From Candidatus Micrarchaeota archaeon (GTDB lineage Archaea; Micrarchaeota; Micrarchaeia; Micrarchaeales; CABMGC01), in assembly GCA_021792235.1 (NCBI GenBank), contig JAJYVC010000001.1, positions 752 through 64,751 on the forward strand: a DNA stretch of 64,000 bases. Direction: 5' to 3'. Under the pieces are notes generated by a model, which saw nothing but the letters and a program-made list of their open reading frames with translations, did not search any database and was not told where the DNA came from. The position numbers and the translations under genes were made by a program. Positions 1 to 64,000 of the stretch are shown here, in pieces; within the stretch, counting starts at the first letter, position 1; every line of letters begins with the position of its first letter.

Positions 1-2
1 CT

Positions 3-851
3 TATGGAATATATGGGGCAGAGGTGAAAACCAACGGATTTTCGGGATACCTGTGCGAGTTGCTTATACATCATTACGGATCAATCCAGGATCTCATGTC
101 ATCTGCAGTTAAGTTCAGGTTACCTATGGTGATAGAGCCAAGGCAGAGAAACGAATCGAACAGCAAAGAAACTGCATCAAGGTTCAATTCGCAATTCGTG
201 GTGATAGACCCTGTTGATCCGGATCGGAATGTCGCGGCCGGAGTTTCCCTAGAATCACTTTCAAAGTTCGTGCTTGTTGCAAGGAAGTTCGTGCAAAAGC
301 CTGACATAAAACTATTCCACGGCATCGGCTTCTCTCAAGCTCAGGCAAGAGGCATGGTGAAAAAGCTATCCGATTCGGGTCTGGACACGTTCCTGCTGCT
401 TTCACGCGTCCCAGACAAGAGTGAGGACGTGATATATCCACAGCTCAGGAAGGTAAACGGGCAGATATCAAAATGTCTGCAGCAGGAAGGCTTCAGCGTA
501 TACTTCTCCGCACAGATCATATCAGGGAGGGTAGGGGCGATATTCATGGCAGCTCCGAAGCAGAGGCTGGTTTCAAGGCTTCTCAAGGGGCCCACAGTAT
601 TCATACCGGATGCGTCAGATGCTTTTATCAAGAAACACAGGAATGCTCTTGGATTTCCGATCATCGATTCGGAGATATACGCGCTGGAGAAGGCGAGGCT
701 GCAATCCGTAGAGGATGTACTTAGGTCTCTCCCGCGCAGCGTACTTGTCCACAAGGACATAAACCTCTCCAAGATGAGGCTGCTCGTCAACAAGGTGCCA
801 AAGGAATACTCGGTGCTTCTTTATTCAGAGCTGCAGAAGAAGTTTCTCTGA
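3..851 (+). CDS. cca: CCA-adding enzyme (archaeal class I tRNA nucleotidyltransferase), C-terminal part; 5' end lies left of the window
   Basis: Frame is open back to nt 3 (YGIYGAEVKTNGFSGYLCELLIHHYGS...). This matches the conserved GFSGY..ELL..YGS block and tail region of archaeal CCA-adding enzymes. Same frame as track ORF 24-851. Confidence 0.8.
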   Translation, partial: YGIYGAEVKTNGFSGYLCELLIHHYGSIQDLMSSAVKFRLPMVIEPRQRNESNSKETASRFNSQFVVIDPVDPDRNVAAGVSLESLSKFVLVARKFVQKPDIKLFHGIGFSQAQARGMVKKLSDSGLDTFLLLSRVPDKSEDVIYPQLRKVNGQISKCLQQEGFSVYFSAQIISGRVGAIFMAAPKQRLVSRLLKGPTVFIPDASDAFIKKHRNALGFPIIDSEIYALEKARLQSVEDVLRSLPRSVLVHKDINLSKMRLLVNKVPKEYSVLLYSELQKKFL

Positions 852-1409
852 TCATAGCACAGCCTTGCCTAAGTACTGTGCCATCCCATTGAGTTCGCCA
901 AGAAGGTCTATCTCTTCCACCTTGGCGGCCTTGCCGCTTATTATGCCTAGTGCATCCTTCACCGTACTGTCGCTTCCCAATATCTCGTATACTCTGCCGT
1001 AATTCCTCGCAGCATTTACGCCGCAGTAATCTATAGCCTCAGATACTATGTTCTCCTCTATCTTCTGCCTCCTATAGCCACGCTTCTCCATCCTGGAAAG
1101 GAGCGTCCTGAGGTGTTCCCTTATGACTATCGCAACCGCACCCCTTATCCTCATGTCGCACAGGAGATGTCCCTCGATTATCACTGTGTCTGACTTGCTC
1201 TTCACTACCCTTTTCTCTATTTCTGACTTCAATCCCTTCATGTCTGCCACCATCTCACCATCTTCGGAGTGGCCAGAGAACAAGTGTTTTTCCTTTACGA
1301 GGTCGTTAGATTTTATGAGTTCTGATCCTCTTATCGACTTTGCGAGTCTCTCGGACAACGCAGTCTTTCCAGACGCAGGTGTGCCTGTTATCACTATTAT
1401 CTTCTTCAT
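852..1409 (-). CDS. adenylate kinase-like P-loop NTPase (AK6/Fap7 family)
   Basis: 185 aa. Walker A GTPASGKT at the N-terminus. Size and layout (IIEGHL, C-terminal lid region) are typical of archaeal AK6/Fap7-type kinases. Confidence 0.7.
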   Translation of the reverse strand: MKKIIVITGTPASGKTALSERLAKSIRGSELIKSNDLVKEKHLFSGHSEDGEMVADMKGLKSEIEKRVVKSKSDTVIIEGHLLCDMRIRGAVAIVIREHLRTLLSRMEKRGYRRQKIEENIVSEAIDYCGVNAARNYGRVYEILGSDSTVKDALGIISGKAAKVEEIDLLGELNGMAQYLGKAVL

Positions 1410-1421
1410 GAAGCCACCGGT

Positions 1422-2036
1422 TTAGGCGCCAAAGAACCTTCCTGATATGTCATCAAGCATGCTCGTTATCGTATCCCTTGAATTTTCGACTTGAACTATG
1501 ATGCTCTCTGGTGGCTGCACCGAAATAACATGCGTCTTGCTGCCGGAGAAAACCCAGTTGCCTATTCTGTACTTCCTGTAGCTGTCGGAGAGATCACACA
1601 CGTAGTTGGACTCGTTAACGAGCTTCGTTATCAGCATGTCGGCCTGCCCGTCGTACTTATCTATGTATATTGTTTCTGGGTTGGAATTGCCAAGGTCCAT
1701 GTCCACTGGTTTAAGGAAGGGCACCCTAGCTATGCCTGCCCTGCTACTAACTGTCTGGTTTATCTGTGAGTACAGCGAATCAACAGATTCGAGCTGCTTG
1801 GTCAATTCTACTTCCTCATCCTTTAATCCGGCAAGAGTATCCTCGAAATATGAGGTCACATCTGCTTTTATCTTATCTATGGTGTCTGCCATATTCTCCA
1901 CATTCTCGAATTCCTCCGGGTGGAGCAGGAGCTTCCTTAGGCTGACATTGTAGTTCTTGGTAGTGTCCGTGTCTATGTCATTTACGAATGCGTCAGTCTG
2001 GCTGTCCCAGGGCAGCTCACCGTCATCTTCAGCCAT
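1422..2036 (-). CDS. hypothetical protein with acidic N-terminus
   Basis: 204-aa ORF packed between neighbouring genes with normal composition. No motif I recognise. Confidence 0.45.
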   Translation of the reverse strand: MAEDDGELPWDSQTDAFVNDIDTDTTKNYNVSLRKLLLHPEEFENVENMADTIDKIKADVTSYFEDTLAGLKDEEVELTKQLESVDSLYSQINQTVSSRAGIARVPFLKPVDMDLGNSNPETIYIDKYDGQADMLITKLVNESNYVCDLSDSYRKYRIGNWVFSGSKTHVISVQPPESIIVQVENSRDTITSMLDDISGRFFGA

Positions 2037-2078
2037 AAAACCATGACCATATGGCAGCTTAAGTTAATAAATAATGTG

Positions 2079-3602
2079 CTATTTGGTCTCTTCTCCAGGC
2101 CATATGTTAGCGTTGCGCACGTCAAGCACTATGGTCTTCATGTTTGTGAATTCCTCTATGCTGTAGCCTACGCCCTCCCTGCCGAGTCCGCTTTCCTTGA
2201 CTCCACCGAAAGGGAAGAAGCCTATTCCATGCGCTGGGAAGTTGTTTATGGTGACTTCGCCAACTTCAAGCCTCTTAGCCACCTTCCATGCATGGTTTAT
2301 GTTCATCGTAAACACTGCAGAATCTAGACCATACTTCGAGCTGTTAGCTATTCCTATCGCGTCCTCGATGTTTCTGAATTTGTGCACTGTCACGACCGGG
2401 CCGAATGTCTCTTCCTTCATTATCCTGGCATCGAGCGGCACATCAAGCAGGAGCGTAGGTTCTATAAAATTACCATCTGCTTTTCCTCCATGAGCAAGCG
2501 TTGCCCCTCTTTCGACTGCGTCGTTTATCAGGGCCATTACCCTTTCTGCGGATTCGTGGTCAATGAGCGGACCCACCTTGCTCCTCTCATTTCTTGGATC
2601 CCCGTGCACCCACTTTCCTATTCCTTCCTTCAGCAGTCCGTAGAATTTCTCCGATACGCCTTCTTGTACGAGTACGCAGCTCACTGCGTCGCAGCGCTGG
2701 CCAGCGTTCTTGAGCGATCCTGCAAGCACCTTTGCGGCTGCATTATCAAGATCCGCGTCATCGAGCACTATCGCGCATCCTTTGCCTCCGAGTTCTAGGT
2801 GCATCTTCTTTATACCAGAGGTTTTGGACAGCTCCTCTCCTGTCTCCGTGCTGCCAGTGAAAGTGACCATGTTTACCTTCTGGTTCCTTGCCATCCTGCT
2901 TCCTACCGCTCCCCTGCCGGTTATGAGATTGAATGCGCCTGCAGGCAGTCCTGCAGCTTCGAGTATCCTTGCCATGAGTATTCCCGGAACCGGGTCTACG
3001 CTGGCGGGCTTGGCTATCACTGCATTTCCAGCGAGCAGTGCAGGTATTACCTTTGTGTACGATATGAACAGTGGGTAGTTGAATGGAGGTATCGCAAGCA
3101 CTACTCCTACTGGTTCCCTTATAACCATTGCCACCTTGCCAAGGTTCTCCTCTGCCCAGTCGCCGGGTATATAATCTCCGTATATCTTCCTGGCATCCTG
3201 GAACGATAGCCTAAGCCTGTTTCTCGTCGCGCTTACTTCTCCATTCGCATCGGCAAGCGTCTTGCCATTGTTCACTACTATGGCATCTACCATCTCCTTC
3301 CTGTGCTCTTCGAGCAGCTCGGATGCCTTCACCATTATGTTGAGCCGTTCGATGGCAGGCAGGCCGCGTATCGACCTCCTTGCACCGTGCGCATCCTCTA
3401 CTGCCTTGTCCGCTTCTGTGTCTCCGGCAGCGGACATCTTCGCTATAACCGAGCCGTCTATAGGGCTTCTTACGTCGATAAGCTTCCTTCCCTCAGGAAA
3501 GATCCATCGGCCCCCTGAGAAGAGCTTGAAGCAAGGTATTCCGGAGCCGTCCAGTTCATACGTGCCATCGAATAGTTTGCCGAGCTTGAGCGCAGGTTTC
3601 AT
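2079..3602 (-). CDS. NAD(P)+-dependent aldehyde dehydrogenase (GapN-like / glyceraldehyde dehydrogenase-like)
   Basis: 507 aa. ALDH catalytic blocks LELGGKGCAIV (Glu) and NAGQRCDAVS (Cys), plus C-terminal EETFGPV and PFGGVKESG motifs. Confidence 0.85.
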   Translation of the reverse strand: MKPALKLGKLFDGTYELDGSGIPCFKLFSGGRWIFPEGRKLIDVRSPIDGSVIAKMSAAGDTEADKAVEDAHGARRSIRGLPAIERLNIMVKASELLEEHRKEMVDAIVVNNGKTLADANGEVSATRNRLRLSFQDARKIYGDYIPGDWAEENLGKVAMVIREPVGVVLAIPPFNYPLFISYTKVIPALLAGNAVIAKPASVDPVPGILMARILEAAGLPAGAFNLITGRGAVGSRMARNQKVNMVTFTGSTETGEELSKTSGIKKMHLELGGKGCAIVLDDADLDNAAAKVLAGSLKNAGQRCDAVSCVLVQEGVSEKFYGLLKEGIGKWVHGDPRNERSKVGPLIDHESAERVMALINDAVERGATLAHGGKADGNFIEPTLLLDVPLDARIMKEETFGPVVTVHKFRNIEDAIGIANSSKYGLDSAVFTMNINHAWKVAKRLEVGEVTINNFPAHGIGFFPFGGVKESGLGREGVGYSIEEFTNMKTIVLDVRNANIWPGEETK

Positions 3603-3739
3603 ATATTATCACTTCCAATCAAGCGGAATTAATTGCTAATAGTTAAATTAGCTGGTCTCCTACTCGTCTTTTGCCGAACTGCGCAGGGAATCGGGGCATG
3701 CAGCAACATATATTATGCTTGGCTGAGAACTATACGTCG

Positions 3740-4663
3740 ATGCAATCGGACAAGGCAGCTCTGGACTTTGCATACCGCTATCCCTTCTCCAATGAGGCAA
3801 GGGAGATCATAGCCGGAGCTTCGCAAGGTCTTGACGAAAGGCTGGTAAGGGCAGGCAGGGAGCGGGTCGAGCAGGACCTGAACTCCGAATCGTTCTCTTA
3901 TTCCAGCATAAGCATGCCAGAGATAAAGATGGCATATGTCCTAAGCTATGTATACTCCAGGATGATAATAAGTGCAATAGGGAACAGGATGCACCTCGAG
4001 CGCTACATAGTTTCCGAGGCGCGCAGGGCCGGCAGTGCGCTTGAGAGGGACAGCATGCCAAACCTCCTCAGGCTGCTTGGAGAGCTGGGCATGGAGATGA
4101 GCTATTCTCAGGAGCGCTTCATAATCGGATTTGCAAAGTTCCTGAAGCTTTCGTCGAGATCAGCGGAGCTGAGCCTTGCGAAGCAGGAACTGGAGAAAGG
4201 CCTGGTGTACCTTAGCAAGGATAACACTATCAGGCTCATGGAGAATGCGATAGCCGAAGAGATAAGGAAGAAGCTGCCTATTCCCCAGAGCGAGCTCCCA
4301 AAGCGCATAATCGAGGAGGCTAAGGGCGTGAGGCTACCCAAGCTTGATATAAGGGTCGAGGTAAGGGAAGGTAGCTATAAGTGGATAGAGAAGATACTCT
4401 CAAACCCGATAGGCGATGTCAGGCACAGGACGGTCAATCTCATACTTGCGCCATATCTTGTCAACATTAAGGGCATGGACGAGGAGAAGGCTGCCGAAGT
4501 GATAATGGATTTTATAGAGCGGTGCAAGCAGATAAATCCCGACACGCGGGTAAATTCCTCCTACATAAAATACCAGTGCAGGTATGCCAAGTTGAAGGGC
4601 CTCAAGCCCCTCTCCCTCGATAAGGCCAGGGAGCTCTACCGCGGAGTGCTGGATCTTGAGTGA
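3740..4663 (+). CDS. priL: DNA primase large subunit PriL
   Basis: The ORF track starts at TTG 3671. ATG 3740 (MQSDKAALDFAYRYPFS...) sits behind an AT-rich box and fits archaeal PriL N-termini. The helical PriL-like body ends in YIKYQCRYAKLKG. Confidence 0.75.
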   Translation: MQSDKAALDFAYRYPFSNEAREIIAGASQGLDERLVRAGRERVEQDLNSESFSYSSISMPEIKMAYVLSYVYSRMIISAIGNRMHLERYIVSEARRAGSALERDSMPNLLRLLGELGMEMSYSQERFIIGFAKFLKLSSRSAELSLAKQELEKGLVYLSKDNTIRLMENAIAEEIRKKLPIPQSELPKRIIEEAKGVRLPKLDIRVEVREGSYKWIEKILSNPIGDVRHRTVNLILAPYLVNIKGMDEEKAAEVIMDFIERCKQINPDTRVNSSYIKYQCRYAKLKGLKPLSLDKARELYRGVLDLE

Positions 4664-4667
4664 TGCT

Positions 4668-4802
4668 ATGTCAGAGACAAAGGAGTTATGCCACACATGC
4701 GGCAAGGCTGCTGAGAGCACATGCAGGATGTGCGGCAGGCCGACATGCAGCAAGCACCTCAAGGGAGGCATGTGCGAGTCGTGCCTCAAGGGCAGGTCGT
4801 AG
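4668..4802 (+). CDS. small Cys-rich zinc-finger protein (44 aa), missed by the ORF track
   Basis: ATG lies 4 nt after the priL stop. Translation MSETKELCHTCGKAAESTCRMCGRPTCSKHLKGGMCESCLKGRS has CxxC-x7-CxxC-x4-C-x2-H-x5-CxxC. Confidence 0.5.
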   Translation: MSETKELCHTCGKAAESTCRMCGRPTCSKHLKGGMCESCLKGRS

Positions 4803-4853
4803 CTGCCATAAATTCATGCGCCAGTCTCTTGTGGATTGTCATTTGCTATACTA

Positions 4854-5141
4854 TCAGACTGCGAAGTCTGTTGCAGAAGTGCCTCTTGGGAAGGCCCTGC
4901 CGTTCTGTGCCTCCACAGGCAGACCCATCTCCTCAGCTATCTTGGTCAACTCGGATATATCAACAAGCCTGTCAGTTGCCAGTACCACGAACGTAACATT
5001 GCCCATCGTCTCCCTCTTTATGCTAAACGTGAGCTGCTGGAACATGCCGTTGCGCACTACCCTTATCTTGAACGATCCCTTTGCCATGGCCTCCTTGGCC
5101 TTCTGTGACAGCTCCATCTGACCCGCCAACATCTGAACCAT
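4854..5141 (-). CDS. hypothetical small protein
   Basis: 95-aa ORF with balanced composition, convergent with the priL/zinc-finger unit. No recognised motif. Confidence 0.4.
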   Translation of the reverse strand: MVQMLAGQMELSQKAKEAMAKGSFKIRVVRNGMFQQLTFSIKRETMGNVTFVVLATDRLVDISELTKIAEEMGLPVEAQNGRAFPRGTSATDFAV

Positions 5142-5187
5142 TTCACTCCGCTATGAATATATAGATTTTCTTTATATTATCTAAATC

Positions 5188-5556
5188 ATGGATTCTGGTA
5201 TACTTGCAGCATTCATCTTCATACTCTTTTCAGTTCTCACTCCAGTCTCCCTCATACTGACATCCAGGATGCTCAGGGGGAGCACGAAGAGGAATCCAGT
5301 CAAGGACACTCCTTACGAGAGCGCAGAGGAGAGCAGAGGCAGCAGGATAAGCATAATGAACGAGTACCTGCATTACTTCTCCATGTTTATAGCCTTCGAG
5401 ATAATAGTCACGGTGGTGCTGGTCTGGGCACCGGTCTCCAAGTCGGTTTCATTCCTGCCCAGCGTTGCAGTAATGGGTCTTATAGCAGGGGGGATAGTAT
5501 TGGAGGCATTCCTACTCCTTATAGCAAGAATGGTGGAACACGAAAATGGAGGATGA
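5188..5556 (+). CDS. nuoA: NADH-quinone oxidoreductase subunit A
   Basis: 122 aa, three TM helices, conserved PYESAEE (YECG-like) loop. First gene of the nuo run. Confidence 0.85.
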   Translation: MDSGILAAFIFILFSVLTPVSLILTSRMLRGSTKRNPVKDTPYESAEESRGSRISIMNEYLHYFSMFIAFEIIVTVVLVWAPVSKSVSFLPSVAVMGLIAGGIVLEAFLLLIARMVEHENGG

Positions 5557-6127
5557 TAAAATCGATACTAATAGCGAGGAGTTCACAGACGCCAAGAAGG
5601 AGATGGACAAGCTAGTGTACGAATCGGTGAAGGATCGCGAGATAAAGCCAAATGTCATATTTGCGAAGCTATCTGATTTCACGCGCTCAATGCCGATTAC
5701 CAAGGGCGTAGTGAACTGGGCAAGGGTAAACTCGATGTGGCCCATGATGTTCGGCCTGGCGTGCTGCGCCATAGAGCTCATGGATTTCGGATCCGCCAGG
5801 ATAGATGCGGAGAGGAAGGGATATCTCCTGTTTAGGGGCACTCCGCGGCAGTGCGATGTGATCATAGTGGCTGGGTGGGTGACCAAGTCAATGGTGCCAG
5901 AGATAAAACGGCTCTACGAGCAGATGGAAAAGCCGCGCTACGTAATCGCCTTCGGCGAATGCGCTACTTGCGGCGGACCATGGTGGGAGAGCTACAATAT
6001 AATAAAAGGTATAGATGAGGTCCTTCCTGTTGACGTCTTCGTCGCCGGATGCCCTCCGAGGCCGGAGAATCTTTTCGCCGCTCTCATGAAACTGCAGAAG
6101 AAGGTTGGTGGTAATGTTGAAGGCTGA
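5546..6127 (+). CDS. nuoB: NADH-quinone oxidoreductase subunit B (N2 Fe-S subunit)
   Basis: WPMMFGLACCAIELM, GECATCGGPW and AGCPPRPE motifs. Carries a ~45-aa charged N-terminal extension. Confidence 0.9.
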   Translation: MEDDKIDTNSEEFTDAKKEMDKLVYESVKDREIKPNVIFAKLSDFTRSMPITKGVVNWARVNSMWPMMFGLACCAIELMDFGSARIDAERKGYLLFRGTPRQCDVIIVAGWVTKSMVPEIKRLYEQMEKPRYVIAFGECATCGGPWWESYNIIKGIDEVLPVDVFVAGCPPRPENLFAALMKLQKKVGGNVEG

Positions 6128-6494
6128 AAGGGATTCACTGGTGGAGACGGTAAGCAAGATGAAGTCAGAGGGATTCAGCTATCTCGTCAAGATCACTGCG
6201 GTTGACTATGTCGATCATATAGATTCCATATACATATTGAGAAACATTGACTCTCGCAAGGACGAGATACTCGAGGTTACTCTTTTGCCATCCGACCTGT
6301 GGGTGCCAACAATAATGGGCATACATGAATCGGCGGACTGGTACGAGAGGGAGATGTCAGAGATGTTCGGGATAGAGATCAGGGGCAGGAAGGCCCCGAG
6401 GCTGCTCCTTGAAAAGTGGGACGGAGTAGACCCGCCGCTGAGGAAGAGCTTCACTTGGTACGCCCCATACAAGACAAAGGATGATCCGAAATGA
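6105..6494 (+). CDS. nuoC: NADH-quinone oxidoreductase subunit C (short form)
   Basis: ESADWYEREMSEMFGI motif typical of NuoC/30 kDa subunit. Overlaps the nuoB stop; the first ATG is at 6111. Confidence 0.8.
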   Translation: MVVMLKAERDSLVETVSKMKSEGFSYLVKITAVDYVDHIDSIYILRNIDSRKDEILEVTLLPSDLWVPTIMGIHESADWYEREMSEMFGIEIRGRKAPRLLLEKWDGVDPPLRKSFTWYAPYKTKDDPK

Positions 6495-7585
6495 CGATAA
6501 CAAGGATAAATGTAGGCCCAGTGCATCCTAGCACGCACGGTGTTATACGGCTGGTGGTTGACCTAGAAGGCGATACCATAGTTCATGTGGAGCCAAGGAT
6601 AGGCTTCCTGCACAGGGGCGTCGAAAAGCTTGCAGAGACCAGGATGTACATGCAGATTCCTCCATACACGGAGAAGCTGGACTACATAGCTCCGATGTCG
6701 TATGACGAGGCATACGTTGCAACTGTCGAGGCTGCCATGAACGTGCAGGTTAGCGAAAGGGCCCAATACATACGAGTGATACTGCTAGAGCTCCAGCGCC
6801 TGGCCAGCCATCTTCTGAGCATCGGACTCCTTTGCAACGACCTGGGCCAGATGTTCACTGGATTCATGTGGACCTTCAAGGACAGGGACATAGTACTCGA
6901 TCTGCTACAGGAGGCTGCAGGTTCAAGGATGTTCTACGTAAACATGAGGCTCGGCGGCATGCGCGAGGACCTTCCGGCAGATTTCATCGAACACACACTG
7001 AGCACGCTCAAGTACCTTGAACATAGGATACCAATGTATGTATCCTATCTGGAGAAGAATCCGATATTCATTGAAAGGATGAAGGGAGTCGGTGTGGTGA
7101 CTAAGGAAGAGGCACTGGACTTAGGCGTCACAGGACCCGTGCTAAGGGCATCTGGGGTGGACTATGATGTCAGGAGGAACAACCCGTATTACGTTTATCC
7201 GAAATTACACTTCAATCCTAAGTATCTGCAGTCGGGAGACAACTTCGCCAGGTACAAGGTGAGGATACTTGAGATGCAGGAGAGCATACGCATCATCAGA
7301 CTGGCCCTCAAGGATATCCCGGAAGGCAATGCTCTCGGAGCTCCCATCAAGCTCAGGAGCCCAAATCCGGTGAACAGGATATCTGTTGTCAGCAGGGAGC
7401 TGCCCAGGGGCGAATGCTTGATGTACATGGTGGCCGATCCGCAGAAGCCGTACCGGCTCTCGATAAGGTCGCCTAACATGATAAATCTGGCGGCGATAGA
7501 CCACATCTCCAGGGGCGCAAGATATGCGGACCTGTTCTCGATACTCGGCACCCTTGACATAGTAATGGGATGCGTGGATAGATAG
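6491..7585 (+). CDS. nuoD: NADH-quinone oxidoreductase subunit D
   Basis: 364 aa. N-terminal NVGPVHPSTHGVIRL and GFLHRGVEKL, C-terminal DIVMGCVDR. These are classic NuoD/49 kDa blocks. Confidence 0.92.
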   Translation: MTITRINVGPVHPSTHGVIRLVVDLEGDTIVHVEPRIGFLHRGVEKLAETRMYMQIPPYTEKLDYIAPMSYDEAYVATVEAAMNVQVSERAQYIRVILLELQRLASHLLSIGLLCNDLGQMFTGFMWTFKDRDIVLDLLQEAAGSRMFYVNMRLGGMREDLPADFIEHTLSTLKYLEHRIPMYVSYLEKNPIFIERMKGVGVVTKEEALDLGVTGPVLRASGVDYDVRRNNPYYVYPKLHFNPKYLQSGDNFARYKVRILEMQESIRIIRLALKDIPEGNALGAPIKLRSPNPVNRISVVSRELPRGECLMYMVADPQKPYRLSIRSPNMINLAAIDHISRGARYADLFSILGTLDIVMGCVDR

Positions 7586-7586
7586 C

Positions 7587-8606
7587 ATGACACTACAGAC
7601 CGACTTGGCAAACCTCTTCAACATACCTTACTGGATGAGCTCTGCAAACATAGTGCACAACATCATAGGAATAATAGTGTACATGATAGTGGTATCCATA
7701 GTATTCTCAATATTCGGATACATGGTCGGCTGGCTAGAGAGGAAGGTCATAGCCAGGGCGCAGTACAGGCACGGCCCCACGTACGTGGGCATGTGGGGAC
7801 TGTTCCAGAACCTTGCCGATCTGATAAAGCTGCTCGCAAAACAGGACGTTGTGCCAGAGTATGCAGACAGGGTTCTGCTTGCAGCTTCCCTTCCTGTTAT
7901 ACTTGCGCTTTCTATGTTCATAGTGCTTCTTCTGCCATACTCTCCGAGCCTTACTGCCACAAGCTTCGGCTTCGGCCTTCTGATGATATTCACCCTAATT
8001 TCATTCTTCCCCCTGCTTCTATTCACTGCGGCTTTCGGGAGCGGCAACAAGTTTGCAGACATAAGCGCACAGAGATCCGTGCTCATACTACTGAGCTACG
8101 AGCTCCCAATACTGTTGGTTCTTGCATCCGTCGTCGCACTGTCTGGCAGCTACAACCTCTCAGGCATAGTGTCAGCGCAGTCATCAAGCCATTACTTCGC
8201 ACTCCTCATGCCTATAGGGTTCGTCGTGTTCTTCATAGCCATGCTCGCCGAGTTCGACAGGCCGCCATTCGATCTTAGGGAAGCTGATTCAGAACTAATA
8301 GCTGGATGGCTTACAGACGTCAGCGCACCATACTATGCGCTGGCGCTCTTCCTTGACTATGCAAGGATGTTCATGGGCAGCATAATAATAGCCATACTCT
8401 TCTTCGGCGGATGGCTCGGCCCATCAATCCTGCCGCCGTTCGCGTGGATCCTGATAAAGGCTTTGATAATAGCGTTCGCCATCATAATAATTAGGGCAAC
8501 AGCGTTTAGGATGAGGATAGACCGCGTGCTTAGGTTCGGGTGGGCGTGGATGATACCGCTCTCATTAATAAATCTTTTAATAACATATATGATATTTGTC
8601 AGGTAA
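7587..8606 (+). CDS. nuoH: NADH-quinone oxidoreductase subunit H
   Basis: 339 aa polytopic membrane protein. RKVIARAQYRHGP, AEFDRPPFDL and E.ELIAGW motifs of NuoH/ND1. Confidence 0.9.
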   Translation: MTLQTDLANLFNIPYWMSSANIVHNIIGIIVYMIVVSIVFSIFGYMVGWLERKVIARAQYRHGPTYVGMWGLFQNLADLIKLLAKQDVVPEYADRVLLAASLPVILALSMFIVLLLPYSPSLTATSFGFGLLMIFTLISFFPLLLFTAAFGSGNKFADISAQRSVLILLSYELPILLVLASVVALSGSYNLSGIVSAQSSSHYFALLMPIGFVVFFIAMLAEFDRPPFDLREADSELIAGWLTDVSAPYYALALFLDYARMFMGSIIIAILFFGGWLGPSILPPFAWILIKALIIAFAIIIIRATAFRMRIDRVLRFGWAWMIPLSLINLLITYMIFVR

Positions 8607-8610
8607 TTCT

Positions 8611-8973
8611 ATGTTAGGTCCGCTTGCGAAGACACTCAAGGTATCCCTTCTGGAAAAGAGGTATACGACAGAGTTTCCCGAGCACAGGGAGCCACTGCCT
8701 GACAGCTACAGGGGAAGGCTCAGACTCGATATGGACACATGCATAAGCTGCTCGGCGTGCGCCATAATCTGCCCGAACAAGACAATAACGATGGTGAAGG
8801 TGCTCACGGACAAGGGCGACAAGATAATGCCTCAGGTTGGGCATGAAAGATGCCTCTTCTGCGCCCTGTGTGAGGAGGTATGTCCTCCAAAATGCCTGAC
8901 TCTCACCAAGAGCTATGACTATGAGACTTATGATAAGAGGGAACTTGTAACAAGGCCCGAGGAGCTGGATTAG
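8611..8973 (+). CDS. nuoI: NADH-quinone oxidoreductase subunit I (2x[4Fe-4S])
   Basis: CISCSACAIICP and CLFCALCEEVCP ferredoxin motifs. ATG 8611 lies 5 nt after the nuoH stop; the track uses TTG 8596. Confidence 0.9.
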   Translation: MLGPLAKTLKVSLLEKRYTTEFPEHREPLPDSYRGRLRLDMDTCISCSACAIICPNKTITMVKVLTDKGDKIMPQVGHERCLFCALCEEVCPPKCLTLTKSYDYETYDKRELVTRPEELD

Positions 8974-8975
8974 TC

Positions 8976-9458
8976 ATGGCCCTGGACACGTATGCTTTTG
9001 GAATCGTAGCCGCAATAACCCTGATATCCGCAGTGTTAGTGTTCGTCGAACGCAAGCTGATACACGCAGTCATTGCGCTTTCAGTGGCATTCCTTGGCAG
9101 TGCGCTTCTATTCTTTCTTATAGGGCAGACGCTGCCTGCGCTTCTACAGCTTGTAGTATTCGTCGGTGGATTCTCTACGTACCTGATAGTGGCCGTGGCA
9201 ACAGAGGAGAAGCGTGCCAATCTGGTAAGCTTCAGGAACTTCCTGGTCCTGTCCTTAATACTCTCAGTGGGCATTGGGGTATTCCTTCTTAGGTATCTTC
9301 CAGTAAGCAACACGAATCTGGCTACCAACTTCCTGAACGTGTCCGCGTCGTCATTCGAGCAGTACTACGCCGTGTTCTATCTAATGCTCCTGCTGCTCTT
9401 CGCAGTATCAATAAGCAGCGTGCTGATAATAAGGAAGTTCTCAAGGCTGGTGGTCTAG
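8976..9458 (+). CDS. nuoJ: NADH-quinone oxidoreductase subunit J
   Basis: 160 aa, 5 TM. Position between nuoI and nuoK and a NuoJ-like hydrophobic pattern. Confidence 0.75.
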   Translation: MALDTYAFGIVAAITLISAVLVFVERKLIHAVIALSVAFLGSALLFFLIGQTLPALLQLVVFVGGFSTYLIVAVATEEKRANLVSFRNFLVLSLILSVGIGVFLLRYLPVSNTNLATNFLNVSASSFEQYYAVFYLMLLLLFAVSISSVLIIRKFSRLVV

Positions 9459-9767
9459 ATGATAATACTACTTTACATATATGCTCTGGCCATCGCGCTC
9501 TTTTCCATCGGCCTTGCCGGAATAGCTGTTGACCGTCATCTAGTAGTGATAATGCTGGCCGTCGAACTCATGTTCGTAGCCAGTTCAATAGCTCTCATAG
9601 GATACTTCTCTTACGGAGCCACGGCGAATCCTGGCGCTGTCGTGATGCTTTTTGCCATATTCGCAGTTGCTGCAGTGGAAATAATAGCGGTCATAGCATT
9701 CTACATATACATGAAGCATAACCGCATAGAATTTGATGTTACAAAGTTGTCGAGGCTGAAGTGGTAG
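9459..9767 (+). CDS. nuoK: NADH-quinone oxidoreductase subunit K
   Basis: 102 aa, 3 TM, with intramembrane Glu residues (MLAVELMF, AAVEIIA) as in NuoK/ND4L. Confidence 0.8.
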   Translation: MIILLYIYALAIALFSIGLAGIAVDRHLVVIMLAVELMFVASSIALIGYFSYGATANPGAVVMLFAIFAVAAVEIIAVIAFYIYMKHNRIEFDVTKLSRLKW

Positions 9768-9770
9768 AGT

Positions 9771-11561
9771 ATGATAGCAGTCATAGTATTATTGCCCCTC
9801 CTTCTGGGAATGCTAGCTGTCGCGCTGATCAGGAGCATGTCGAAGATCAGGTACGCAGCGATAATAGCCGGAGCAGCATCTCTCGCGCTCCTTCCATTAG
9901 TCAATTACGGCACTACCACCTTGCCATGGCTGCTCATCGCAGGCAGCGATATAGGGGTAACAATATCACTGACGCCGCTCAGCCTTATGCTGCTATCGAT
10001 AGTGCTGCTGATAGGCCTCTTCGTGCTCATCTACTCAGCAGGGTACATGGAGTCGGTGCTTGATCACAGGAGATTCTACCTGGAGATGCTGGCCTTCGAG
10101 GCAGCGATGGCCACATTCGCAGTGAGCGGAAATTTCATAACGCTTTTCATAGCCTGGGAGTTCCTGAGCCTTACCAGCTATCTACTCATCGGCTTCCTCC
10201 ACAATAGGAATTCGGCGATAAGGGCTGCTAGGAAGGCGCTAACCATAGTGTTCATAGGCGACCTGACCCTGATAGGCTCGATAGTGCTCTTCTGGCACGT
10301 TTTCGGCACTCTCGAATTCGCGCAGATAATATCAATGGCCGGCGCAGTCCACTCAATAGACCTGTACATAGCAGTGCTGCTTCTTCTTATAGCGATATTC
10401 ACCAAGTCGGCGCAGTTCCCTTTCCATGAATGGCTCATCGACGCCATGGAAGGTCCTACTCCAGTGTCCGCGTACCTGCATTCATCGACCATGGTAAAGG
10501 CAGGAGTGTTCGCGGCAATACTGCTATACCCTCTTTTTGCTGCGCCTGATGTGAGCTGGATCATCTTCACGGCAAGCGCAGTAACACTGGTGCTCTCGAC
10601 TCTTGCCGCTGCAAGGGAGATGCACGTGAAGAAGGTGATAGCATATTCGACGATACAGGAGCTTTCGATAATGATGCTGGCTATCAGCTCCGGCGCTGTG
10701 CTCGCCGCCATATACTTCTTCTTCGTGCAAAGCTTCTACAAGGCGCTACTCTTCTTCGGTTCAGGTGTTGCAATGGAGGCCACCGGCAGGGAGAATCTAG
10801 ATGAGGTAAACGGGTTCGGCGCAAGGAAGCTCGCTTATCTGTCCACGCTTTTCGGCGTGCTTTCTCTAGCCGGTTTCGTGCCATTCTCTGGGTTCTTCTC
10901 AAACACCGGAATAAGCTCGTCCCTCACAGGTAACCTGCCTGCATACGCGCTTCTCTCAGGAGTTGCCGTACTAACTAGTTTCTACATCGTAAGGTGGTTC
11001 TCTTATCTTTCAAGGAATGACAAAAGGTCAGCATCGTATGCTCCAAACTACCTCACAATGCCAAGGAGCATGGTGTACCCCATGGCAGTGCTTGCAGCCC
11101 TGACTCTGGCAGCGTCGGCGGTGTTCTTCTCCATAAGCACCTTCCTTTCGGCAGGCAGCTACCTATCGTACCTTCCCGTGCAGTCGCCGCTCTCCATCAG
11201 CGCTACTGACGGCGCGCTGTTCACCGTGCTAATAGCTGTAGGCGCAGTGCTGAGCTACATGGTCTACTACAGGAGGAGCATCAAATCAGGAATAGGTTCA
11301 CTGAACCGCATAATCTATACAGGTCCTATAATGAACTGGTCCTATCACGTTGTAGCAGTGATTACTTCAGGTCTATCTGCAGGCATATCTGAATTTGATT
11401 CCAGGCTTAATGACTTCTTTGACAGCATGGGCATAACTACGGTGAGGGCGGGATACGGGATAAGAAGAGTTTCCGTTGGAAGTATAAACACCTATGCGGC
11501 CATATTCATACTCGGCATCCTTGCCCTGTTCATCTCGTTCTATTATCTGGTGATAGTCTGA
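9771..11561 (+). CDS. nuoL: NADH-quinone oxidoreductase subunit L
   Basis: 596 aa. FIAWEFLSLTSYLLIGF and FPFHEWLIDAMEGPTPVSAYLHSSTMVKAG are NuoL/ND5 signatures. Confidence 0.9.
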   Translation: MIAVIVLLPLLLGMLAVALIRSMSKIRYAAIIAGAASLALLPLVNYGTTTLPWLLIAGSDIGVTISLTPLSLMLLSIVLLIGLFVLIYSAGYMESVLDHRRFYLEMLAFEAAMATFAVSGNFITLFIAWEFLSLTSYLLIGFLHNRNSAIRAARKALTIVFIGDLTLIGSIVLFWHVFGTLEFAQIISMAGAVHSIDLYIAVLLLLIAIFTKSAQFPFHEWLIDAMEGPTPVSAYLHSSTMVKAGVFAAILLYPLFAAPDVSWIIFTASAVTLVLSTLAAAREMHVKKVIAYSTIQELSIMMLAISSGAVLAAIYFFFVQSFYKALLFFGSGVAMEATGRENLDEVNGFGARKLAYLSTLFGVLSLAGFVPFSGFFSNTGISSSLTGNLPAYALLSGVAVLTSFYIVRWFSYLSRNDKRSASYAPNYLTMPRSMVYPMAVLAALTLAASAVFFSISTFLSAGSYLSYLPVQSPLSISATDGALFTVLIAVGAVLSYMVYYRRSIKSGIGSLNRIIYTGPIMNWSYHVVAVITSGLSAGISEFDSRLNDFFDSMGITTVRAGYGIRRVSVGSINTYAAIFILGILALFISFYYLVIV

Positions 11562-11596
11562 TATATGCGTACGCGTTTATTGCAGTCGCAGCGCTT

Positions 11597-12928
11597 ATGG
11601 TGCTGTTCAACCTGGTATTCAGGCTGCTGGGCGACAAGAAGGGCCAGTTCGGCATGAACATCGTATTCATGCTTCTCATACTCGCGTCCACGGCCCTCAT
11701 GATGCTCAGTGGATATGTCGGAGTGGTGGGCAATGTCATCTCCATAAACCCATTCTCCGAATTCCTATTCGCCATGTTCACCGCCGGCCTGCTTGTCGTG
11801 AGCATAATAGCGTTCCATTACTCGGAGAACTACATGGACTTCGCCGTGATGTCCAATTTCGCTCTGCTTGGCATGTTTGCAGTTTCAGCTGCAACCTCCG
11901 TGATAACAATCTTCCTCGGTCTCGAGTTAGCCACAATACCTATGGTATTTGCCATACTGCTTTCAAAGAGGAGCATAGAGGCAGCAGCGAAGCTCTTCAT
12001 AATGGCTTCGATAGCCATAGCCGTGCTCTCTTTTGCAATAGTGCTGTTCTACGGGGATACCAACGGCTTCGCCCTTTCAGAATATTCTGGAGGCGAGGTC
12101 ATGGCGTTCGCCGGCCTCCTTTTCATAGCTGCCCTCGGGTTCGAGGCATCGATATTCCCGTTCAATGTACTTATACCTGATGTGTACACTGGATCGCCCG
12201 CATACCTTACTGGCATGCTTGGCGGCTTGAATAAGAAGGTCGGCCTAGTGGCGCTCATGCAGATCCTCATACTCATTTTCATAACCAACAAGCAGCTCTT
12301 CATCTTCGTTGCGATACTATCCGTGCTGACAATGACCTATGGCAATGTCGTGGCACTGGTGCAAAGGAACACCAAGCGCATGCTTGCATACTCGTCAATA
12401 TCGCAGGCAGGCTACATTCTCATAGGAATAGCCGCTGCAACCCCTCAAGGAGTCGCCGCAAGCCTCTTCCAGATCTTCTCACATATGTTCATATTCATAG
12501 GCATGATGGGCATAGTTGCGCTCCTGGAGAAGCGCAACAGAACCGAGATCGATGAGCTGATAGGCCTAAACGGCGAGAACAGGTACGCTGCATTCGCGAT
12601 GAGCCTCTTTATGCTCTCGCTTATAGGCCTGCCGTTCACAACAGGCTTCATAGGCAAGCTGCTGCTCTTCCTGAGCGCTGTAAATGCAGGGCTGGTATGG
12701 CTCGCAGTGATAGGAATCATAAACAGCGTGATATCGATTTTCTACTACCTTAAGGCGATAATGGCGATGTATACCGAGAAGGATGGTGGCAGGCCGCTCA
12801 AGATGAACAGGACCCTGGCCTTCGCTGTCTTCGTGTGTGTTGTTATAACTATAGTTCTAGGAGTCTATCCGCAGCCTTTGATAAGCCTGGCGACCAATGC
12901 TGCAGGATACATGCTTCCGGCAACCTGA
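11597..12928 (+). CDS. nuoN: NADH-quinone oxidoreductase subunit N-like antiporter subunit
   Basis: 443 aa. FLGLELATIP, PDVYTGSPAYLTG and MLAYSSISQAGY fit NuoN/ND2 better than NuoM. A TM-like stretch (IYAYAFIAVAAL) continues in frame upstream of the first ATG with no canonical start. Confidence 0.75.
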   Translation: MVLFNLVFRLLGDKKGQFGMNIVFMLLILASTALMMLSGYVGVVGNVISINPFSEFLFAMFTAGLLVVSIIAFHYSENYMDFAVMSNFALLGMFAVSAATSVITIFLGLELATIPMVFAILLSKRSIEAAAKLFIMASIAIAVLSFAIVLFYGDTNGFALSEYSGGEVMAFAGLLFIAALGFEASIFPFNVLIPDVYTGSPAYLTGMLGGLNKKVGLVALMQILILIFITNKQLFIFVAILSVLTMTYGNVVALVQRNTKRMLAYSSISQAGYILIGIAAATPQGVAASLFQIFSHMFIFIGMMGIVALLEKRNRTEIDELIGLNGENRYAAFAMSLFMLSLIGLPFTTGFIGKLLLFLSAVNAGLVWLAVIGIINSVISIFYYLKAIMAMYTEKDGGRPLKMNRTLAFAVFVCVVITIVLGVYPQPLISLATNAAGYMLPAT

Positions 12929-13002
12929 TTCCAGATATGTGTCTCATAGTGAAGTCACAATTGGACATAGTGCGCTACAGCAAACAGATGATATCTGCAC
13001 AA

Positions 13003-13974
13003 TCATGATGGCGGACTGTACTCCTCCCACCAAGAGCCGCCATTGAAGGTGATGCTGTTAGTCATAGCTGCATCATATCCATTCCCAGAATAATCAAGCC
13101 CGTTGCCGTCTAGGGGCCACCAGCCCACAAGGTTCCTGAGGTCGATAGGCGCACCGCCTATACCTTCCAAGTATAGCGTCTTTATGCTGCTTTGAGATAG
13201 GCTTGTATTGTAGAGTTGCACGTTGGATATCTGTCCACCAAACCATTCATAGGCTGGAATTCCAGTGCTGCCTGGGGATATCGTTCCTATCATCAGGGCG
13301 TTGTTTGCATAGCTAAGATACCCGCTTACCACTTCATCGCCCAGATAGGCGCCATTGGCATACCAGTACTTTGTGGTCTGGTCAGGTCCTGTCGGTGCCG
13401 CAGAGACGGCTATGAACATCCACTGATCGAATGCGCCTGCCGGAATGGGATATGAGTAACCTGTCCAATCGTTGCTCGTGTCCCACTCCAGGCACCAGCT
13501 TGGATTGTTTGTCGGAGTGCACTGGTGCGGTATGTTGTTATAATCGAGCTTCATGCCATATTGGTGCTCCTTATCAACTACGTCGTGCCATTGGCTGGAA
13601 CCGCTATATACGTAGACCCATGCGGTTATAGTTATGCTGTTTTCTACGTTAAGGAGACTAGCTGGATCTGCAGAATTCGCAATCATGATATAGCTGCCAG
13701 GCGCACCCTGGTATACGAACTGGGGCTCCTCAAAATTGCACGTGCCTATCAGCGCTATGCTTGCCGTAGTTCCAGGCCCGTTCGGACGCAAGACCTGGCA
13801 GCTTTCTGGAAGCATTTTAGGCGCCCAGAAGTTAGGATTGAAGACTCCAAGGATAAATAAAACAACCAGCACGCCTGCGATTACCAGAATAACCCAGCCG
13901 TAGGTCATCAAGTATTCAATTGCCGACTGCGACTTGGAATCGCCCAATTTGTGTGGATTCTTCATGATGCTCAT
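13003..13974 (-). CDS. type IV pilin-like (class III signal peptide) protein with LamG/concanavalin-like lectin domain
   Basis: N-terminus ...KSQSAIEYLMTYGWVILVIAGVLVVLFIL. Body has ITITAWVY, WMFIAVS and GGQISNVQLYNTSLS blocks typical of LamG_3 jelly-rolls. C-terminal LVGWWPLDGNGLDYSGNG. Confidence 0.6.
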   Translation of the reverse strand: MSIMKNPHKLGDSKSQSAIEYLMTYGWVILVIAGVLVVLFILGVFNPNFWAPKMLPESCQVLRPNGPGTTASIALIGTCNFEEPQFVYQGAPGSYIMIANSADPASLLNVENSITITAWVYVYSGSSQWHDVVDKEHQYGMKLDYNNIPHQCTPTNNPSWCLEWDTSNDWTGYSYPIPAGAFDQWMFIAVSAAPTGPDQTTKYWYANGAYLGDEVVSGYLSYANNALMIGTISPGSTGIPAYEWFGGQISNVQLYNTSLSQSSIKTLYLEGIGGAPIDLRNLVGWWPLDGNGLDYSGNGYDAAMTNSITFNGGSWWEEYSPPS

Positions 13975-14113
13975 ACCAAATACGTGGAAAAATATTAATA
14001 ACCAGCATTAGCTGCTCCTGATAAAACTCACCACATAAATGCCTCAAGCCTCCCAAATCCCAAGTATGGCTATAAAGTTCATGCCCAGGTGCATCCGATT
14101 GCAGATATCCTAT

Positions 14114-15115
14114 TTACGGTGATGGCGGGACAGGATATGCACCATTATACATTATGTTCGAAGGCGTGCCGCCATTGCCATTGTATCCGGAGTAGTCCTG
14201 TGCGTTGCCGTTGAGCGGCCACCATGCAACAAGATCCTGCAGGTCTACCGGGTCGCCTCCTATTCCCTCATCGTATAGCGCAGTCTGCGCAGATGCAGAC
14301 AGAGGAGTATCGTATACTTGGACATTTGTTATTAGGCCGTTGAACGAATATACTGATGAGCTGGGCCACACATCTGCACCTATAGATATGTCATTTGATG
14401 TAGTGAAGGTCGTTGAGCCTATGCTCCCGCTCGAGAATAGCTGGTTGTTCAGGAGCACATTTGCAGCGCCTGTGACCTGATTATATGTTGCAACTACAAA
14501 CAGCCACTGATTTGTCGGCATCGAATCTACACCGCTCGGCCACTTGACATACGCGCCGTTTATCCAGAGCACGTCACATGCACCATTGTTTCCCCCGTAT
14601 GCAAACAGACCTATTCCACCTGCAGGACTAGGTATACTGTCAAAGATCCCAGAGCACTTGGTGTCAAGATGTCCATACCAGTACACCCATGCCGTTATGG
14701 TGAAGCCTGCTGGCGCGCCGTCAGTCGGCGTACTCATGTCTAGTGGCGGAACCTGTATGTAAGAGGGGTACGACTGCTCGCCGTTACCTTTACCATTGCC
14801 TCTGGAAGATTCGAACGATCCGAATACAGGGATGGACTGCGGTTCAAGATTCTTGCACAGGCCTTCCAGGTTTGTGCCTGCGGTAGTGCGCACCACCTCG
14901 CATGATCCAGGTGCTGCTTTTGGAGGTTGGTTGTTGAAGAAACCGAGCTGGAATAGTGCAATCATTATGATGGCGACTATCAGCAGCGCCCACCCATAGG
15001 TCATCAGGTATTCCATGGCGCTCTGCATGAGTGTTTTATGGCCATGCACTTCTCCTCTGTCCCGAACAGCATGTCTATTCTTGGTGCGCTTATAAGACAT
15101 CGTCTCGCCACGCAT
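14114..15115 (-). CDS. type IV pilin-like (class III signal peptide) protein with LamG-like domain, paralog of 13003-13974
   Basis: N-terminus ...MQSAMEYLMTYGWALLIVAIIMIALF. Contains FTITAWVYWY, WLFVVATY, FNGLITNVQVYDTPLS and C-terminal LVAWWPLNGNAQDYSG. Confidence 0.6.
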   Translation of the reverse strand: MRGETMSYKRTKNRHAVRDRGEVHGHKTLMQSAMEYLMTYGWALLIVAIIMIALFQLGFFNNQPPKAAPGSCEVVRTTAGTNLEGLCKNLEPQSIPVFGSFESSRGNGKGNGEQSYPSYIQVPPLDMSTPTDGAPAGFTITAWVYWYGHLDTKCSGIFDSIPSPAGGIGLFAYGGNNGACDVLWINGAYVKWPSGVDSMPTNQWLFVVATYNQVTGAANVLLNNQLFSSGSIGSTTFTTSNDISIGADVWPSSSVYSFNGLITNVQVYDTPLSASAQTALYDEGIGGDPVDLQDLVAWWPLNGNAQDYSGYNGNGGTPSNIMYNGAYPVPPSP

Positions 15116-15144
15116 ATTTTAATTAGAAACAACCTTTATAATGT

Positions 15145-15402
15145 ATGCGTACTAAACAACAAGGCGACAAACGCATGAACATAGATGTATACGTGGTTAC
15201 GAACTCACGCAAGCCCTACATAGCCAAGATAGCGGAATCCGAATTCAGGATAAAAGTGGATGCACCTGCCGTGGGCGGAAAGGCAAATTCCAGGATAATC
15301 GAGCTAATCGCTGGCCATTTCGGCGTGCCAAAGTCATCTGTGAGGATAATCAAGGGAGATAGAAGCAGGAGGAAGACGGTGCAGATCCCAGGCCCCTTGT
15401 AG
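15145..15402 (+). CDS. DUF167/YggU-like small protein
   Basis: 85 aa. ...KVDAPAVGGKANSRIIELIAGHFGVPKSSVRIIKG matches the YggU family pattern. The likely start is the internal ATG (MNIDVYV). Confidence 0.6.
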   Translation: MRTKQQGDKRMNIDVYVVTNSRKPYIAKIAESEFRIKVDAPAVGGKANSRIIELIAGHFGVPKSSVRIIKGDRSRRKTVQIPGPL

Positions 15403-15434
15403 ATGATGCGTTCTTCTTCCCATTCGTAGGGTTT

Positions 15435-16196
15435 TTAGCCCACATCGGTCCTGCTGAACGCGTATGTGGCTATGAGCACGAATATGACTGTAGATATTGC
15501 CATAGCAAGCAGGTCTATCCACACGGGGAATGTGCCGGATCCGGTAAGCGCTATCCTGAGTCCGTCAATGCCGTACGTGAGCGGGTTCAGGAATGTTATG
15601 TTCCTGACGAATACTGGCAGGGCGCTTGCAGGGAATATGCTGTCAGAAAGGAAGAATAGAGGCATCGTGAAGAAGCTCGTTACCAGTTGGAATCCCTGGA
15701 AATCATTGATCACGGAGCCCAGCGTAAGGCCTAGGCTTATAAATGTGGCTGCTATGAGCGCCATGAAGACTATCGCAAGCGCTGTGTATGCACTGAGAAC
15801 AACGTGGAACCCTATGAGCATCGCTATTACTATAACTAGTATGCTCTGGAGTATCGCAGTCGTTGCACCGCCCATTATTCTACCTATCACTATCGATGTC
15901 CTTGAATTTGGGGTCACCATTATCTCCTTTAGGAACCCGAACTGCCTGTCCCACAGCACGGCTGATCCAGTGAATATCGAGGTGAATAGTAGTGACATCC
16001 CTATTATCCCAGGCACTATGAAATCGAAATAGCTTATGCCGCTTCCCAGCTGCACCAGGCTACCAAGCCCAAGCCCCAGGCCCAGAAGGAAGAACAGGGG
16101 CATCATGAGCATCCCTATTATCCTTGATTTGGCTCTGACGAACCTTATGGTGTCCCTGAGCCACAGCACGTATATAGCGTTAAACTCCATTGTCAT
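15435..16196 (-). CDS. ABC-2 type exporter permease
   Basis: 253 aa, 6 TM. ABC-2 layout (FVRAKSRIIG...FGFLKEIMVTPNSR). Overlaps the upstream ATPase gene by 4 nt. Confidence 0.8.
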   Translation of the reverse strand: MTMEFNAIYVLWLRDTIRFVRAKSRIIGMLMMPLFFLLGLGLGLGSLVQLGSGISYFDFIVPGIIGMSLLFTSIFTGSAVLWDRQFGFLKEIMVTPNSRTSIVIGRIMGGATTAILQSILVIVIAMLIGFHVVLSAYTALAIVFMALIAATFISLGLTLGSVINDFQGFQLVTSFFTMPLFFLSDSIFPASALPVFVRNITFLNPLTYGIDGLRIALTGSGTFPVWIDLLAMAISTVIFVLIATYAFSRTDVG

Positions 16197-17185
16197 CTGT
16201 TCCTCGCCGCTCTATGCATCCTCATCACGTCCTTCCAGTTGCCTTCCTCTTCCCTTATGCCCTTTCCCGTATAATGTATGAACACGTCTTCCAAGCTGGG
16301 TTTATGCAGGTTTATAGATCCTATGTTAACTCCGCGGGCGTCAGCGAGCTTGACGATCTCAGGTATTCTCTTCTCTCCCTCCTTTACGTTGAGTTCCAAC
16401 AAGTTGCCGCGCCTCGATATGCTGCTTATCCACTTCACAGTCCTAAGCACCTTCTCGAGCCTTTCCATTCCCTCCTCTATGTTTACTGACACAATGTCCC
16501 CTCCAAGCATGTCCTTCAGGTTCTTGGGCGTATCAAGGGCGACTATCCTGCCGTGGTCCACGAATGCCACCCTTGCGCAAAGATAGTCTGCTTCCTCTAT
16601 GTAGTGCGTGGTAAGTATGATCGTTGTCTTTGTAGACTTGTTGAGCTTGCTTATGTAATCCCATATATGTCTCCTGGTCTGCGGGTCAAGGCCTATCGTA
16701 GGCTCGTCAAGAAAAAGTATCTTGGGCTCATGCACAAGCCCACGACCTATCTCAAGCCTCCTCTTCATCCCTCCTGAATAATTCCTTACCAGTACCGATG
16801 CCTTGTCCTCAAGTTCCACAAGCCTGAGCATCTCCGATATCCTCTTCTCACGCCTGTTCTTTGGTATGTTGTAGAGTATGGCATGGAACTGCAGGTTCTC
16901 AAAGCCCGTCAGGTCATCATCAAGCGAAGGATCCTGGAAGACTATGCCTATCCTCTTCCTTACGTCATTGGGATCTGATTTGATGTCATGCCCTGCTACA
17001 ATTGCGCTTCCAGAGGTCGGCTTCAGCAATGTTGTGAGCATCTTTATCGTGGTGGTCTTGCCCGCCCCGTTGGGTCCTAGCAGCCCGAATATCTCTCCCT
17101 CGCTCACGCTGAACGATATACCATTTACTGCTTTTAGCGTGCCAAACTCTTTCGAGAGGCTGCTTACCTTTATTATCTCCTTCAT
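16193..17185 (-). CDS. ABC transporter ATP-binding protein (DrrA/CcmA-like, with C-terminal extension)
   Basis: Walker A GPNGAGKTT, signature YSGGMKRRLEIG, Walker B ILFLDEPT. Confidence 0.9.
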   Translation of the reverse strand: MKEIIKVSSLSKEFGTLKAVNGISFSVSEGEIFGLLGPNGAGKTTTIKMLTTLLKPTSGSAIVAGHDIKSDPNDVRKRIGIVFQDPSLDDDLTGFENLQFHAILYNIPKNRREKRISEMLRLVELEDKASVLVRNYSGGMKRRLEIGRGLVHEPKILFLDEPTIGLDPQTRRHIWDYISKLNKSTKTTIILTTHYIEEADYLCARVAFVDHGRIVALDTPKNLKDMLGGDIVSVNIEEGMERLEKVLRTVKWISSISRRGNLLELNVKEGEKRIPEIVKLADARGVNIGSINLHKPSLEDVFIHYTGKGIREEEGNWKDVMRMHRAARNR

Positions 17186-17212
17186 TACCTGGCCCTGGCT
17201 ATCGACAAAGGC

Positions 17213-17725
17213 TTATACTCTTCTTCCCCTTCTGCCTCCCGGCCTTTTTGTCGTGTCGGTTGGCATAGGTGTGACATCCTCTATGCTGCCTATCTTTATC
17301 CCGCTCCTTGCAAGAGCCCTGACAACTGCCTGAGCTCCTGGTCCAGGTATCTTGGATCCGTGCCCTCCAGGCGCCCTTATCTTTATGTTTATGTTTGTGA
17401 CTCCCTTCTCTATCGCAGTGGCGGCAACCTTGTATGCTGCCTGCATGCCCGCATGCGGCGAGCCTTCCTCGTGGTCTGCGCTTACTACCATACCTCCGCT
17501 GCCTGTAGCTATCGTCTCAGAACCTGAAAGGTCAGTAAGCGTTATTATCGTGTTGTTCTTTGATGAGTATATGTGGGCGACTCCCCAGCGCGTTGCTTTA
17601 GGCACGTACTTCTGCTGGGCCTCCATCGCAGCGCTTTCGTATGAAATGTTCTCCTTCTTTGCTTCGCTCTGCTTCTCCTGCTGCTTTGAGGCTTTTGGTT
17701 CCGATTTCTTCTTGCCTGCCATCAT
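17213..17725 (-). CDS. rps11: 30S ribosomal protein S11
   Basis: [20 protein letters not shown]...SGG and IRAPGGHG blocks. Lys/Glu-rich N-terminal extension. Confidence 0.9.
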
Positions 17726-18276
17726 TCTCCCTCCTTAGCCTCTGGCTTCGTACTTTCCCCCGCCTTCTGTGCAGTCGCTCCGTCCGCCGGCTGTGGAGGA
17801 TTGATGTCTATGGGTTTGTAATAACCTATCCTTGTCTCCTCGTCAGCCCTCACCAAGTAGCTTGAAGATTTTACCTTCCTGCCATTTATTGATATGAAAC
17901 CATGGGCGATGAGCTGCCTTGCCTGTCTCGGCGTCCTCGCCAGTCCGTTCCTAAACACCACTGACTGCAGTCTCCTACTTAGTATCGCTTCTGGTGTTAT
18001 CCCTAGAAGGTCGTCGATCTTAGCGTCCTTCGAAACTATGCTGTACCTAGAAAGCCGTGAAATTATTTCCTTACCTACTTTATCTGATGATCTGTTTGAA
18101 AGCACTTCTCTGGCATTTCTCCTTATCCTGCTCACTTCGGAAGTTGCCTTCCACAGCTCCCTCAGGTTCTTAAGCCCGAACTTCTCCTTGAGATCATGGT
18201 CTCTCTCAATCCTTGCGGCGTTCCACATGAGTTTCGAGCGTGCATATTTCTTCCTTATCCTTTTTGGGTCTCCCAT
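17722..18276 (-). CDS. rps4: 30S ribosomal protein S4
   Basis: [11 protein letters not shown]...[13 protein letters not shown]...[28 protein letters not shown] (S4 domain). Confidence 0.9.
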
Positions 18277-18281
18277 TCAGT

Positions 18282-18890
18282 TCACTTCTTTGCCTCTGCC
18301 TCTGGCTTTGAAGCCTGTGCAGCTACAGCAGTTCCTCCTGTCTTAGCAGGTGCCTGTGCAGCCTTTTGTGCAGCTTCAGCTGCCTTCTTGGTGACTCCCA
18401 CAGTTGCGCCTGTCCTGCCCGTGGACCTGGTCTTCTGGCCGCGCACCTTCTGGCCGTACCTGTGCCTGAAGCCTCTGTATGTCTGGATCTTGATATCGTT
18501 CTCTATGTCCTGCCTGGTTTTAACTATAAGGTCAGTGCCCACGACGTGCAGATTTTCTCCAGTCTCCCTGTCGCCCATCCTGTTGAGCATATATAATGGC
18601 ATCCCTGCCTTCTTCGGATCCTTGAGCATGTCCTCTATCTTCTCTATATCTGATTCCCCAAGAGACCCTATAGTGGTCTCTCTCTGAATCTTGTAATTGT
18701 CCCTTATGCCTATGGAGATCGCATTGGCCATATTGTATCCGATTCCCTTGATCTGCATGAGCGCAGAAGGAATGTTCAGTTCGCCGTCTATGTCCCTTCC
18801 AGCTATTCTGACTATGCTTGTTGTCGATGCCTTCTTCTGCTCCGGCTTCGCCTTTGCTTCTTCGTTCTCCTTGGCCACTAAAACACACAA
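18282..18890 (-). CDS. rps13: 30S ribosomal protein S13
   Basis: IVRIAGRDIDGELNIPSALMQIKGIGYNMANAI and YRGFRHRYGQKVRGQKTRSTGR. Ala/Lys-rich C-terminal tail. Confidence 0.9.
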   Translation of the reverse strand: MCVLVAKENEEAKAKPEQKKASTTSIVRIAGRDIDGELNIPSALMQIKGIGYNMANAISIGIRDNYKIQRETTIGSLGESDIEKIEDMLKDPKKAGMPLYMLNRMGDRETGENLHVVGTDLIVKTRQDIENDIKIQTYRGFRHRYGQKVRGQKTRSTGRTGATVGVTKKAAEAAQKAAQAPAKTGGTAVAAQASKPEAEAKK

Positions 18891-18910
18891 TAAAGGTATA
18901 ATTATTATAA

Positions 18911-18954
18911 TTTCCTTAACGACTTAAGGAAATAAGTCTCCGTACAGAGTACGG
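18911..18954 (-). terminator. two adjacent perfect hairpins upstream of rps13 (possible terminator or processing signal)
   Basis: tttccttaa-cgac-ttaaggaaa (18911-18932) and ccgtac-aga-gtacgg (18940-18954). On the minus strand they follow the stop of 19016-19396 and precede an AT-rich box before rps13. Confidence 0.25.
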
Positions 18955-19015
18955 CAACTCTATATTATTATAGATATAAGGTTTTTAAGGCTTTGCAATT
19001 CAGGCATGTATTGGA

Positions 19016-19396
19016 TCAGGCCAGCCATCTCTTTCTCAATTGACCGTCAGCGTATTGCCTTATCCTTTCCTGCCCCTCCTCCAATATTGTTCCAGCACGG
19101 TATTTTCCGTCCTTCGATGTGAAGAAGCCGAACGGGTGTTTATCCGAGGACCTCAGGAGCAGGAAATAATCCATTATCATAGGGGCTACTGTAACTCCGT
19201 ATCTGCGGCATATCGGGCCGTTCGACATCATGTCCTCTACAGGTATCCTGCCGAATTCTAGCTGCGCCTTCCTTATGTCCTCGTGCATCTGCCTCAGTCT
19301 TTCTGCAGTGCTCCTCTCATGTCTGAAAACGTCATGCGTCATCTGACCGGATGACTCATCCCTGCGAATAGATGCTATGAAATAGACATAATCCAT
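19016..19396 (-). CDS. hypothetical protein
   Basis: 126-aa ORF with ordinary composition and no recognised motif. Confidence 0.4.
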   Translation of the reverse strand: MDYVYFIASIRRDESSGQMTHDVFRHERSTAERLRQMHEDIRKAQLEFGRIPVEDMMSNGPICRRYGVTVAPMIMDYFLLLRSSDKHPFGFFTSKDGKYRAGTILEEGQERIRQYADGQLRKRWLA

Positions 19397-19516
19397 CGGA
19401 CCAGCCAGTAACTTTAGCTGATTTATTCACCTATTAAAGCATTTTCTGCAGCATGTATCTGCCAGTCCTATCACTGCTTCGGGCGATGCGCTTCAGGTTC
19501 TGCTCCTCCAGCTCGT

Positions 19517-19954
19517 TTATAATGGCTTTCCCTTACCAGTTGCTATAAAACTTTTTAGACTGCCACTTATGATAGAACCCCATGCATTACTGCAGCTGTC
19601 ATAGCATTCCAATTTAGGGATCAGGCCTTGATGGGTAAAGCGTACCTCAGTTTTACTGCCCTTCTTTGATATCTCGAAGATTATCTTTGTCCCCCTCCAC
19701 TCAACTTTATCCTTAGTGAACTTGGGGCCGCCATCAGTGACAGACCAGACTACTCTTTTGCCTGGTACTAGTTCCGTTACCTTTTGCTTGGATTTGTGAA
19801 AGGTTTTATACTTATATGTAAACACAGTACCGGGTTTGTCAGTGTCGCCATCGATTTGTCCATCCCACCACCCTCTGACATTATTGATAGCCTTAAATAC
19901 TTCTTCTGGACTTTTATCCACTAAAATCGTAATCGTGTAGTCCTGACCAGGCAT
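19517..19954 (-). CDS. SRPBCC-superfamily protein (AHSA1/START-like)
   Basis: 145 aa. SPEEVFKAINNVRGWW...TEVRFTHQG pattern typical of the Aha1-domain SRPBCC fold. Confidence 0.7.
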   Translation of the reverse strand: MPGQDYTITILVDKSPEEVFKAINNVRGWWDGQIDGDTDKPGTVFTYKYKTFHKSKQKVTELVPGKRVVWSVTDGGPKFTKDKVEWRGTKIIFEISKKGSKTEVRFTHQGLIPKLECYDSCSNAWGSIISGSLKSFIATGKGKPL

Positions 19955-20006
19955 ATAACTAACGATTTAACCATAAATTTGAAGTTATTTAAAGTATTCT
20001 TGCCTG

Positions 20007-20027
20007 AGATGTGCCTTACGCACATCT
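20007..20027. promoter_or_regulatory. perfect palindrome containing ATGT-N9-ACAT, candidate PadR operator
   Basis: agatgtgc-cttac-gcacatct sits in the divergent intergenic region ~120 nt upstream of the PadR-TRASH regulator gene. Confidence 0.3.
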
Positions 20028-20148
20028 TGCGCATCGGGCGATGACTTTCAAGTACGACTCAGTGTCACACCTACGTAATTCTATTCTAACTTGTAATACC
20101 ATCCTAGCGTAGCAACGTAACATATTTATATATATCGTAATATGATAT

Positions 20149-20586
20149 ATGATGAGTGCAATGCCTGACATAGAGATAAAGAACACGGTTAAGCTGTTCA
20201 CAGTCCTTCTGCTCAGCGAGAAAGGGCAGCACGGCTATGAGATAATGAAGGAGGTAGAGAAGAGGACAGGGAAGAATGTCAGTCCAGGGCAGATATATCC
20301 ATTCCTCAAGCAGCTCAAGAAGTACAACTATGTTGAGACTAAGGGAAGGGAAGAGAGGGACAAGCAGGCCTATTATCTGACGCCAGAAGGCAGGAAGTTT
20401 GTGAAAAGGCTTTCAGACAAGTTTGGAGACATGTTTGAGATTGCAATAAAACCAAAGCTTACTGTGTGTGCGCATTGTAACTGCGAGATATACCGGGGCG
20501 GATATAAGGAGAGGATTAATGGCAGGCTCAAGAGCTTCTGCTGTGAGAACTGCGCTAAGAGCTACAGGACGCCTAATGCTCGATAA
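20149..20586 (+). CDS. PadR-family transcriptional regulator with C-terminal TRASH metal-binding domain
   Basis: Winged-helix block QHGYEIMKEV...SPGQIYPFLKQLKKYNYVE...YYLTPEGRKF. C-terminal CAHC-x20-CCENC fits TRASH C-x2-C-x19-22-C-x3-C. Confidence 0.8.
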   Translation: MMSAMPDIEIKNTVKLFTVLLLSEKGQHGYEIMKEVEKRTGKNVSPGQIYPFLKQLKKYNYVETKGREERDKQAYYLTPEGRKFVKRLSDKFGDMFEIAIKPKLTVCAHCNCEIYRGGYKERINGRLKSFCCENCAKSYRTPNAR

Positions 20587-20599
20587 TATTAGTGAGAAT

Positions 20600-20716
20600 A
20601 TGGCCAAACAAACCCTTTCAGTAATAAGCGCGAAGGCCTCTGCAATAACCGGGGCAGTCATTGGATTTCTTTGCTGGCTGTTGGTCATCTTTTCAGCTTC
20701 TCTGGTTATGGAATAA
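20600..20716 (+). CDS. possible 38-aa single-TM peptide
   Basis: MAKQTLSVISAKASAITGAVIGFLCWLLVIFSASLVME. Its TAA overlaps the next ATG (TAATG at 20714-20718). Confidence 0.3.
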   Translation: MAKQTLSVISAKASAITGAVIGFLCWLLVIFSASLVME

Positions 20717-20976
20717 TGGGTTACTTTGGTGGATACGGGATGATGAGCTATGGATACACAAGCTACATGATGGGTGGCGTATTCCATAACGCAACATTCG
20801 GCTACATGACGAATGGCGTATTCCATCCGTACAATGGAACTGGATATTACCTTCCTGGAGGCATATTCCACAGCTATAGCTTTGCCTCTGTGATAATTGA
20901 CATTGTGTTAGGGGCCTTGGCTGGGCTTATAATTGCGCTAGTATACAATTGGGCGTTAAAGTTAGATAGAAGGTGA
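20716..20976 (+). CDS. Met/Tyr/Gly/His-rich small protein with C-terminal TM helix (candidate Cu-binding membrane protein)
   Basis: 86 aa from ATG 20716 (track ORF 20671). Six Met in the first 31 residues and three G(V/I)FH repeats, then VIIDIVLGALAGLIIALVY. Located inside the cop locus. Confidence 0.45.
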   Translation: MGYFGGYGMMSYGYTSYMMGGVFHNATFGYMTNGVFHPYNGTGYYLPGGIFHSYSFASVIIDIVLGALAGLIIALVYNWALKLDRR

Positions 20977-20980
20977 AAAT

Positions 20981-21121
20981 ATGAAAGATCCCGTATGTGG
21001 AATGGAAGTAAGAGAGAACTTAGGGTTTAAGAGCAGCTATAAAGGTAAGACGTATGCCTTCTGCTCCGCCAACTGCAAGCAGAACTTTGACAAAAAACCA
21101 GAAAGCTATGCAAAGGTCTGA
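20981..21121 (+). CDS. YHS/TRASH-domain mini-protein (46 aa), copper chaperone candidate; missed by the ORF track
   Basis: MKDPVCGMEVRENLGFKSSYKGKTYAFCSANCKQNFDKKPESYAKV carries the DPVCGM...YxFCSxxC YHS pattern. Sits 4 nt after the previous stop. Confidence 0.7.
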   Translation: MKDPVCGMEVRENLGFKSSYKGKTYAFCSANCKQNFDKKPESYAKV

Positions 21122-21369
21122 GTGTTAATACGACAGATCACCAATGTACTATTTGCAAGCCGTATTACAAAAGCGAAAACATATATTTCGTTTTCTTTCT
21201 GGCCTTTGTTTCAGTATATCCAAACGCTGTAGGAGACTACTGGAACCCGAGTGTGTTGTCCGGGATACTTATACTGGGAATTCCAATCGAAGAGCTGGCA
21301 TTTGCCTTTTCGTTTGGCATGATGTGGTCAAGCGTTTACGAGCATATTAATTGGTACAGAAACAAATAG
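21091..21369 (+). pseudogene. possible 5'-truncated membrane-protein remnant (lycopene-cyclase-domain-like PxEE motif)
   Basis: 92-codon open frame without ATG/GTG/TTG near its 5' end. Ends ...[43 protein letters not shown]. Only two of the expected TM helices are present. Confidence 0.3.
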
Positions 21370-21377
21370 TTGGTATT

Positions 21378-23450
21378 ATGGCAACAGATCCTGTATGCGG
21401 CATGAACGTTGAAGAGGCCAGCACGGCACTGGTTAGCGATAAGGAGGGAAAGAAGTATTACTTCTGCAGCACAACATGCAAGCTCCAGTTCGACAAGCCT
21501 GAGCTTGAGATGAAGCTGCTGAAGAGAGCTCTCGCTGTAGCGTGGCCCCTGACCATAATTGTGGCCGTACTTACATACGTCCTGCACATAGGCTATGGTA
21601 ACTATGTGATGCTTGTGCTTGCCAGCATAGTGCAGTTCTATGCCGGGCAGAGGTTCTATGCAGGCATAATGGACGCGATAAAGAACAAATCAGCAAATAT
21701 GGATACGCTTATAGCTATAGGCACCAGCGCGGCATGGATCTACAGCACTGTTGTCGTGCTATTCCCGTCAATCTTCCCAACAGGCAGCGTCTATTACGAC
21801 ACATCGACAATCATAATATCCCTGATACTGACCGGAACATACATGCAGCGGCTCGCAGAAACGAGGGCATCGACTGCAGTTTCGGCGCTTGTTGCATTGC
21901 AGCCCAAAACAGCACACCTAATAAAAGGAAACGATGTAATCGATGTTCCAATAGAACAAATCAAAGAAGGCGACATACTCCTTGTCAAGCCCGGAGGGAA
22001 GATACCTGCCGATTCTGTAGTTCTGGAGGGCGAAAGCTCTGTCGATGAATCCATGATTACTGGAGAGAGCATGCCTGTCACAAAGAGGAAGGGCGACAAG
22101 GTTACCGGAGGAACCATAAACTCAACCAGTTCGCTGAGGGTAAAGGCGGCCAAGGTCGGCGAGGACACAGCGCTGTCTCAAATAATAAAGATAGTCAAGA
22201 ATGCAGCTTCGAGCAAAGTGCCGATACAAAAACTTGCTGACAAAGTGTCATCTTATTTTGTTCCAGTAGTGGTGCTAATCGGCATAGTGGCTGCATTTGC
22301 ATGGTATTTTGCAGGTGGAGTAGAGCTTAACGTTGCAATACTTATATTCGTAAGCGTGCTTATCATAGCCTGTCCTTGTGCGCTTGGAATCGCAACGCCT
22401 GCTGCGCTTCTTGTTTCATCTGGAAAAGCGGCAAAGGAGGGAATACTGGTAAAGAGCGGTGAGAGCCTGCAGATGGCAAGCAAGGTAAATGTCATAGTTC
22501 TTGACAAAACTGGCACGCTCACCAAGGGCAAACCCGAAGTGACAGACATCGTGCCGCTATCCTCTTACAGCAAGAAGCAGGTACTCAGATTCGCTGCAGT
22601 AGCAGAGAGGAATTCTGAACATGTACTTGGCAAGGCGATAGTTGCCGAGGCCAACAATGAAAAGATAAAGGCGGAGTTTCCAAAGGAATTCAACTATAGG
22701 CAGGGATTTGGAATAATTTCATTTGACAAAAACGGCAAGAAGATAATGATAGGCAACAGGGAACTGTTCGGCAAAAATCTGTCAGAAGGGCCCGAAAGGC
22801 AGCTACAAAAACTGGAATCTGATGGGAAAACAGCACTCATAGTAGGTGTTGATAATATGGTAATAGGGTTCATAGCCCTTGCCGACGTCCTGAAAGAGGA
22901 CAGCAAGAAGGCCATCGCCGCGCTGCAAAGCTCTGGTAAAGAGGTATGGCTGGTTACCGGAGATAACGAACGTGTTGCAAATGCGGTTGCAAGACAGCTT
23001 GGCATAAAGAACGTCATGTCCAAGTCCAAGCCTGAGCAGAAGATGGAAAAGATCATTGAATTGCAGAAGTCAGGCAAGGTCGTTGCAATGGTAGGCGATG
23101 GCATAAATGATGCGCCAGCGCTTACAAAGGCAGATCTTGGCATAGCAATAGGCGCAGGGACAGAGGTGGCTGTGCAAGCAGGGGGTATAATCCTGACAAA
23201 GAATAGCATCTACGATGCATACATTGCCCTTGAACTCGGAAAGAGGACAATGTCAAAGATAAGGCAGAATCTATTTTGGGCATTTGCCTATAATATGGTC
23301 CTGATACCAATAGCTGCCGGAGCATTGATTCCTATCTTTACTGTAAGCATCTACAATGTCCTGCCATTGCTCGCAGCATTAGCAATGGCGTTCAGCTCAG
23401 TCACGGTAGTCTCCAACTCCCTCCTGCTTGGAAGGTTTAAGGATAAATAG
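21378..23450 (+). CDS. copA: copper-translocating P1B-type ATPase with N-terminal YHS/TRASH domain
   Basis: N-terminal [11 protein letters not shown]...[17 protein letters not shown] motif ([11 protein letters not shown]), [15 protein letters not shown]. The track starts at 21351; ATG 21378 is more likely. Confidence 0.92.
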
Positions 23451-23687
23451 CGCTCCAAAAATTAAGTCTGCGGCGCATGGCACGTGTCTTATGCCAACAT
23501 TGTTATTCACCTTATTTTCAACAAGGAAGCCCACACTCTTTAGCCGTGGGTAGTTTACCTCTTCTACTCCAAGCCAATAGAAGATCAACCAAGCCGTGCC
23601 ATTATAAATCCCAATCATCCAATGCCCCAAACCTGGAGAGCAAAGCATATTTAAATTATCTAATTGTTATTGTTAATCAGTAATGAG

Positions 23688-24401
23688 ATGAAAAGCGGAA
23701 TAAACAGTATGTTTTCCAAGATATACCTAAAATACGACTTAATGAATCACCTTATGAGCTTCAATTTTGACAAAGATTGGAGGGAAGATGCTGCAAATGA
23801 AGTCATCATAGAGAAGGACAAATTCAACGTCCTTGATGTTGCATCAGGCACCGGAGATCTTGCCATTGCCATAAACAAGGCCGCTCAGGCCAAGCATAAA
23901 AAAGTCTACATTTACGCGTACGATTTCAATGCTGACATGCTAGATATGGCCCGCAGCAAATTCAGGCAGGAGGGCATGGTCAACGTAAAAATAGAGATCG
24001 GCACGGCATTCAAGATAGCGCACAAGTCAAACTCTGTCGATGTCCTGACTTCGGCATTCGCTCTAAGGAGCTTCGCCAATGTGAAGGGCGATAAGAGAGG
24101 ATTGCAGAAGTTCATATCTGAGTCATACCGCGTATTAAGGCCAGGAGGCAAGGTGGTCCTGCTCGACATGGCAATGCCAGATAAAGAATACCAGCGCTCG
24201 TTCTTCAAGATATACTCATATGTGATGCTTGCCATGGGCTCCTTCGTGGACAGGGACACTTATGCATGGCTTGTCAGAACCATAAAGTCGTTCGACAAGA
24301 AGAAGCTTGTCAAGGACATGAAGTCAGCGGGTTTTAAGAATATAAGATACCGCAGCCTCAAATCCGGCATAGCCTATCTAGTAACTGCCGACAAGCCTTA
24401 A
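23688..24401 (+). CDS. UbiE/MenG-family quinone C-methyltransferase, paralog 1
   Basis: MFSKIYLKYDLMNHLMSFNFDKDWR (UbiE N-terminal block), SAM motif LDVASGTGDL, C-terminal GIAYLVTADKP. ATG 23688 follows a TTAAATTA box; the track start is TTG 23664. Confidence 0.8.
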   Translation: MKSGINSMFSKIYLKYDLMNHLMSFNFDKDWREDAANEVIIEKDKFNVLDVASGTGDLAIAINKAAQAKHKKVYIYAYDFNADMLDMARSKFRQEGMVNVKIEIGTAFKIAHKSNSVDVLTSAFALRSFANVKGDKRGLQKFISESYRVLRPGGKVVLLDMAMPDKEYQRSFFKIYSYVMLAMGSFVDRDTYAWLVRTIKSFDKKKLVKDMKSAGFKNIRYRSLKSGIAYLVTADKP

Positions 24402-24428
24402 TGAAAACCAAGACATAGTTGTTTAGTC

Positions 24429-25325
24429 ATGATCAGACATTACCTGGAAGAGATGTTCGAACCGACGCTGCTCTACGGACTCTCGCTTGCAGTCTTCGGC
24501 GTAGCCATGGCCTCGCATTACGGAGCGGTATCTCTGGCTTACGGTTCCCTTGCCATAATGGGCAGCGTCCTGGCTCAGATATCGGCCAATGTGATAAGCG
24601 ATTACTTCGATTACTCAAGCGGACTTGACAGAGAGTTAGGCGCAGGCAAGAAGGATAACCTTAGCGGTGGCAGCTCGCTCATGGCAAAAGGCCTGATAAA
24701 GCCTGTGCCTACCCTATTCCTGGGGCTGGCGATATTCGCCGCTGCAGCAGCAATAGGCATACATCTGCTGCTGGCGAGGCCGCAAATAATCCCTATACTC
24801 ATAATAGCTGCATTCTCTATACTACTATATTCAAAATACGCAAAGAGGATTCCGTATCTGTCAGAGCCTCTATGCACGCTAAACTACACTCTGATATCTC
24901 TCGGCGTCTTCATCGTGGCTTCCAGCACATTTTCACTGCCATATGGCCTGGCATTTGCCTTGATACCTGCAGGCATATTGCTTGGCGGCGATGCCCTCTT
25001 CGTAAACGAGGTGCCTGATGCAGGCATAGACCGGAAATACGGGGTCAGGCACAGCGCAGTTATGCTTGGCACGGGCAGGAGGATAGGGTTGTACTACCTC
25101 TCATTCCAGGTCGCAGCGTATGCGATTGTAGTGGCAGGATCGCTTTCAGGTTTCATCCCTATGCTCTCTCTAATAACTTTGCTGACTCTGCCTACCACAA
25201 TCTACGTATACAATGGCCTGCGCAGGCGCAACGCGAAGAAGTATGGGGAATATCTCTTTGTTCATACATTATCTGCAGTAGTGTTTGCCGTATTACTGTC
25301 TGCCTCCTTCCTTGTCCAATGGTGA
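24429..25325 (+). CDS. menA: UbiA-superfamily prenyltransferase, MenA-like (1,4-dihydroxy-2-naphthoate polyprenyltransferase)
   Basis: 298 aa, 8-9 TM. First Asp-rich motif ANVISDYFDYSSGLD and second motif VNEVPDAGIDRKYG. Confidence 0.7.
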   Translation: MIRHYLEEMFEPTLLYGLSLAVFGVAMASHYGAVSLAYGSLAIMGSVLAQISANVISDYFDYSSGLDRELGAGKKDNLSGGSSLMAKGLIKPVPTLFLGLAIFAAAAAIGIHLLLARPQIIPILIIAAFSILLYSKYAKRIPYLSEPLCTLNYTLISLGVFIVASSTFSLPYGLAFALIPAGILLGGDALFVNEVPDAGIDRKYGVRHSAVMLGTGRRIGLYYLSFQVAAYAIVVAGSLSGFIPMLSLITLLTLPTTIYVYNGLRRRNAKKYGEYLFVHTLSAVVFAVLLSASFLVQW

Positions 25326-26020
25326 ATTATGTGAGTGAAGAGGTTAACAAGATCTTCTCAGATATGTCCCGCGATTACGACAGGGTGAACAAGGCATGCA
25401 GCTCAGGCACAATGATAATCTGGCGGAGATCCGCAGCCAAGGCTTCTATGCTCAAAAAAAAGAGCTTTAATGCATTAGACATAGGCACAGGCACAGGTGA
25501 GTTGGTTTTTGAGATATGCAGGGAGGCCGCACGACTAGGTAAGAGGGTCGATGTCATCGGAGTGGATTTTAGCAGAGACATGATAGAGGTCGCGAGGAGG
25601 AAGGCTTCACGTCTCGGAGTGAAGGCAAGGTTCGAACTGGGCGATGCTATGCATTTGAAATACCGCAGGAACACATTCGATCTAGTGACATCGAGCTTGG
25701 CCGTGAAGAATGTGGACAGCCAGAAACAGTTTGCAATGGAGGCATATCGTGTATTGAGGAAAGGCGGCAGGATCGTAGTGCTCGAGCTGATAAGGCCCAG
25801 GAACGTACTGAACAGGGCGGTGATCAACGCATATTGGGGGTCTGTCATAAGGGTAGGATTCATAGGCAGGGGCGGGTCGTACAAGGCCCTAAAGGCGAGT
25901 GTCGATAGGTTCGACAGCAGCAAACTCGTGCATGAGCTGGATAAAGCGGGATTCAGAGACGTCAGAGCAAGAACACTGTTCTCAGGTGCCGCAGTGCTTG
26001 TCACTGCTGACAAATCTTAA
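25319..26020 (+). CDS. UbiE/MenG-family methyltransferase, paralog 2
   Basis: IFSDMSRDYDRVN...WRR, LDIGTGTGEL, VLRKGGRIVVLE, C-terminal GAAVLVTADKS. Overlaps the menA stop. Confidence 0.75.
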   Translation: MVNYVSEEVNKIFSDMSRDYDRVNKACSSGTMIIWRRSAAKASMLKKKSFNALDIGTGTGELVFEICREAARLGKRVDVIGVDFSRDMIEVARRKASRLGVKARFELGDAMHLKYRRNTFDLVTSSLAVKNVDSQKQFAMEAYRVLRKGGRIVVLELIRPRNVLNRAVINAYWGSVIRVGFIGRGGSYKALKASVDRFDSSKLVHELDKAGFRDVRARTLFSGAAVLVTADKS

Positions 26021-26054
26021 TATAATCAAACTGTCATGATATCGTATAGAAACT

Positions 26055-26648
26055 ATGAAACTTGAAACAAAAAGATTAACACTAAGGGACTGGACTAAGA
26101 GGGATATATCTGATCTAATAGAAGGACTGAATAACTACAACGTGTCAAAATGGTTGGCACTAGTCCCACACCCATACACTAAAAAAGATGCACAAGAGTG
26201 GATAAACTACTGCAGGCAAAACGCTAAAAGTAAGAATAGAGGTTATTACTTTGCAATAGAACTCAAATCGGAGAAGAAAGTTATAGGCGGAATAGACATA
26301 AATAAAATAAACAAGTTTCATGGAATTGGGGGTGGCGGGTTCTGGGTCAATGCAAAATATCACAGGCAGGGATATGGCGCAGAGGCTTTAGCTGCAAAAA
26401 TAGATTTTGCATTTAACAAATTGAAACTGCGCAGATTAGAAAGTGGCTTCTTTAAAGGAAATAAACCCTCATTAAATCTGCAAAAGAAGTTTGGATACAA
26501 AGTCGAAGGTCTTAGAAGAAAAGGCTTCAAGTGCAAGGCAGATGGAAAATTAAAAGATGAATATATCACGGCATTGCTTAGGAATGACTGGAAGAAACCG
26601 CGATTAGGAAAATTGGCTATTTTATACAAAAAAGATACGCCAAGGTAG
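26055..26648 (+). CDS. GNAT-family N-acetyltransferase (RimJ/RimL-like)
   Basis: ETKRLTLRDWT..., HRQGYGAEALAAKIDFAFNKLKLRRLE and NKPSLNLQKKFGYKVEG blocks. Visibly AT-rich codon usage. Confidence 0.8.
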   Translation: MKLETKRLTLRDWTKRDISDLIEGLNNYNVSKWLALVPHPYTKKDAQEWINYCRQNAKSKNRGYYFAIELKSEKKVIGGIDINKINKFHGIGGGGFWVNAKYHRQGYGAEALAAKIDFAFNKLKLRRLESGFFKGNKPSLNLQKKFGYKVEGLRRKGFKCKADGKLKDEYITALLRNDWKKPRLGKLAILYKKDTPR

Positions 26649-26736
26649 GGATTTGAACCCTAACGGCCCGTGAGAGCCATACGCTTACAAGAAAAGATTT
26701 CCAGGCGTACGCGTTACCAGATTCTGCCACCTTGGC
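26638..26736 (-). tRNA. tRNA-Ser (anticodon GGA) with 13-nt intron after position 37
   Basis: Acceptor GCCAAGG/CCTTGGC plus discriminator G. Anticodon stem TACGC/GCGTA, loop CTGGAA[intron 26686-26698]A. Long variable arm GGCTC-TCAC-GGGCC. T arm TAGGG-TTCAAAT-CCCTA. No encoded CCA. D stem is imperfect (A12:C23). Confidence 0.8.
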
Positions 26737-26758
26737 ACGCTAATAATTCATATGTGGT

Positions 26759-26766
26759 ATATTTAA
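26759..26766 (-). promoter_or_regulatory. TATA-like box (TTAAATAT on minus strand) for tRNA-Ser
   Basis: Spans -23 to -30 relative to the tRNA 5' end at 26736. Confidence 0.3.
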
Positions 26767-26785
26767 TTGTGATGCATTATGCGTC

Positions 26786-27664
26786 CTAAATATGTACTCT
26801 TATCAGCGCTGAATAGTTCCCTAGTACCTCATAAGCCTTCGTGCCTTTTACCTTCTCTTCAGCCATATCTATGTATCTGTTGTTGAGCTCCACCGCCCTT
26901 ATTATCGCAGAACTCTTGTCTATGTCGTACTCCTTCTGCAGGCTGGTTACCGCATTCGGCACAAGGCCACTGCGGCTATGTTTTTTGTCGGCCCTTATGA
27001 AGTCAAGTATGTCGTCTCTTATCTGGAATGCGATGCCAATGTCCACACCGGATCTATGAACCTTTTCTGCTATCTTGCTATTGCTATAGACTGCACCAGC
27101 ACTCCAGCACGCCGCTATCAGCGACGCGCTCTTGAGGAACGACACATTTATGTATTCGTCAAGTCCAGGAGCCGAATTCGAATCCTGGTAGCTGTAATCA
27201 AGCATCTCGCCAGCACACATGTCCATGCTCGACTTAGTTATCGACATTAGCACGTCTTCCCCGTACCTTGCCGAGAGACTCACCGCTTTTGATATGAGTG
27301 CATCGCCGGCCAGTATCGCCGGCTTGCTTCCATACTTGGAATGCACCGACTTGGTGCCTCTCCTGGCCATGTCATCGTCGATTATGTCATCATGTATCAG
27401 CGATGATGTGTGAAGCAGCTCCGCAGCCACAGCAAGATCCACAAAGTCAGAAGGCCTCTTTCCTACGACATGCGCTCCCATGAGCACGAGAGCAGGCCTC
27501 AGGAGCTTGCCATTCCTTTTCAGCAGGTAGGTTGAAGGGGCAAAAAGCTGCGTGTTGACGAAGTCGGATATCTTGAACGATCTGAGCCTTGAAGATACCT
27601 GAACAAGCGCATCAGTCACGTGCTTTGGAAGGCCGACATAGCTATTTCCACTTTCCATCATCAC
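26786..27664 (-). CDS. trans-polyprenyl diphosphate synthase
   Basis: First DDxxD block LIHDDIIDDDMARRG and second block FQIRDDILD. Confidence 0.85.
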   Translation of the reverse strand: MMMESGNSYVGLPKHVTDALVQVSSRLRSFKISDFVNTQLFAPSTYLLKRNGKLLRPALVLMGAHVVGKRPSDFVDLAVAAELLHTSSLIHDDIIDDDMARRGTKSVHSKYGSKPAILAGDALISKAVSLSARYGEDVLMSITKSSMDMCAGEMLDYSYQDSNSAPGLDEYINVSFLKSASLIAACWSAGAVYSNSKIAEKVHRSGVDIGIAFQIRDDILDFIRADKKHSRSGLVPNAVTSLQKEYDIDKSSAIIRAVELNNRYIDMAEEKVKGTKAYEVLGNYSALIRVHI

Positions 27665-27751
27665 ATCTCACAATTAGGGTCGTATCATATGACTATTGAA
27701 GAAAAAATTTAAATACCCGCATTAGCCGATTCCATCTGTTCAGTTGGTCAA

Positions 27752-28570
27752 ATGCATCAACGCCTATCAGGTCCTCAGAGTAAGCAGGAAAATCCAAGCA
27801 ATTTCGATAACGCGCAGTTCCTGCTCCAATTCTTCAAGTACACTATACTAAAGGGTCCTCACATACACAAAGAGGTGCGAATAGTGAGGGAGATGGCGCA
27901 GCTGCTCAAGTCTGGTGCTGCTCCTGATCGGGAGACGCCTAGGGGAAGCGGGGAGGGGGTGCTTCTTATACCTGGACTTGCTGCAGGAGATTACACTCTG
28001 TCATTCCTCAGGCACTACCTATCGCTGGCAGGATACAAAACGTATGCCTCAGGTATAGTCAGCAATGTCCTTCCTGCAGACACGATACTGCCAAGCCTAG
28101 AGGAAAAGATAGATCTCATATATGCCGAGACCGGGAAAAAGGTATCGATAGTAGGCCACAGCCTTGGGGGCGCAATGGGAAAGCTGCTTTCCGACAGGAA
28201 GCCAGACAAGGTGCAGCAGGTCATAGGGCTTGGTCCTGTATTCAACCAATACATAGGCATAAGCCCATCACTTTTCTGTATAATGCTGCCAATAGCTGCA
28301 TACGATATTGCAAGATTCGGGCGCGAGATTCTTGAGAAGGAGCTCGGCCTTTTCAAGGGCCTGTCGAAACCTGCTAAGGTGCCGCTTTCGTCCATCTACT
28401 CAAAGAGCGATGGGGTACTCACCTTCAAATCATGCATGCGCGGCGACTCTGAGAACTATGAGGTAAATAGCACTCATGTAGGTATGGCCGTCAACAAGGA
28501 GGTCTTCAAGCTGGTTGCCGAGCTGCTCCACAAGGGATATAAAGCGCCAAAGGCCAGGATACATTACTAG
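27752..28570 (+). CDS. alpha/beta-hydrolase (lipase-like)
   Basis: Nucleophile elbow VGHSLGGAMG. A TTTAAATA box lies ~40 nt upstream of ATG 27752; the alternative start is ATG 27893. Confidence 0.65.
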   Translation: MHQRLSGPQSKQENPSNFDNAQFLLQFFKYTILKGPHIHKEVRIVREMAQLLKSGAAPDRETPRGSGEGVLLIPGLAAGDYTLSFLRHYLSLAGYKTYASGIVSNVLPADTILPSLEEKIDLIYAETGKKVSIVGHSLGGAMGKLLSDRKPDKVQQVIGLGPVFNQYIGISPSLFCIMLPIAAYDIARFGREILEKELGLFKGLSKPAKVPLSSIYSKSDGVLTFKSCMRGDSENYEVNSTHVGMAVNKEVFKLVAELLHKGYKAPKARIHY

Positions 28571-28974
28571 ATTCTGAATCTGCTGCCCTTCCTGATACCT
28601 AGCCTTGATGCCATCCCTGCATTGATCTCTATCACGTACTTGGCATACTCTCTAGGAGCAACAGTTCTGCACGAGAATATCGATCTGCAGGGCTCAGCAT
28701 TCTTCCATACGTGCACCGCCCTTCCAGATTGATCAAGCCATATTATATCTATGCTGAACCTCATGTTCAGCATCCAGAACCCATACCTTCCGGGCTTTCC
28801 AAAGACGAAGAGCATTCCGCCGTATTTTGGCACAGATTCGCGGCCCATCAGGCCTCTAGATATTTTTCTGAAGGAGTCTGCAACATCCACCCTGAATATG
28901 GTCTTGCCATAGCTCACCGTGCGTTTCACGTACTTGGGCTTTCCGAAGAGGATGTCAGACAAGCCCATCGACAA
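28567..28974 (-). CDS. DUF192 (COG1430) family protein
   Basis: RGLMGRES...GMLFVF....FWMLNMRFSIDIIWLD pattern. Confidence 0.7.
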   Translation of the reverse strand: MSMGLSDILFGKPKYVKRTVSYGKTIFRVDVADSFRKISRGLMGRESVPKYGGMLFVFGKPGRYGFWMLNMRFSIDIIWLDQSGRAVHVWKNAEPCRSIFSCRTVAPREYAKYVIEINAGMASRLGIRKGSRFRI

Positions 28975-28981
28975 AACCCGC

Positions 28982-30601
28982 TTACTTTACAATTGTCTGG
29001 CTCTGCTCGCGCATGAACTGCTGGAGGTAGAACCTGCTGCCGCTTCCCTTGCCTGTGAGTGCGCTGTGTTTCCATCCAACAAAGGTCTGAAGACCGACTA
29101 TCGCACCCGTGCTTGCGCTTGTCTCCCTGTTCACGTAGAGCACTCCTGCATTTAGCCTTTCCGTGAACTCCCTTATCTCTCCCTTCTTTTCACTGTACAA
29201 GCCTGCAGTCAGCCCGTATGGCACATCGTTGGCCATCTCGATAGCGTCATCGAACTTCTTGTAAGATGTTATGGATAGGAACGGCAAGAAGAGCTCTTCG
29301 TGGAACAGTATGCTCTTGTGGTCCCCTTCCATTATGGTCGGCTCCACATATGCTCCGTTCATTCCCGTATCAACTGTCCTTCCCCCTAATATGATCCTGC
29401 CGCCCTTAGATACCTCCTGCACCGCATTCCTGTACCTCTCAAGCGCAACCTTGCTTATCAGCGGTCCAATGTAGTTCTCCTTTAGGAGCGGGTTGCCCAC
29501 CCTAAACGTCCTAACCTTATCTACAAGCTTGCTTATGAATTCCTCCTTCACAGACTCCTGCACGTAAACCCTCGACGCAGCGCTACACTTCTGCCCGCAA
29601 AATCCGAATGCTGCACTAGCTATTCCAGACACTGCATAATCGAGATTCGCATACTTCGATACTATGACTGGATTCTTCCCGCCCATCTCGACTATGAAAG
29701 GCTTTAGTAGTCCGGCATCGTAGGATTTCTTTAGCATGCCTATTCCGGTGCTCTTGGATCCTGTGAACACTATGCCTCCGACTTTCGGGTTTATTGCAAG
29801 TTCATCTCCAACCTCCGCTCCTGGACCCGTGACATAATTGAACACACCATGCGGCACTCCCGCATCGTTGAACACCTTGTATATCTCAAGTCCGGTCAGC
29901 ATGGTCATGTTGTCTGTCGATGAGGGCTTGAACACCACCGTATTTCCTGTAATCATTGCCCCTGTGCTCATCCCTACCGATATCGACACGGGAAAGTTGA
30001 ATGGTGCTATTACTCCGAACACACCGTACGGCCTCATGACTATTCTTCCTTTCTCCTCCCTTCCAGGAGCTCCCTGAAACCCTGTCTTTACCTTTGCCGT
30101 GCTTGCAGGCAGCGAAGTCCTTCTGACGTATCCCTTATTCTTCTCCATGTCAAGCGCATAATATCTAAGGAAGTCTATTGCTTCATCCACCTCACCAACC
30201 GACTCGTACCTGCTCTTGCCGTTCTCTATGCTCAACATTGCCGATATCTCGAACTTCCTATGCGAGAAAATGTCTGCCGCCTTCATGAATACCTTCACCC
30301 TCTCCATGTAATCCATACGACTCCATTCGCCGAAGGCTTCATGCGCGGCTTCTATGGCCTGCTTAGCGCTCTCCCGGTCTCCTTTCTGGAAGGTACCTAT
30401 AAGGCTGCCGTCTATGGGTGAGTACTCGTTTATCTCCGCTCCTGCAGACACCTCCCTGCCGTCGATGTACATCTGGTGCTTCTTACCCAGGGCCTCCCTC
30501 TTCACCCTTTTAACAGAGTCATCGAAAAGCCTGTCGAATTCGTCTTCTTTCCCATCCTCTAGGAATGTCTTGTAAGTAAATTCGTTCCTAAACTCAGGCA
30601 C
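28982..30601 (-). CDS. aldehyde dehydrogenase, 1-pyrroline-5-carboxylate dehydrogenase-like
   Basis: 539 aa. VEMGGKNPVIV, SAAFGFCGQKCSAASRVYV and a long N-terminal extension as in RocA/P5CDH-type ALDHs. Confidence 0.7.
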   Translation of the reverse strand: MPEFRNEFTYKTFLEDGKEDEFDRLFDDSVKRVKREALGKKHQMYIDGREVSAGAEINEYSPIDGSLIGTFQKGDRESAKQAIEAAHEAFGEWSRMDYMERVKVFMKAADIFSHRKFEISAMLSIENGKSRYESVGEVDEAIDFLRYYALDMEKNKGYVRRTSLPASTAKVKTGFQGAPGREEKGRIVMRPYGVFGVIAPFNFPVSISVGMSTGAMITGNTVVFKPSSTDNMTMLTGLEIYKVFNDAGVPHGVFNYVTGPGAEVGDELAINPKVGGIVFTGSKSTGIGMLKKSYDAGLLKPFIVEMGGKNPVIVSKYANLDYAVSGIASAAFGFCGQKCSAASRVYVQESVKEEFISKLVDKVRTFRVGNPLLKENYIGPLISKVALERYRNAVQEVSKGGRIILGGRTVDTGMNGAYVEPTIMEGDHKSILFHEELFLPFLSITSYKKFDDAIEMANDVPYGLTAGLYSEKKGEIREFTERLNAGVLYVNRETSASTGAIVGLQTFVGWKHSALTGKGSGSRFYLQQFMREQSQTIVK

Positions 30602-30704
30602 ATTTCCACCTTAGCAGATATATCGAACAAAACATATAAAGATTGGGATTTTCATGCCGGAAGCGCATGACAAGATATTTATTATTTGACGTTGATAAAC
30701 AATC

Positions 30705-31409
30705 ATGGCGACCGGGCAGGCAGAGTTACAGGTAGAGATACACAACGGCTCCGATGTTATAGAGCTTGTCAACAGCGATGCTACATGGAGGGACCTTCTC
30801 CTTGAACTGGTCGAGAGGAACAAACTGGATCCGTGGAACATAGACATAATAGAGATAGTCGACAGGTACATAGACACAGTAAAGAAGCTGAAGGTTCTTG
30901 ACTTAAGGGTCCCGGCAAACATAATACTTGCAGCAGCGATACTCCTGAGGCTCAAGAGCAATTACATAAGCCTGCACGATTATGAGGAGACTGGCGAGGT
31001 TGCAATAGACGATGGCATCCAGCGTCCCGGAGTCATCGTTGACCAGCTTAACTTCAGGCTCAGGATACCTCCTAAGAGAAAGGTGTCTCTTTCAGAGCTG
31101 ATATCTGCACTGGATGAGGCCATGAAGATGAAGGAATCCCACATGTCTCCGGCGCAGAAGGCCGAACCATTCATACCAATCAAGATAGACAACTTCGACA
31201 TAGAGGCTGAGACAGAGAAGCTGCTTGACATAATAAAGGACAATATGGATAGGAGCAGCATGGTCACCTTCTCCTATCTTTCCAGCCTGACATCGATAAA
31301 CGATCCGCTCCTCGAGCTGTTCATACCACTCCTCTTCCTTGCACACAAGGACAAGGTGGCAATAGTGCAGGAGAAGTTCTTCGCAGAGATAATAATAGCG
31401 CTGAAGTAG
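30705..31409 (+). CDS. scpA: segregation and condensation protein A (kleisin)
   Basis: LDPWNIDIIEIVDRYIDTV... and a C-terminal winged-helix region. Immediately followed by scpB. Confidence 0.85.
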   Translation: MATGQAELQVEIHNGSDVIELVNSDATWRDLLLELVERNKLDPWNIDIIEIVDRYIDTVKKLKVLDLRVPANIILAAAILLRLKSNYISLHDYEETGEVAIDDGIQRPGVIVDQLNFRLRIPPKRKVSLSELISALDEAMKMKESHMSPAQKAEPFIPIKIDNFDIEAETEKLLDIIKDNMDRSSMVTFSYLSSLTSINDPLLELFIPLLFLAHKDKVAIVQEKFFAEIIIALK

Positions 31410-31877
31410 ATGTTGATGGAGGACGAATCCGATTACAAGAAGCTCATAGAGGCTGCGCTCTTCATGGCCCCGAGCGCAATGAGCATAGGTGAAATATCAA
31501 CCGCAACTGGCATAGCATCGCCCGGCACCATAGAGAGGATGCTCAATGAGCTAATGGCCGAATACGATGCAAGGGACACGTCGCTGAAGATAATTGCCAT
31601 AAGCGGGAAGTACATGCTCAGCCTCAAGGATCCATACATATCGAGGGTGAGCTCGCTTGCAAAAGGTCCTGACATAAGCCGCGGAGCCCTCCGGATACTG
31701 GCATATATAAGCAAGAACGAAGGCGTGATGCAGAGCGACCTAGTCAAGTACTTCGGTTCATCGACATACGACTACATGAATGAGCTTACGGAGAAGGAGT
31801 TCGTGCAGTCGCACAAGTACAAGAGGACCAAGAAGGTGGAGACCACGCCGAAGTTCAACGAGTATTTCAGCGTATGA
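31410..31877 (+). CDS. scpB: segregation and condensation protein B
   Basis: LIEAALFMAPSAMSIGEIS... followed by a second winged helix ALRILAYISKNEGVMQSDL. Confidence 0.85.
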   Translation: MLMEDESDYKKLIEAALFMAPSAMSIGEISTATGIASPGTIERMLNELMAEYDARDTSLKIIAISGKYMLSLKDPYISRVSSLAKGPDISRGALRILAYISKNEGVMQSDLVKYFGSSTYDYMNELTEKEFVQSHKYKRTKKVETTPKFNEYFSV

Positions 31878-32416
31878 CCATGGAGCTCATATTCATATAT
31901 GGTCCTCCTGGAGTCGGAAAGCTTACGGTGGCAAACGTGCTCTCATCAATTACTGGATATCAGGTATTTCACAACCACATAGCCATAGATCTTGTCAAGC
32001 CAGTATATGGATACGGAAACAAGAAATCAGAGGACTTGATAATGGCAGTGAATCTCTCTGCGATAGCCGTCGCAGTAGCAAAGGATTCCAGTATAATATT
32101 CACTTATGCTCGGCCCAACGACTCCAGATTCATAAAAAACGCAGTAGACCTTGTGGAATCCGGAGGCGGTAGAGCCAGGTTCGTTCAGCTAAAGTGCGAT
32201 CCAGCTTACCTGCATATGAGGATAGCATCAAGAAAAGGCACAAGATATAGCAAAATAACTGACATTGATGGGCTGCGAAGATTCAGCAGGATTCATGGCC
32301 CGTTCAGGAGGATAGCTTCAATGCCCGGCATAAGCGTTGACACTTCTAAGCTCTCCGCAGCACAGACTGCTGCAAGGATAGCTAAGGCACTAAGACTCAA
32401 GGCAAAGAGCCGCTGA
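31874..32416 (+). CDS. P-loop kinase-like protein with deviant Walker A
   Basis: ELIFIYGPPGVGKLTVANVL (GxxxxGK followed by L rather than S/T). 4-nt overlap with the scpB stop. Confidence 0.55.
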   Translation: MTMELIFIYGPPGVGKLTVANVLSSITGYQVFHNHIAIDLVKPVYGYGNKKSEDLIMAVNLSAIAVAVAKDSSIIFTYARPNDSRFIKNAVDLVESGGGRARFVQLKCDPAYLHMRIASRKGTRYSKITDIDGLRRFSRIHGPFRRIASMPGISVDTSKLSAAQTAARIAKALRLKAKSR

Positions 32417-32418
32417 GA

Positions 32419-33081
32419 TCATCCTATCCTTCCTATCTCAACATACGTAGCAGGTACTCTTCCTCCAGTCAGGCAGCCATTGCCAACATAGAGTATGCCT
32501 GAGTTTGTGTAGCATACCCACACTGTGCCATTTACGCTCAGGCCGTATCCCGTGCCAGACATCCCATTGTCAATCTTTACTGTGGCATTACCTCCATCAG
32601 TCATATTAGTACCTACATTGCTGGTCGACTGCGAATCAGCAACGTTGAACCTTATTCCCTGCGGCGTTCCCTGGGACATCATGGTGCCGTTGGGGACGAA
32701 AGCAGCACCGAACCCGCTCCAGTAGGTGCCAGTATTCTGCCCTACAGTGGCCCACATATATGTCGTTCCATTGATCGGAGAGTAGGCGTATGTGACGTTG
32801 CCGCACATGAACGTGCTATTTATAGGAGTGCATGAAGTCTGCACGCATTCATATCCTGGCAGGGAGCTGCATGAAGGCGGCTTTACCGAGGTTGTGGTGT
32901 TATATGAAACATTGGCCTCCGTCGATGTAACCAGGGTGCTGGCGTTCCCCAGCCGCACGTAAGGTATCGAAGACGAGACAGAAACTGCGTTGGAAGAGAT
33001 ATTCAACCCCTGCAACACAAGTATTATTGCAATGAATATCGCGATGATTATCAAGACATGCACATATGTGTATTTGGCCAT
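32419..33081 (-). CDS. membrane-anchored extracellular protein rich in N-glycosylation sequons
   Basis: N-terminal anchor VHVLIIIAIFIAIILVL, then a Ser/Thr/Asn/Gly-rich body with many N-x-S/T sites (NIS, NAS, NVS, NTT, NST, NVT, NGT...). Confidence 0.5.
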   Translation of the reverse strand: MAKYTYVHVLIIIAIFIAIILVLQGLNISSNAVSVSSSIPYVRLGNASTLVTSTEANVSYNTTTSVKPPSCSSLPGYECVQTSCTPINSTFMCGNVTYAYSPINGTTYMWATVGQNTGTYWSGFGAAFVPNGTMMSQGTPQGIRFNVADSQSTSNVGTNMTDGGNATVKIDNGMSGTGYGLSVNGTVWVCYTNSGILYVGNGCLTGGRVPATYVEIGRIG

Positions 33082-33124
33082 TTACAGCACCAGCAATTCA
33101 TCGTACGCAAAGCATTTATCCATT

Positions 33125-33667
33125 TCAATAGGTTGGATGCAGCTCTTCTACTCTGTCCTTGAAGTTGATATACAAAGCAGCGACAAAGAGATACGAAGAG
33201 AGCCTGTTCAGGTATGCGATGACCATATTGCCAATCCTGTAGTTTCCTGCAGCGGCGACGATCATTCTCTCGGTGCGTCTGGCAATCGATCTGGCCATAT
33301 GCAGGTGGGCTGCAGCCCTGCTGCCTCCAGGCAGCACGAACTTGTCAAGCCCAGGCATAAGATCTCCTAGCTCCTTTATAGACGCTTCAAGGCGCGCTGA
33401 TGCATCAGGCTTCAATTTGGACTCAACTTCCTTCTTCCCATCAGCAGATGCAAGCTCAGCTCCGATTACGAAAAGGTCGTTCTGGATCGATTTTAGCTGG
33501 TCTGCGATAAGTTTATCATCAACGTATGACAATGCCACTCCTACTGCGCTGTTGAGCTCATCAAGACTGCCTATCGCTTCCATAAGCTTATCTGATTTCT
33601 TCAGCCTTGTCCCGGCAAGCGTGCCAGTAGTGCCGTCATCCCCTCTTCCAGTATAGTACTTTGGCAA
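33125..33667 (-). CDS. ATP:cob(I)alamin adenosyltransferase, PduO type
   Basis: N-terminal YTGRGDDGTTG and SLDELNS motifs. About 180 aa. Confidence 0.85.
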   Translation of the reverse strand: MPKYYTGRGDDGTTGTLAGTRLKKSDKLMEAIGSLDELNSAVGVALSYVDDKLIADQLKSIQNDLFVIGAELASADGKKEVESKLKPDASARLEASIKELGDLMPGLDKFVLPGGSRAAAHLHMARSIARRTERMIVAAAGNYRIGNMVIAYLNRLSSYLFVAALYINFKDRVEELHPTY

Positions 33668-33729
33668 GCCTTCACCAATATATTAAAGTATTTATTATCC
33701 ATCTAGTACTAAACTATTTTAATCCATAA

Positions 33730-33800
33730 GGGCTCGTAGTCCAGCGGTAAGACGCTACCCTCACACGGTAGAGATCGGAGTTCGACTCTCCGCGGGCCCA
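33730..33800 (+). tRNA. tRNA-Val (anticodon CAC)
   Basis: Acceptor GGGCTCG/CGGGCCC plus A73. D arm GTCC-AGCGGTA-AGAC. Anticodon arm CTACC-CTCACAC-GGTAG (CAC at 33762-33764). T arm CGGAG-TTCGACT-CTCCG. No encoded CCA. Confidence 0.85.
33779..33800. repeat. attL-like core: 22-nt 3' end of tRNA-Val
   Basis: agttcgactctccgcgggccca is identical to 39675-39696. Confidence 0.7.
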
Positions 33801-33878
33801 ATCTATCAACGTGAATAGTATCAATTTTAATAATCTTGAATCCTGCACCTTCAAATAAAGTTGTTTGTACATTTTAAT

Positions 33879-34120
33879 TTAAAACTTCTTATCATCGCTA
33901 AATAGATTTACAAGTTTAAGTAGCTGCTCATTTTCTGCACGTTCTTCGCCAGCGTTGAGCCTTCTCTTTATATGGTCCCTAAGCTGATCTATCTCATTTG
34001 TGTTAATTTCATTGTTCTCATCTACAACTTATCTATCCCTCTGATAAAAGAAACTATTTGATCTTGAAGTGCAGCTATAAGTTCATTTAGAGATAGCTTC
34101 TTAAGTTGTTCAAATACCAT
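33879..34120 (-). pseudogene. small helical ORF broken by stop/frameshift
   Basis: MVFEQLKKLSLNELIAALQDQIVSFIRGIDKL* (stop 34022-34024). It continues in another frame as VDENNEINTNEIDQLRDHIKRRLNAGEERAENEQLLKLVNLFSDDKKF* with no start codon of its own. Confidence 0.25.
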
Positions 34121-34538
34121 AACTTCACAGATTTGGTATAGATGTATTTAAATAAACATTCTTAAAAATCTCCATAAATACCATAAAGACAGGAGCTTGT
34201 ATTTATATCCGCAAAGCTTCAACAGTGTTTCATAGACATGGAAAACTGTTCTATTATCATGCAACATGCACGTCTGATCCAGATATTTAGCGAAATCATG
34301 ATGAATTATTAGCATCTGCTAAATTACAAACAGTGCCTCCTCCGCTTGCGTCTGCGAATGTTATAGTACAAGCCCCATTAATATTACTGTTTTATCCTTA
34401 CTGTATAATATCAGATATGTCGAACTGCGGACTCATACCTTAGACAAACAAAAGGCAAAAAGTTCTTTTCTAGCTTTATATAGTTACAAAATTGACATCA
34501 AATGTGTTGATTTTAGAGTCAAGTAGTAAACTATATAT

Positions 34539-35024
34539 ATGAAAAAATCCACAATATGTATGATGAGTATTATGGTAACTAAAACGATAATAGTAGACAA
34601 AAAGAATGGAACTATGAAGGGAGTAGAGGATTTAACAATTCGCCCTCCTACAAGTGGTGGCTATAAGGGATATTTGGGTTCAGGTCCCGCGAAATGGGAA
34701 GTGGAAGCAGATGGTGCACTTGTTAAGGCGCACAGAAGTGGTGCCGGCAGAGGCAGATCACTGGATACAACCTGGAGGGCGCAGGAGATGACTGAAGACT
34801 TCGTTGTAGTAGATACAAAAGGAAAAGAGCTTGTTTCAGGAAAAGCAGGCGATTACCTCGTAATTTCGGAGACGGGAAAGTATGACTACGGCATGAACGG
34901 AGGCACACCAAGACCTGGATGGTATAATTCTGGACTGAAGTTTGAAGTAGTTAAAAAGGGAGATGAAGAATTCACTAAGTTCGTTGCTTTAAAAGCTGCA
35001 GCTAAGGGATCTCTAAGATCCTGA
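34539..35024 (+). CDS. hypothetical protein (island cargo)
   Basis: 161-aa ORF. A TATATAT box abuts ATG 34539, so ATG 34560 (MMSIMVTK) may be the real start. No recognised motif. Confidence 0.45.
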   Translation: MKKSTICMMSIMVTKTIIVDKKNGTMKGVEDLTIRPPTSGGYKGYLGSGPAKWEVEADGALVKAHRSGAGRGRSLDTTWRAQEMTEDFVVVDTKGKELVSGKAGDYLVISETGKYDYGMNGGTPRPGWYNSGLKFEVVKKGDEEFTKFVALKAAAKGSLRS

Positions 35025-35163
35025 ATATAGCTTAGTTAAATAAGAACCAACTTTGACTTAGTATTGAATTTATGGGTAACTTCTGGCATAACTGCTACTA
35101 TTAAAGGCGTTTTTGTATAAATAGCCAGATTGTGTCTATACACTTATAGACACATTACTGCAC

Positions 35164-35665
35164 ATGTCAGATAGGTTGAACCGCAGGCCCATTTTGGAAT
35201 TTACAACTACAAGAGCGGTGTTCGATTACTTTGGCAGAAAAGGGCGTAAGGCGAAGAACCTTGCAAGAATTGTATCTTACTATACGGGGCTTTGGACGTA
35301 GAATTCCAAGCCAGACATAATTGCGATCAAGAAGATACGACGCTTAAGCATACGCGTATTCGAAGGTGGAAAAGAAATGGTGTTTGTTCATCATATACCT
35401 GCCAGATATTTTTTGGGTTTTGATATAATCAGCTACGGCGAATTAAAAATACCAGTATCAGATCCAGAAAAGACGCTGATTGACCTGTTTTATTACAAGG
35501 TAAGGTTTCCGATACAGTATTATGACAGCTTCTCAGAGCTGTTAAAAGGGAAAAATCACCAAGTATCTCAGGGCCTATGACGGCCATACCAAAAAGGCCG
35601 TGCCCAATTTCATAAATAGATACAAAAGGAGCGCAAATTCGGTAAAGTTGCAAAGCCCGTATTGA
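35164..35665 (+). pseudogene. disrupted AbiEi-like / COG5340-like transcriptional regulator gene
   Basis: Three consecutive frame pieces: MSDRLNRRPILEFTT...LARIVSYYTGLWT*, ...GFDIISYGELKIPVSDPEKTLIDLFYYK..., ...ITKYLRAYDGHTKKAVPNFINRYK...*. The central piece resembles the conserved C-terminal block (pEktLlDLly) of that family. No AbiEii partner follows. Confidence 0.4.
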
Positions 35666-35787
35666 CGGACAACATTAACAACGCGCAGGCTGCAACAGCG
35701 GCGAAGGGCAAGTGCCATGGTGCTGTAACTCCGCTTGCAAGGAACTGTTGCGGAAAGGTTTTAATTCAACATGATTAAATATAACTT

Positions 35788-36357
35788 ATGGGATCAGGGC
35801 ATCACATCTGGGATAAAGCCGCAGCTATTAGGTTGCTTAATGATGATAGGGAAAGATCTGAAAATGCTGAATTCCTCAAAGACGTCTTAAGGCCAACAAA
35901 GCAGGTCATAGTGGACCTTGGCTGCGGTTCCGGGTACTACGCGACAAAGCTGAAACCTTTCGCATCAATGCTTTATTGCATAGACAGCAGCGAAGAAATG
36001 CTGTCTGTGGCACGCGAAAGGGTCCATGGCAAAAACATAACGTTTCTCAAAGAGGATTCATCCGGGATCTCCCTCTCTAACTACTCAGTAGACATAGTTT
36101 TCATGGCAAACTCGTTCCACGACATGGAAGACAAATTCGGCGCAAGCGCGGAGATCGCCAGGATTCTGAAGCCTAACGGCATTATAATAGTCATTGACTG
36201 GAAGAAGGGCTCTAAGCAAAACGCCAAAGAGCATCGCGGGCCTCCTGACAGCATACGAATGTCAGAGGCAGAGTATCTTAGGTGGTTTTCCAAGTTCAAA
36301 ATTAAAGCCAGGTTTGAAGCAGGAACAGACCATTTCGGTCTTGTACTAAAGAAATAA
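35788..36357 (+). CDS. class I SAM-dependent methyltransferase
   Basis: VDLGCGSGYY (motif I), DIVFMANSFHDM, LKPNGIIIVIDW. Confidence 0.75.
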   Translation: MGSGHHIWDKAAAIRLLNDDRERSENAEFLKDVLRPTKQVIVDLGCGSGYYATKLKPFASMLYCIDSSEEMLSVARERVHGKNITFLKEDSSGISLSNYSVDIVFMANSFHDMEDKFGASAEIARILKPNGIIIVIDWKKGSKQNAKEHRGPPDSIRMSEAEYLRWFSKFKIKARFEAGTDHFGLVLKK

Positions 36358-36373
36358 ATTGGTTCGGCACCAC

Positions 36374-36408
36374 GCCAAAAGAAGCTTCACCAAGAAAAAT
36401 GGGGCTTG
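36374..36408. repeat. intergenic direct repeat, copy 1
   Basis: gccaaaagaagcttcaccaagaaaaatggggcttg. 30 identical positions with copy 2. Confidence 0.4.
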
Positions 36409-36525
36409 AGGCTTGGTCGCTATGAAGACAAGATAGCACATCAGACCACCATGCACATAGACCTTAGACTGTGCACGCACTTTAGGACAGGCATCTGCAC
36501 ACAGGGTCCAGGCGTCGCATGCATC

Positions 36526-36559
36526 GCCAAACGAAGCCTCACCGAGAAAAATGGGTTTG
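36526..36559. repeat. intergenic direct repeat, copy 2
   Basis: gccaaacgaagcctcaccgagaaaaatgggtttg. Confidence 0.4.
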
Positions 36560-36631
36560 TGTAGACAGCATTGAATAGCGAGCATACCAACTGCCCAATC
36601 CTACCCATCTAGGTGTAGCGCATACGTAACG

Positions 36632-36652
36632 CATATAAATATGATTGATCAT
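36632..36652 (+). promoter_or_regulatory. TATA-like box plus ATGAT-N2-ATCAT inverted repeat in front of the mer block
   Basis: catataaat (36632-36640) is directly followed by atgattgatcat (36641-36652). This would place a transcript start near ATG 36662. Confidence 0.25.
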
Positions 36653-37177
36653 TCATATATCATGCAGAAATATCTCGGGGCAACTGGCGCAGTACGCCTT
36701 GTGCTAAGTGATAAGCGTTATATGGTCGCATTCGTTTTCGTAGCAATTGGATTCTCATTGGCGTATTCTCTTCTTCTCTTTAATTCTTCTGTCAACCTCG
36801 CATTACCTAAAATAGTTTTCGGATTAAACGCCTATGCTCTTGTATTATCAACATTCATAGGGGCGCTGCTTGCGCTCTCAATTACGATGAATGCATTCGC
36901 CTTTATGAACGGCACAGCTTCTAGCAGGAAACTTGGCGCAGGAGCAGTAATAGCAGCCATTATACCAGGCAGCCTGTGCTGCACTTCAGTGATACCAGCA
37001 ATCCTGGCTGCATTAGGGGCATCGACTTCTACAATAATAGGGACAACAGGTGCACTGCAAGGACCATTCGCCACCTACGAACCAGAGTTCATAGCAGCCT
37101 CAATAGGTATGCTCTTACTAAGCATTTTCCTGGTGTCAAAGAGCATACAAAAGTGCTGCGCGGTGAGAAAACGATAA
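36641..37177 (+). CDS. 4-TM membrane protein with two vicinal Cys pairs (candidate Hg(II) transporter)
   Basis: Four predicted TM helices. Intramembrane IPGSLCCTSVIPAIL and C-terminal tail KSIQKCCAVRKR. First gene of the merA block. The start may be ATG 36662 (MQKYLG). Confidence 0.6.
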   Translation: MIDHSYIMQKYLGATGAVRLVLSDKRYMVAFVFVAIGFSLAYSLLLFNSSVNLALPKIVFGLNAYALVLSTFIGALLALSITMNAFAFMNGTASSRKLGAGAVIAAIIPGSLCCTSVIPAILAALGASTSTIIGTTGALQGPFATYEPEFIAASIGMLLLSIFLVSKSIQKCCAVRKR

Positions 37178-37185
37178 ATAAAAAA

Positions 37186-37728
37186 ATGACATTAGCATTC
37201 GTAATTGTGGCGTTGATAATTATTAGTGCACTTATTTTGCTGAGTAACCATAGCAGCACTACTAGTCAGTCACAAAATGTCACAGTAGGCATGCCTGCGC
37301 CGAACTATGGATTTTTCCTAGCGAATGGCTCCGAAGTAAATATTAATACGTATAGAGGGAAACCTGTGCTTCTTTGGTTCGTTGCCACATGGTGTTCATC
37401 ATGCGCCCAAGGAAACGAGGTTATAAACCAGAACTACAATTTCTTCAAATCTCATGGTATAACGATAGTGGAATTAGAGCTATACAAAGATCTCGGATAC
37501 TCAGGTCCTCCGATAGCCGACTTCGTAGATTCATACGCTCTGGAGGCGTATTCAAACGGCACAGTAGTCCCTGCTCTGGCAGGCTACAACATGACTGCCG
37601 TTTATGATCTGCGCGGCTATCTAGATATATACTACCTACTTGCAAGCAACGGGACGGTTCTGTATATAAATGGTTCGCCTTCGGCTACGCTAAGTCAGCT
37701 TGAGCAGGCTATAAATAATTCTATGTGA
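37186..37728 (+). CDS. signal-anchored thioredoxin-fold protein (TlpA/redoxin-like, WCSSC)
   Basis: ATG 37186 is internal to track ORF 36976. MTLAFVIVALIIISALILL anchor, then GKPVLLWFVATWCSSCAQG redoxin motif. Confidence 0.7.
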   Translation: MTLAFVIVALIIISALILLSNHSSTTSQSQNVTVGMPAPNYGFFLANGSEVNINTYRGKPVLLWFVATWCSSCAQGNEVINQNYNFFKSHGITIVELELYKDLGYSGPPIADFVDSYALEAYSNGTVVPALAGYNMTAVYDLRGYLDIYYLLASNGTVLYINGSPSATLSQLEQAINNSM

Positions 37729-37735
37729 GGATTTT

Positions 37736-38068
37736 ATGGATAAGCTGGAAATAAAAACATTCTTTTTTGCAATAGGTGACTACAGCAGGTTCAAGATACT
37801 GTCTGCATTGGCCGAAAAGGAGCTAAATGTAAGCGGAATAGTCTCTGCAACAGGCATAGAACAGAGTAACGTATCACACCACATGGAATGCCTCTTGAAC
37901 TGCGGCTTCGTTGATGTAAGGAGGGAGGGTAGAGCCCGCATTTACAAGGTAAATAGGGAGGTGCGCCCCATAATCAAAAGTATAATAAAGCATATAGAGA
38001 GGTACAAGACCGATATAGTATCGTGCAAAATCGCAAATAAAGAGTATATTTCAAAGGTGATTGAATAG
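37736..38068 (+). CDS. ArsR/SmtB-family metalloregulator (archaeal MerR-type candidate)
   Basis: DYSRFKILSALAEKELNVSGIVSATGIEQSNVSHHMECLLNCGFV. HTH plus Cys pair in ECLLNCG. Confidence 0.85.
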   Translation: MDKLEIKTFFFAIGDYSRFKILSALAEKELNVSGIVSATGIEQSNVSHHMECLLNCGFVDVRREGRARIYKVNREVRPIIKSIIKHIERYKTDIVSCKIANKEYISKVIE

Positions 38069-38088
38069 AGAATTTCGACTACGTTATA

Positions 38089-39483
38089 TTGGGCCAAGGA
38101 TCTGCCGCTTTCGCCGCTGCGATAAAAGCCAACGGGCTTGGCAAGAAGACAGTAATGATAGGCAAAAATGCCACTGAAGGCACTACTCTTGGCGGTACTT
38201 GCCTGAATGTCGGATGTGTTCCGAGCAAGAGGCTTATAACTGTAGCCTCGTTTTTAGAATCGCTTAAAGATAGAAGGTTCAGAGGCATCGATTATAAATT
38301 CAATGGCGATGTTGAGTTAGGTGCGATTGTAAAAGAAAAAGACGATCTCGTAAATGGTTTTAGGCAAAGCAAATATTCCAATGTGCTTGCCGGGCTCGAA
38401 AATGTCACCTATATTGAAGGATTTGGCTCACTGAAAAGTCCTAACATAGTTTCTGTAGGCAAGAAGGAAATATTAGCTAAGAAGATATTGATAGCAACTG
38501 GCGCGAGGGCGAGTGTGCCTGATGTTAAAGGCATAGAAGATATAGAATACCTTACCAATGAAACTGCGCTGAAGCTAAAGAAACTGCCAAAGTCGATGAT
38601 TGTGGTAGGTGGAAGGGCACTTGGATTGGAGTTTGCACAGATGTTTAACAGGTTTGGCAGCAAGGTTACGCTGCTCCAGAGGAGTTCCACTATAATACCT
38701 GGTTGGGAACCTGAGATCATAAATCATCTTACCAAATACCTGAGAGAGGAAGGCATAAACATCCAGACAAATGTCACGCTTAATGAGATCGAAGGTGATG
38801 GCGGCGCCGTGCGCCTAAAATGCGAGGTGGATGGAAAAGCATCTGTATTGGAAGCAGAGAAAGTGCTTTTTGCTACAGGCAGAAAACCAAATATCGAGAA
38901 GCTTAATCTTGATACTATTGGCATAAGGCAGAACAAGGCTGGGTTTGTAGAAGTTGATAGAGGTATGCGCACTAATATTGAAGGTGTCTACGCCGCAGGC
39001 GATGTTACCGGGGAGCCGATGCTGGAAACGCTGGCGGCGAAGGAAGGCACTATTGCTACGCTGAATGCGCTTGATGGCGCAAAGAAGGAAATAAATTTGC
39101 TGGAGGTGCCGAAAGCAATATTTACGGATCCTGAAGCGGCCAGCGTCGGGCTTACGGATGAGGAAGCTGCCGGGAAGAAAATAAGGTGCAACTGCAATGC
39201 CCTTCCGCTGGAGCTCGTTGCAAAGGCGGGCATAGTGAGCGATACTAAAGGGGTCATTAAGATTGTAATAGACAATAAGAGCCATAAGATACTGGGAGTC
39301 CACATGCTAGCACCTCACGCCGCTGACCTAATACATGAAGGTGTACTCGCAGTCAAGTTTGGGCTTACAATAGATGACATAATAGATACTGTCCATGTAT
39401 TCCCGACGCTGAGTGAAGGGTTCAAGCTAGCCGCGCAGGCTTTCTACCAGGATATTTCTAAGCTTAGCTGCTGCACAGAATAG
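38089..39483 (+). CDS. merA: mercuric reductase MerA (core enzyme, no NmerA domain)
   Basis: Redox-active GGTCLNVGCVPSK and C-terminal KLAAQAFYQDISKLSCCTE (vicinal Cys pair diagnostic of MerA). The frame is open from 38065 and encodes the Rossmann strand FDYVILGQGSAAF, but no canonical start precedes TTG 38089. Confidence 0.9.
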   Translation: MGQGSAAFAAAIKANGLGKKTVMIGKNATEGTTLGGTCLNVGCVPSKRLITVASFLESLKDRRFRGIDYKFNGDVELGAIVKEKDDLVNGFRQSKYSNVLAGLENVTYIEGFGSLKSPNIVSVGKKEILAKKILIATGARASVPDVKGIEDIEYLTNETALKLKKLPKSMIVVGGRALGLEFAQMFNRFGSKVTLLQRSSTIIPGWEPEIINHLTKYLREEGINIQTNVTLNEIEGDGGAVRLKCEVDGKASVLEAEKVLFATGRKPNIEKLNLDTIGIRQNKAGFVEVDRGMRTNIEGVYAAGDVTGEPMLETLAAKEGTIATLNALDGAKKEINLLEVPKAIFTDPEAASVGLTDEEAAGKKIRCNCNALPLELVAKAGIVSDTKGVIKIVIDNKSHKILGVHMLAPHAADLIHEGVLAVKFGLTIDDIIDTVHVFPTLSEGFKLAAQAFYQDISKLSCCTE

Positions 39484-39646
39484 CGTAAAATAAGTCAGGA
39501 CTATTCAGATCGCAGGAAATCCTAACACTGGCTGCTTATATATCCAGGACCCGAAGATTAAGTGTGCGAATGCACAGCTTGAAAGCTTATAGCTTTATGA
39601 TTTAGGTAATAAAATGGAGCTTAGAAAACGACGACAAGAGCTAGAA

Positions 39647-39696
39647 AACGCTAGCCTTACACGCTTAAGACTGAAGTTCGACTCTCCGCGGGCCCA
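39647..39696 (+). pseudogene. 3' fragment of a tRNA-Val(UAC)-like gene at the right end of the element (includes attR core 39675-39696)
   Basis: Ungapped 41/50 identity to tRNA-Val 33751-33800, with the last 22 nt identical. The anticodon-equivalent triplet is TAC (39658-39660). One anticodon-stem pair shows a compensatory change (C:G -> G:C). Confidence 0.55.
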
Positions 39697-39792
39697 TTTC
39701 TAAGGCAAATGGTTGAGAACCACAATGATCAAAAATAGAACATAAACCTAACATATTTAAAGCATAGTCCTCTATAATATATAGATGATAAA

Positions 39793-40038
39793 ATGAATGT
39801 CACTCTAAGAGGCAGAGTTCTCCAAGCTCTAGACCAGATAGTAGAAGAAGGATATGCAAATACCAAATCAGAAGCAATACGATTAGCAATACTGGATTTT
39901 GCAGAAAAGCATGAAAGCGAAGATGTCCTTGTCAGTAGAAAACTTGATAGAATTAACAGGGAAATACGGGAAGGGAAGAGAAAACTGGTAGGAAAGAAGG
40001 AAGCTCTGGGTGTCTATGCCAAATACGTTAAGGGATAG
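39793..40038 (+). CDS. ribbon-helix-helix (CopG/Arc-like) antitoxin
   Basis: MNVTLRGRVLQALDQIVEEGYANTKSEAIRLAILDF. Sits 2 nt upstream of the toxin gene. Confidence 0.7.
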   Translation: MNVTLRGRVLQALDQIVEEGYANTKSEAIRLAILDFAEKHESEDVLVSRKLDRINREIREGKRKLVGKKEALGVYAKYVKG

Positions 40039-40040
40039 AC

Positions 40041-40301
40041 TTGTACAAACCCAAGTTTGAGAAGGAATGGTCCAGATACTTCTATGCGTTAGATGAAGGC
40101 ATAAAAGAAAGAGTAGCGAAGAAGATTGATAAGATCTTGGAATATCCAAACAAACGACACCTAAAGAAGAGTTCATTCTTTGTAGATGAAGTGGGACAAT
40201 TCAGAATCGTTTATATGATATTTGAAGAAGATAAGTTAGTAGTATTCTATTTTGTAGGAACGCACAAAGAATATGAGAAATGGTACACACAAGAATTCTG
40301 A
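40041..40301 (+). CDS. RelE/ParE-superfamily toxin
   Basis: 86 aa, TTG start. ...KERVAKKIDKILEYPN...VGQFRIVYMIFEEDKLVVFYFVGTHKEY follows the RelE pattern. Confidence 0.7.
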   Translation: MYKPKFEKEWSRYFYALDEGIKERVAKKIDKILEYPNKRHLKKSSFFVDEVGQFRIVYMIFEEDKLVVFYFVGTHKEYEKWYTQEF

Positions 40302-40356
40302 AAACAGCAAATATAGTTATTCACTATCAGAAGAGTGCTACTTAAAGATTCATGAA

Positions 40357-40367
40357 CCGCGGGCCCA
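40357..40367. repeat. third, 11-nt copy of the tRNA-Val 3' terminus (degraded att remnant?)
   Basis: ccgcgggccca is identical to the last 11 nt of tRNA-Val and of 39686-39696. It is preceded by cttaaagatt, which resembles cttaagact before the second copy. Confidence 0.35.
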
Positions 40368-40439
40368 TCTTGGAAAATATGTTGCTAATTTAGTAATTCT
40401 GGCTGTCAAGTTATTAAGTTTTATCAGTGCCTAACAATC

Positions 40440-40763
40440 ATGGAATACCGTATAATCTTTGATTGTCCTGACAACGCAAAGATGATAAATCGGCTCCTTG
40501 ATGCTGCATCAGGAGCAGGTGCGGGTCGGTTCGGCAACTACACTCGATGCGCGATAATCACCAAGGGCTACGGCACGTGGAAGTCAGAGCGGGGTTCACA
40601 TCCCAACATAGGCAAAGTCGGGAAAATATCAAAGGTGAGATCGGCCAAGATAGACCTATCATGCGATGCCAAATGCCTGGGTGCTGTCTGCAGTGCGATA
40701 AGGAAGGCGCATCCCTACGAGGAACCAAACATCTACGTTGTCAAAGTGGAGAAATATGCCTGA
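40440..40763 (+). CDS. small PII-like protein resembling the NIF3/YqfO insert domain (COG3323-like)
   Basis: 107 aa. GAGRFGNYTRCA...GTW...KAHPYEEP pattern recalled from the stand-alone NIF3-insert family. Confidence 0.45.
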   Translation: MEYRIIFDCPDNAKMINRLLDAASGAGAGRFGNYTRCAIITKGYGTWKSERGSHPNIGKVGKISKVRSAKIDLSCDAKCLGAVCSAIRKAHPYEEPNIYVVKVEKYA

Positions 40764-40800
40764 AATCTTATCCCACAGCTTTTGAACAAAAGATTCAAGA

Positions 40801-41583
40801 ATGAGGAATAATCACGTGGTTAATATGATAACGAGTCAGAGGCAGCTTGAAGGCGTTCTGCGGCATTTGGAGCTGGAATCCACGAAACGTGCAGCCATAC
40901 GGTCCGCAGTGGAGAATGGGATAACCCATAAGCCGAAATACGTGCGCATAGCCGTGGATGAGCTGGCAAAGGCAAAGAGATTCGGTAAAGCAGCCGGATT
41001 CGCATCAAAGATAAATGACGAGGCTCTTGCAAGAGACCTTCTGGCCAAGCAGTACAGGGCAAATATCGCAGAAGTCAGGCTCAAGGAGCAGAATCTAAGG
41101 AAGTTCGAGGACCTTCTTTCAAGGCTGGATAGCCCTGAGGAAATGAGGCATGCGATAATATCGGCAGTGGAACGTGGCGTAACGCACAAATTGGATCACG
41201 TAAGGATTGCAATAGCGCATTATGAGTTAATTGGTCCAGGTGCGTTCAAAGATGCGCAGAAGGCTGCAAAGAGTGTTGGTGCAGTTACATCGCAAATATG
41301 TGAATCAGAGGGGTGGCTAGGTCTTGCGGCATACCTGTCTGAAGGCGAGGGCGACATTGACAGGACAAGGAGCATGTATTCCAGTTACATACAAATGCTT
41401 GAGGACGTAGGAAAGTTCGGAATAGCCGCAGAACTATCCCTTCACAAGCTTAATGATGCGGAAAGGGCCATGGCTGACGGGAAGAAGGCAGGCATGTGGG
41501 AGATCGTCGCAGAGTTATACTGCAGGATCGGGGATGAAAAACTAGCAAATCTGTACGGGAGCCTTGCATCTATGCTGAGGTAG
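40801..41583 (+). CDS. hypothetical helical-repeat protein
   Basis: 260 aa. Internal duplication KRAAIRSAVENGITHKPKYVRIAVDEL / MRHAIISAVERGVTHKLDHVRIAIAHY. TPR-like C-terminal half. Confidence 0.5.
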   Translation: MRNNHVVNMITSQRQLEGVLRHLELESTKRAAIRSAVENGITHKPKYVRIAVDELAKAKRFGKAAGFASKINDEALARDLLAKQYRANIAEVRLKEQNLRKFEDLLSRLDSPEEMRHAIISAVERGVTHKLDHVRIAIAHYELIGPGAFKDAQKAAKSVGAVTSQICESEGWLGLAAYLSEGEGDIDRTRSMYSSYIQMLEDVGKFGIAAELSLHKLNDAERAMADGKKAGMWEIVAELYCRIGDEKLANLYGSLASMLR

Positions 41584-42598
41584 TGCCTGTATCTTCTGTT
41601 TCCTGCCTTCCGCGATTCCTCGAATAGTTGTCGAACCTCTCCGAGCTCTGGTAGAGCTGGTCGAACCTCCTCTTCGCATCGTGCACGCTCATCTTGACTA
41701 TATGTTCGCTCTTCTTGTTTATTATGTTGAGCGGAGGTATCTTGTAAGCGGCATTGCCATCGAATATGAACCTTTCGTGCTGTACACTGGAATCTTGCCT
41801 ATTCATTATTCTGACCTCCATGTCTATACCGCTGGTCCTGAGCTCATTCTTAAGGTCATTGTAGTTGCCGCTGAATTTTGAGTCCAGCATCTCCTCAGAT
41901 GTGATTATCCTCACAGCACTTATTGCGCTCCCCTCAGTAGGCATTAGCCTGTAAAGGTTGGACATTGCGGCTGAGTTGAAGTGCTTGTCAACTATCCCTA
42001 CATCGCCTGACAGGTTCACGAAAAGTTCATCGCGCAGTTTCATGAGGTTGTAATAAGGAGTGGATGGATCTATGCGTATGCCCTTCATTGTAGCTCTTCT
42101 GGCATCCGCAGACTTCCTGGCGTCGTATTCCAGATATATGTCTAGGCTAAGGCACACAAAGATTGATATGTAGCTAATATATAGCGCAACATCATCGAAA
42201 ACCGAAGAAAAAGCAAAACTCATTATCATTAGGACAAATATGTATACGATTGTAAGCATGAAGTGAAGCGGAGCGTATCTCCTGACATACGATTCGTATC
42301 CGTTGGGACCCTTTACTAACAGCATGAATGACATGACAAACATCGCAAACCCTATTCCAGCAGCAAGTGCTGCCTCAAGTATGGTCTGATATATTGTGGT
42401 TATCTCTCCAGAAACAGTTGCAAGCACAGGCGCAACACTTACGTTGTCTATTCTGCTTTGCAGTATGGCCCCTGCGCCTATGCCATACTCTACGGAAAAT
42501 CTGTACATGTTGAGTATTCCGTTGGCCATAAGTATAAGCGAAGCAGTGACTAGCAGTATTGCAGCTGTTTTGTCATTATATCTCCTGATCCCATCCAT
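41570..42598 (-). CDS. membrane protein with cytoplasmic C-terminal domain of unknown function (weak PLD-like/MIT_C-like pattern)
   Basis: About 5 N-terminal TM helices, then ...VGIVDKHF...VRIITS...GIDMEVRIM...HERFIFDGNAAYKIPPLNII. The 3' end overlaps 40801-41583 by 14 nt (convergent). Confidence 0.5.
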   Translation of the reverse strand: MDGIRRYNDKTAAILLVTASLILMANGILNMYRFSVEYGIGAGAILQSRIDNVSVAPVLATVSGEITTIYQTILEAALAAGIGFAMFVMSFMLLVKGPNGYESYVRRYAPLHFMLTIVYIFVLMIMSFAFSSVFDDVALYISYISIFVCLSLDIYLEYDARKSADARRATMKGIRIDPSTPYYNLMKLRDELFVNLSGDVGIVDKHFNSAAMSNLYRLMPTEGSAISAVRIITSEEMLDSKFSGNYNDLKNELRTSGIDMEVRIMNRQDSSVQHERFIFDGNAAYKIPPLNIINKKSEHIVKMSVHDAKRRFDQLYQSSERFDNYSRNRGRQETEDTGTTSA

Positions 42599-42636
42599 GA
42601 CTATCTTTTTACTTGAAAGTTATTAAAACGCCTAGC

Positions 42637-43968
42637 CTAGAGCTGCCTAAGCGCATCTATAGGCTGCATCTTCGAAGCCTTCCATGCAGGATATATTCCT
42701 GCAAGCACGCTTACGAACACTGCCACGAATAGTGCTTCAGCTATAAGTCCAGGAGAAACAACAGGCGAGAATGATATGCCTGGTGAACTGCCCGAAGATG
42801 TTGGGCTGCGTCCAACAAAGACAGCTCCTCTGCCACCTCCTCTCCCCCCTCCGGCAAAGCCACCTCCTCCCCCTCCTCCAGCAAACCCGTTTGGGGGCGA
42901 GCTTGTAGAAGTTGTATTGCTATGAGATGCGCTGCTCGAAATAGCTGCAAGAGAGTAGGACGCCCCCGTACCAACAATTATTCCTATTATTCCCCCTATT
43001 ATTCCTATTAGAAGAGCCTGTAAAAGGAATACCCCGAGCACATCTCTGTTCTTGAATCCAAGCGACTTCATTATACCTATCTCATGTGTCTTCTCCATTA
43101 CAGACATTAGCATTATGTTCATTATGCCTACGGCAGCGACCATTAGCGATATGCCTGCTATCACAACAAGCAGGAGTGTTATGGATCCCGTTATGTTTGC
43201 TGCTGTACTTGCAAGCTGCTGCGTGTTTATGACCCTGGCCCTGCTACCGTAAATGTCAGCTATCAGATTTGTCAGCGGAGTCACCCCACTGGAATTCTTT
43301 GCCTGTAGGAGAATCTCATTGAACGAAGTTTTGTGGAGCAAGGATTCTGCAGCTGGCATTGACATTATGACTGCCGTATCTATGGGTATCAGCGCCGAAG
43401 TGTAGGTCTTTGCTATGCCCTGTATAGGTATGGTATAGGAATTAGTGCTCCTCCCGTTTGGTATCTTGAGTGTTGCTGGCTGGCCGACAAAAGCTACCTG
43501 TCTTCCAGAAGCAGTGGATGGAAAAGCCACATCATATCCTATCACCGCGTCTGGGGCAATGGTATCGTTGTACACGCTGCCCTCGTACAGGCTGACATTG
43601 CCTCCCATTATGTACTTCAGATTCTCCTGCGCTATGCCTATGACTGTCACAGAGCTGTTCTGGTTGCCTGAGAAGAGCGTACCGCTTCCTGTGGCTATTG
43701 GGATCACTGTGCTGGCGTTCGGAAGGGACGCTATCGCAGCCGTATCTGCAGGAGTGAATCCCGCAGACTGCGTAGCCGATATTAATATGGAGGTCGGTCC
43801 AAGGGACGCCAGCTCATTGGTTATCTCGTAACTTATGCCTGTGGTAAGGGAAACCAGTGCGACTATGGCCGCAACACCTATGACCACCATGAATATGGTA
43901 AGGATTGTACGGACTTTCTTCTCAGTAAGGTCGGTATAGCTCAGCCAGAAAGTGTCCTTAAGGTTCAT
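42637..43968 (-). CDS. MacB/FtsX-type ABC transporter permease with Gly/Ser-rich loop insertion
   Basis: N-terminal TM plus large ectodomain plus FtsX module (EIGIMKSLGFKNRDV). Insertion NGFAGGGGGGGFAGGGRGGGRG lies between the last two TM helices. Confidence 0.85.
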   Translation of the reverse strand: MNLKDTFWLSYTDLTEKKVRTILTIFMVVIGVAAIVALVSLTTGISYEITNELASLGPTSILISATQSAGFTPADTAAIASLPNASTVIPIATGSGTLFSGNQNSSVTVIGIAQENLKYIMGGNVSLYEGSVYNDTIAPDAVIGYDVAFPSTASGRQVAFVGQPATLKIPNGRSTNSYTIPIQGIAKTYTSALIPIDTAVIMSMPAAESLLHKTSFNEILLQAKNSSGVTPLTNLIADIYGSRARVINTQQLASTAANITGSITLLLVVIAGISLMVAAVGIMNIMLMSVMEKTHEIGIMKSLGFKNRDVLGVFLLQALLIGIIGGIIGIIVGTGASYSLAAISSSASHSNTTSTSSPPNGFAGGGGGGGFAGGGRGGGRGAVFVGRSPTSSGSSPGISFSPVVSPGLIAEALFVAVFVSVLAGIYPAWKASKMQPIDALRQL

Positions 43969-43995
43969 AGATGGGGCCCTTTATATCCTGCACAG

Positions 43996-45291
43996 TCATT
44001 TGCTGCCCTTCTTTGCCTTTTTCTTCTCCTTGTAGAGCAGATATGCGAGCACTGCTATTACCAGCAACAGTATTATGATAAGTAGCCCGCCTCCGCCGCC
44101 TGACGCCTGCCTCCTGTACACAAAAGCAGACGCATTTAGGCTCTGCGCGCTTATGAACACCGGAATTACTATCGTCTCATTCACAGGCTGTCTAACTGTG
44201 TTAAGATAGCTTATCTTGACAGGTATCTTGTATTCTCCGTGCGTCCTGTTGCTAGCCTCAAGCGTGAGTGTGACTGGCGTCTGGCTGTCCGAAGCTATCG
44301 ATCCAACAAATGTGCTGTTCGATTCGAATGACGAGAACCCATTTGTCGGAACCACCGTAGCGGTAACCGCAGATGCAGAAGAAGTTCCAGTGTTTGTAAG
44401 CGTGAACGATATTGAGAATATGCTTCCCGCGCTTGGCGCTACCGGCGATACTGTCACTCCGGAGGTGTTCAGGCTTATAAGTCCGCTTGCAAGCATCTCC
44501 ACATTCTGGTATATCTGCTCAAGATCTGTGCCATTGTAGAATGTGGCGGATACATTAGCGGAGAATTCGTCTGATGCGTTATAAGACACGAATATGCGCG
44601 ATCTCCTCTCTATCGTCTGTCCTGGAAGTATCGAATTTACCTCTATCTGCTGCGTGCCAAGCCATGCCACGTACTGGTTTGGGAATTTCACATTCATTGT
44701 TATGGTGTTCAATGCCGATAGCCCGTTATTGGTTATGTTCATGGTGAGGTTTTGGGTACTCCCTGCCGTAAGCACCTGCGGCGAGATGATAACTGTAAGC
44801 GGCTGGTTGCACAACTGTGTTGACATCGTAACATTCCGCTGCTCTGTGTCAGTGTAATATGTGTAATAGAAGTAGTTTATGTCAATTCCTACAGACACAA
44901 GCGATGATACATTCGCACCAACGAATATTGGTACTATTCCTGTCTCCGAACTGTTAGGGTCGACATTGCCTATGTCTACCGTGCCATTGCCTACAGAATA
45001 GAAGCCTTTCTGCGGTGCAACACTGAGCACCACGTTCTGCATCTGTGGATTAGGTCCTACTGTTGCCGAATAAGTTTGATTGAGCGAATGCGGGTTGCCT
45101 ATTGTCGTGGCTTTGTTTGACACGGTAACAGGTATGTAGTTGACCTGACCCTTGCACAGCGTAGTTGCATTGGTGGTTACGTAGAAGTTCGGCGGATTTG
45201 GTATCGGTGCAGGGCCGCTCGTTCCTGCAAATGCCAGTTGGGCAAATGCCAGGACTGCAAACACAGCCAGGACTATTCCTATCCCTTTCAC
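43996..45291 (-). CDS. secreted, C-terminally membrane-anchored beta-rich surface protein (COG1361/CARDB-like)
   Basis: Signal peptide MKGIGIVLAVFAVLAFAQLAFA, Asn/Thr/Val-rich repeats, C-terminal GGGGGLLIIILLLVIAVLAYLLYKEKKKAKK. Confidence 0.6.
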   Translation of the reverse strand: MKGIGIVLAVFAVLAFAQLAFAGTSGPAPIPNPPNFYVTTNATTLCKGQVNYIPVTVSNKATTIGNPHSLNQTYSATVGPNPQMQNVVLSVAPQKGFYSVGNGTVDIGNVDPNSSETGIVPIFVGANVSSLVSVGIDINYFYYTYYTDTEQRNVTMSTQLCNQPLTVIISPQVLTAGSTQNLTMNITNNGLSALNTITMNVKFPNQYVAWLGTQQIEVNSILPGQTIERRSRIFVSYNASDEFSANVSATFYNGTDLEQIYQNVEMLASGLISLNTSGVTVSPVAPSAGSIFSISFTLTNTGTSSASAVTATVVPTNGFSSFESNSTFVGSIASDSQTPVTLTLEASNRTHGEYKIPVKISYLNTVRQPVNETIVIPVFISAQSLNASAFVYRRQASGGGGGLLIIILLLVIAVLAYLLYKEKKKAKKGSK

Positions 45292-46007
45292 TTCAATACC
45301 TCTTGCTTTTCCATCTTACCATCCTTTATGTATATTATCTTATCGCAAAACTTGGTCGTATCTGGGTTGTGTGTTACCATCACTATGGTGACGTTGCCTG
45401 ACTTGCTTATACTTCCCAGCAGTTTTATCACCTCCTCGCCGGATTTGGTGTCCAGGTTGCCGGTAGGCTCGTCAGCCAGTATTAGTGCGGGGTTGTTGAC
45501 CAGAGCCCTCGCAACTGCAACCCTCTGCTGTTCTCCACCGCTAAGCTGCGTAGGGTTGTTCTTGAGCCTGTGGCCTATCCCTAGGCGCGTAAGGAGTTCA
45601 TCTGCTCTTCGCTTCCTCTCCTCTTCGGGAGCCGAGTTCACCATCAACGGCAACTCTACATTCTCCTCAGCGTTAATCCCAGGTATCAGGTTGAATGCCT
45701 GGAACACGAAGCCAAGCTCCCTGTTCCTGAACTCTGCCAGCTCATTACCGTTCATTCCAGAGGTCGCCACGCCGTCTATGTACACTTCGCCGTGACTGGG
45801 CTTATCTATCGTGCCTAGAATATTCATAAGTGTCGACTTTCCGCTTCCCGAAGGCCCAACTATCGCGGCGAATTCGCCTCGCTTCAGTGAGAAGGATATG
45901 TGCTCAAGAGCCCGCACCTCGACCTCTCCAGATTTGTATATTTTCGATACGTTATCCAACCTTACTGAATATTCGTTTCCGTGATGCTCGGGTCTTGATT
46001 TTGGCAT
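45288..46007 (-). CDS. ABC transporter ATP-binding protein (MacB/LolD-type)
   Basis: GPSGSGKSTLMN, LSGGEQQRVAVARAL, LILADEPTGNLD. Confidence 0.9.
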   Translation of the reverse strand: MPKSRPEHHGNEYSVRLDNVSKIYKSGEVEVRALEHISFSLKRGEFAAIVGPSGSGKSTLMNILGTIDKPSHGEVYIDGVATSGMNGNELAEFRNRELGFVFQAFNLIPGINAEENVELPLMVNSAPEEERKRRADELLTRLGIGHRLKNNPTQLSGGEQQRVAVARALVNNPALILADEPTGNLDTKSGEEVIKLLGSISKSGNVTIVMVTHNPDTTKFCDKIIYIKDGKMEKQEVLK

Positions 46008-46152
46008 TTATACTCCTTGCACTACGTGCTATCAAATAGTTTAACTATAAACTATCCTCATTATAAAGTATTAAATCTTTCCGAATCGTTCGGTTTGGAT
46101 GGTCCAATTAGATTATTAATGTTTAATGGCCTAGCATATCTGGTCAGATTGC

Positions 46153-47439
46153 ATGATTCTCAAGAATCTGGAGCCAAATATAGATGACAAGGAGTTTCAG
46201 TTCGTCTATCCAAGGTATGGTGGCCAGTCACTTCCCAATGTGGTCTCAACTGCCATGCGGACATTGGGCGTTGACAATGAGAAGACTCCCATAAACCACG
46301 AGTTTTACAAGGATCACATTGATCTCGACAGGATAGAGAAGGTTGTTTTCGTTGTTCTTGATGGATTCGGATACAGGATGTGGGCAGACTTCGGCAACGA
46401 TACAGGATTCTTCGGAAGGATAGCCAAGCGCGGTCTACTCATGCCGATAACATCCATATTCCCATCCACTACTGCAGCAGCGATAACTTCAATAAACACG
46501 GGCTTGACTCCGCTCGAACACGGCCTTCCCGAATGGATAATATACATGAGGGAAATAGGAATGATAATTAATACGCTCCCTTTTACTGCATACATGACGG
46601 AGAAATATACCAGCCTGTCGGATCTTGGTGTTGACTCGAAGATATTGTATGATGGCAAGACGGTGTACGAGAAGCTCAACGAGGAGGGGATCACAAGCCA
46701 CACGTTCACGGCCAGGAACATAGCGGAGAGCGCCTACACTCGGCTCATAAAGCGCGGCAGCCATGGCAATCCTTACGTGCATCCCAGCGATGCGGTAGTA
46801 AAACTAAGGCGGGTGCTGGAGTCGGAGCGCAAGAAGACGTACGTAAACTTGTACATGGATAATATAGATTCTGCGACCCACACATACGGTCCGTTCACTG
46901 AGGAGTCGCGTGCTGAAATAGGTGCGATATCCCAGGTATTCAAGATGCAGCTTCTTGACAAGATAGACAAAAGCGCAGCAAAGGATACTCTTGTGCTGGT
47001 CACTGCAGATCATGGTCATACTTCAATAAATCCGTCCAAGACGACTTTCATGAATGATGATCGCAAGCTTGCAGGCTTCCTTGCATCCGACAGGGGCAGC
47101 AAGATACTTCCCACAGGAAGTCCAAGAGGTGTCTTCCTACACATAAACGAATCGGATATTGAAAGAGCATATGCACACCTCAGCGAGAAATTCGATGGCA
47201 CTGCGAGGATAATGCGCACAAGAGATGCGGTGAGTGCGGGACTTTTCGGCAGCGGTAAACCTCACAAAAAGTTCGGTGAAAGGGCCGGAGACATTCTTAT
47301 ACTACCCAAAGACCACGAATCGATATGGTATGAGCATGTGAAGGGCAGGAAGCAGAAATATATAGGCGTTCACGGTGGGCTCAGCAAGAACGAGATGCTT
47401 ATCCCTCTTGGCATGGCAAGATTGTCTGACCTGCTCTGA
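46153..47439 (+). CDS. alkaline-phosphatase-superfamily phosphodiesterase/nucleotide pyrophosphatase-like protein
   Basis: VVFVVLDGFGYRMW, IFPSTTAAAITSINTGLTPLEHG (Thr nucleophile region), VTADHGH. Confidence 0.75.
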   Translation: MILKNLEPNIDDKEFQFVYPRYGGQSLPNVVSTAMRTLGVDNEKTPINHEFYKDHIDLDRIEKVVFVVLDGFGYRMWADFGNDTGFFGRIAKRGLLMPITSIFPSTTAAAITSINTGLTPLEHGLPEWIIYMREIGMIINTLPFTAYMTEKYTSLSDLGVDSKILYDGKTVYEKLNEEGITSHTFTARNIAESAYTRLIKRGSHGNPYVHPSDAVVKLRRVLESERKKTYVNLYMDNIDSATHTYGPFTEESRAEIGAISQVFKMQLLDKIDKSAAKDTLVLVTADHGHTSINPSKTTFMNDDRKLAGFLASDRGSKILPTGSPRGVFLHINESDIERAYAHLSEKFDGTARIMRTRDAVSAGLFGSGKPHKKFGERAGDILILPKDHESIWYEHVKGRKQKYIGVHGGLSKNEMLIPLGMARLSDLL

Positions 47440-47518
47440 ACGTGTGTTTTGCATCTGGAAATGTATAAATAGGAGTCCCTATCTCTATAACGTAACGGCT
47501 GTTGAAAAGGTGTAGTCC

Positions 47519-48301
47519 ATGCGTCTATCAGCAAAGCTCATGCAATCTGCAATCCACAATGCAGTTGTGCAGAAGGAGATGCCTGTGCAGGAGCACAGCG
47601 ACGACGCAATGACGCTGAGCCAGCTAAAGCAGAGGCTCGAATACTTCTGCCTGGAAAGAGGCTGGAACAAAGGCAATGCGGGAAGCCCTGACCACATCTC
47701 TGCAGCAATAATTACTGAGGCCAACGAACTGCTAGGCTGCGTAAAACATCTGCCCAAGAGGAAGCAAGCCCGTCTGGTCAGGAATCCAATAAACGGCATA
47801 GAGGCAAGGAAGGAGATTGCGGACGTGCTGTGGTTCTCGCTTGTTATGGCGGAGAGACACGGGATAAGTCTTTCGCAGTCGCTATTCGGCGATGGGTTTG
47901 CTTCTATTGGAAACGGAGGAGCCATCCACGTTACTGATGAACACACTAAAATATCTGACCTTAAGAGCCTTGCATTGGTCAGGTACGGGAAGAGATATCT
48001 GAGGCTATCTCCTAAGGATCTGGCAGTAGAGATGATATCGGAAGCATCAGCGCTCTTCGAGCACTTCAGGTTCAGGTCGCCGGAGCAGATAAAGGAGATG
48101 CTGTCAGACGATGCCAAGATGATGAGTATCAGAAAGAGCCTTGGCAAAGTGTTCGGCCTTATCCTAATATATTCTGCAAACAATAGCATAGACCTGAGCA
48201 GCGCCGTACTTGAAAAACTGTCAGAGAACGAGGAAAGGTACTCTGCAGTGCAGCTCAACGGAACAGGATACCAAAAGTACACTGAGATAAGGAGGAAGTA
48301 G
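47519..48301 (+). CDS. tandem MazG-like nucleoside triphosphate pyrophosphohydrolase (second repeat degenerate)
   Basis: First repeat: LSQLKQRLEYFCLERGW...ITEANELL...EIADVLWFSLVMAERHGISL. Second repeat: EMISEASALFEHF...SAVLEKLSENEERY, which lacks part of the acidic motif. Confidence 0.7.
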   Translation: MRLSAKLMQSAIHNAVVQKEMPVQEHSDDAMTLSQLKQRLEYFCLERGWNKGNAGSPDHISAAIITEANELLGCVKHLPKRKQARLVRNPINGIEARKEIADVLWFSLVMAERHGISLSQSLFGDGFASIGNGGAIHVTDEHTKISDLKSLALVRYGKRYLRLSPKDLAVEMISEASALFEHFRFRSPEQIKEMLSDDAKMMSIRKSLGKVFGLILIYSANNSIDLSSAVLEKLSENEERYSAVQLNGTGYQKYTEIRRK

Positions 48302-48332
48302 CTGTAGCTCGCGTCTTCCTTGAGCTGTCGAA

Positions 48333-49181
48333 TTAGCGCCTGATTGACGTATAAAGTCCTTGCAGATCTTTTGCTACAACATCTGCACCGCTCCTTACGA
48401 GATCCTTCAAGCTGCCCATGCCACTAAGCACCCCTACTGCTGTCACTCCAGCCCTGGCTGCCATTGTTATGTCTATCGCGGCATCCCCGATATATCCTGC
48501 ATCCTGCCTATCCACAGAAAATTTCTGCATTGTGCGATCGAAGCTTTCGGGATTCGGCTTCTTCGCGTCACACACTATCGTGAATGAGGAAAGCTCTGCT
48601 CTGGAGAAACCACCAGCGCTGAGGTCCCTGAGCACCGTGTCCCTGGCATGGGTGTTTGTCAGTATTGCTATCCTTCCTTGATATAGCTCTGCAAGACCCA
48701 TCAGCGCATCCTTCGCACCAGGTAGGGGTCTCACGTACTGCGCAGCCTCGGCGGAATTGAAGAATGATCCATTATCCCATGAGTATATGTCCTTCGCTAG
48801 GTCTACGTCGCGTGCGTCAGTGTGGCGGGCAATAATACTGTCCAGCTTCGCTTCTGCATCAACGTCATTGAGAATATCCATCACTTTGTCATTTCTAACT
48901 TCCGTATCCAGCTGGGAGTACATTCGGTCGAATGCCAATAACGCCAGTATGGGCATTATGCCCCCGTTGTATCTTGCGCTCACTCCGCCCAAGGCGTAAT
49001 TCGTCCGTGAATCATATGTGAACTCCATTCCATACCACTCGTATCCCTTGCGCCTGTTCATGTAGATGAGCTCTGACGGATCCACAATAACGCCGTCCTT
49101 GTCCACGCCGAACATCTTCTTAGCGGCAATTAACTCCAGTGCATCTTGCCTCCTTCCCTTAGAGTATATTATATTCTGCAT
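48333..49181 (-). CDS. HAD-superfamily hydrolase with large cap insertion
   Basis: Motif I FGVDKDGVIVD, motif II ILTNT, motif IV YIGDAAIDITMAARAG. Confidence 0.7.
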   Translation of the reverse strand: MQNIIYSKGRRQDALELIAAKKMFGVDKDGVIVDPSELIYMNRRKGYEWYGMEFTYDSRTNYALGGVSARYNGGIMPILALLAFDRMYSQLDTEVRNDKVMDILNDVDAEAKLDSIIARHTDARDVDLAKDIYSWDNGSFFNSAEAAQYVRPLPGAKDALMGLAELYQGRIAILTNTHARDTVLRDLSAGGFSRAELSSFTIVCDAKKPNPESFDRTMQKFSVDRQDAGYIGDAAIDITMAARAGVTAVGVLSGMGSLKDLVRSGADVVAKDLQGLYTSIRR

Positions 49182-49185
49182 CTTA

Positions 49186-51240
49186 TCACATCCTAAGCCT
49201 GTGCCTCTGCCTTGCTATGACATTCACACCCGGTTCCTTGCTGAGAGATACAAGTCCTTCATTTACATTCTCGAATAATTTGTTTATGTCAAGCACAGTC
49301 TCATGGCGCCTATGTCTCACAAGTCCGAACAGGGGGTTGCTCCTGCTTTTTATATGCCTATGCAGATCTGCTGCCAGGCCATCTGTCAGCTCGGTCACAC
49401 TCCTCTCCCGTATGAGCCTGCCTAGCTCAACCAGGTTTACTGCGAGCAATTGCTGGTCCTTCTCATCCATCATCCTGAATAGCTCGGCGCAATCAAGCCT
49501 GCCCTTTGACATGTCTCCAAATTTAACCAGATTGGCTGCGAGTTTCTCCAATTTAGAAAATCCAGCTTCATCTAGCCCATGCCTCGATACCATTGCATCA
49601 TAACCCTCTCTCATGCCGAGAAGGTATATAGAGTAGGCTCTGTCAAACATCGGGTAATTGCCTTTCAGCACTTCATCGAAAAGCCTGTCATATCTTGTAT
49701 TAACGCCATCTATGCTCTTAGTTACTATAAGGTCGCCAAGCAGTGCTTCTCTCACGACCCTGTCATCAACTGCGAGATCCGAGAACAGCTCTGCTATCCT
49801 GTCGTTGTTGAGCCTATCCGCCCTTTTCAGCTCAACGACAATCCCTTTCCTTATGTGGTCGGGCTCTGTATATCGTCCCTTCTCAGCAGGCATTGCCGCA
49901 GCCTTAACTGCGTCTATGACTGCTTCATCATCACAGTATTTCATTATCAGCAGATAGCCCCTTATCTTGAGGTCATCTATCCCACTATCTATTAGCTTCT
50001 TTGCGAATTCACTGACCTCTTGAGAGGTTCTATCCTTAAGTGACACATATTTGGCCACGCTCACCATGACGGACTGACTTCCCATCCTGTCAAGCTCGTT
50101 GTCAAGTAGCCTGCTTGCAAGTTCAAGATCCAGTGCATGCCTTCCGTATCCAAGCTGGCCTACTGCCGACATCCTCACTATATTGCTAGGATCGTCGAAT
50201 GCTGACTGGATTATGCGGTCCCTGTACTTATCAAAGTCTACTGCCGCCATGGCATAAATCGCATTTGCCCTTACGCCGGCTGTTTTGCTCATGCGGGCTT
50301 CATCCAGTATATGGCTGTCAGTGCGCGTAAACAGGCATAGCTCCAATGCAGATATCATGAGTTCCTCGGATCCAGATCCTAGAGTATACAGCTTCTCCGC
50401 GTCATCTTTTATCTCTGCACGGCTTATCCTGCCCTTCTCCACAGACCCGGTCTGTATCAGTATGTGGTCTCTTACTGATAGTGCGTAAGGGTCGCTCTTG
50501 TCCAGCGCGATGGCCCTATCTGCAAGGTCCCTTATCTTATCATCGTTGTCTACTATCCTAAGAATTGTAGCTATGACTTCAGGCATTATGCATTTGCCGA
50601 AGTAGTATGGATGTATCGACTGGGGCCAGTATGCCCTTATCGATTCGGATACATGAAGCGGCTTTATACCATTCCTTATGAGGTAGTAGTTTGCGAACAG
50701 GCGCCCCGTCCTTCCATCCCCGTCCTCGAACGGATGCAACTTCGTAAAGTTGGCGTTGAATTCAGCAACGTTCAGCAGGCTCATGGATGTAGACTCATAT
50801 GACACATTCAGCATGTCAACAGCATCTTTGAAAGCCTCGGGAACCTCATCTGCATGCACAGATATGTATGGTCCCACACTGAGTTGATATCTTCTGAATC
50901 CATCTAGGTATTTGCCCTGACTGTATACTCCTGTGAGCAGGGCTCTTCTTACTTCTACAATATCATCTGGTCGTATTACGTGTCCGTTTATGCCTTTCAT
51001 GAGTTTAAGCACAGCATCCAGGTTCATTATCTCTCCGTAATCGGAAAGAGGTCCATCCTTGCCCTCGAATTTACCTTTGTAGAGCAGATCCTCTGTTGCA
51101 GATTCGTGGCCATTGTTCACATTTGAATAAAATACTGTTTTTATCAGGCTATCCCCGAGTGCAACGTCCTTATCGGCATCAAGCTTTACCAACTCTGGTA
51201 TGCCAAGCCTATCGAGTACGCTAGCGTATTTGTCTTCCAT
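49186..51240 (-). CDS. Fic-domain protein fused to C-terminal HEAT/armadillo-like repeats
   Basis: Fic motif HPFEDGDGRTGR (GDG in place of canonical GNG). C-terminal ~400 aa of helical repeats (DPSNIVRMSAVGQLG...). ATG 51240 is preceded by a GGGGG box; the track start is GTG 51258. Confidence 0.85.
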   Translation of the reverse strand: MEDKYASVLDRLGIPELVKLDADKDVALGDSLIKTVFYSNVNNGHESATEDLLYKGKFEGKDGPLSDYGEIMNLDAVLKLMKGINGHVIRPDDIVEVRRALLTGVYSQGKYLDGFRRYQLSVGPYISVHADEVPEAFKDAVDMLNVSYESTSMSLLNVAEFNANFTKLHPFEDGDGRTGRLFANYYLIRNGIKPLHVSESIRAYWPQSIHPYYFGKCIMPEVIATILRIVDNDDKIRDLADRAIALDKSDPYALSVRDHILIQTGSVEKGRISRAEIKDDAEKLYTLGSGSEELMISALELCLFTRTDSHILDEARMSKTAGVRANAIYAMAAVDFDKYRDRIIQSAFDDPSNIVRMSAVGQLGYGRHALDLELASRLLDNELDRMGSQSVMVSVAKYVSLKDRTSQEVSEFAKKLIDSGIDDLKIRGYLLIMKYCDDEAVIDAVKAAAMPAEKGRYTEPDHIRKGIVVELKRADRLNNDRIAELFSDLAVDDRVVREALLGDLIVTKSIDGVNTRYDRLFDEVLKGNYPMFDRAYSIYLLGMREGYDAMVSRHGLDEAGFSKLEKLAANLVKFGDMSKGRLDCAELFRMMDEKDQQLLAVNLVELGRLIRERSVTELTDGLAADLHRHIKSRSNPLFGLVRHRRHETVLDINKLFENVNEGLVSLSKEPGVNVIARQRHRLRM

Positions 51241-51434
51241 ATGCTTCCCCCGTTGCACTTATCAGTGCGTTCTTCTTATCAAGAATACGGCAACGCATGA
51301 TGTGGCACGTATGTCCGCGGCAATATACTTTATATCTGCTTCCTGTACTCTCTGCAGGCCACAACGAAACTATACTGGGCCCGTACGCATTGAGTGAACT
51401 TGAAAAAATCAGCAAAGCTGCAGGACTACTGCCA

Positions 51435-51527
51435 AGCACAGCTAGAGTCATATATTTTAGTGCACTAGCTGAGGCTATCAGAAAGTACATATAATATTAT
51501 GCAGCACCTTCTTTATATACTTTGCTG
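51435..51527. repeat. 93-nt intergenic repeat, copy A (upstream of the Fic gene)
   Basis: 83/93 ungapped identity to 52622-52714; the distal 47 nt differ at one position. Contains palindrome tagtgcacta (51458-51467) next to a TATA-like box. Confidence 0.65.
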
Positions 51528-51658
51528 TTCATTTCTGGCGCCTCAGGCTATGCAGCCACGTGATTGAAAACTGCCAAGAAAACTGAAAACCTCAATGCAG
51601 GAACACTTAAGGAAACAAAATACCACAAGCACATTGGGATAAGGATAAAGTGGCAGTC

Positions 51659-52609
51659 TTACTTCTTTAATGCCTGCCTGAGCACTTCCGTTTCTGCCTT
51701 AATCTGGTCTGCGTCCAATACTGGTGGCATATTTCCCCTCTCATAAATATCCAGGTACATTTCGTCATCTCTTCCAGAGTACCTGTCGTTTCTTGATCTC
51801 GGTATCAGATTCACATGTAGCCTATCTATAGGTCTGCCTTCATATTCTCCAGTCTGCATTGACGTTATGTACGACCTGCTTTCGTCACCGTACACCTTGA
51901 GCAGCAGATTCATTATCTTCGAGTATGTTATTGCAAAATCCATTCGTTCCTCGTCGTCAAGTTCCATGAAGTCAGAAACATCCCTCTTTGGCACAAGCAG
52001 GGCCTGGCCTCTTATCACCGGCTTTGGGTGGTACATCGCAACGAAGTGACTTGATTCATAAAAGATGTTTGCCGAGAGAGCCGCATCAATTTCTTTGCGC
52101 GCTACCGGCATTGATCTAGGTGCCTGCTTCGGATTCTGCAGGCCGCACCTGAGCATTGCAAGGTCGTTTTCAATGTCATCAAGGAATGGTCTGTCAACGT
52201 TCTGCAGGTTCTTCGCGTAAATTCTTTCGTACTCAGTGCCCCCGCCAGCTGCGGAAACTTTCCTTCTTGGTATGAGATGCACATGGAAATGGTTCACTGT
52301 TCTTCCTGAGAATTCGCCGCTGCGTATCTTCAGGTCGTATGTGCGCTCACCATTGTTGTAGGTATCTAGTATGACTGGCAGCACCGTGCTTATCATGTCA
52401 AAAAGCTCTTTGACTTCTGCAGGCTGCAGGTCTAGGAGGCCAAGTATGTGCCTCCTTGTTATTATAAGGGAATGGCCGTCAGTGAGCGCTTTGCTGTTGT
52501 ACAGTGCTACAAAGTGCTCTCCTTCGTGCACAGATTGCTTTCTGAGGACCTGCTTCATACAGAACGGATCCTTATGAGCCGTCCTTTCTGCTAGGGCAGT
52601 GGAGGTCAT
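51659..52609 (-). CDS. tandem HIT-domain protein (GalT/Ap-phosphorylase-like architecture)
   Basis: Domain 1 has the full histidine triad NHFHVHLIPR. Domain 2 has DRLHVNLIPR, with only the central His kept. Confidence 0.85.
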   Translation of the reverse strand: MTSTALAERTAHKDPFCMKQVLRKQSVHEGEHFVALYNSKALTDGHSLIITRRHILGLLDLQPAEVKELFDMISTVLPVILDTYNNGERTYDLKIRSGEFSGRTVNHFHVHLIPRRKVSAAGGGTEYERIYAKNLQNVDRPFLDDIENDLAMLRCGLQNPKQAPRSMPVARKEIDAALSANIFYESSHFVAMYHPKPVIRGQALLVPKRDVSDFMELDDEERMDFAITYSKIMNLLLKVYGDESRSYITSMQTGEYEGRPIDRLHVNLIPRSRNDRYSGRDDEMYLDIYERGNMPPVLDADQIKAETEVLRQALKK

Positions 52610-52621
52610 AATCCATCACCC

Positions 52622-52714
52622 AGCACAGCTGGAGGTGCATATTTAAGTGCACTAACTGATGCAATCAGAAAGTACATATAATATTATACAGCACCTTCTT
52701 TATATACTTTGCTG
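52622..52714. repeat. 93-nt intergenic repeat, copy B (immediately upstream of the tandem-HIT gene)
   Basis: On the minus strand it supplies TTAAATAT about 29 nt before ATG 52609, plus a GGTGA box. Palindrome agtgcact at 52646-52653. Confidence 0.65.
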
Positions 52715-52749
52715 CAATCTTCTGGCAAAAGCTTATAAAGCAGCGTCAA

Positions 52750-53448
52750 TCAGGTCTGGTCATCGAAGACTCTCTTGCTTCTTATGTCAGAGCTTGCATC
52801 CTCCATATCCTTTATCGTATCGACGCCCTTGAAGTATGCGTCAGGGAACTTAAGGCCCATCAGTCTGCCTGTCTTGGACAGTTCCACAAATGTCGTGCTC
52901 TCGAGATTACCAGAATCAGGCAGGTGCTCGAATATCCCTTTTGACATGAGATAGACTCCTGAATTCATCCAGTATTCTGGTAGTATTGGCTTCTCCTCGA
53001 ACCTAACTATTCGGTCTCCTTCAAGGTGCGTTATGCCGTAGGTACTCCTAAGAGGCACAAGTGCTATTGCAGCTTTGCATCCGTTTAGCCTCATCCTGCT
53101 CACCTCTATGTTGGTGACATTGTCGCCATTGAGCATGAGAAATGCGTCTTCGTCTTCAAGGAGGTGGTGCGCATTCTTCAGTGCTCCACCAGTCCCAAGC
53201 TGTGTCTTCTCCTCGGAATATTCTATCTCTATGCCAAGAGTGCCCTTTCTATGGTCGAAATAGTCGATTACCTTGTCCTTCAGGTAGCCGACAAGCAACA
53301 CGAAAGATGTTATCCCGTGGGATTTGAGCCACCTTATCTGCCACTCTATTATAGGCCTTCCGGCTACCTCCACAAGTGGTTTCGGCACCGTATCTGTAAG
53401 AGGCCTCAGCCGCTTACCGTATCCGCCTGCGAGTATCACTGCCTTCAT
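52750..53448 (-). CDS. sugar-1-phosphate nucleotidyltransferase (RmlA/ManC/GlmU-N-like)
   Basis: MKAVILAGGYGKRLRPLTDTVPKPL signature and GTGGAL. The track start is 53466; ATG 53448 is more typical. Confidence 0.85.
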   Translation of the reverse strand: MKAVILAGGYGKRLRPLTDTVPKPLVEVAGRPIIEWQIRWLKSHGITSFVLLVGYLKDKVIDYFDHRKGTLGIEIEYSEEKTQLGTGGALKNAHHLLEDEDAFLMLNGDNVTNIEVSRMRLNGCKAAIALVPLRSTYGITHLEGDRIVRFEEKPILPEYWMNSGVYLMSKGIFEHLPDSGNLESTTFVELSKTGRLMGLKFPDAYFKGVDTIKDMEDASSDIRSKRVFDDQT

Positions 53449-53452
53449 AAAG

Positions 53453-54067
53453 TCATTCCCTTGCACTATCTATGAATTCCGATAATATCTTTATAAATTC
53501 CTTAGGTCTGCCGATATAGCACGCATGTCCTGCTCCCTTGATTATCGCTACTATGCCATTTATGGATTTTATTGCATCCTCATTGAGATATGCCGGTGCC
53601 ACATCATCCTCGCTGCCCCACACTGCAAGAACCTTGGCTCTTATCCTGTTCATAGATATGCTCTTGAGGCTTACTGGAGCAACGATGATGATCCCCGAAA
53701 GCCTGCCGCCAGCAGCCTCAGCGAACTTCAGTGCCGCATGGCAGCTAGCGCTAGATCCTAGTATGAACAACTTGCCCTTTACCGATGAAGAGAGTGCATC
53801 AAGGAACGATACGAGATCATTCTCGCCCATAGCAAGCCTGTTTACACTGTGCGGAAAACCCGGCACATCTACGGCAACCACGCTCAAATCCATATCCCCC
53901 AGCGCGCTGACAAGGCCTATCCTGTCCCACACCATCGAGTTGAAGCTGTAGCCATGCATCATGACAATTGTATCGTCACCTCCAGCCGCATAGTAGTATG
54001 TCAGCTTTATGCCCTTGTGATCAAGGCTCCTCTTCTCCAAGGTCTCCCTTAATATTAAATAATGCAT
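53453..54067 (-). CDS. alpha/beta-hydrolase
   Basis: VMMHGYSF... and a nucleophile-elbow-like ILGSSASCH. About 200 aa. Confidence 0.6.
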   Translation of the reverse strand: MHYLILRETLEKRSLDHKGIKLTYYYAAGGDDTIVMMHGYSFNSMVWDRIGLVSALGDMDLSVVAVDVPGFPHSVNRLAMGENDLVSFLDALSSSVKGKLFILGSSASCHAALKFAEAAGGRLSGIIIVAPVSLKSISMNRIRAKVLAVWGSEDDVAPAYLNEDAIKSINGIVAIIKGAGHACYIGRPKEFIKILSEFIDSARE

Positions 54068-54093
54068 ATAATGTGTATATTAATAGGTTTAAC

Positions 54094-55152
54094 ATGGACA
54101 TAGAGTCAAAGATCAAGTTGATAAAATCGGAACCACTTGAAGAGGTGATAACCGAAAACGATCTAAAGGAGCTGCTCGAAACCAATCCTCATCCAAAGCA
54201 CTACATCGGAATAGAGATAAGTGGGATGCCGCACATAGGTCACATACTCGTCGCAGGAAAGAAGATAAACGATCTGGCAAAGGCAGGCGCGCAGACGCAG
54301 GTACTGCTTGCAGACTGGCACACTGTGGCCAACAACAAGCTTGGAGGAGACTGGGAGAGGATAGCAAAGGCGTCAAAGTTCTACCGGGAACTGTTTAATG
54401 CTTTCTGCCCAGACACGAAGGTTGTGCTGGGATCCGATTTATATAAGGGCAATGACGAATACTGGAAGCTCGTAGTCCAGATAGCTAGAAGGACAACGAT
54501 AGCCAGGGCGACCCGCACTCTTGTGATACAGGGCCGTAGCGAGAAGGAGACACTTCATGTATCTCAGTATCTTTATCCGATGATGCAGGCTGCAGACATA
54601 CACGCGCTTGACGTTGACATACCTCACGCAGGTATGGATCAGAGGAGGATACACGTGCTTGCAAAAGAGGTCTTCAGTGAGATGAGGATGAAGAAGATAG
54701 TCCCCATACATCATCATCTGCTTCCCAGTCTCCTAGAACCGCCAAAAATCTCCGGTGATGCGCAGAAGGAGGAGATAGTGGCATCAATGAAGATGAGCAA
54801 ATCAAGGCCCGGATCGGCAATACCCATACTTGCTGACAGCGCAGAAGTGAGTTCGATACTCAAGACTGCATGGTGTCCGGAGGGAGTTGTCGAGGAGAAT
54901 CCGGTACTACAGCTGTGCAGGTACGTGATATTTCCAATAAACGGAATGCTGGAGATAGAGCGGCCTGCAAAGTATGGCGGAAATGTGAACTACGGCGCAT
55001 ACGCGGAGCTCGAATCAGATTTCAGAGAAAGAAAGCTTCACCCAGCAGATCTCAAGGTAGCAGTATCAAGCACACTATCATCGATAATGGGGCCGATATA
55101 CGGGAAATTTGGCCACAGGAAGGCCGAGATCTTAGACATGTTCAAGCAGTGA
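54094..55152 (+). CDS. tyrS: tyrosyl-tRNA synthetase (archaeal type)
   Basis: HIGH-type PHIGH and KMSKS. C-terminal AWCPEGVVEENPVLQLCRY...RPAKYGGNVNYGAYAELESDF..KLHPADLK parallels archaeal TyrRS. ATG 54094 is internal to track ORF 53968. Confidence 0.85.
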   Translation: MDIESKIKLIKSEPLEEVITENDLKELLETNPHPKHYIGIEISGMPHIGHILVAGKKINDLAKAGAQTQVLLADWHTVANNKLGGDWERIAKASKFYRELFNAFCPDTKVVLGSDLYKGNDEYWKLVVQIARRTTIARATRTLVIQGRSEKETLHVSQYLYPMMQAADIHALDVDIPHAGMDQRRIHVLAKEVFSEMRMKKIVPIHHHLLPSLLEPPKISGDAQKEEIVASMKMSKSRPGSAIPILADSAEVSSILKTAWCPEGVVEENPVLQLCRYVIFPINGMLEIERPAKYGGNVNYGAYAELESDFRERKLHPADLKVAVSSTLSSIMGPIYGKFGHRKAEILDMFKQ

Positions 55153-55929
55153 TTTTTCCATCCATTCAGCAGCTTTTACAAGGTCCTCAAAGACCATATC
55201 TGGCTTCTCGTTCCTAAGATGGGATTCAAGCCCCATTCCAGATAGGACTACTGCAGAGGCGCATCCCGCATCCTTGGCAGCTCTGATATCAACAACAGTA
55301 TCTCCTACATATATCATATCAGAGGTATCCACGCCGCTCATCTTAGACACAAGCCTTAACCCTTCGCCTGAGGGTTTCAGGGCTGACACGTCTCGCGAGC
55401 TTACTACATGGTCGAATTCAGGCATGAGGTGCTTGAGGTCCCTTTCAATAGTCAGAATGTCAGAATTAGATACTATCGCCATCTTCACCATACTATCCCT
55501 TATCTTGTTAATTGATCTGGCAGCATGCGGATAAACTCTTACAAGCCTATGCGCTTCTGCCGAGGTTGCCGTTCTCACGTATTCATTCACCATCATGCCG
55601 AGCTCATCGTGAGATGGTCTCTCAGTGCACGATTCCATTATTTCGGATATCCTTGATTCTGCATCTGCTTCGTATATCATACTGCACACCTCTGCAAGCC
55701 TTCCAGACTTTGCTATGGAATATATTGTGCTTAGGGAATCCCTCTTGTTGTTGAACTTGGCCATGCCCTTGAAGTGCCATATGTCCTTTATGCCAAAGCA
55801 CCTAGAAAATTCGATGTCAAGATTGACCAGCTTAAGGGATCTGGCATGACATTCGTAGAACAGCCTTGATGCATCCCTGAGCACACCATCAACATCAAGC
55901 GCCACAAGACCTATGTGCTGCATAACCAT
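55132..55929 (-). CDS. HAD-superfamily phosphatase (phosphoglycolate phosphatase-like)
   Basis: Motif I ALDVDGVL, motif II VSNS, motif IV YVGDTVVDIRAAKDAG. Confidence 0.75.
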   Translation of the reverse strand: MVMQHIGLVALDVDGVLRDASRLFYECHARSLKLVNLDIEFSRCFGIKDIWHFKGMAKFNNKRDSLSTIYSIAKSGRLAEVCSMIYEADAESRISEIMESCTERPSHDELGMMVNEYVRTATSAEAHRLVRVYPHAARSINKIRDSMVKMAIVSNSDILTIERDLKHLMPEFDHVVSSRDVSALKPSGEGLRLVSKMSGVDTSDMIYVGDTVVDIRAAKDAGCASAVVLSGMGLESHLRNEKPDMVFEDLVKAAEWMEKSLLEHV

Positions 55930-56060
55930 ATGACACAGCCAAAATAATTAACCCTTGCGCACGTATGCTAAATTCCAAAGCCCTCGGCAATCCATAGCAT
56001 CATGCAGGTATAGTACTCTTTTTATTTCTTTTCTAACAGTATATAGTTGGCGATATCTTC

Positions 56061-57128
56061 ATGGCTGAAGTGTTATCACAGGACGACGAGGAGCTCCTTA
56101 AGTTTATCGAATCTGCAAAGCCCAAGATATATGTAGTTGGTGCAGGTGGAAGCGGCTCAAATACTGCAACAAGGATGTCAGAGCTCAACATAGAGGGAGC
56201 ATCAATAGTCGCCATGAACACAGACGCGCCACATCTTGCACGCACCAAGTCGCACAGGAAGATCCTGCTGGGCAAGAAGACGACAAGGGGGCTCGGCGCA
56301 GGCAGCGATCCAAAGGTCGGGGAGGAGTCTGCGCTTGAGAGCAAGGAGGACATAAGACACATATTGGGAGATGCGCAGCTGGTATTTGTTACATGCGGAC
56401 TTGGCGGAGGCACCGGCACAGGATCCGCTCCGATAATAGCACACGAATCAAAGGAGCTCGGCGCGCTGACCGTCGGGGTCGTCACGCTGCCTTTCACAAG
56501 TGAGGGTAAGCCTAGGATGAGAAACGCCCTGGAGGGGCTCTCAAGGCTCAAGCGATCAACCGATACTACAATAATAATACCCAATGACAAACTCCTTGCC
56601 GTGGCTCCCGATCTGCCGCTCAACATGGCATTCAAGATAAGCGACGAGATACTGTCTAATGCAACAAAGGGCATAATAGAGATGGTGACGAAGCCCGGCA
56701 TGGTGAACCTGGACTTCGCCGACCTGAGAAGCGTGCTCAAGGATTCTGGTTATGCAGTAATAGGTATGGGGGAAGCAAACTCATCCCAGACCAGCGATAG
56801 GGCCGTAATAGCGCTAGAGAACACGCTGAAGAGTCCATTACTCGATGTAGATATATCAACTGCAAAAAAAGCGCTAGTCAACATAGTGGGGGGAGAGGAC
56901 CTCACCCTTAGGGAAGCTGAGAGCATATTCCAGAGCGTATCTAGTCGTATAAGTCCAGATGCATTGCTAAAGTGGGGTGCAAGGATAGAGCCGAAGATGC
57001 AGAAGAGCACCCTGAAGGTCATGGTGGTACTCAGCGGCGTTGAGTTTGCAGACTACAGCGACGAAGGGATAAGGAAGAAGGTAGACGAGAATCAGGACGT
57101 AGACCTGGATAAGATATTCGATGAGTAA
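56061..57128 (+). CDS. ftsZ: cell division GTPase FtsZ
   Basis: GAGGSGSN, tubulin signature GLGGGTGTGSAP, NDKLL. Confidence 0.95.
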   Translation: MAEVLSQDDEELLKFIESAKPKIYVVGAGGSGSNTATRMSELNIEGASIVAMNTDAPHLARTKSHRKILLGKKTTRGLGAGSDPKVGEESALESKEDIRHILGDAQLVFVTCGLGGGTGTGSAPIIAHESKELGALTVGVVTLPFTSEGKPRMRNALEGLSRLKRSTDTTIIIPNDKLLAVAPDLPLNMAFKISDEILSNATKGIIEMVTKPGMVNLDFADLRSVLKDSGYAVIGMGEANSSQTSDRAVIALENTLKSPLLDVDISTAKKALVNIVGGEDLTLREAESIFQSVSSRISPDALLKWGARIEPKMQKSTLKVMVVLSGVEFADYSDEGIRKKVDENQDVDLDKIFDE

Positions 57129-57321
57129 GATGAAACTTGATCCTGTAGGAAGTGTCAGAACATTCATATCGGATTCCAAGCATGTAATGAGCGTAAGCTA
57201 CAAGCCTGACATGAGCACCTTCAAAAGGACCCTCAAGGTGGTGCTTGTAGGCATACTGCTTCTTGGGATCCTCGGTTTCATAATCTACCTTATAATAAAC
57301 AACATTGTGCTCGTACCATAA
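57121..57321 (+). CDS. secE: protein translocase subunit SecE/Sec61-gamma
   Basis: 66 aa with a single C-terminal TM (LKVVLVGILLLGILGFIIYLI). Conserved ftsZ-secE adjacency, overlapping the ftsZ stop. Confidence 0.75.
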   Translation: MSKMKLDPVGSVRTFISDSKHVMSVSYKPDMSTFKRTLKVVLVGILLLGILGFIIYLIINNIVLVP

Positions 57322-57371
57322 CCATCTGATTCGGTGCATCTCTGTTTTCACAATCTGTTTAGGTGTAGTTC

Positions 57372-58145
57372 ATGAGGATAAAGATAGATTATACGATATC
57401 TGCCCAGGACAACGCCGATCAGTACTTCAGGCTCTCAAAGAAGCTGAAGAGGAAGGCCGAGGGTGCAAGTGCAGCCATAATGGACCTCGAGGGAAAGAAG
57501 AGCCGGGCCGTAGCTAGGCCATCGGAAAGGAAGGTCAGTATAAGAAAGATAACTGAAAGGAAATGGTACGAGAAGTTCAACTGGTTCAATTCGAGCAATG
57601 GCATGCTTGCAATAGGTGGCAGAAGTGCGCTGCAGAACGAGCTCATAAACTCAAGGTATTTCGATTCGAATGACCTGTTCTTCCACGCAGACGTGTTCGG
57701 CGCCTCTGTAGTGGTGCTCAAGTATGGCACAAAGGCGACAAGGGAGATACGTGAGGAGGCAGCACAGTTTGCAGCGTGCTACTCAAAGGCATGGGAGGGG
57801 GGATCATCTTCTGTGAACGTCTATGCGCTGAGGAGGGAGCAGGTCTCCAAGTCAAAGGAGAAGGGCTCACTGGGCACAGGCAGCTTCCTCCTAGAGGGCG
57901 AGAGGGAATGGTTCAAGGGCGTAGCGCTTGAACTCTGCGCCTTTTCATCTGAAAGTGGCATTCCTGCCGTTGTGCCGGTGTCTACATGCATGTCGCTTGG
58001 AATAAGGAGATACTTACTTATAAAGCCCGGAAACACCAAGAAGTCCGACGCAGCCAAGCTCATAGCATCAAGGCTCAAATTCAGTGACATAGATTATGTG
58101 ATGCAGCATCTTCCTCCTGGCGGGTTTTCAATCAAAGAGACATGA
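57372..58145 (+). CDS. NFACT-R (DUF814) domain protein, short form lacking NFACT-N
   Basis: NADQYFRLSKKLKRK...KWYEKFNWFNSSNGMLAIGGRSALQNELI...LFFHADVFGASVVVLK...EAAQFAACYSKAW. Confidence 0.7.
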   Translation: MRIKIDYTISAQDNADQYFRLSKKLKRKAEGASAAIMDLEGKKSRAVARPSERKVSIRKITERKWYEKFNWFNSSNGMLAIGGRSALQNELINSRYFDSNDLFFHADVFGASVVVLKYGTKATREIREEAAQFAACYSKAWEGGSSSVNVYALRREQVSKSKEKGSLGTGSFLLEGEREWFKGVALELCAFSSESGIPAVVPVSTCMSLGIRRYLLIKPGNTKKSDAAKLIASRLKFSDIDYVMQHLPPGGFSIKET

Positions 58146-58150
58146 TTTGA

Positions 58151-59383
58151 ATGGGCATCTTTTTGGGTAGGAAAGACAATGTCGATCCCGTTGACGTGAG
58201 TGCGCTTGCCGTAACCCTCGACTTGGCTTTCGCCAAGGAGATGGGGCCTCTCGAACCAAGGGCATCGGCGATATTGGTGGATCTTCACGTAGCAAAGGAG
58301 AGGTTCCTTCAGGCGTGCTACGAATTCGAAAAGCTTGACGCAGAGCCGTACACCGAGGATCTGTGGATGCCCAACATAAACTCTATAAAGAGCCAGAAGG
58401 CGCAGTACGCATCCGCTCTCACTGAGGCTGCAAAGGATCTCAGCTTAGACGCAGACAAATCCATTGATGTATACGGCAGGTACAGCCGCATCCTGTCCAA
58501 TGTAGAAGCAATGATAGGCAATGTGCTGAAGACAAACGCCAAGTTCAAACAATCCTTCTACTGCTACTCAAAGTACCTTGGCAATTTCAAGAAGGCCTAC
58601 GCCTCCCTCGAACGTCTGGAGTCAACTCTCCGGTCAGAGCTCGACAGGAAGTCGGCAGGGTTTCAGAAGTATAGTGCATTACGGAGTGATATAACGGCTC
58701 TGCAGTCCAGCATCGAAGAACTCGATGTGCTAAGGGAAGGCATATCTGCAATGAAGGCAGGCGCAACGGACGAAAAAAATTCATCCCTTGCAGGTGCCGA
58801 AGCTGATACCATGAAGAAACTAGCAGAAAAGGAATCCGAGCTGTCAGTGACTGCTTTAGAAGGCTCAGAGGTGCTAAGGAAGATAAATCTGCTAACAGCA
58901 CCTCTGGCGAGACCTTCCAGAAAGCTTGACCACATGACGGTAAGAAGAAGGTCTCTCAACGCGTTCGTAGAGGATCCGTTGGGAGCGATAAAGAGCGAGA
59001 AGGATTATGCTGAGTTTATTGACCTTTTAAAAGAGCTCAAGAAGAACGTTGAATCAGGGTCAATAGACTCGAAGAACAGAGATGAACTGCTTGGAAACAT
59101 AGCGGTACTAATGGAATCTGACATATACCAGATGCTCATCTCCCTAAAGGACATAGAACTCAAAAAATCAGGAATAAACTTAGAGAAGAGAGAGCTTGAG
59201 AGGATAATTGAGAGGATAAGTGCTGCAAGGAGCGATGTAGAGCAGTCAGGGTTCCAATTGAAGAAGATGGAGAGCGACTATGTTAGAATAGCTGCATCAA
59301 TCAGCAGCCTGAAGTCAGGTATAGAGAAGAGCTTTGCAGATGGCTATGGTATGCGCATCTCGATAATACTAAAAGCCAAATGA
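58151..59383 (+). CDS. hypothetical coiled-coil protein
   Basis: 410 aa, long heptad-like Leu/Glu/Lys-rich stretches. Starts 5 nt after the NFACT-R gene. Confidence 0.5.
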   Translation: MGIFLGRKDNVDPVDVSALAVTLDLAFAKEMGPLEPRASAILVDLHVAKERFLQACYEFEKLDAEPYTEDLWMPNINSIKSQKAQYASALTEAAKDLSLDADKSIDVYGRYSRILSNVEAMIGNVLKTNAKFKQSFYCYSKYLGNFKKAYASLERLESTLRSELDRKSAGFQKYSALRSDITALQSSIEELDVLREGISAMKAGATDEKNSSLAGAEADTMKKLAEKESELSVTALEGSEVLRKINLLTAPLARPSRKLDHMTVRRRSLNAFVEDPLGAIKSEKDYAEFIDLLKELKKNVESGSIDSKNRDELLGNIAVLMESDIYQMLISLKDIELKKSGINLEKRELERIIERISAARSDVEQSGFQLKKMESDYVRIAASISSLKSGIEKSFADGYGMRISIILKAK

Positions 59384-59392
59384 AGAGCTGCA

Positions 59393-59914
59393 TCAATGCG
59401 TCTTCGCACGCTCTATTGCCTTGTTTATATACTCGTGGGCTTTTGCTGCAGACTCCCAGCCCTCGAGTTTGACCCACTTCCCAGGCTCGACGCTCTTGTA
59501 GTATGAATAGAAGTGCACTATCTTTGTCTTTACTGACTCGTTGAGGTCCTTCACGTCTTTGATGCTTGACATCTCAGGATCGACCTTGTCGATTGGCACG
59601 GCCATAACCTTCGTGTCAACTCCTTCCTCGTCCTTCATTAGCAGGACTCCTATCGGCCTCACCATCACAGTTGTGCCACTGTTGAATGCTGTAGCGCTAA
59701 TCACCATTATGTCAAGGGGATCACCATCCTCTCCCAAGGTGCCAGGTACGAAACCGTAATTATACGGGTATGACATCAATGTGTACAGTATCCTGTCAAC
59801 CTTTATCAGACCGGTCTCTTCATCAAGCTCGTATTTCACTCCGCTGCCCTTTGGTATCTCTATGAATGCGCGCACCTTGTCTGGCGCACCCTTTCCGGCA
59901 TCTATCTTAAGCAT
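59393..59914 (-). CDS. ppa: inorganic pyrophosphatase (family I)
   Basis: IEIPKGSGVKYELD, YPYNYGFVPGTLGEDGDPLDIMV. Confidence 0.92.
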   Translation of the reverse strand: MLKIDAGKGAPDKVRAFIEIPKGSGVKYELDEETGLIKVDRILYTLMSYPYNYGFVPGTLGEDGDPLDIMVISATAFNSGTTVMVRPIGVLLMKDEEGVDTKVMAVPIDKVDPEMSSIKDVKDLNESVKTKIVHFYSYYKSVEPGKWVKLEGWESAAKAHEYINKAIERAKTH

Positions 59915-59977
59915 GGCAATACACCAGATACTCTTTCCCCAAGAAAGATTTAAAGCCTTTTTGTGGCCAATATCAAT

Positions 59978-61597
59978 ATGCAGACAAAATATATCGTTGT
60001 CTTAGGCTCGCTCATGAGCGGATTGGGGAAGGGAGTTGTGACGGGATCAATCCTGCGCATACTGGATTTCTACAATTACAAGGCTCTGCCGGTAAAGTTC
60101 GATGGCTACCTCAACTTCGATTGCGGTACAATGAATCCCTATCAGCACGGCGAGGTTTTCGTGCTTGACGACAGTAGCGAGGTCGATATGGACTTCGGCA
60201 TATATGAACGGTTCCTTGGAAAGAGCCTCACTGGGGATCTATCGATAACCGGTGGGAAGCTGTTCGGTTCAGTGATATCTAAGGAGAGGCAGGGCAAGTA
60301 TCTGGGCGAAACGGTGCAGATAATACCGCATCTCACTGACCAGATAATAAAAAACATAGAATCAATAGCGACTGGCAAGAAGCCTGACGTCATGGTCATT
60401 GAAGTAGGTGGTACTGTGGGTGACATAGAGAACAGTTACTTCATAGAGGCCATGAGGCAGCTTTCACTCAAGCATGAGGTCGTATTCATAAATCTCACGT
60501 ATCTACCAACCCTTGACGTAGTTGGAGAGCAGAAGACCAAGCCGGCACAGATAGGCTTCAGGCTCCTGTTACAGGACGGCATACGATCAAACTTCATAAT
60601 ATGCAGGACCGCATCCAAGTTGCTTGAAAGCACCAAGGAGAAGCTCGCTCTGTTTGCAAACCTCAGCAAGGACAGGATAATAGATGACCAAGATCAGCTG
60701 ACTCTGTACAATCTTCCGCTCCACTTCATGGATCTCGGATTCGATAGGTTGCTTATAAAGGATCTTGGTCTCAAGCCGAGGGACCCCAATGCTGCCAAGA
60801 TAAGGTTGTGGAAGGAGAATGTCGGCAGGACCGTGTCTCCAAAAGGCGAGGTAAACATAGCACTGGTTGGGAAGTATACGCACCTCAGGGACTCCTATGC
60901 AAGCGTAAAAGAAGCGATAATACATGCCGCGGCCAAGAACGACGTCAGAGCAAACATAGATTGGATAGAATCATCTGATTTCGAGGGAGGCAGGGGTGAT
61001 TATAGCAGCTTCAAAAGCACAGATGCCATAATAGTCACTGGAGGGTTTGGGAGCAGGGGTACCGAAGGAATGATAAACATAATAGAGCATGCGAGGAAGA
61101 ACAGGATCCCCTACCTTGGCCTGTGCCTGGGCATGCAGCTAATGGCTGTTGAGTATGCAAGGAATGTTGCCGGCCTACCCGGAGCAAATTCGGCGGAGTT
61201 CGACAGCAGTGCAAGGCATAAGATCATAGTGCTTCTTGATTCGCAGAAAAGGATTACTGCAAAAGGCGGCACAATGAGGCTGGGGGCGCAGGAGTGCGTT
61301 CTCATAGAGAAGAGCTCAATTGCAAGGGCCGCCTACAAGGCCAACAGCATAAGTGAACGGCACAGGCACAGATACGAGTTCAACAATAAATATGCACCTA
61401 TACTAAAGAAGGCCGGATTGAGAATAACTGGGGTAACAAGGGACAGGAAGCTTGTAGAATTCATAGAGTGGAGAACTGGATTTGGGATAGGCACACAGTC
61501 GCATCCAGAGCTGAAGTCGCGCTTCGAGGCTCCAGCACCGCTCTTCGCAAGCCTTATACATGAGGCCAAGAGTAGGCATGCGCATCCAAGCTCTTAA
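59978..61597 (+). CDS. pyrG: CTP synthase
   Basis: MQTKYIVVLGSLMSGLGKG, GGTVGDIE, glutaminase GLCLGMQ and HRHRYE. The track start is TTG 59963. Confidence 0.95.
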   Translation: MQTKYIVVLGSLMSGLGKGVVTGSILRILDFYNYKALPVKFDGYLNFDCGTMNPYQHGEVFVLDDSSEVDMDFGIYERFLGKSLTGDLSITGGKLFGSVISKERQGKYLGETVQIIPHLTDQIIKNIESIATGKKPDVMVIEVGGTVGDIENSYFIEAMRQLSLKHEVVFINLTYLPTLDVVGEQKTKPAQIGFRLLLQDGIRSNFIICRTASKLLESTKEKLALFANLSKDRIIDDQDQLTLYNLPLHFMDLGFDRLLIKDLGLKPRDPNAAKIRLWKENVGRTVSPKGEVNIALVGKYTHLRDSYASVKEAIIHAAAKNDVRANIDWIESSDFEGGRGDYSSFKSTDAIIVTGGFGSRGTEGMINIIEHARKNRIPYLGLCLGMQLMAVEYARNVAGLPGANSAEFDSSARHKIIVLLDSQKRITAKGGTMRLGAQECVLIEKSSIARAAYKANSISERHRHRYEFNNKYAPILKKAGLRITGVTRDRKLVEFIEWRTGFGIGTQSHPELKSRFEAPAPLFASLIHEAKSRHAHPSS

Positions 61598-61609
61598 AGC
61601 AGTCTTTGA

Positions 61610-62314
61610 TCAGGTAAGGAATGACTTGAAGAGCATTATGCCCTGCGTGAGTCCTGCTTTTGAGGCCCCACTCTCCCTGAGTCCGAACGAATAAGGCACC
61701 TGGCCTATCGAGACGCTGCCGCTCCTATTACATTTTAGAAAATCGTAAAGCACCTTGTACCCACCACCTATGAATCTGCCTCTGTTCTCATTGTACTTTT
61801 TTGTGAACAGCCTCCGGTCTACGCCGAAGAAGCCAGAGAATATGTCATTGCATCTGCTCCTGCCTGTTGCCACAAGGATGGCGTAGCCGATCCCCATAAG
61901 CACCATCGATACAATCTTCCTATGGAGTTCCCATCCCTTTACCGATGATCTTATTGCTACTACAAGTCCATGGCCTTCGGATAGCCCCTTCGATATCCTT
62001 CCCACTATCTCCGGCGGATGCTGGAGGTCAGCATCCATTACTATCACGAACCTGGTCCTGCTCTTAAGTATCCCGTCCACTACGCTTGCAGTCAACCCTC
62101 TCTCCCTTCCCGCCTTCTTCCTGTTAAAAAATGAGACATTGCTATTTAGCTTAGATGCTGCAGACACTGCCATTTCAGTCCTATCGGTCGATCCATCATC
62201 CATCACCATAATGCGTATGCCATGGTATCTTCTAATGAGCCTTCTCACGAGGATGCCTATCGTCCCTTCCTCGTTGAGGGTTGGAAGCACAATAGTGAAA
62301 TCGCGGTAATCCAT
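61610..62314 (-). CDS. family 2 glycosyltransferase (dolichyl-phosphate hexose synthase-like)
   Basis: FTIVLPTLNEEGTI, VMDDGSTDRT, MDADLQHPP. Confidence 0.85.
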   Translation of the reverse strand: MDYRDFTIVLPTLNEEGTIGILVRRLIRRYHGIRIMVMDDGSTDRTEMAVSAASKLNSNVSFFNRKKAGRERGLTASVVDGILKSRTRFVIVMDADLQHPPEIVGRISKGLSEGHGLVVAIRSSVKGWELHRKIVSMVLMGIGYAILVATGRSRCNDIFSGFFGVDRRLFTKKYNENRGRFIGGGYKVLYDFLKCNRSGSVSIGQVPYSFGLRESGASKAGLTQGIMLFKSFLT

Positions 62315-62318
62315 AAAA

Positions 62319-63929
62319 TCACGCCTTCCTGATCAACGCCTGGTAGAGGTAGTCAGAATAATCGAAGAAGCTGCCGAAGATGTTGCTTACACGGCCGAGC
62401 TTGTTCGTAGCGTACCTCATTGATAATATGTCCTTGTCATTTATTGCCCTGAACATTATGAGAAGGCCAGGGTACACCAGAAGCGAGATAACTACCCCAA
62501 CTATTATCTCAAGAATATATTTTTCGCCTACCAGATACGAGGACAGCAGGATATTGCTTGAGATATATATCAGAAACAGCATAAGTCCAAGGACTGCATT
62601 TGATACGTACAGGAATATTGTCTTCCTCAGCTCAAGTTTCAGGCCAAACATCCTGCTAGCATACTTGGAGAAGAACACTGCCTCTACGGCGTTACCTATG
62701 AAGAATATGGTCAATATTGCTCCTATCACCTTTAAGTAAGGCACTAGGAGCAGCATGAATACAAGCTGTAACACTGCAGATATGAAATTCACCTTCATGA
62801 CGCTCGAGGTATGGCCCCCAGATATGAGCAGCTCGCTTATGTAGGTGCCAAAGAGTCCTAGTGTGCTGCCAGCAGCTATAAGTGTGAGGAAGAGTGGGGC
62901 ACTGCTGTAGCTGCTACCTACAAAGAGATCGAGGCCAGGAGCCGCCATCACTCCAACAAAAACTATTATCGGAAGCATGGGTATAAGCGCGAAATGTATT
63001 ATCTTGTTGTATGTGCTGTTTATCCTGTCGCTCATCTCCAGAGCCTTCGCTGTGGTGAATATTGGAAGCAGCCCGCTGCCAAAGACGCTGTATATCATGA
63101 AAAGCAGCGCATAGCCCTTCGATGCTGCTCCATAGTTTCCGAGCTGCGAGAGAGTCACATAGAATCCAAGGAAAAGTATCGAGAAGTTCTGCATGCCTGT
63201 GTTCAGGAAGTTTGTTGCGGCTAATGGCCACACAACACGGAAGACACTGCCTATCTCCGCGCGCGAAGGCAGGTATATCCTGAACTTGAACGTTGAAGAT
63301 ACTACTCTGTATACAAGGTATGCGCCTATGACTGCCCCTGCAAGATATCCTATCAGCATGGCAGACACTGCGCCTATCACTCCGTACTTTATGGTCAGCA
63401 TCACGCTGAGCGCAAGCTGAATCAGGTCAACCACGACGTTTATTGTTGCAGACAGGTCGGTCCTGGAGAATCCTATGAGTGCACTCACGGCAAGCGTTTC
63501 AAGTATGTTGAATATTATGGTGCCCGCGGCCGCCATGAGGATCAGCGATGTCACATGCAAGTTTGCGTACACTCCTGCCAGGTAACTGCTTACGCCTATC
63601 CCGAAAAGAGTGAGCACTATTCCTGCTGTTCCGGCTATTATATATCCGCTGGAAAGGGTCCGTAGTATCCCCTCGCCATCCTTCTTGTATGAAAGTCCTG
63701 CAAGCATGGTGCTGAAATACGCACCGACACCGAATGCAAGGAATCCGTTCACCAATGCAGCGAATCCGAATGCAAGAGTATATACTCCATAGCCCGTCGG
63801 GTTAAGTATCCTGGCCACCACTATGAATGTAAGTGCGGTAAACGCGACGCCGAAGCCCTGCCCTATGAACAGCGGGTATAGTATCTTTGCGGACCTTACG
63901 CCTATTCCCTCCTCAGCAACGCTATCCAT
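62319..63929 (-). CDS. MOP-superfamily polysaccharide/oligosaccharide flippase (Wzx/RfbX-like)
   Basis: 536 aa, ~14 TM. Typical polysaccharide-biosynthesis-protein hydrophobic pattern. 4 nt downstream-coupled to the GT2 gene. Confidence 0.8.
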   Translation of the reverse strand: MDSVAEEGIGVRSAKILYPLFIGQGFGVAFTALTFIVVARILNPTGYGVYTLAFGFAALVNGFLAFGVGAYFSTMLAGLSYKKDGEGILRTLSSGYIIAGTAGIVLTLFGIGVSSYLAGVYANLHVTSLILMAAAGTIIFNILETLAVSALIGFSRTDLSATINVVVDLIQLALSVMLTIKYGVIGAVSAMLIGYLAGAVIGAYLVYRVVSSTFKFRIYLPSRAEIGSVFRVVWPLAATNFLNTGMQNFSILFLGFYVTLSQLGNYGAASKGYALLFMIYSVFGSGLLPIFTTAKALEMSDRINSTYNKIIHFALIPMLPIIVFVGVMAAPGLDLFVGSSYSSAPLFLTLIAAGSTLGLFGTYISELLISGGHTSSVMKVNFISAVLQLVFMLLLVPYLKVIGAILTIFFIGNAVEAVFFSKYASRMFGLKLELRKTIFLYVSNAVLGLMLFLIYISSNILLSSYLVGEKYILEIIVGVVISLLVYPGLLIMFRAINDKDILSMRYATNKLGRVSNIFGSFFDYSDYLYQALIRKA

Positions 63930-64000
63930 CCTTGAACCACAAACACTTTGTAAAAATAAAGCTTTATATGTATCGCAGGCAAAATTAAACCTGAAAGCGG

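Follow-up and report, generated by a model that had tools for sequence, protein, structure and literature searches.

A single tRNA was called by ARAGORN in the window (the whole 64,000-nt stretch of Micrarchaeota DNA analysed here): an intact tRNA-Val(CAC) at 33730–33800 on the + strand, which scored 62.2 bits with the Rfam tRNA model versus a gathering score of 29 and is identical in relatives L032, L041, L079 and L080. The last 22 nt of this gene (33779–33800, AGTTCGACTCTCCGCGGGCCCA) constitute the integration core on the attL side. As reported in an initial annotation made from the letters of the sequence, this 22-mer recurs exactly at 39675–39696. It occurred nowhere else in the window, even with three mismatches allowed, and gave no match in 100 shuffles. 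The repeat around it proved to be longer, with 33749–33800 and 39645–39696 sharing 83% identity over 52 nt. The recurrence of the last 11 nt of the tRNA at 40357–40367, also noted previously, was reproduced: exact copies of this 11-mer (CCGCGGGCCCA) start at 33790, 39686 and 40357, against an expectation of 0.01. In addition, a fourth core copy carrying one mismatch (CCGCAGGCCCA) was identified at 35181–35191. All four copies lie on the + strand between 33.8 and 40.4 kb, with none elsewhere in the 64 kb.

Numbered from the left, cores 2 and 4 have only 11 nt in common with the tRNA. Since an 11-mer with a single mismatch is not significant by itself (0.63 expected), the assignment of core 2 (35181–35191, +) relies on its flanks, which place it within a 23-nt repeat (35177–35199 versus 40353–40375, 91% identical), and on the step from 36% to 44.5% GC at this position. 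Core 3 forms the end of a partial tRNA-Val made up of the 3' 52 nt (39645–39696, +), which neither ARAGORN nor Rfam called as a tRNA. The fragment agrees fully with the host tRNA over its last 22 nt, while it matches the tRNA-Val(TAC) of other Micrarchaeota at 24 of 30 positions versus 21 of 30 for the host's own gene. The UAC-type anticodon loop in this imperfect 52-nt copy identifies the fragment as foreign DNA rather than a second copy of the host gene.

The core copies cut the island into three blocks of differing composition: block A (33801–35180; 1.38 kb, 36.2% GC), block B (35192–39674; 4.5 kb, 44.5% GC) and block C (39697–40356; 660 nt, 35.0% GC), set against a host background of 48.5 ± 2% GC. 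The GC content of each block is lower than that of any other stretch of equal length in the 64 kb, and the tetranucleotide distances correspond to z values of 7.8, 3.9 and 6.4, respectively. The steps in composition are sharp and lie exactly at the cores. Core 4 (40357–40367, +) marks the right boundary of the array, where host-like composition starts (40368–42600, tetranucleotide z = -1.3). The DNA between the copies had been judged by eye to be AT-richer than its flanks, and both measures bear this out. Of the 5.9-kb element proposed in the initial annotation, integration is upheld, but not its status as a single unit: it is a composite of block A and block B, the latter having core 3 as its attR.

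Gene content of the three blocks

The right 3 kb of the proposed element had been described as a tight mer operon, and four genes on the + strand of block B confirm this description. The first (36641–37177) encodes a membrane protein that has about four helices, an LCC motif that is conserved and embedded in the membrane, and a CC at the C-terminus. It matched no family in Pfam, NCBIfam or PHROGs, and no MerT/P/C/F/E protein, and its AlphaFold model (pLDDT 55.6) was too poor for use. Two other DPANN contigs (L081 and L084) also encode this protein in their mer operons, in which its gene adjoins the redoxin gene and the LCC cysteine pair is invariant. The conserved cysteine pairs and the conserved operon membership are the two grounds on which it is put forward here as a candidate Hg(II) uptake protein. 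The second gene (37186–37728) encodes a membrane-anchored, ResA/TlpA-like redoxin of thioredoxin fold with a WCSSC motif (Pfam AhpC-TSA and Redoxin; the NCBIfam ResA-like match fell below that model's cutoff), whose CxxC is conserved in both of these contigs. It is followed by a gene for an ArsR/SmtB-family metalloregulator (37736–38068; Pfam HTH_5, E 1e-14; NF033788, 74 bits versus a cutoff of 55), the presumed mer repressor, and by the gene for MerA (38065–39483; TIGR02053, 551 bits versus a cutoff of 454), the core mercury(II) reductase without an NmerA domain.

In an alignment with 10 DPANN MerA proteins, the redox CxxxxC (C46/C51) and the C-terminal CC (C469/C470) were invariant. Codon 1 of MerA is ATA (38065) in all strains of the species, at a position that is Met (ATG) in ten homologues, and initiation at the next start codon in frame, TTG at 38089, would lose the first strand of the FAD-binding fold. 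The activity of MerA is uncertain because there is no canonical start at the homologous position, and we infer the Hg resistance activity of the operon from its sequence.

The Sulfolobus mer operon contains an ArsR-type regulator and MerA. Like archaeal mer operons, the one in the window is tight and combines a core MerA lacking NmerA with an ArsR-family regulator. Unlike them, it includes two accessory genes (for the cysteine-pair membrane protein and the anchored redoxin) that match no MerT/P/C/F/E family, and its MerA starts with ATA in this species. The same four genes are present in the two other DPANN contigs, in the order seen in the window in L084 and with ArsR first in L081. MerA has been catalogued in 22 Micrarchaeota genomes, and MerA of Micrarchaeota/Parvarchaeota is also on record (PMC8261052).

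The left 2 kb of the island had been considered nearly free of intact ORFs, which did not hold: besides an AbiEi pseudogene, this part contains two intact reading frames, a 161-aa ORF and a methyltransferase gene. The 161-aa ORF (34539–35024), which has a hydrophobic N-terminus, is accompanied in block A by short ORFs only. No recombinase was found in block A, no family match was obtained except a weak one to PGDYG, and the block had no relatives among viral contigs. The AbiEi-like pseudogene (35192–35665, +), related to the antitoxin/regulator of the AbiE abortive-infection pair, was identified by alignment with 31 homologues of ~210 aa and by PADLOC (AbiEi, E 2e-5). A stretch of ~45 aa is deleted from its interior and its N-terminus is replaced, and the reading frame is further interrupted by an in-frame stop codon and a frameshift. 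Intact AbiEi homologues adjoin AbiEii (PF08843); the island lacks this nucleotidyltransferase partner, and so does not contain an AbiE pair. The pseudogene and its SNP density, which is higher than that of the mer genes (p = 0.008), are signs of decay. Between it and the mer operon lies an intact gene for a SAM-dependent class I methyltransferase (35788–36357, +; Pfam Methyltransf_11, E 4e-20).

Block C (+ strand) encodes a type II toxin–antitoxin pair, in which a small, RHH-like DNA-binding antitoxin (39793–40038; weak RHH match, E 0.07) is followed after 2 nt by a toxin of RelE/ParE fold (40041–40301; Pfam ParE_toxin, PF05016, 26.9 bits versus a cutoff of 23; PHROG RelE-like, E 1e-7). Across 17 contigs, block C occurs in this context only. 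Neither block A nor block C has a gene or an end linking it to any known element.

Ends of block B and the tRNA-Val site in relatives

Both ends of block B are homologous to element ends in related Micrarchaeota genomes. Its left arm (35192–35240, +), in which a motif search located ACAACTACAAGAGC at 35203–35216, aligns with the tRNA-proximal junctions of L029, L032 and L069 as a remnant of the sequence found 3' of tRNA-Val in these relatives, where the counterpart is the start of a tyrosine recombinase gene directly after the tRNA (in L069, PF00589, E 1e-9). Its right arm (39590–39644, +), with an ATG at 39614 and ACGACGACAAGAGC at 39628–39641, comprises the ~55 nt before the tRNA fragment and aligns with the element-side arm of the distal junctions of other Micrarchaeota elements (L026, L049 and L056). 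The body of the block B recombinase is gone, and the arm remnants alone survive. No recombinase domain was detected with Pfam in six frames of 33801–35800 or in the ORFs, and the integrase of relatives, used as a tblastn query, found no match in the island, in agreement with the earlier view that no tyrosine recombinase could be recognised and that the element looks immobilised. The locus has the intact boundary tRNA, distal repeat and foreign composition of a tRNA-targeted island, and lacks an internal integrase gene.

These ends bear on whether the array arose in one step. In such a scenario, one ~6.6-kb island (33801–40367) would have integrated once, and the cores at 35181 and 39675 would be internal or products of later rearrangement. 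All contigs of the species that span the island carry it, with no presence/absence variation and no internal polymorphism, and it is inherited as one unit, as a single integration would predict; the mismatch in core 2 and its mere 11 nt of identity also fit. However, the internal 22-mer, its 52-nt tRNA-like extension and the element-type arm together form a complete distal junction, an arm of proximal type follows core 2, and a single insert would not be expected to show three compositions that change abruptly at the very positions of the cores. We therefore regard a single integration as quite improbable.

The order ALDH-ScpA-ScpB-adenosyltransferase-tRNA upstream of the island is conserved in at least eight Micrarchaeota, and the DNA 3' of tRNA-Val differs in every one of them. 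Likewise, L032, L080, L041, L056 and L057 share the same tRNA and upstream synteny and have unrelated DNA downstream. Among relatives with this tRNA, none was found to have an empty site in which the right flank of the window comes directly after the gene; the right-flank 260-aa protein is an ORFan, and for this reason a before-and-after comparison is missing. L069 and L026 jointly define a ~1.7-kb element consisting of a recombinase and a toxin–antitoxin pair, showing that elements of such small size exist at tRNA-Val. The same type of recombinase is found at the CAC gene in L032 and at the TAC gene in L069.

An origin without mobile DNA, by partial tRNA duplication or by recombination between tRNA-Val loci, with the low-GC genes being fast-evolving genes of the host, appears extremely unlikely. 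A host tRNA-Val(UAC) gene, presumably in the genome, could have donated the UAC-type fragment, L036 has two tRNA-Val genes 6 kb apart, and fixation of the island in the species would also fit. Against this, the arm next to the fragment is common to junctions beside recombinase genes in other genomes, the composition is foreign, the nearest homologues of MerA are only 65% identical, and the cargo (a toxin–antitoxin pair, an AbiE remnant and metal resistance genes) is of a type carried by mobile DNA.

Probable accretion at tRNA-Val(CAC) and comparison with known systems

Taken together, these data make it likely that the region is a tandem accretion of three integrative-element remnants, built up against the 3' end of the tRNA-Val(CAC) gene of a micrarchaeal (DPANN) chromosome. 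Of the previous proposal of integration at tRNA-Val twice in tandem, repeated tandem integration stands, and the number of events is revised, as the array probably records three integrations rather than two. Each element would have brought an attachment site mimicking the tRNA-Val 3' end, and a tyrosine recombinase would have exchanged strands inside the shared core, which would have rebuilt the tRNA at the left end of the insert and placed a copy of the core at its right end. As every new element would have used the intact tRNA, the newest insert would adjoin it. The order of arrival would then have been block C with its toxin–antitoxin pair, block B with the AbiE remnant, methyltransferase and mer operon, and finally block A. 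Block B is a member of a family that is intact in relatives, in which the recombinase gene starts a few bases past the tRNA and the far end has ~50 nt of tRNA-Val after a conserved arm. On this reading, deletion of the recombinase genes in the window has ended self-excision and left the cargo captured. For mercury detoxification, the cysteine-pair membrane protein would take up the metal, the redoxin would handle thiols, MerA would carry out the reduction and ArsR would control the system; the toxin–antitoxin pair may stabilise the locus.

Accretion is likewise part of a second scenario, in which blocks A and C were non-autonomous, att-flanked cassettes moved in trans by the recombinases of autonomous relatives, analogous to bacterial cis-mobilisable elements. 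Several features are consistent with this: block C is just 660 nt and block A just 1.4 kb, both end in ...TGAA followed by the 11-nt core and have nearly equal GC, and neither has a recombinase remnant. Similarly, in L057 a 12-nt core sequence is repeated 2.25 kb downstream of the tRNA, and the core-flanked stretch has cargo genes and no long recombinase-like ORF. By contrast, no second copy of A or C was present in another context, the common TGAA is merely 4 nt, and internal deletion of a recombinase gene, which clearly happened in block B, explains the same facts. Movement in trans is for these reasons considered rather unlikely. A broader version, which we put forward tentatively and with similarly modest expectation, is that Micrarchaeota harbour an undescribed family of very small tRNA-Val-targeting elements, that A and C were non-autonomous passengers moved in trans, and that the window is a fossil record of this family.

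Site-specific accretion of integrative and cis-mobilisable elements at tRNA genes is known from the ICESt1/CIME family of Streptococcus thermophilus. The array resembles that system in having tandem att-flanked modules, some without recombination genes, attributable to repeated integration at one site; it differs in being archaeal, in its far smaller modules and in having no conjugation genes, and trans-mobilisation is hypothetical here.

With the three remnants read as a tandem accretion, the locus is a clear though unexceptional example of genes being captured at a tRNA integration site in a tiny acid-mine archaeon. The capture of archaeal tRNA-linked elements after integrase loss is termed 'gene capture' (She et al. 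2001/2004, as cited in PMC8371274). Genomic islands of acid-mine archaea show a bias to tRNA-Val, and mercury-reduction genes occur on such islands (PMC12302457). As in captured archaeal islands, the two boundaries are an intact tRNA and a copy of its 3' end, GC is below that of the host, and the cargo includes metal-resistance and toxin–antitoxin genes. Unlike those islands, the array lies in the MAG of a DPANN micrarchaeon, stacks three very small remnants (0.66–4.5 kb) and has no integrase left. Otherwise it fits published accounts of low-GC tRNA-Val islands with mercury and toxin–antitoxin genes (PMC12302457) and of Micrarchaeota MerA (PMC8261052). It shows how an ultra-small DPANN genome (relatives have about 1 Mb) can gain and fix adaptive genes, through repeated use of a single tRNA gene for integration and subsequent recombinase loss. 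It also gives precise junctions for the tRNA-Val-specific recombinase family of the relatives, and these could serve as a genetic tool in organisms that have none at present.

In relatives, the att site occupies the very 5' end of the recombinase gene, a point of resemblance to the SSV-type (type I, 'suicidal') integrases of SSV1, pTN3 and pT26-2, to which these recombinases may belong. In L026, an 82-nt ATG-initiated frame traverses the tRNA-like segment and is in phase with that of the recombinase, and integration would remove a short N-terminal piece of the recombinase. The upstream ATG frame is out of phase in the window (83 nt), L049 and L056. The recombinase gene may stay intact after integration in L029, L038, L032 and L069, since a start codon (ATG or TTG) directly follows the tRNA end. 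Suicidal integrases have been assigned the PF16795 domain (PMC8371274); unlike these, the relatives' recombinase matches PF00589 without PF16795. For the L069 integrase, PF00589 alone matched at E<=10 and PF16795 (Phage_integr_3) did not, and the best PDB match was XerA (4A8E, E 0.02), not the SSV1 integrase. If the recombinase is truly split on integration, a 'suicidal' integrase would exist outside both the PF16795 lineage and the Sulfolobales, Thermococcales, Archaeoglobales and Methanosarcinales, which would imply an independent origin. In the proposed small-element family, exemplified by the ~1.7-kb element of L069/L026, the attachment site would lie within or next to the first codons of a recombinase gene of PF00589 type, and a direct repeat of ~14–28 nt would flank the tRNA-like segment.

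Copies of the tRNA-Val 3' end divide the island into three blocks

The tRNA-Val(CAC) gene (33730–33800, + strand; 62.2 bits in Rfam), the sole tRNA called by ARAGORN in the window, is followed by an island (33801–40367) in which its 3' end recurs. The initial annotation had read this arrangement as two tandem integrations at a tRNA hotspot, based on repeats of the last 22 nt and the last 11 nt of the gene. Both repeats were confirmed. The 22-mer has an exact second copy at 39675–39696 and none other in the window, even at three mismatches (0/100 shuffled sequences gave a match), and the last 11 nt, CCGCGGGCCCA (the core), are present in three exact copies, at 33790, 39686 and 40357, versus 0.01 expected. 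The 22-mer repeat extends leftwards to 52 nt at 83% identity (33749–33800 versus 39645–39696). The core is also present a fourth time, at 35181–35191, with a single mismatch; the 23-nt segment around it matches 40353–40375 at 91% identity. All four cores (numbered 1–4 from left to right) have the same orientation and fall within 33.8–40.4 kb. These data support integration at the tRNA, with the cores marking off three blocks rather than two: A (33801–35180), B (35192–39674) and C (39697–40356). The core at 33790–33799 and its copies also contain two overlapping 6-nt palindromes, CCGCGG and GGGCCC.

As first judged from the sequence, the DNA between the copies is AT-richer than its surroundings. 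The GC contents of A, B and C (36.2%, 44.5% and 35.0%, versus 48.5 ± 2% in the rest of the window) were each lower than in every equal-sized window elsewhere in the 64 kb, and their tetranucleotide distances from the rest of the window (z = 7.8, 3.9 and 6.4, respectively) each exceeded those of every control window. At the same time, the 2.2 kb to the right of 40367 had host-like tetranucleotides (z = -1.3). The compositional boundaries therefore match the tRNA and the last core. An older fourth element to the right of 40367 was rejected as unnecessary, since only ~12 nt there resemble the proximal arm (the sequence that follows the tRNA end in such elements) and the flank is compositionally native.

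At its simplest, the history is one of three integrations into an intact tRNA, in the order C, B, A, with the newest nearest to the tRNA. This accounts for all four junctions: at the first, A follows directly on the tRNA; at the second, A ends in ...TGAA and core 2 leads into B's proximal arm; at the third, B's distal arm and a partial tRNA are followed by core 3 and the start of C; and at the fourth, C ends in ...TGAA, with core 4 and the host flank after it. A and C have in common the TGAA-plus-11-nt end and nearly the same GC content, and may be related to each other or may be non-autonomous cassettes.

The upstream gene order (ALDH, ScpA, ScpB, AAA protein, cobalamin adenosyltransferase, tRNA-Val) is conserved, with proteins 45–80% identical, in loci whose titles name Candidatus Micrarchaeota or Micrarchaeia, which identifies the host as a Micrarchaeota (DPANN) archaeon. 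Exact-protein look-up recovered the flanking genes in 18–19 contigs (NCBI MAGs GCA_027363135.1 and GCA_027339545.1, ENA and Logan assemblies), all >99.8% identical to the window and free of indels, and the island was present in every such contig reaching it. None of the scans revealed an empty site, the comparison proposed initially, in which the tRNA is joined to the right flank seen in the window. Scanning a genome collection with the adjacent adenosyltransferase protein returned no relatives; exact look-ups with the proteins of both flanks returned conspecific contigs only, all with the island; and metagenomes scanned with a tRNA 39-mer yielded two contigs, neither with the window's right flank. 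The 260-aa protein encoded in the right flank (40801–41583) had no homologue outside the species among 5.8 billion proteins. The gene for this ORFan, just right of the array, has host-like DNA composition.

Logan contigs L006–L010 and L020, from five samples, have ends at 33779 or 33798, inside the 3' half of the tRNA, with one start at 39696. Presence/absence variation was rejected as an explanation, because tRNA sequence common to co-occurring strains accounts for these breaks equally well, and is probably their source. Alternative junctions could be hidden in the raw reads: loss of A and B would read as the full tRNA followed by TTTCTAAGGCAAATGG, an empty site as the full tRNA followed by TCTTGGAAAATATG, and a circular form of B as ...GACTGAAGTTCGACTCTCCGCGGGCCCATTTTGGAATTTAC.

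Gene content of the three blocks

Block A holds one intact ORF of 161 aa (34539–35024), whose only family match is a weak one to PGDYG, and otherwise only short ORFs. Block B begins with a degraded AbiEi gene (35192–35665) that has 31 homologues of ~210 aa. The intact homologues adjoin AbiEii (PF08843) and match PADLOC AbiEi models; in the alignment, the window copy is missing ~45 internal residues and contains an in-frame stop and a frameshift, and its AbiEii partner is absent. Identification of this gene, directly after core 2, as an integrase N-terminus was rejected on the basis of these homologues. An intact SAM methyltransferase gene follows (35788–36357). The 283-nt gap between it and the mer operon contains a 31-nt direct repeat (36373–36403 and 36525–36555; 90% identity, 152 nt apart), which could be an operator or promoter duplication, or a decayed remnant.

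The tight mer operon that the initial annotation placed in the right part of the element was borne out, and comprises four genes: a membrane protein with invariant LCC and C-terminal CC motifs (36641–37177), for which the structure model was too poor for a fold search (pLDDT 55.6); an anchored redoxin with a WCSSC motif (37186–37728); an ArsR/SmtB regulator (37736–38068; NF033788, 74 bits versus a cutoff of 55); and MerA (38065–39483; TIGR02053, 551 bits versus a cutoff of 454). At the position where ten homologues have the initial Met of M-E-x-F-D-Y, the MerA codon is ATA (38065), overlapping the ArsR stop codon TAG (38066–38068). The next in-frame canonical start, TTG at 38089, is the one used in the MAG annotation (464 aa), and would remove the first strand of the FAD-binding fold. 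The ATA is identical in all strains. Either it serves as a start, directly or through reinitiation, or the gene has recently been inactivated. Among strains, SNPs numbered 6 in 763 nt of the pseudogene stretch versus 4 in 2843 nt of the mer operon (Fisher p = 0.008), a slight indication that constraint on the mer genes persists.

Low-GC islands with mercury-reduction and toxin-antitoxin genes at tRNA-Val have already been reported from acid-mine archaea (PMC12302457), and MerA in Micrarchaeota has been catalogued (PMC8261052). The MerA proteins nearest to that of the window are only 65% identical to it, and all those with a source name come from Micrarchaeia, Marsarchaeota (source label), Mancarchaeum, Parvarchaeum, Acidifodinimicrobium or Aenigmarchaeota, so that the operon is of DPANN type, although its source lineage lacks close sampling. 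Two other DPANN contigs carry these four mer genes, in the window's order in L084 and with ArsR first in L081. In L081 (5468–9416), which encodes the closest MerA (65%), the ArsR, membrane protein, redoxin and MerA genes stand directly after a Xer-like PF00589 recombinase gene with no tRNA nearby, indicating a different mobile or chromosomal context there.

Block C encodes a RelE/ParE toxin (PF05016 above cutoff; RelE-like in PHROG). The gene before it encodes an antitoxin of 81 aa that matches RHH weakly.

Element ends and recombinases in related loci

Among species-representative genomes the 22-mer was found at 53 loci, mostly tRNA-Val genes of Micrarchaeota and Methanosarcinaceae. Four of these (L026, L046, L049 and L061) are 3' fragments with the 22-mer that ARAGORN does not call as tRNA, and are distal junctions like that at 39645–39696. 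In loci L069 and L032 no more than a few bases separate the tRNA end from the start of a gene. The L069 gene, whose start codon abuts the tRNA and which carries one in-frame stop, encodes a catalytic domain matching PF00589 (E 1e-9) with HxLRH and Y motifs. L026 contains the 3' end of this recombinase gene at 97% DNA identity, followed by a RelE-type toxin-antitoxin pair, an arm and a partial tRNA-Val. Together, L069:676–1593(-) and L026:1–1049 form a composite element of ~1.7 kb with only a recombinase gene, a RelE-like toxin and an antitoxin, to our knowledge among the smallest integrative elements. Its toxin and that of block C are superfamily-level relatives only.

Window positions 35192–35240 align with the sequence after tRNA-Val in L029, L032 and L069, and 39590–39644 align with the arm that precedes the partial tRNA of L026, L049 and L056. 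Block B thus keeps both element ends and has lost the recombinase body; its proximal arm now runs into the truncated AbiEi gene. The partial tRNA at its right end has a UAC-type anticodon loop and matches tRNA-Val(TAC) of other Micrarchaeota at 24/30 positions versus 21/30 for the host gene, indicating that the element brought it in. The recombinase is of one type in a CAC gene (L032) and a TAC gene (L069), which fits a crossover inside the 22 nt common to the isoacceptor genes.

In agreement with the initial annotation, no tyrosine recombinase was found in the island: a six-frame Pfam search of 33801–35800 gave no integrase domain at E <= 1, the called ORFs included no integrase, and the relatives' recombinase had no tblastn match there. 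A weak integrase tblastn match at 20137–20409 was not a recombinase. Searches of viral contigs for free forms by integrase protein, 161-aa protein, core-plus-arm pattern and 22-mer found none. Taken together, the first observation is confirmed, and its interpretation is supported with refinements, namely three blocks, recognition of both arms of B and a defined gene content.

'Suicidal' SSV-type integrases, known from Sulfolobales, Thermococcales, Archaeoglobales and a few Methanosarcinales, have their attachment site inside the gene and carry PF16795 (review of archaeal tyrosine recombinases, PMC8371274; Badel et al., PMC7253208). The relatives' recombinase has its attachment site at the very start of the gene, which in L026 is in phase with an 82-nt ATG frame lying upstream. 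Several observations speak against membership: ATG or TTG starts directly follow the tRNA in L029, L038, L032 and L069, this upstream frame is disrupted in L049, in L056 and in the window (83 nt), and the protein matches PF00589 only, with XerA (E 0.02) as its best solved relative. SSV-type membership is left undecided here, and the question is moot for the window because the recombinase gene is gone. A reading of the two arms of B as Int(N) and Int(C) remnants of a split integrase is undecidable, given the starts after the tRNA and the non-conserved upstream frames. The array would gain in significance only if the relatives' recombinase family proved to be a split-gene type of independent standing, or A and C to be trans-mobilised cassettes.

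A motif of ~14–28 nt (ACGACGACAAGAGC and variants) was seen on both sides of the tRNA-like segment in the window (35203–35216 and 39628–39641) and in L026, L029, L032 and L069. It lies ~11 nt past the tRNA end on the proximal side; the distal copy abuts the partial tRNA on its upstream side and is in another reading frame. In a reconstituted attachment site the two copies would stand ~79 nt apart as a direct repeat. The motif may serve recombinase arm binding, or a past duplication may have left it behind.

The DNA that follows this tRNA in relatives is unrelated: a recombinase gene (L032), GNAT and Lrp-like genes (L080), an ATPase with a second partial tRNA copy (L056), or ASCH-domain genes within 2.25 kb ending at a 12-nt core repeat (L057). 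The site is thus a group-wide hotspot. In the syntenic L057 (4602–6937), the 12-nt repeat, TCCGCGGGCCCA, copies the tRNA-Val 3' end, and the 2.25-kb stretch also encloses a 394-aa gene; none of its long ORFs appears to resemble a recombinase, and the stretch is probably another integrase-less, core-flanked cassette. A partial tRNA-Val with the 22-mer and a full tRNA-Val occur on the same replicon in the Methanolobus sp. ZRKC3 chromosome (L031/L046) and on a contig of Micrarchaeota LSA5.bin40 (L022/L049), indicating that elements in Methanosarcinaceae and in a Micrarchaeota GAC isoacceptor gene use the same target. In a further Micrarchaeota relative, L036, tRNA-Val(TAC) and tRNA-Val(CAC) lie 6 kb apart in opposite orientation (1499–1571(+) and 7545–7616(-)), and recombination between elements at these two genes could invert the segment between them.

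Follow-up and report, generated by a model that had tools for sequence, protein, structure and literature searches.

The 64,000-nt window analyzed here, the whole stretch of DNA from a Candidatus Micrarchaeota archaeon, a tiny symbiont, harbors seven closely spaced genes within 8 kb, two of which are preceded by copies of a duplicated element (Table 1). Genes, strands, spacers, and domains agree with a preliminary description of this DNA, except for the MazG call. The 4-nt spacer claimed between the Fic-HEAT and HAD1 genes was confirmed at positions 49182 to 49185. The hydrolase and nucleotidyltransferase (NTase) genes are also 4 nt apart, and the HAD1 and MazG-like genes are convergent, with 31 nt between them. 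The statement that every product is a nucleotidyl or phosphoryl enzyme is wrong for the alpha/beta-hydrolase.

Table 1. Genes and duplicated elements of the 8-kb stretch (positions in the window)
Feature	Positions	Strand	Domain matches and remarks
NPP (Phosphodiest), 428 aa	46153-47439	+	PF01663, 105 bits
MazG-like ORF, 260 aa	47519-48301	+	sub-threshold matches
HAD1, 282 aa	48333-49181	-	Pfam Hydrolase, HAD_2, Hydrolase_like
Fic-HEAT, 684 aa	49186-51240	-	PF02661, 43 bits; ATG start
Tandem HIT, 316 aa	51659-52609	-	Pfam HIT, two stretches
Sugar-1-P NTase, 232 aa	52750-53448	-	PF00483, 103 bits
Alpha/beta-hydrolase, 204 aa	53453-54067	-	Pfam Abhydrolase_6, Hydrolase_4
Duplicated element, copy A	52619-52726	-	108 nt, directly upstream of HIT
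Duplicated element, copy B	51432-51539	-	190-300 nt upstream of Fic start

Fic-HEAT, the start codon of which was fixed through alignment with orthologues, consists of an N-terminal FICD-like Fic domain (~230 aa; Fic motif HPFEDGDGRTGR) and a C-terminal HEAT/alphaRep solenoid (~450 aa). HEAT_2 was matched by 34 of the 42 family members, and the family profile matched alphaRep/HEAT chains in the PDB. Foldseek analysis of the AF2 model (pLDDT 91.9) revealed similarity to Fic domains and to the PP2A-A solenoid, the top match being a mycobacterial Fic protein bound to CDP (7cb8). By sequence, the Fic domain is most similar to FICD/HYPE, the metazoan class II AMPylase/deAMPylase of BiP (E = 1e-27 with the family profile; ~200 residues). 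This match takes in the N-terminal inhibitory-helix region, and the FICD motif IEGN is aligned. Furthermore, all or nearly all of the 42 members have H169, R177, and R180. Fic-HEAT is predicted to be a FICD-like enzyme that retains the catalytic His and both Arg residues of the motif. Both proteins combine a single Fic domain with an alpha-helical repeat domain, which selects the substrate in FICD. However, the repeats of FICD are N-terminal TPRs, while those of Fic-HEAT are HEAT/alphaRep-like and C-terminal, and, unlike FICD, Fic-HEAT is archaeal and cytoplasmic, and its gene shares an operon with that of a HAD phosphatase.

A second difference from FICD concerns the active site. In the window protein, SNVNNG stands in place of the canonical inhibitory motif. 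Inspection of the alignment columns of the 42 members revealed SNVNNG, SSVNNG, SNTNSG, SNGNDS, and TNIKNA in its subclade, with Asn, Ser, or Asp in place of the inhibitory Glu, and SSxIEGN in distant members; the motif register is uncertain in intermediate members, of which P0007 and P0010 may keep the Glu. In FICD, the corresponding E234 both auto-inhibits AMPylation and catalyzes deAMPylation (PMC12409994). The catalytic loop of the window protein reads GDG instead of the consensus GNG (Asp for Asn), which may count against the enzymatic reading proposed below; GDG, SDG, TDG, and GVG occur across the family. Fic-HEAT proteins come from MAGs labelled Micrarchaeota or Marsarchaeota and form ~46 clusters at 50% identity.

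HAD1 is a predicted haloacid-dehalogenase-type phosphatase with a large cap (~135 aa) between motifs I and II. In six orthologues, D27-K-D29-G, T175-N, K208, and G-D233-x-x-x-D237 are invariant.

The product of the outermost plus-strand gene matches, by profile, ENPP1-7, the Xanthomonas (Xac) NPP, and snake-venom phosphodiesterase (PDE), and its closest structures are those of ENPP proteins, Xac NPP, and snake-venom PDE. Its AF2 model (pLDDT 94.6) matched ENPP5, ENPP6, ENPP3, Xac NPP, and PhnA in Foldseek, and the fold is the same as that of the known enzymes (TM 0.6-0.7), although sequence identity to known NPP/ENPP proteins is only 14-18%. Seven candidate active-site residues do not vary among 32 homologues: D70, T107, D239, H243, D286, H287, and H407. 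From comparison with the motifs of known NPPs, we take T107 to be the nucleophile and the other six to be metal ligands. Sequence and model indicate that the protein is a cytoplasmic NPP-type phosphodiesterase/pyrophosphatase of the alkaline-phosphatase superfamily. In contrast to known NPP/ENPP proteins, it has no accessory domains and, by eye, no signal peptide or transmembrane segment, and it comes from a large, uncharacterized, mostly Fic-free archaeal family of ~430-aa proteins. This family forms 502 clusters, some of them from MAGs labelled Bathyarchaeota, Thaumarchaeota, and Nitrososphaerota, and is common in archaea in which no Fic-HEAT was found; the single Bathyarchaeota locus examined carries NPP alone. 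As the family extends far beyond Fic-HEAT, NPP has a job independent of Fic.

In the tandem HIT protein, residues 9-128 match the HIT protein 3imi and residues 181-312 match full-length Fhit (E = 5.5e-12) in PDB profile searches. The first domain has the canonical HxHxHxx motif (HFHVHLI). The second reads RLHVNLI, differing from the Fhit branch in the loss of the third His, while its orthologues have RMHIHLI. Both domains match Fhit or bacterial HIT proteins and are, as judged from sequence, Fhit-like and of the dinucleoside-polyphosphate hydrolase type. Unlike in Fhit, two domains are fused, which reproduces the usual HIT homodimer in covalent form.

The MazG-like protein had been called a tandem MazG. 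Two weakly MazG/all-alpha NTP-pyrophosphohydrolase-like halves are indeed discernible, but every match is sub-threshold, so the call was not fully confirmed: the whole protein scored 25.3 bits, below the cut-off of 27, its halves reached ~15 bits each against MazG, PRA-PH, or MazG-like models, and DCTPP1 matched the C-terminal half with E = 0.0016. By tblastn (E <= 10), no homologue was detected in other Fic-HEAT loci. The unannotated genes for 250-254-aa proteins in loci L005 and L059 are unrelated to that of the window's MazG-like protein. The best NCBIfam models for the NTase, all below cut-off, were the archaeal GlmU N-terminal domain, HddC, and MurU. The NTase gene is probably cotranscribed with that of the alpha/beta-hydrolase.

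The duplicated element reported upstream of the HIT and Fic genes is real. Its copies are 85% identical over 108 nt, or 88.5% over 96 nt (blastn E = 5e-31), and they contain an identical 24-nt core that is absent elsewhere in the window. Copy A provides a TATA-like box (AAAGTATATAAAG) and a leader directly 5' of HIT, with a GGTGAT Shine-Dalgarno-like site and a 23-codon ORF (52606-52677), the TGA of which overlaps the HIT ATG. In copy B, the same small-ORF start opens 89 codons (51221-51490), overlapping the Fic ATG by 20 nt. RNA folding was not significant for copy A (z = -1.7) or copy B (z = 0.0), and copy B had no Rfam match. Such a duplicated promoter is not present in L005 or L001, the two related loci checked, and the available strains are all identical. 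On this sequence evidence, the exact 24-nt duplicate is a putative core promoter common to HIT and Fic in this species.

Gene linkage was compared across 11 distinct Fic-HEAT lineages. An HAD1 orthologue follows Fic-HEAT in six of them, making HAD1 its most conserved partner. It is 37-49% identical and directly downstream in L005, L059, L060, and L061, with junctions from a 20-nt overlap to a 9-nt gap (<=10 nt in all lineages without an inserted gene); in L063, a ROK gene is inserted between the two. The Fic-HAD1 pair spans three chromosomal contexts: a TyrRS-FtsZ block (window, L005, and L059), an RNA-polymerase block (L061 and L063), and a proteasome/exosome block (L060). NPP is a recurrent yet facultative neighbor of this pair: an orthologue lies near Fic-HEAT in five of the 11 lineages (46-65% identity in L005, L059, L060, and L061), and all possible orientations relative to Fic occur. 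The tandem HIT is an occasional neighbor (3/11); its orthologues (48-52% identity) adjoin NPP, in L005 and L060 only, at most two genes from Fic. The association of the NTase is loose, an orthologue being found in the window and one other locus (2/11; L059, 71% identity, 2.2 kb downstream of Fic-HAD1). The MazG-like and alpha/beta-hydrolase genes were missing from all other Fic-HEAT loci examined and are lineage-specific neighbors outside the conserved module. The Fic proteins of relatives that keep the rearranged core are only 28-41% identical.

HAD1, NPP, and HIT are absent within 10 kb of Fic in L001 and L057, which belong to the subclade without the canonical motif; therefore, the link between Fic and its partners is not obligatory. 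None of the three was found at L062, L064, and L065, in which IEGN is intact. Partner genes accompany six of the eight Fic-HEAT genes that have lost the Glu and none of the three with IEGN (one-sided Fisher p ~0.06, calculated by hand). This correlation is less firm because of a 64-aa HAD-like fragment that lies downstream of the IEGN-type Fic in L065 (E = 0.009). The uncertain motif register of intermediate members such as P0007 and P0010 also weakens it.

Thus, the linkage proposed in the preliminary description exceeds chance for part of the 8 kb only: the Fic-HAD1 pair was recovered in other genomes and contexts and, more loosely, so were NPP and HIT, but the MazG-like and alpha/beta-hydrolase genes, and largely the NTase, were not. 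These comparisons show that the conserved core is a two-gene operon of Fic-HEAT and HAD1, 4 nt apart or overlapping in relatives, joined by NPP in roughly half the lineages and by the tandem Fhit-like HIT in roughly a quarter. They also show that the MazG-like and alpha/beta-hydrolase genes and, largely, the NTase gene are neighbors by descent and not accessory components. The 8-kb stretch is not a single seven-gene system; Fic-HEAT with HAD1, often NPP, and sometimes the tandem HIT is a functionally grouped core that survives chromosomal rearrangement.

We tentatively read this operon as a system for protein NMPylation with outsourced nucleotide handling and possibly reversal, a reading we consider plausible but far from secure. 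Because the inhibitory/deAMPylating Glu is replaced in the window's subclade, Fic-HEAT would be constitutively able to catalyze the transfer but unable to remove the mark it makes. It may nucleotidylylate hydroxyl groups of a cytoplasmic protein, with the HEAT solenoid probably picking the target, and the linked enzymes would handle nucleotides around the reaction. HAD1, which its large cap suggests to be of the small-molecule type, would clear a small phosphorylated product, e.g., PPi or AMP. NPP would be the most plausible eraser, because it shares the fold and active site of snake-venom PDE, which frees AMP from adenylylated glutamine synthetase (GS-AMP) (PMC12409994); it might restrict the supply of cosubstrate as well. 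Ap3A and Ap4A would be broken down by the Fhit-like HIT; FICD accepts Ap4A as cosubstrate and AMP donor (PMC10107192). We infer that erasure is more plausibly the work of NPP than of HIT, which more likely controls Ap4A.

Alternatively, NPP, HAD1, HIT, the MazG-like protein, and the NTase could serve housekeeping nucleotide salvage and sanitation in an organism unable to make nucleotides, with Fic-HEAT as a bystander and the linkage due to descent and operon inertia. De novo synthesis of nucleotides is lacking in Micrarchaeota (PMC5864196). The window genome has a CTP synthase and an inorganic pyrophosphatase, and L059 has a CTP synthase, with dCMP-deaminase-like, PfkB kinase, and GMP synthase genes between Fic-HAD1 and NPP. 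The breadth of the NPP family beyond Fic-HEAT and the Fhit-like nature of HIT point in the same direction. Furthermore, part of the conservation is plain synteny, since the window, L005, and L059 all carry the entire TyrRS-HAD2-FtsZ block. However, the overlapping or near-abutting Fic-HAD1 pair is kept in L060, L061, and L063 despite wholly different flanks, NPP accompanies it in L060 and L061, and HAD1 forms an orthologous group separate from that of its neighboring, housekeeping-looking paralogue HAD2 (26% identity). We consider this explanation unlikely for the locus as a whole. The coincidental housekeeping cluster already envisaged in the preliminary description holds for the outer genes (MazG-like, alpha/beta-hydrolase, and largely NTase) and is still in contention where NPP and HIT are concerned.

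Another explanation is a sugar-nucleotide or phospho-X pathway, for which the recurrence of sugar-activation genes near Fic-HEAT speaks, among them an NTase gene in the window, L059, and L001. Here, a kinase, mutase, or phosphatase and the NTase would make NDP-X, Fic-HEAT would transfer phospho-X or the sugar to a target, and NPP would cleave the phosphodiester so formed. AnkX, which transfers phospho-X from CDP-choline, and AvrB, which transfers a sugar, are analogues. In line with this, the top structural match of the Fic model binds CDP, the Fic motif departs from GNG, and HAD1 is weakly similar to beta-phosphoglucomutase-type HADs (E = 1.6e-8, far below cut-off). Moreover, a ROK sugar kinase gene lies between Fic and HAD1 in L063 and another at the end of the L059 locus, and in L057, PGM/PMM, NDP-sugar epimerase/dehydratase, and another Phosphodiest gene are directly upstream of Fic. 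However, the L057 Phosphodiest is no NPP orthologue, the L001 NTase is a paralogue, being just 27% identical to that of the window, and sugar-nucleotide genes are common everywhere. The Fic domain is also closest to the AMPylase FICD and has both ATP-phosphate-binding Arg residues. We regard such a pathway as improbable.

The preliminary description proposed Fic-HEAT as writer and the tandem HIT as eraser, with MazG, HAD, NPP, and NTase as accessories, and this pairing proved to be its weakest link. Although HIT is immediately upstream of Fic in the window, with a duplicated promoter and leader in common, lies no more than two genes away from Fic in L005 and L060, and would complement a Fic protein without the Glu required for self-reversal, it is near Fic in only three of the 11 lineages and adjoins NPP, not Fic, in those two loci. 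Both of its domains are of the Fhit type (ApnA hydrolases), the second lacks the third His in the window, and the MazG-like and alpha/beta-hydrolase genes are not conserved neighbors. HIT enzymes cleave P-N or pyrophosphate links; none is known to cleave the P-O-Tyr/Thr/Ser phosphodiester made by Fic enzymes or to hydrolyze AMP-O-Tyr/Thr/Ser. DeAMPylation is known from FICD/EfFic, SidD, the AR domain of GS-ATase, and RNase Z (PMC12409994, PMC12663964). We consider this model very unlikely.

Hardly credible is a toxin-antitoxin or defense module with Fic-HEAT as a growth-arresting toxin and HAD1 or another neighbor as antidote: class I Fic toxins are kept in check by a small antitoxin encoded next to them, and the Fic domain matches the PADLOC models SoFic and PDC-S04 and HIT matches ThsC, but these matches are generic domain similarity, the trans-inhibitory motif [ST]xxxE[GN] is absent from every HAD1 orthologue aligned, the locus lies among core genes (TyrRS, FtsZ, RNA polymerase, and proteasome), its GC content is ordinary, and no mobile-element genes were called within ~10 kb of Fic in the window genome.

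The arrangement read here as NMPylation with outsourced nucleotide handling resembles the Legionella pairs SidM/DrrA-SidD and AnkX-Lem3, in which the gene of a nucleotidyl or phospho-X transferase adjoins that of a phosphatase/phosphodiesterase-superfamily hydrolase that could reverse its mark; gene adjacency was the first clue for SidD (PMC12409994). However, SidD is PP2C-like and SidM is no Fic enzyme, while the candidates here would be HAD, NPP, and HIT enzymes. Furthermore, the Legionella pairs are secreted effectors, whereas the genes described here belong to the chromosomal core regions of a DPANN archaeon. In summary, the other genes of the stretch are ordinary housekeeping neighbors, and the Fic-HEAT/HAD1 module, often with NPP, is real and previously undescribed.

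The open reading frames between 46153 and 54067 were as laid out in the preliminary description (see the table of features), including the 4-nt spacer between the genes for the Fic protein with a C-terminal HEAT solenoid (Fic-HEAT) and for the HAD phosphatase right after it (HAD1). The alpha/beta-hydrolase and sugar-1-P nucleotidylyltransferase (NTase) genes are also 4 nt apart. Larger gaps separate the NTase gene from that of the tandem HIT protein (140 nt) and the HIT gene from Fic-HEAT (418 nt), which suggests that the minus-strand genes are split into three transcription units. The earlier statement that every product of the region is a nucleotidyl or phosphoryl enzyme is wrong for the alpha/beta-hydrolase. 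As for the proposed tandem MazG protein, the ORF exists on the plus strand, but its assignment is tentative: at 25.3 bits the whole protein stayed below the cut-off of 27, each half reached about 15 bits, and the match to DCTPP1 (E = 0.0016) was likewise sub-threshold. Of the MazG-type metal motif EExxE...ExxD, its N-terminal half by eye retains E..E and E..D, and the C-terminal half seems degenerate. At the other border, the alpha/beta-hydrolase and TyrRS genes start divergently at 54067 and 54094, with just 26 nt in between, and the 3' ends of TyrRS and HAD2, a paralogue of HAD1, converge with a 21-nt overlap (55132-55152), a packing unusually tight if each gene is transcribed independently. 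The sequence comes from a Micrarchaeota metagenome-assembled genome (MAG); the same Fic protein is present on 14 public contigs (e.g., GCA_027339545.1), and the five of them that were retrieved share 99.98% identity or more with the window across the region.

Features of the region between 46153 and 54067
Feature	Position	Strand	Description
NPP-type phosphodiesterase (NPP)	46153-47439	+	428 aa; PF01663, 105 bits
MazG-like protein	47519-48301	+	260 aa; sub-threshold matches only
HAD1 phosphatase	48333-49181	-	282 aa; HAD Pfam families
Fic protein (Fic-HEAT)	49186-51240	-	684 aa; PF02661, 43 bits
Small ORF of repeat copy B	51221-51490	-	89 codons; 20-nt overlap with Fic ATG
Repeat copy B	51432-51539	-	190-300 nt 5' of Fic
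Tandem HIT	51659-52609	-	316 aa; two HIT stretches
Small ORF of repeat copy A	52606-52677	-	23 codons; TGA overlapping HIT ATG (ATGA)
Repeat copy A	52619-52726	-	directly 5' of HIT
Sugar-1-P nucleotidylyltransferase	52750-53448	-	232 aa; PF00483, 103 bits
Alpha/beta-hydrolase	53453-54067	-	204 aa; Abhydrolase_6

The window Fic protein scored 43.3 bits against PF02661 (cut-off 24). When 1.8 billion representatives were searched exhaustively with the family profile (E <= 1e-30), a Fic-HEAT family of 46 clusters emerged, nearly all of 580-720 aa and matched over their full length, whose source organisms, where named, are Micrarchaeota, Micrarchaeia, Micrarchaeales and Micrarchaeaceae and sometimes "Marsarchaeota" MAGs. 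PF02661 was found in all 42 aligned members and HEAT_2 in 34 of them. Compared with solved structures, the family profile matched FICD/HYPE, the metazoan AMPylase/deAMPylase, best over residues ~15-216 (E = 1e-27), and its C-terminal part matched designed alphaRep/HEAT chains (E = 1e-18 to 1e-20). The AlphaFold (AF2) model (pLDDT 91.9, pTM 0.91) resembles the Fic structures 7cb8, 3cuc and 4u0z and the PP2A-A HEAT solenoid, and is all-helical with a solenoid fold from residue 233 onward. A metagenome scan with the family alignment gave 44 loci; by hmmsearch, the Fic proteins of all of them (about 100-530 aa, usually near 340 aa) lack the HEAT region, so that they offer no usable context. A scan of GTDB genomes returned one related locus only, on the contig that carries locus L001, and a profile search from the 42 family members yielded just three proteins, all of them found before.

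Compared with the canonical catalytic motif HxFx(D/E)GNGRxxR, the window motif HPFEDGDGRTGR retains His, both Arg residues and the acidic residue, and has Asp instead of Asn in the GNG loop. Across the family, H169, G176, R177 and R180 show little or no variation, and the Asn position is occupied by N, D or V. The inhibitory-helix motif in cis, (S/T)xxxE(G/N), is not matched in the window protein, where the corresponding S39-N-V-N-N43-G44 has Asn in place of Glu. Close relatives carry Asn, Ser or Asp at this position, the motifs of the window subclade (SNVNNG, SSVNNG, SNTNSG, SNGNDS and TNIKNA) having all lost the Glu. Distant family members retain a class II inhibitory motif, SSxIEGN, which aligns with the FICD sequence AIEGN containing E234. 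In FICD, this residue blocks AMPylation and serves as the base for deAMPylation, and the E234G variant is a hyperactive AMPylase (PMC12409994). By analogy, since the FICD-type Glu is lost in its subclade, the window Fic protein would be a competent transferase unable to reverse its own mark.

The gene contexts of ten further family members were compared with the window, giving eleven lineages of the 46 Fic-HEAT clusters (see the table of loci), and orthology of the neighbors was assessed by tblastn with the window proteins. Orthologues of HAD1 were detected at five other loci (37-49% identity), of NPP at four (46-65%), of HIT at two (48-52%) and of the NTase at one (71%; the NTase of L001 has just 27%). 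No homologue of the MazG-like protein or the alpha/beta-hydrolase was found at the other Fic-HEAT loci, even at E <= 10. Linkage across genomes, which the preliminary description had left to be checked, thus held for HAD1, less often for NPP and HIT, and not at all for the MazG-like protein and the alpha/beta-hydrolase. HAD1 directly follows Fic-HEAT in the window and in L005, L059, L060 and L061, the two genes overlapping by as much as 20 nt or standing no more than 9 nt apart, so that wherever they are adjacent, stop and start overlap or lie within 10 nt of each other. In L063, a ROK gene stands between them, and HAD1 is missing near Fic-HEAT in L001, L057, L062, L064 and L065. Since the pair is kept in three flanking contexts, inherited synteny alone does not explain it. 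We conclude that Fic-HEAT and HAD1 form a conserved operon, and a functional coupling of the two is probable. The orientation of NPP relative to the pair is convergent, divergent or co-directional. We further conclude that NPP is a frequent and HIT an occasional associate, the other genes being neighbors by descent.

Gene contexts of Fic-HEAT loci, with identity of the Fic-HEAT protein to that of the window
Locus	Flanking context	Fic-HEAT and neighbors
Window (P0001)	TyrRS-HAD2-FtsZ	HAD1, HIT, NTase, hydrolase; NPP and MazG-like convergent
L005 (P0002; 41%)	TyrRS-HAD2-FtsZ	HIT, NPP(-), Fic-HAD1
L059 (P0004; 38%)	TyrRS-HAD2-FtsZ	Fic-HAD1, deaminase-like, NTase, PfkB, GuaA, unknown, NPP(-)
L060 (P0005; 39%)	Upstream proteasome/exosome, downstream ParA/Cdc6	Fic-HAD1, NPP(-), HIT
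L061 (P0009; 30%)	Upstream RNA polymerase A''	Fic-HAD1-NPP, single strand
L063 (P0007; 32%)	Upstream RNA polymerase A''	Fic-ROK-HAD1
L001 (P0003; 37%)	Upstream pyruvate-dehydrogenase-type genes	Fic, then paralogous NTase
L057 (P0006; 31%)	Upstream ThrRS, IS605-type transposase, sulfate-activation-like genes	Different Phosphodiest, PGM/PMM, epimerase 5' of Fic
L062, L064, L065 (P0011, P0031, P0020; IEGN-type)	Various	HAD1, NPP, HIT, NTase etc. all absent

Several of these loci hold further genes of note. Unannotated genes for proteins of 250-254 aa in L005 and L059 were considered as diverged MazG-like genes and rejected, as they have no similarity to the MazG-like protein; two of them resemble membrane proteins by eye. 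In L065 (2812-3721), an IEGN-intact Fic-HEAT gene is followed on its 3' side by a Pol-beta/MNT-type nucleotidyltransferase gene (GSx10DxD) and a 64-aa ORF. The ORF of 231 aa after Fic is not the N terminus of a split HAD1, as it carries the Pol-beta/MNT-type motif and has no HAD1 match by hhalign. The 64-aa ORF, the only one there resembling HAD, aligns with HAD1 motifs III-IV (E = 0.009) and, on this similarity, may be a decayed HAD1; if so, the Fic-HAD pairing would be older than the loss of the inhibitory Glu. A co-directional row of genes 5' of Fic-HEAT in L057 (3705-9668) encodes a PAPS-reductase-like protein, an EF-Tu-type GTPase (CysN-like), a Phosphodiest protein of 475 aa that is no NPP orthologue, PGM/PMM and an NDP-sugar epimerase/dehydratase; the row resembles a cluster for the activation of sugar or sulfate. 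On the 3' side of the same Fic gene, two Laminin_G_3 surface proteins of very large size are encoded. In L064 (4721-7312, a Micrarchaeales MAG), SufB with an intein (Intein_splicing and LAGLIDADG Pfam domains) is encoded two genes 5' of Fic-HEAT. Finally, in the otherwise different loci L001 (12967-15145) and L061 (8457-10640), the opposite strand carries, after the module, a gene for an M20/M28 peptidase and one for an unannotated protein of 344 aa; the two 344-aa proteins have no BLAST similarity at E <= 0.01.

Family score, residues and fold place NPP in the NPP branch of PF01663 (alkaline-phosphatase superfamily). Seven residues do not vary among 32 homologues: T107, which we take by motif comparison to be the nucleophile, and D70, D239, H243, D286, H287 and H407, presumably the six metal ligands. 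The AF2 model (pLDDT 94.6) found its closest folds by Foldseek in ENPP5, ENPP6, ENPP3, the Xanthomonas (Xac) NPP and cobra/snake-venom phosphodiesterase (PDE), with E values of 1e-14 to 1e-17, and in phosphonoacetate hydrolase. The NPP family comprises 502 clusters (E <= 1e-10), with MAG labels including Marsarchaeota, Bathyarchaeota, Thaumarchaeota and Nitrososphaerota. Since NPP stands alone in the one Bathyarchaeota genome examined, it must have a Fic-independent role.

This wide occurrence of NPP outside Fic-HEAT genomes would fit nucleotide-salvage housekeeping with no connection to Fic, as would the interleaved deaminase-like, PfkB and GuaA genes in L059 and the lack of de novo nucleotide synthesis in Micrarchaeota (PMC5864196). 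The persistence of the Fic-HAD1 pair through rearrangements speaks against this explanation, which we regard as rather unlikely, if the strongest of the competitors. An NDP-sugar or phospho-X transfer pathway would account for the recurrence of ROK, NTase, PGM/PMM and epimerase genes beside Fic-HEAT; these neighbors, however, are not orthologous from locus to locus, which makes such a pathway improbable.

The HIT protein scored 92 bits in Pfam over two stretches. Both of its domains are Fhit-like, and full-length Fhit aligns with residues 181-312. Domain 1 carries the HxHxHxx motif of HIT enzymes as HFHVHLI. In domain 2 (residues about 262-268), the window protein reads RLHVNLI and both orthologues RMHIHLI, so that in this lineage alone the triad no longer has its third His. 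Enzymes of the Fhit branch hydrolyze Ap3A and Ap4A. FICD can use Ap4A as an AMP donor (PMC10107192).

A duplicated element upstream of HIT and Fic, reported in the preliminary description, was confirmed as a 108-nt direct repeat with 85% identity (88.5% over 96 nt, E = 5e-31). Its 24-nt core, GCAAAGTATATAAAGAAGGTGCTG, is the same in both copies, occurs nowhere else in the window and holds a TATA-box-like sequence. In each copy, a small ORF beginning MYFLIAS(V/A)SALKY starts ~22 nt after the TATA-like box, a spacing compatible with leaderless upstream ORFs; the small ORFs may act in this way, with translational coupling to the genes that they overlap. A codon-position bias that would speak for translation of the small ORFs was not significant: by our own count, 6 of 11 differences between the copies fall in third positions (~3.7 expected). 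No structured RNA was recognized in the duplicated leader, with no Rfam match in 45900-54300 and no significant fold. The repeat was not found in L005 or L001, and comparison of strains was uninformative, the five retrieved contigs being nearly identical to the window. For this species alone, the repeat argues that HIT is co-expressed with Fic-HAD1.

In favor of the original proposal of Fic and HIT as a writer/eraser pair stand their adjacency in the window and the common promoter. A conserved linkage of the two genes, however, was not recovered: HIT lies near Fic-HEAT in only 3 of the 11 lineages, and in 2 of these 3 it adjoins NPP rather than Fic. Given this low conservation and the chemistry of HIT enzymes, we consider the pair very unlikely.

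HAD1 scored above the cut-off for HAD Pfam families and far under it for every NCBIfam equivalog model. All four HAD motifs (I, DxDx[TV]; II, S/T; III, K; IV, GDxxxD) are present as D27-K-D29-G-V, T175, K208 and G-D233-A-A-I-D237, and do not vary among six orthologues. Between motifs I and II lies a large cap (~135 aa); capped members of the superfamily act on small-molecule rather than protein substrates. In class I Fic toxin-antitoxin systems (VbhT/VbhA), the adjacent partner provides the inhibitory (S/T)xxxE(G/N) helix in trans. HAD1 does not: [ST]xxxE[GN] is absent from all six orthologues checked, and a 282-aa enzyme is not a small antitoxin, so HAD1 was rejected as a class I Fic antitoxin. 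A toxin-antitoxin or defense module, suggested by PADLOC matches at the generic domain level only, is thus most improbable, also in view of the core-genome setting.

Taken together, the comparisons show a conserved operon, the loss of the FICD-type Glu, and catalytic residues that are intact in Fic (His and both Arg), HAD1, NPP and HIT domain 1. We tentatively favor, at somewhat less than even confidence, a core Fic-HEAT/HAD1 operon with outsourced nucleotide handling and reversal. Fic-HEAT would nucleotidylylate a hydroxyl group of a cytoplasmic target picked by the HEAT solenoid, and separate enzymes would take care of reversal and of the nucleotides. NPP would be the best candidate eraser, because the bond to be cleaved is a phosphodiester to a nucleoside 5'-phosphate, the type of bond that NPPs cleave, and because snake-venom PDE, a close structural match, strips AMP from glutamine synthetase. 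This PDE is the classical reagent for AMP removal from adenylylated glutamine synthetase (PMC12409994), and the putative cleavage of protein-O-AMP by NPP is proposed by analogy with it. HAD1 might clear a small phosphorylated product, e.g., PPi or AMP, and HIT might limit Ap3A and Ap4A. The specific roles assigned to the partner enzymes are doubtful. The boldest version, a divided labor of AMPylation, appears unlikely: here, an archaeal FICD-like enzyme would have lost its reversal Glu and then become genetically coupled to separate hydrolases, NPP-family enzymes would be a new class of deAMPylases, and a capped HAD and a Fhit-like hydrolase would control the products and ATP/Ap4A.

Literature searches returned no description of a Fic-HEAT family, of an archaeal FICD-like enzyme with partner hydrolases or of a Fic-HAD operon. 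Each component is a member of a known superfamily; what appears to be new is the architecture, together with the conserved partners and the lost regulatory Glu. Fic enzymes have been studied thoroughly in bacteria and animals and hardly at all in Archaea. Few AMPylation erasers are known, and their discovery is ongoing, as exemplified by RNase Z in 2025 (PMC12663964). With the FICD reversal Glu absent and phosphodiesterase and phosphatase neighbor genes conserved, the Fic-HEAT subclade offers a test case for whether NPP and HAD enzymes deAMPylate and whether Ap4A-degrading enzymes gate Fic. It also represents a candidate regulatory system in Micrarchaeota, which have ~1-Mb genomes and depend on other archaea. 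If the unlikely divided labor of AMPylation proved true, Archaea would have their first described AMPylation cycle, located in genome-reduced DPANN symbionts, and the HEAT solenoid might even be directed at a protein of the host or one related to symbiosis.
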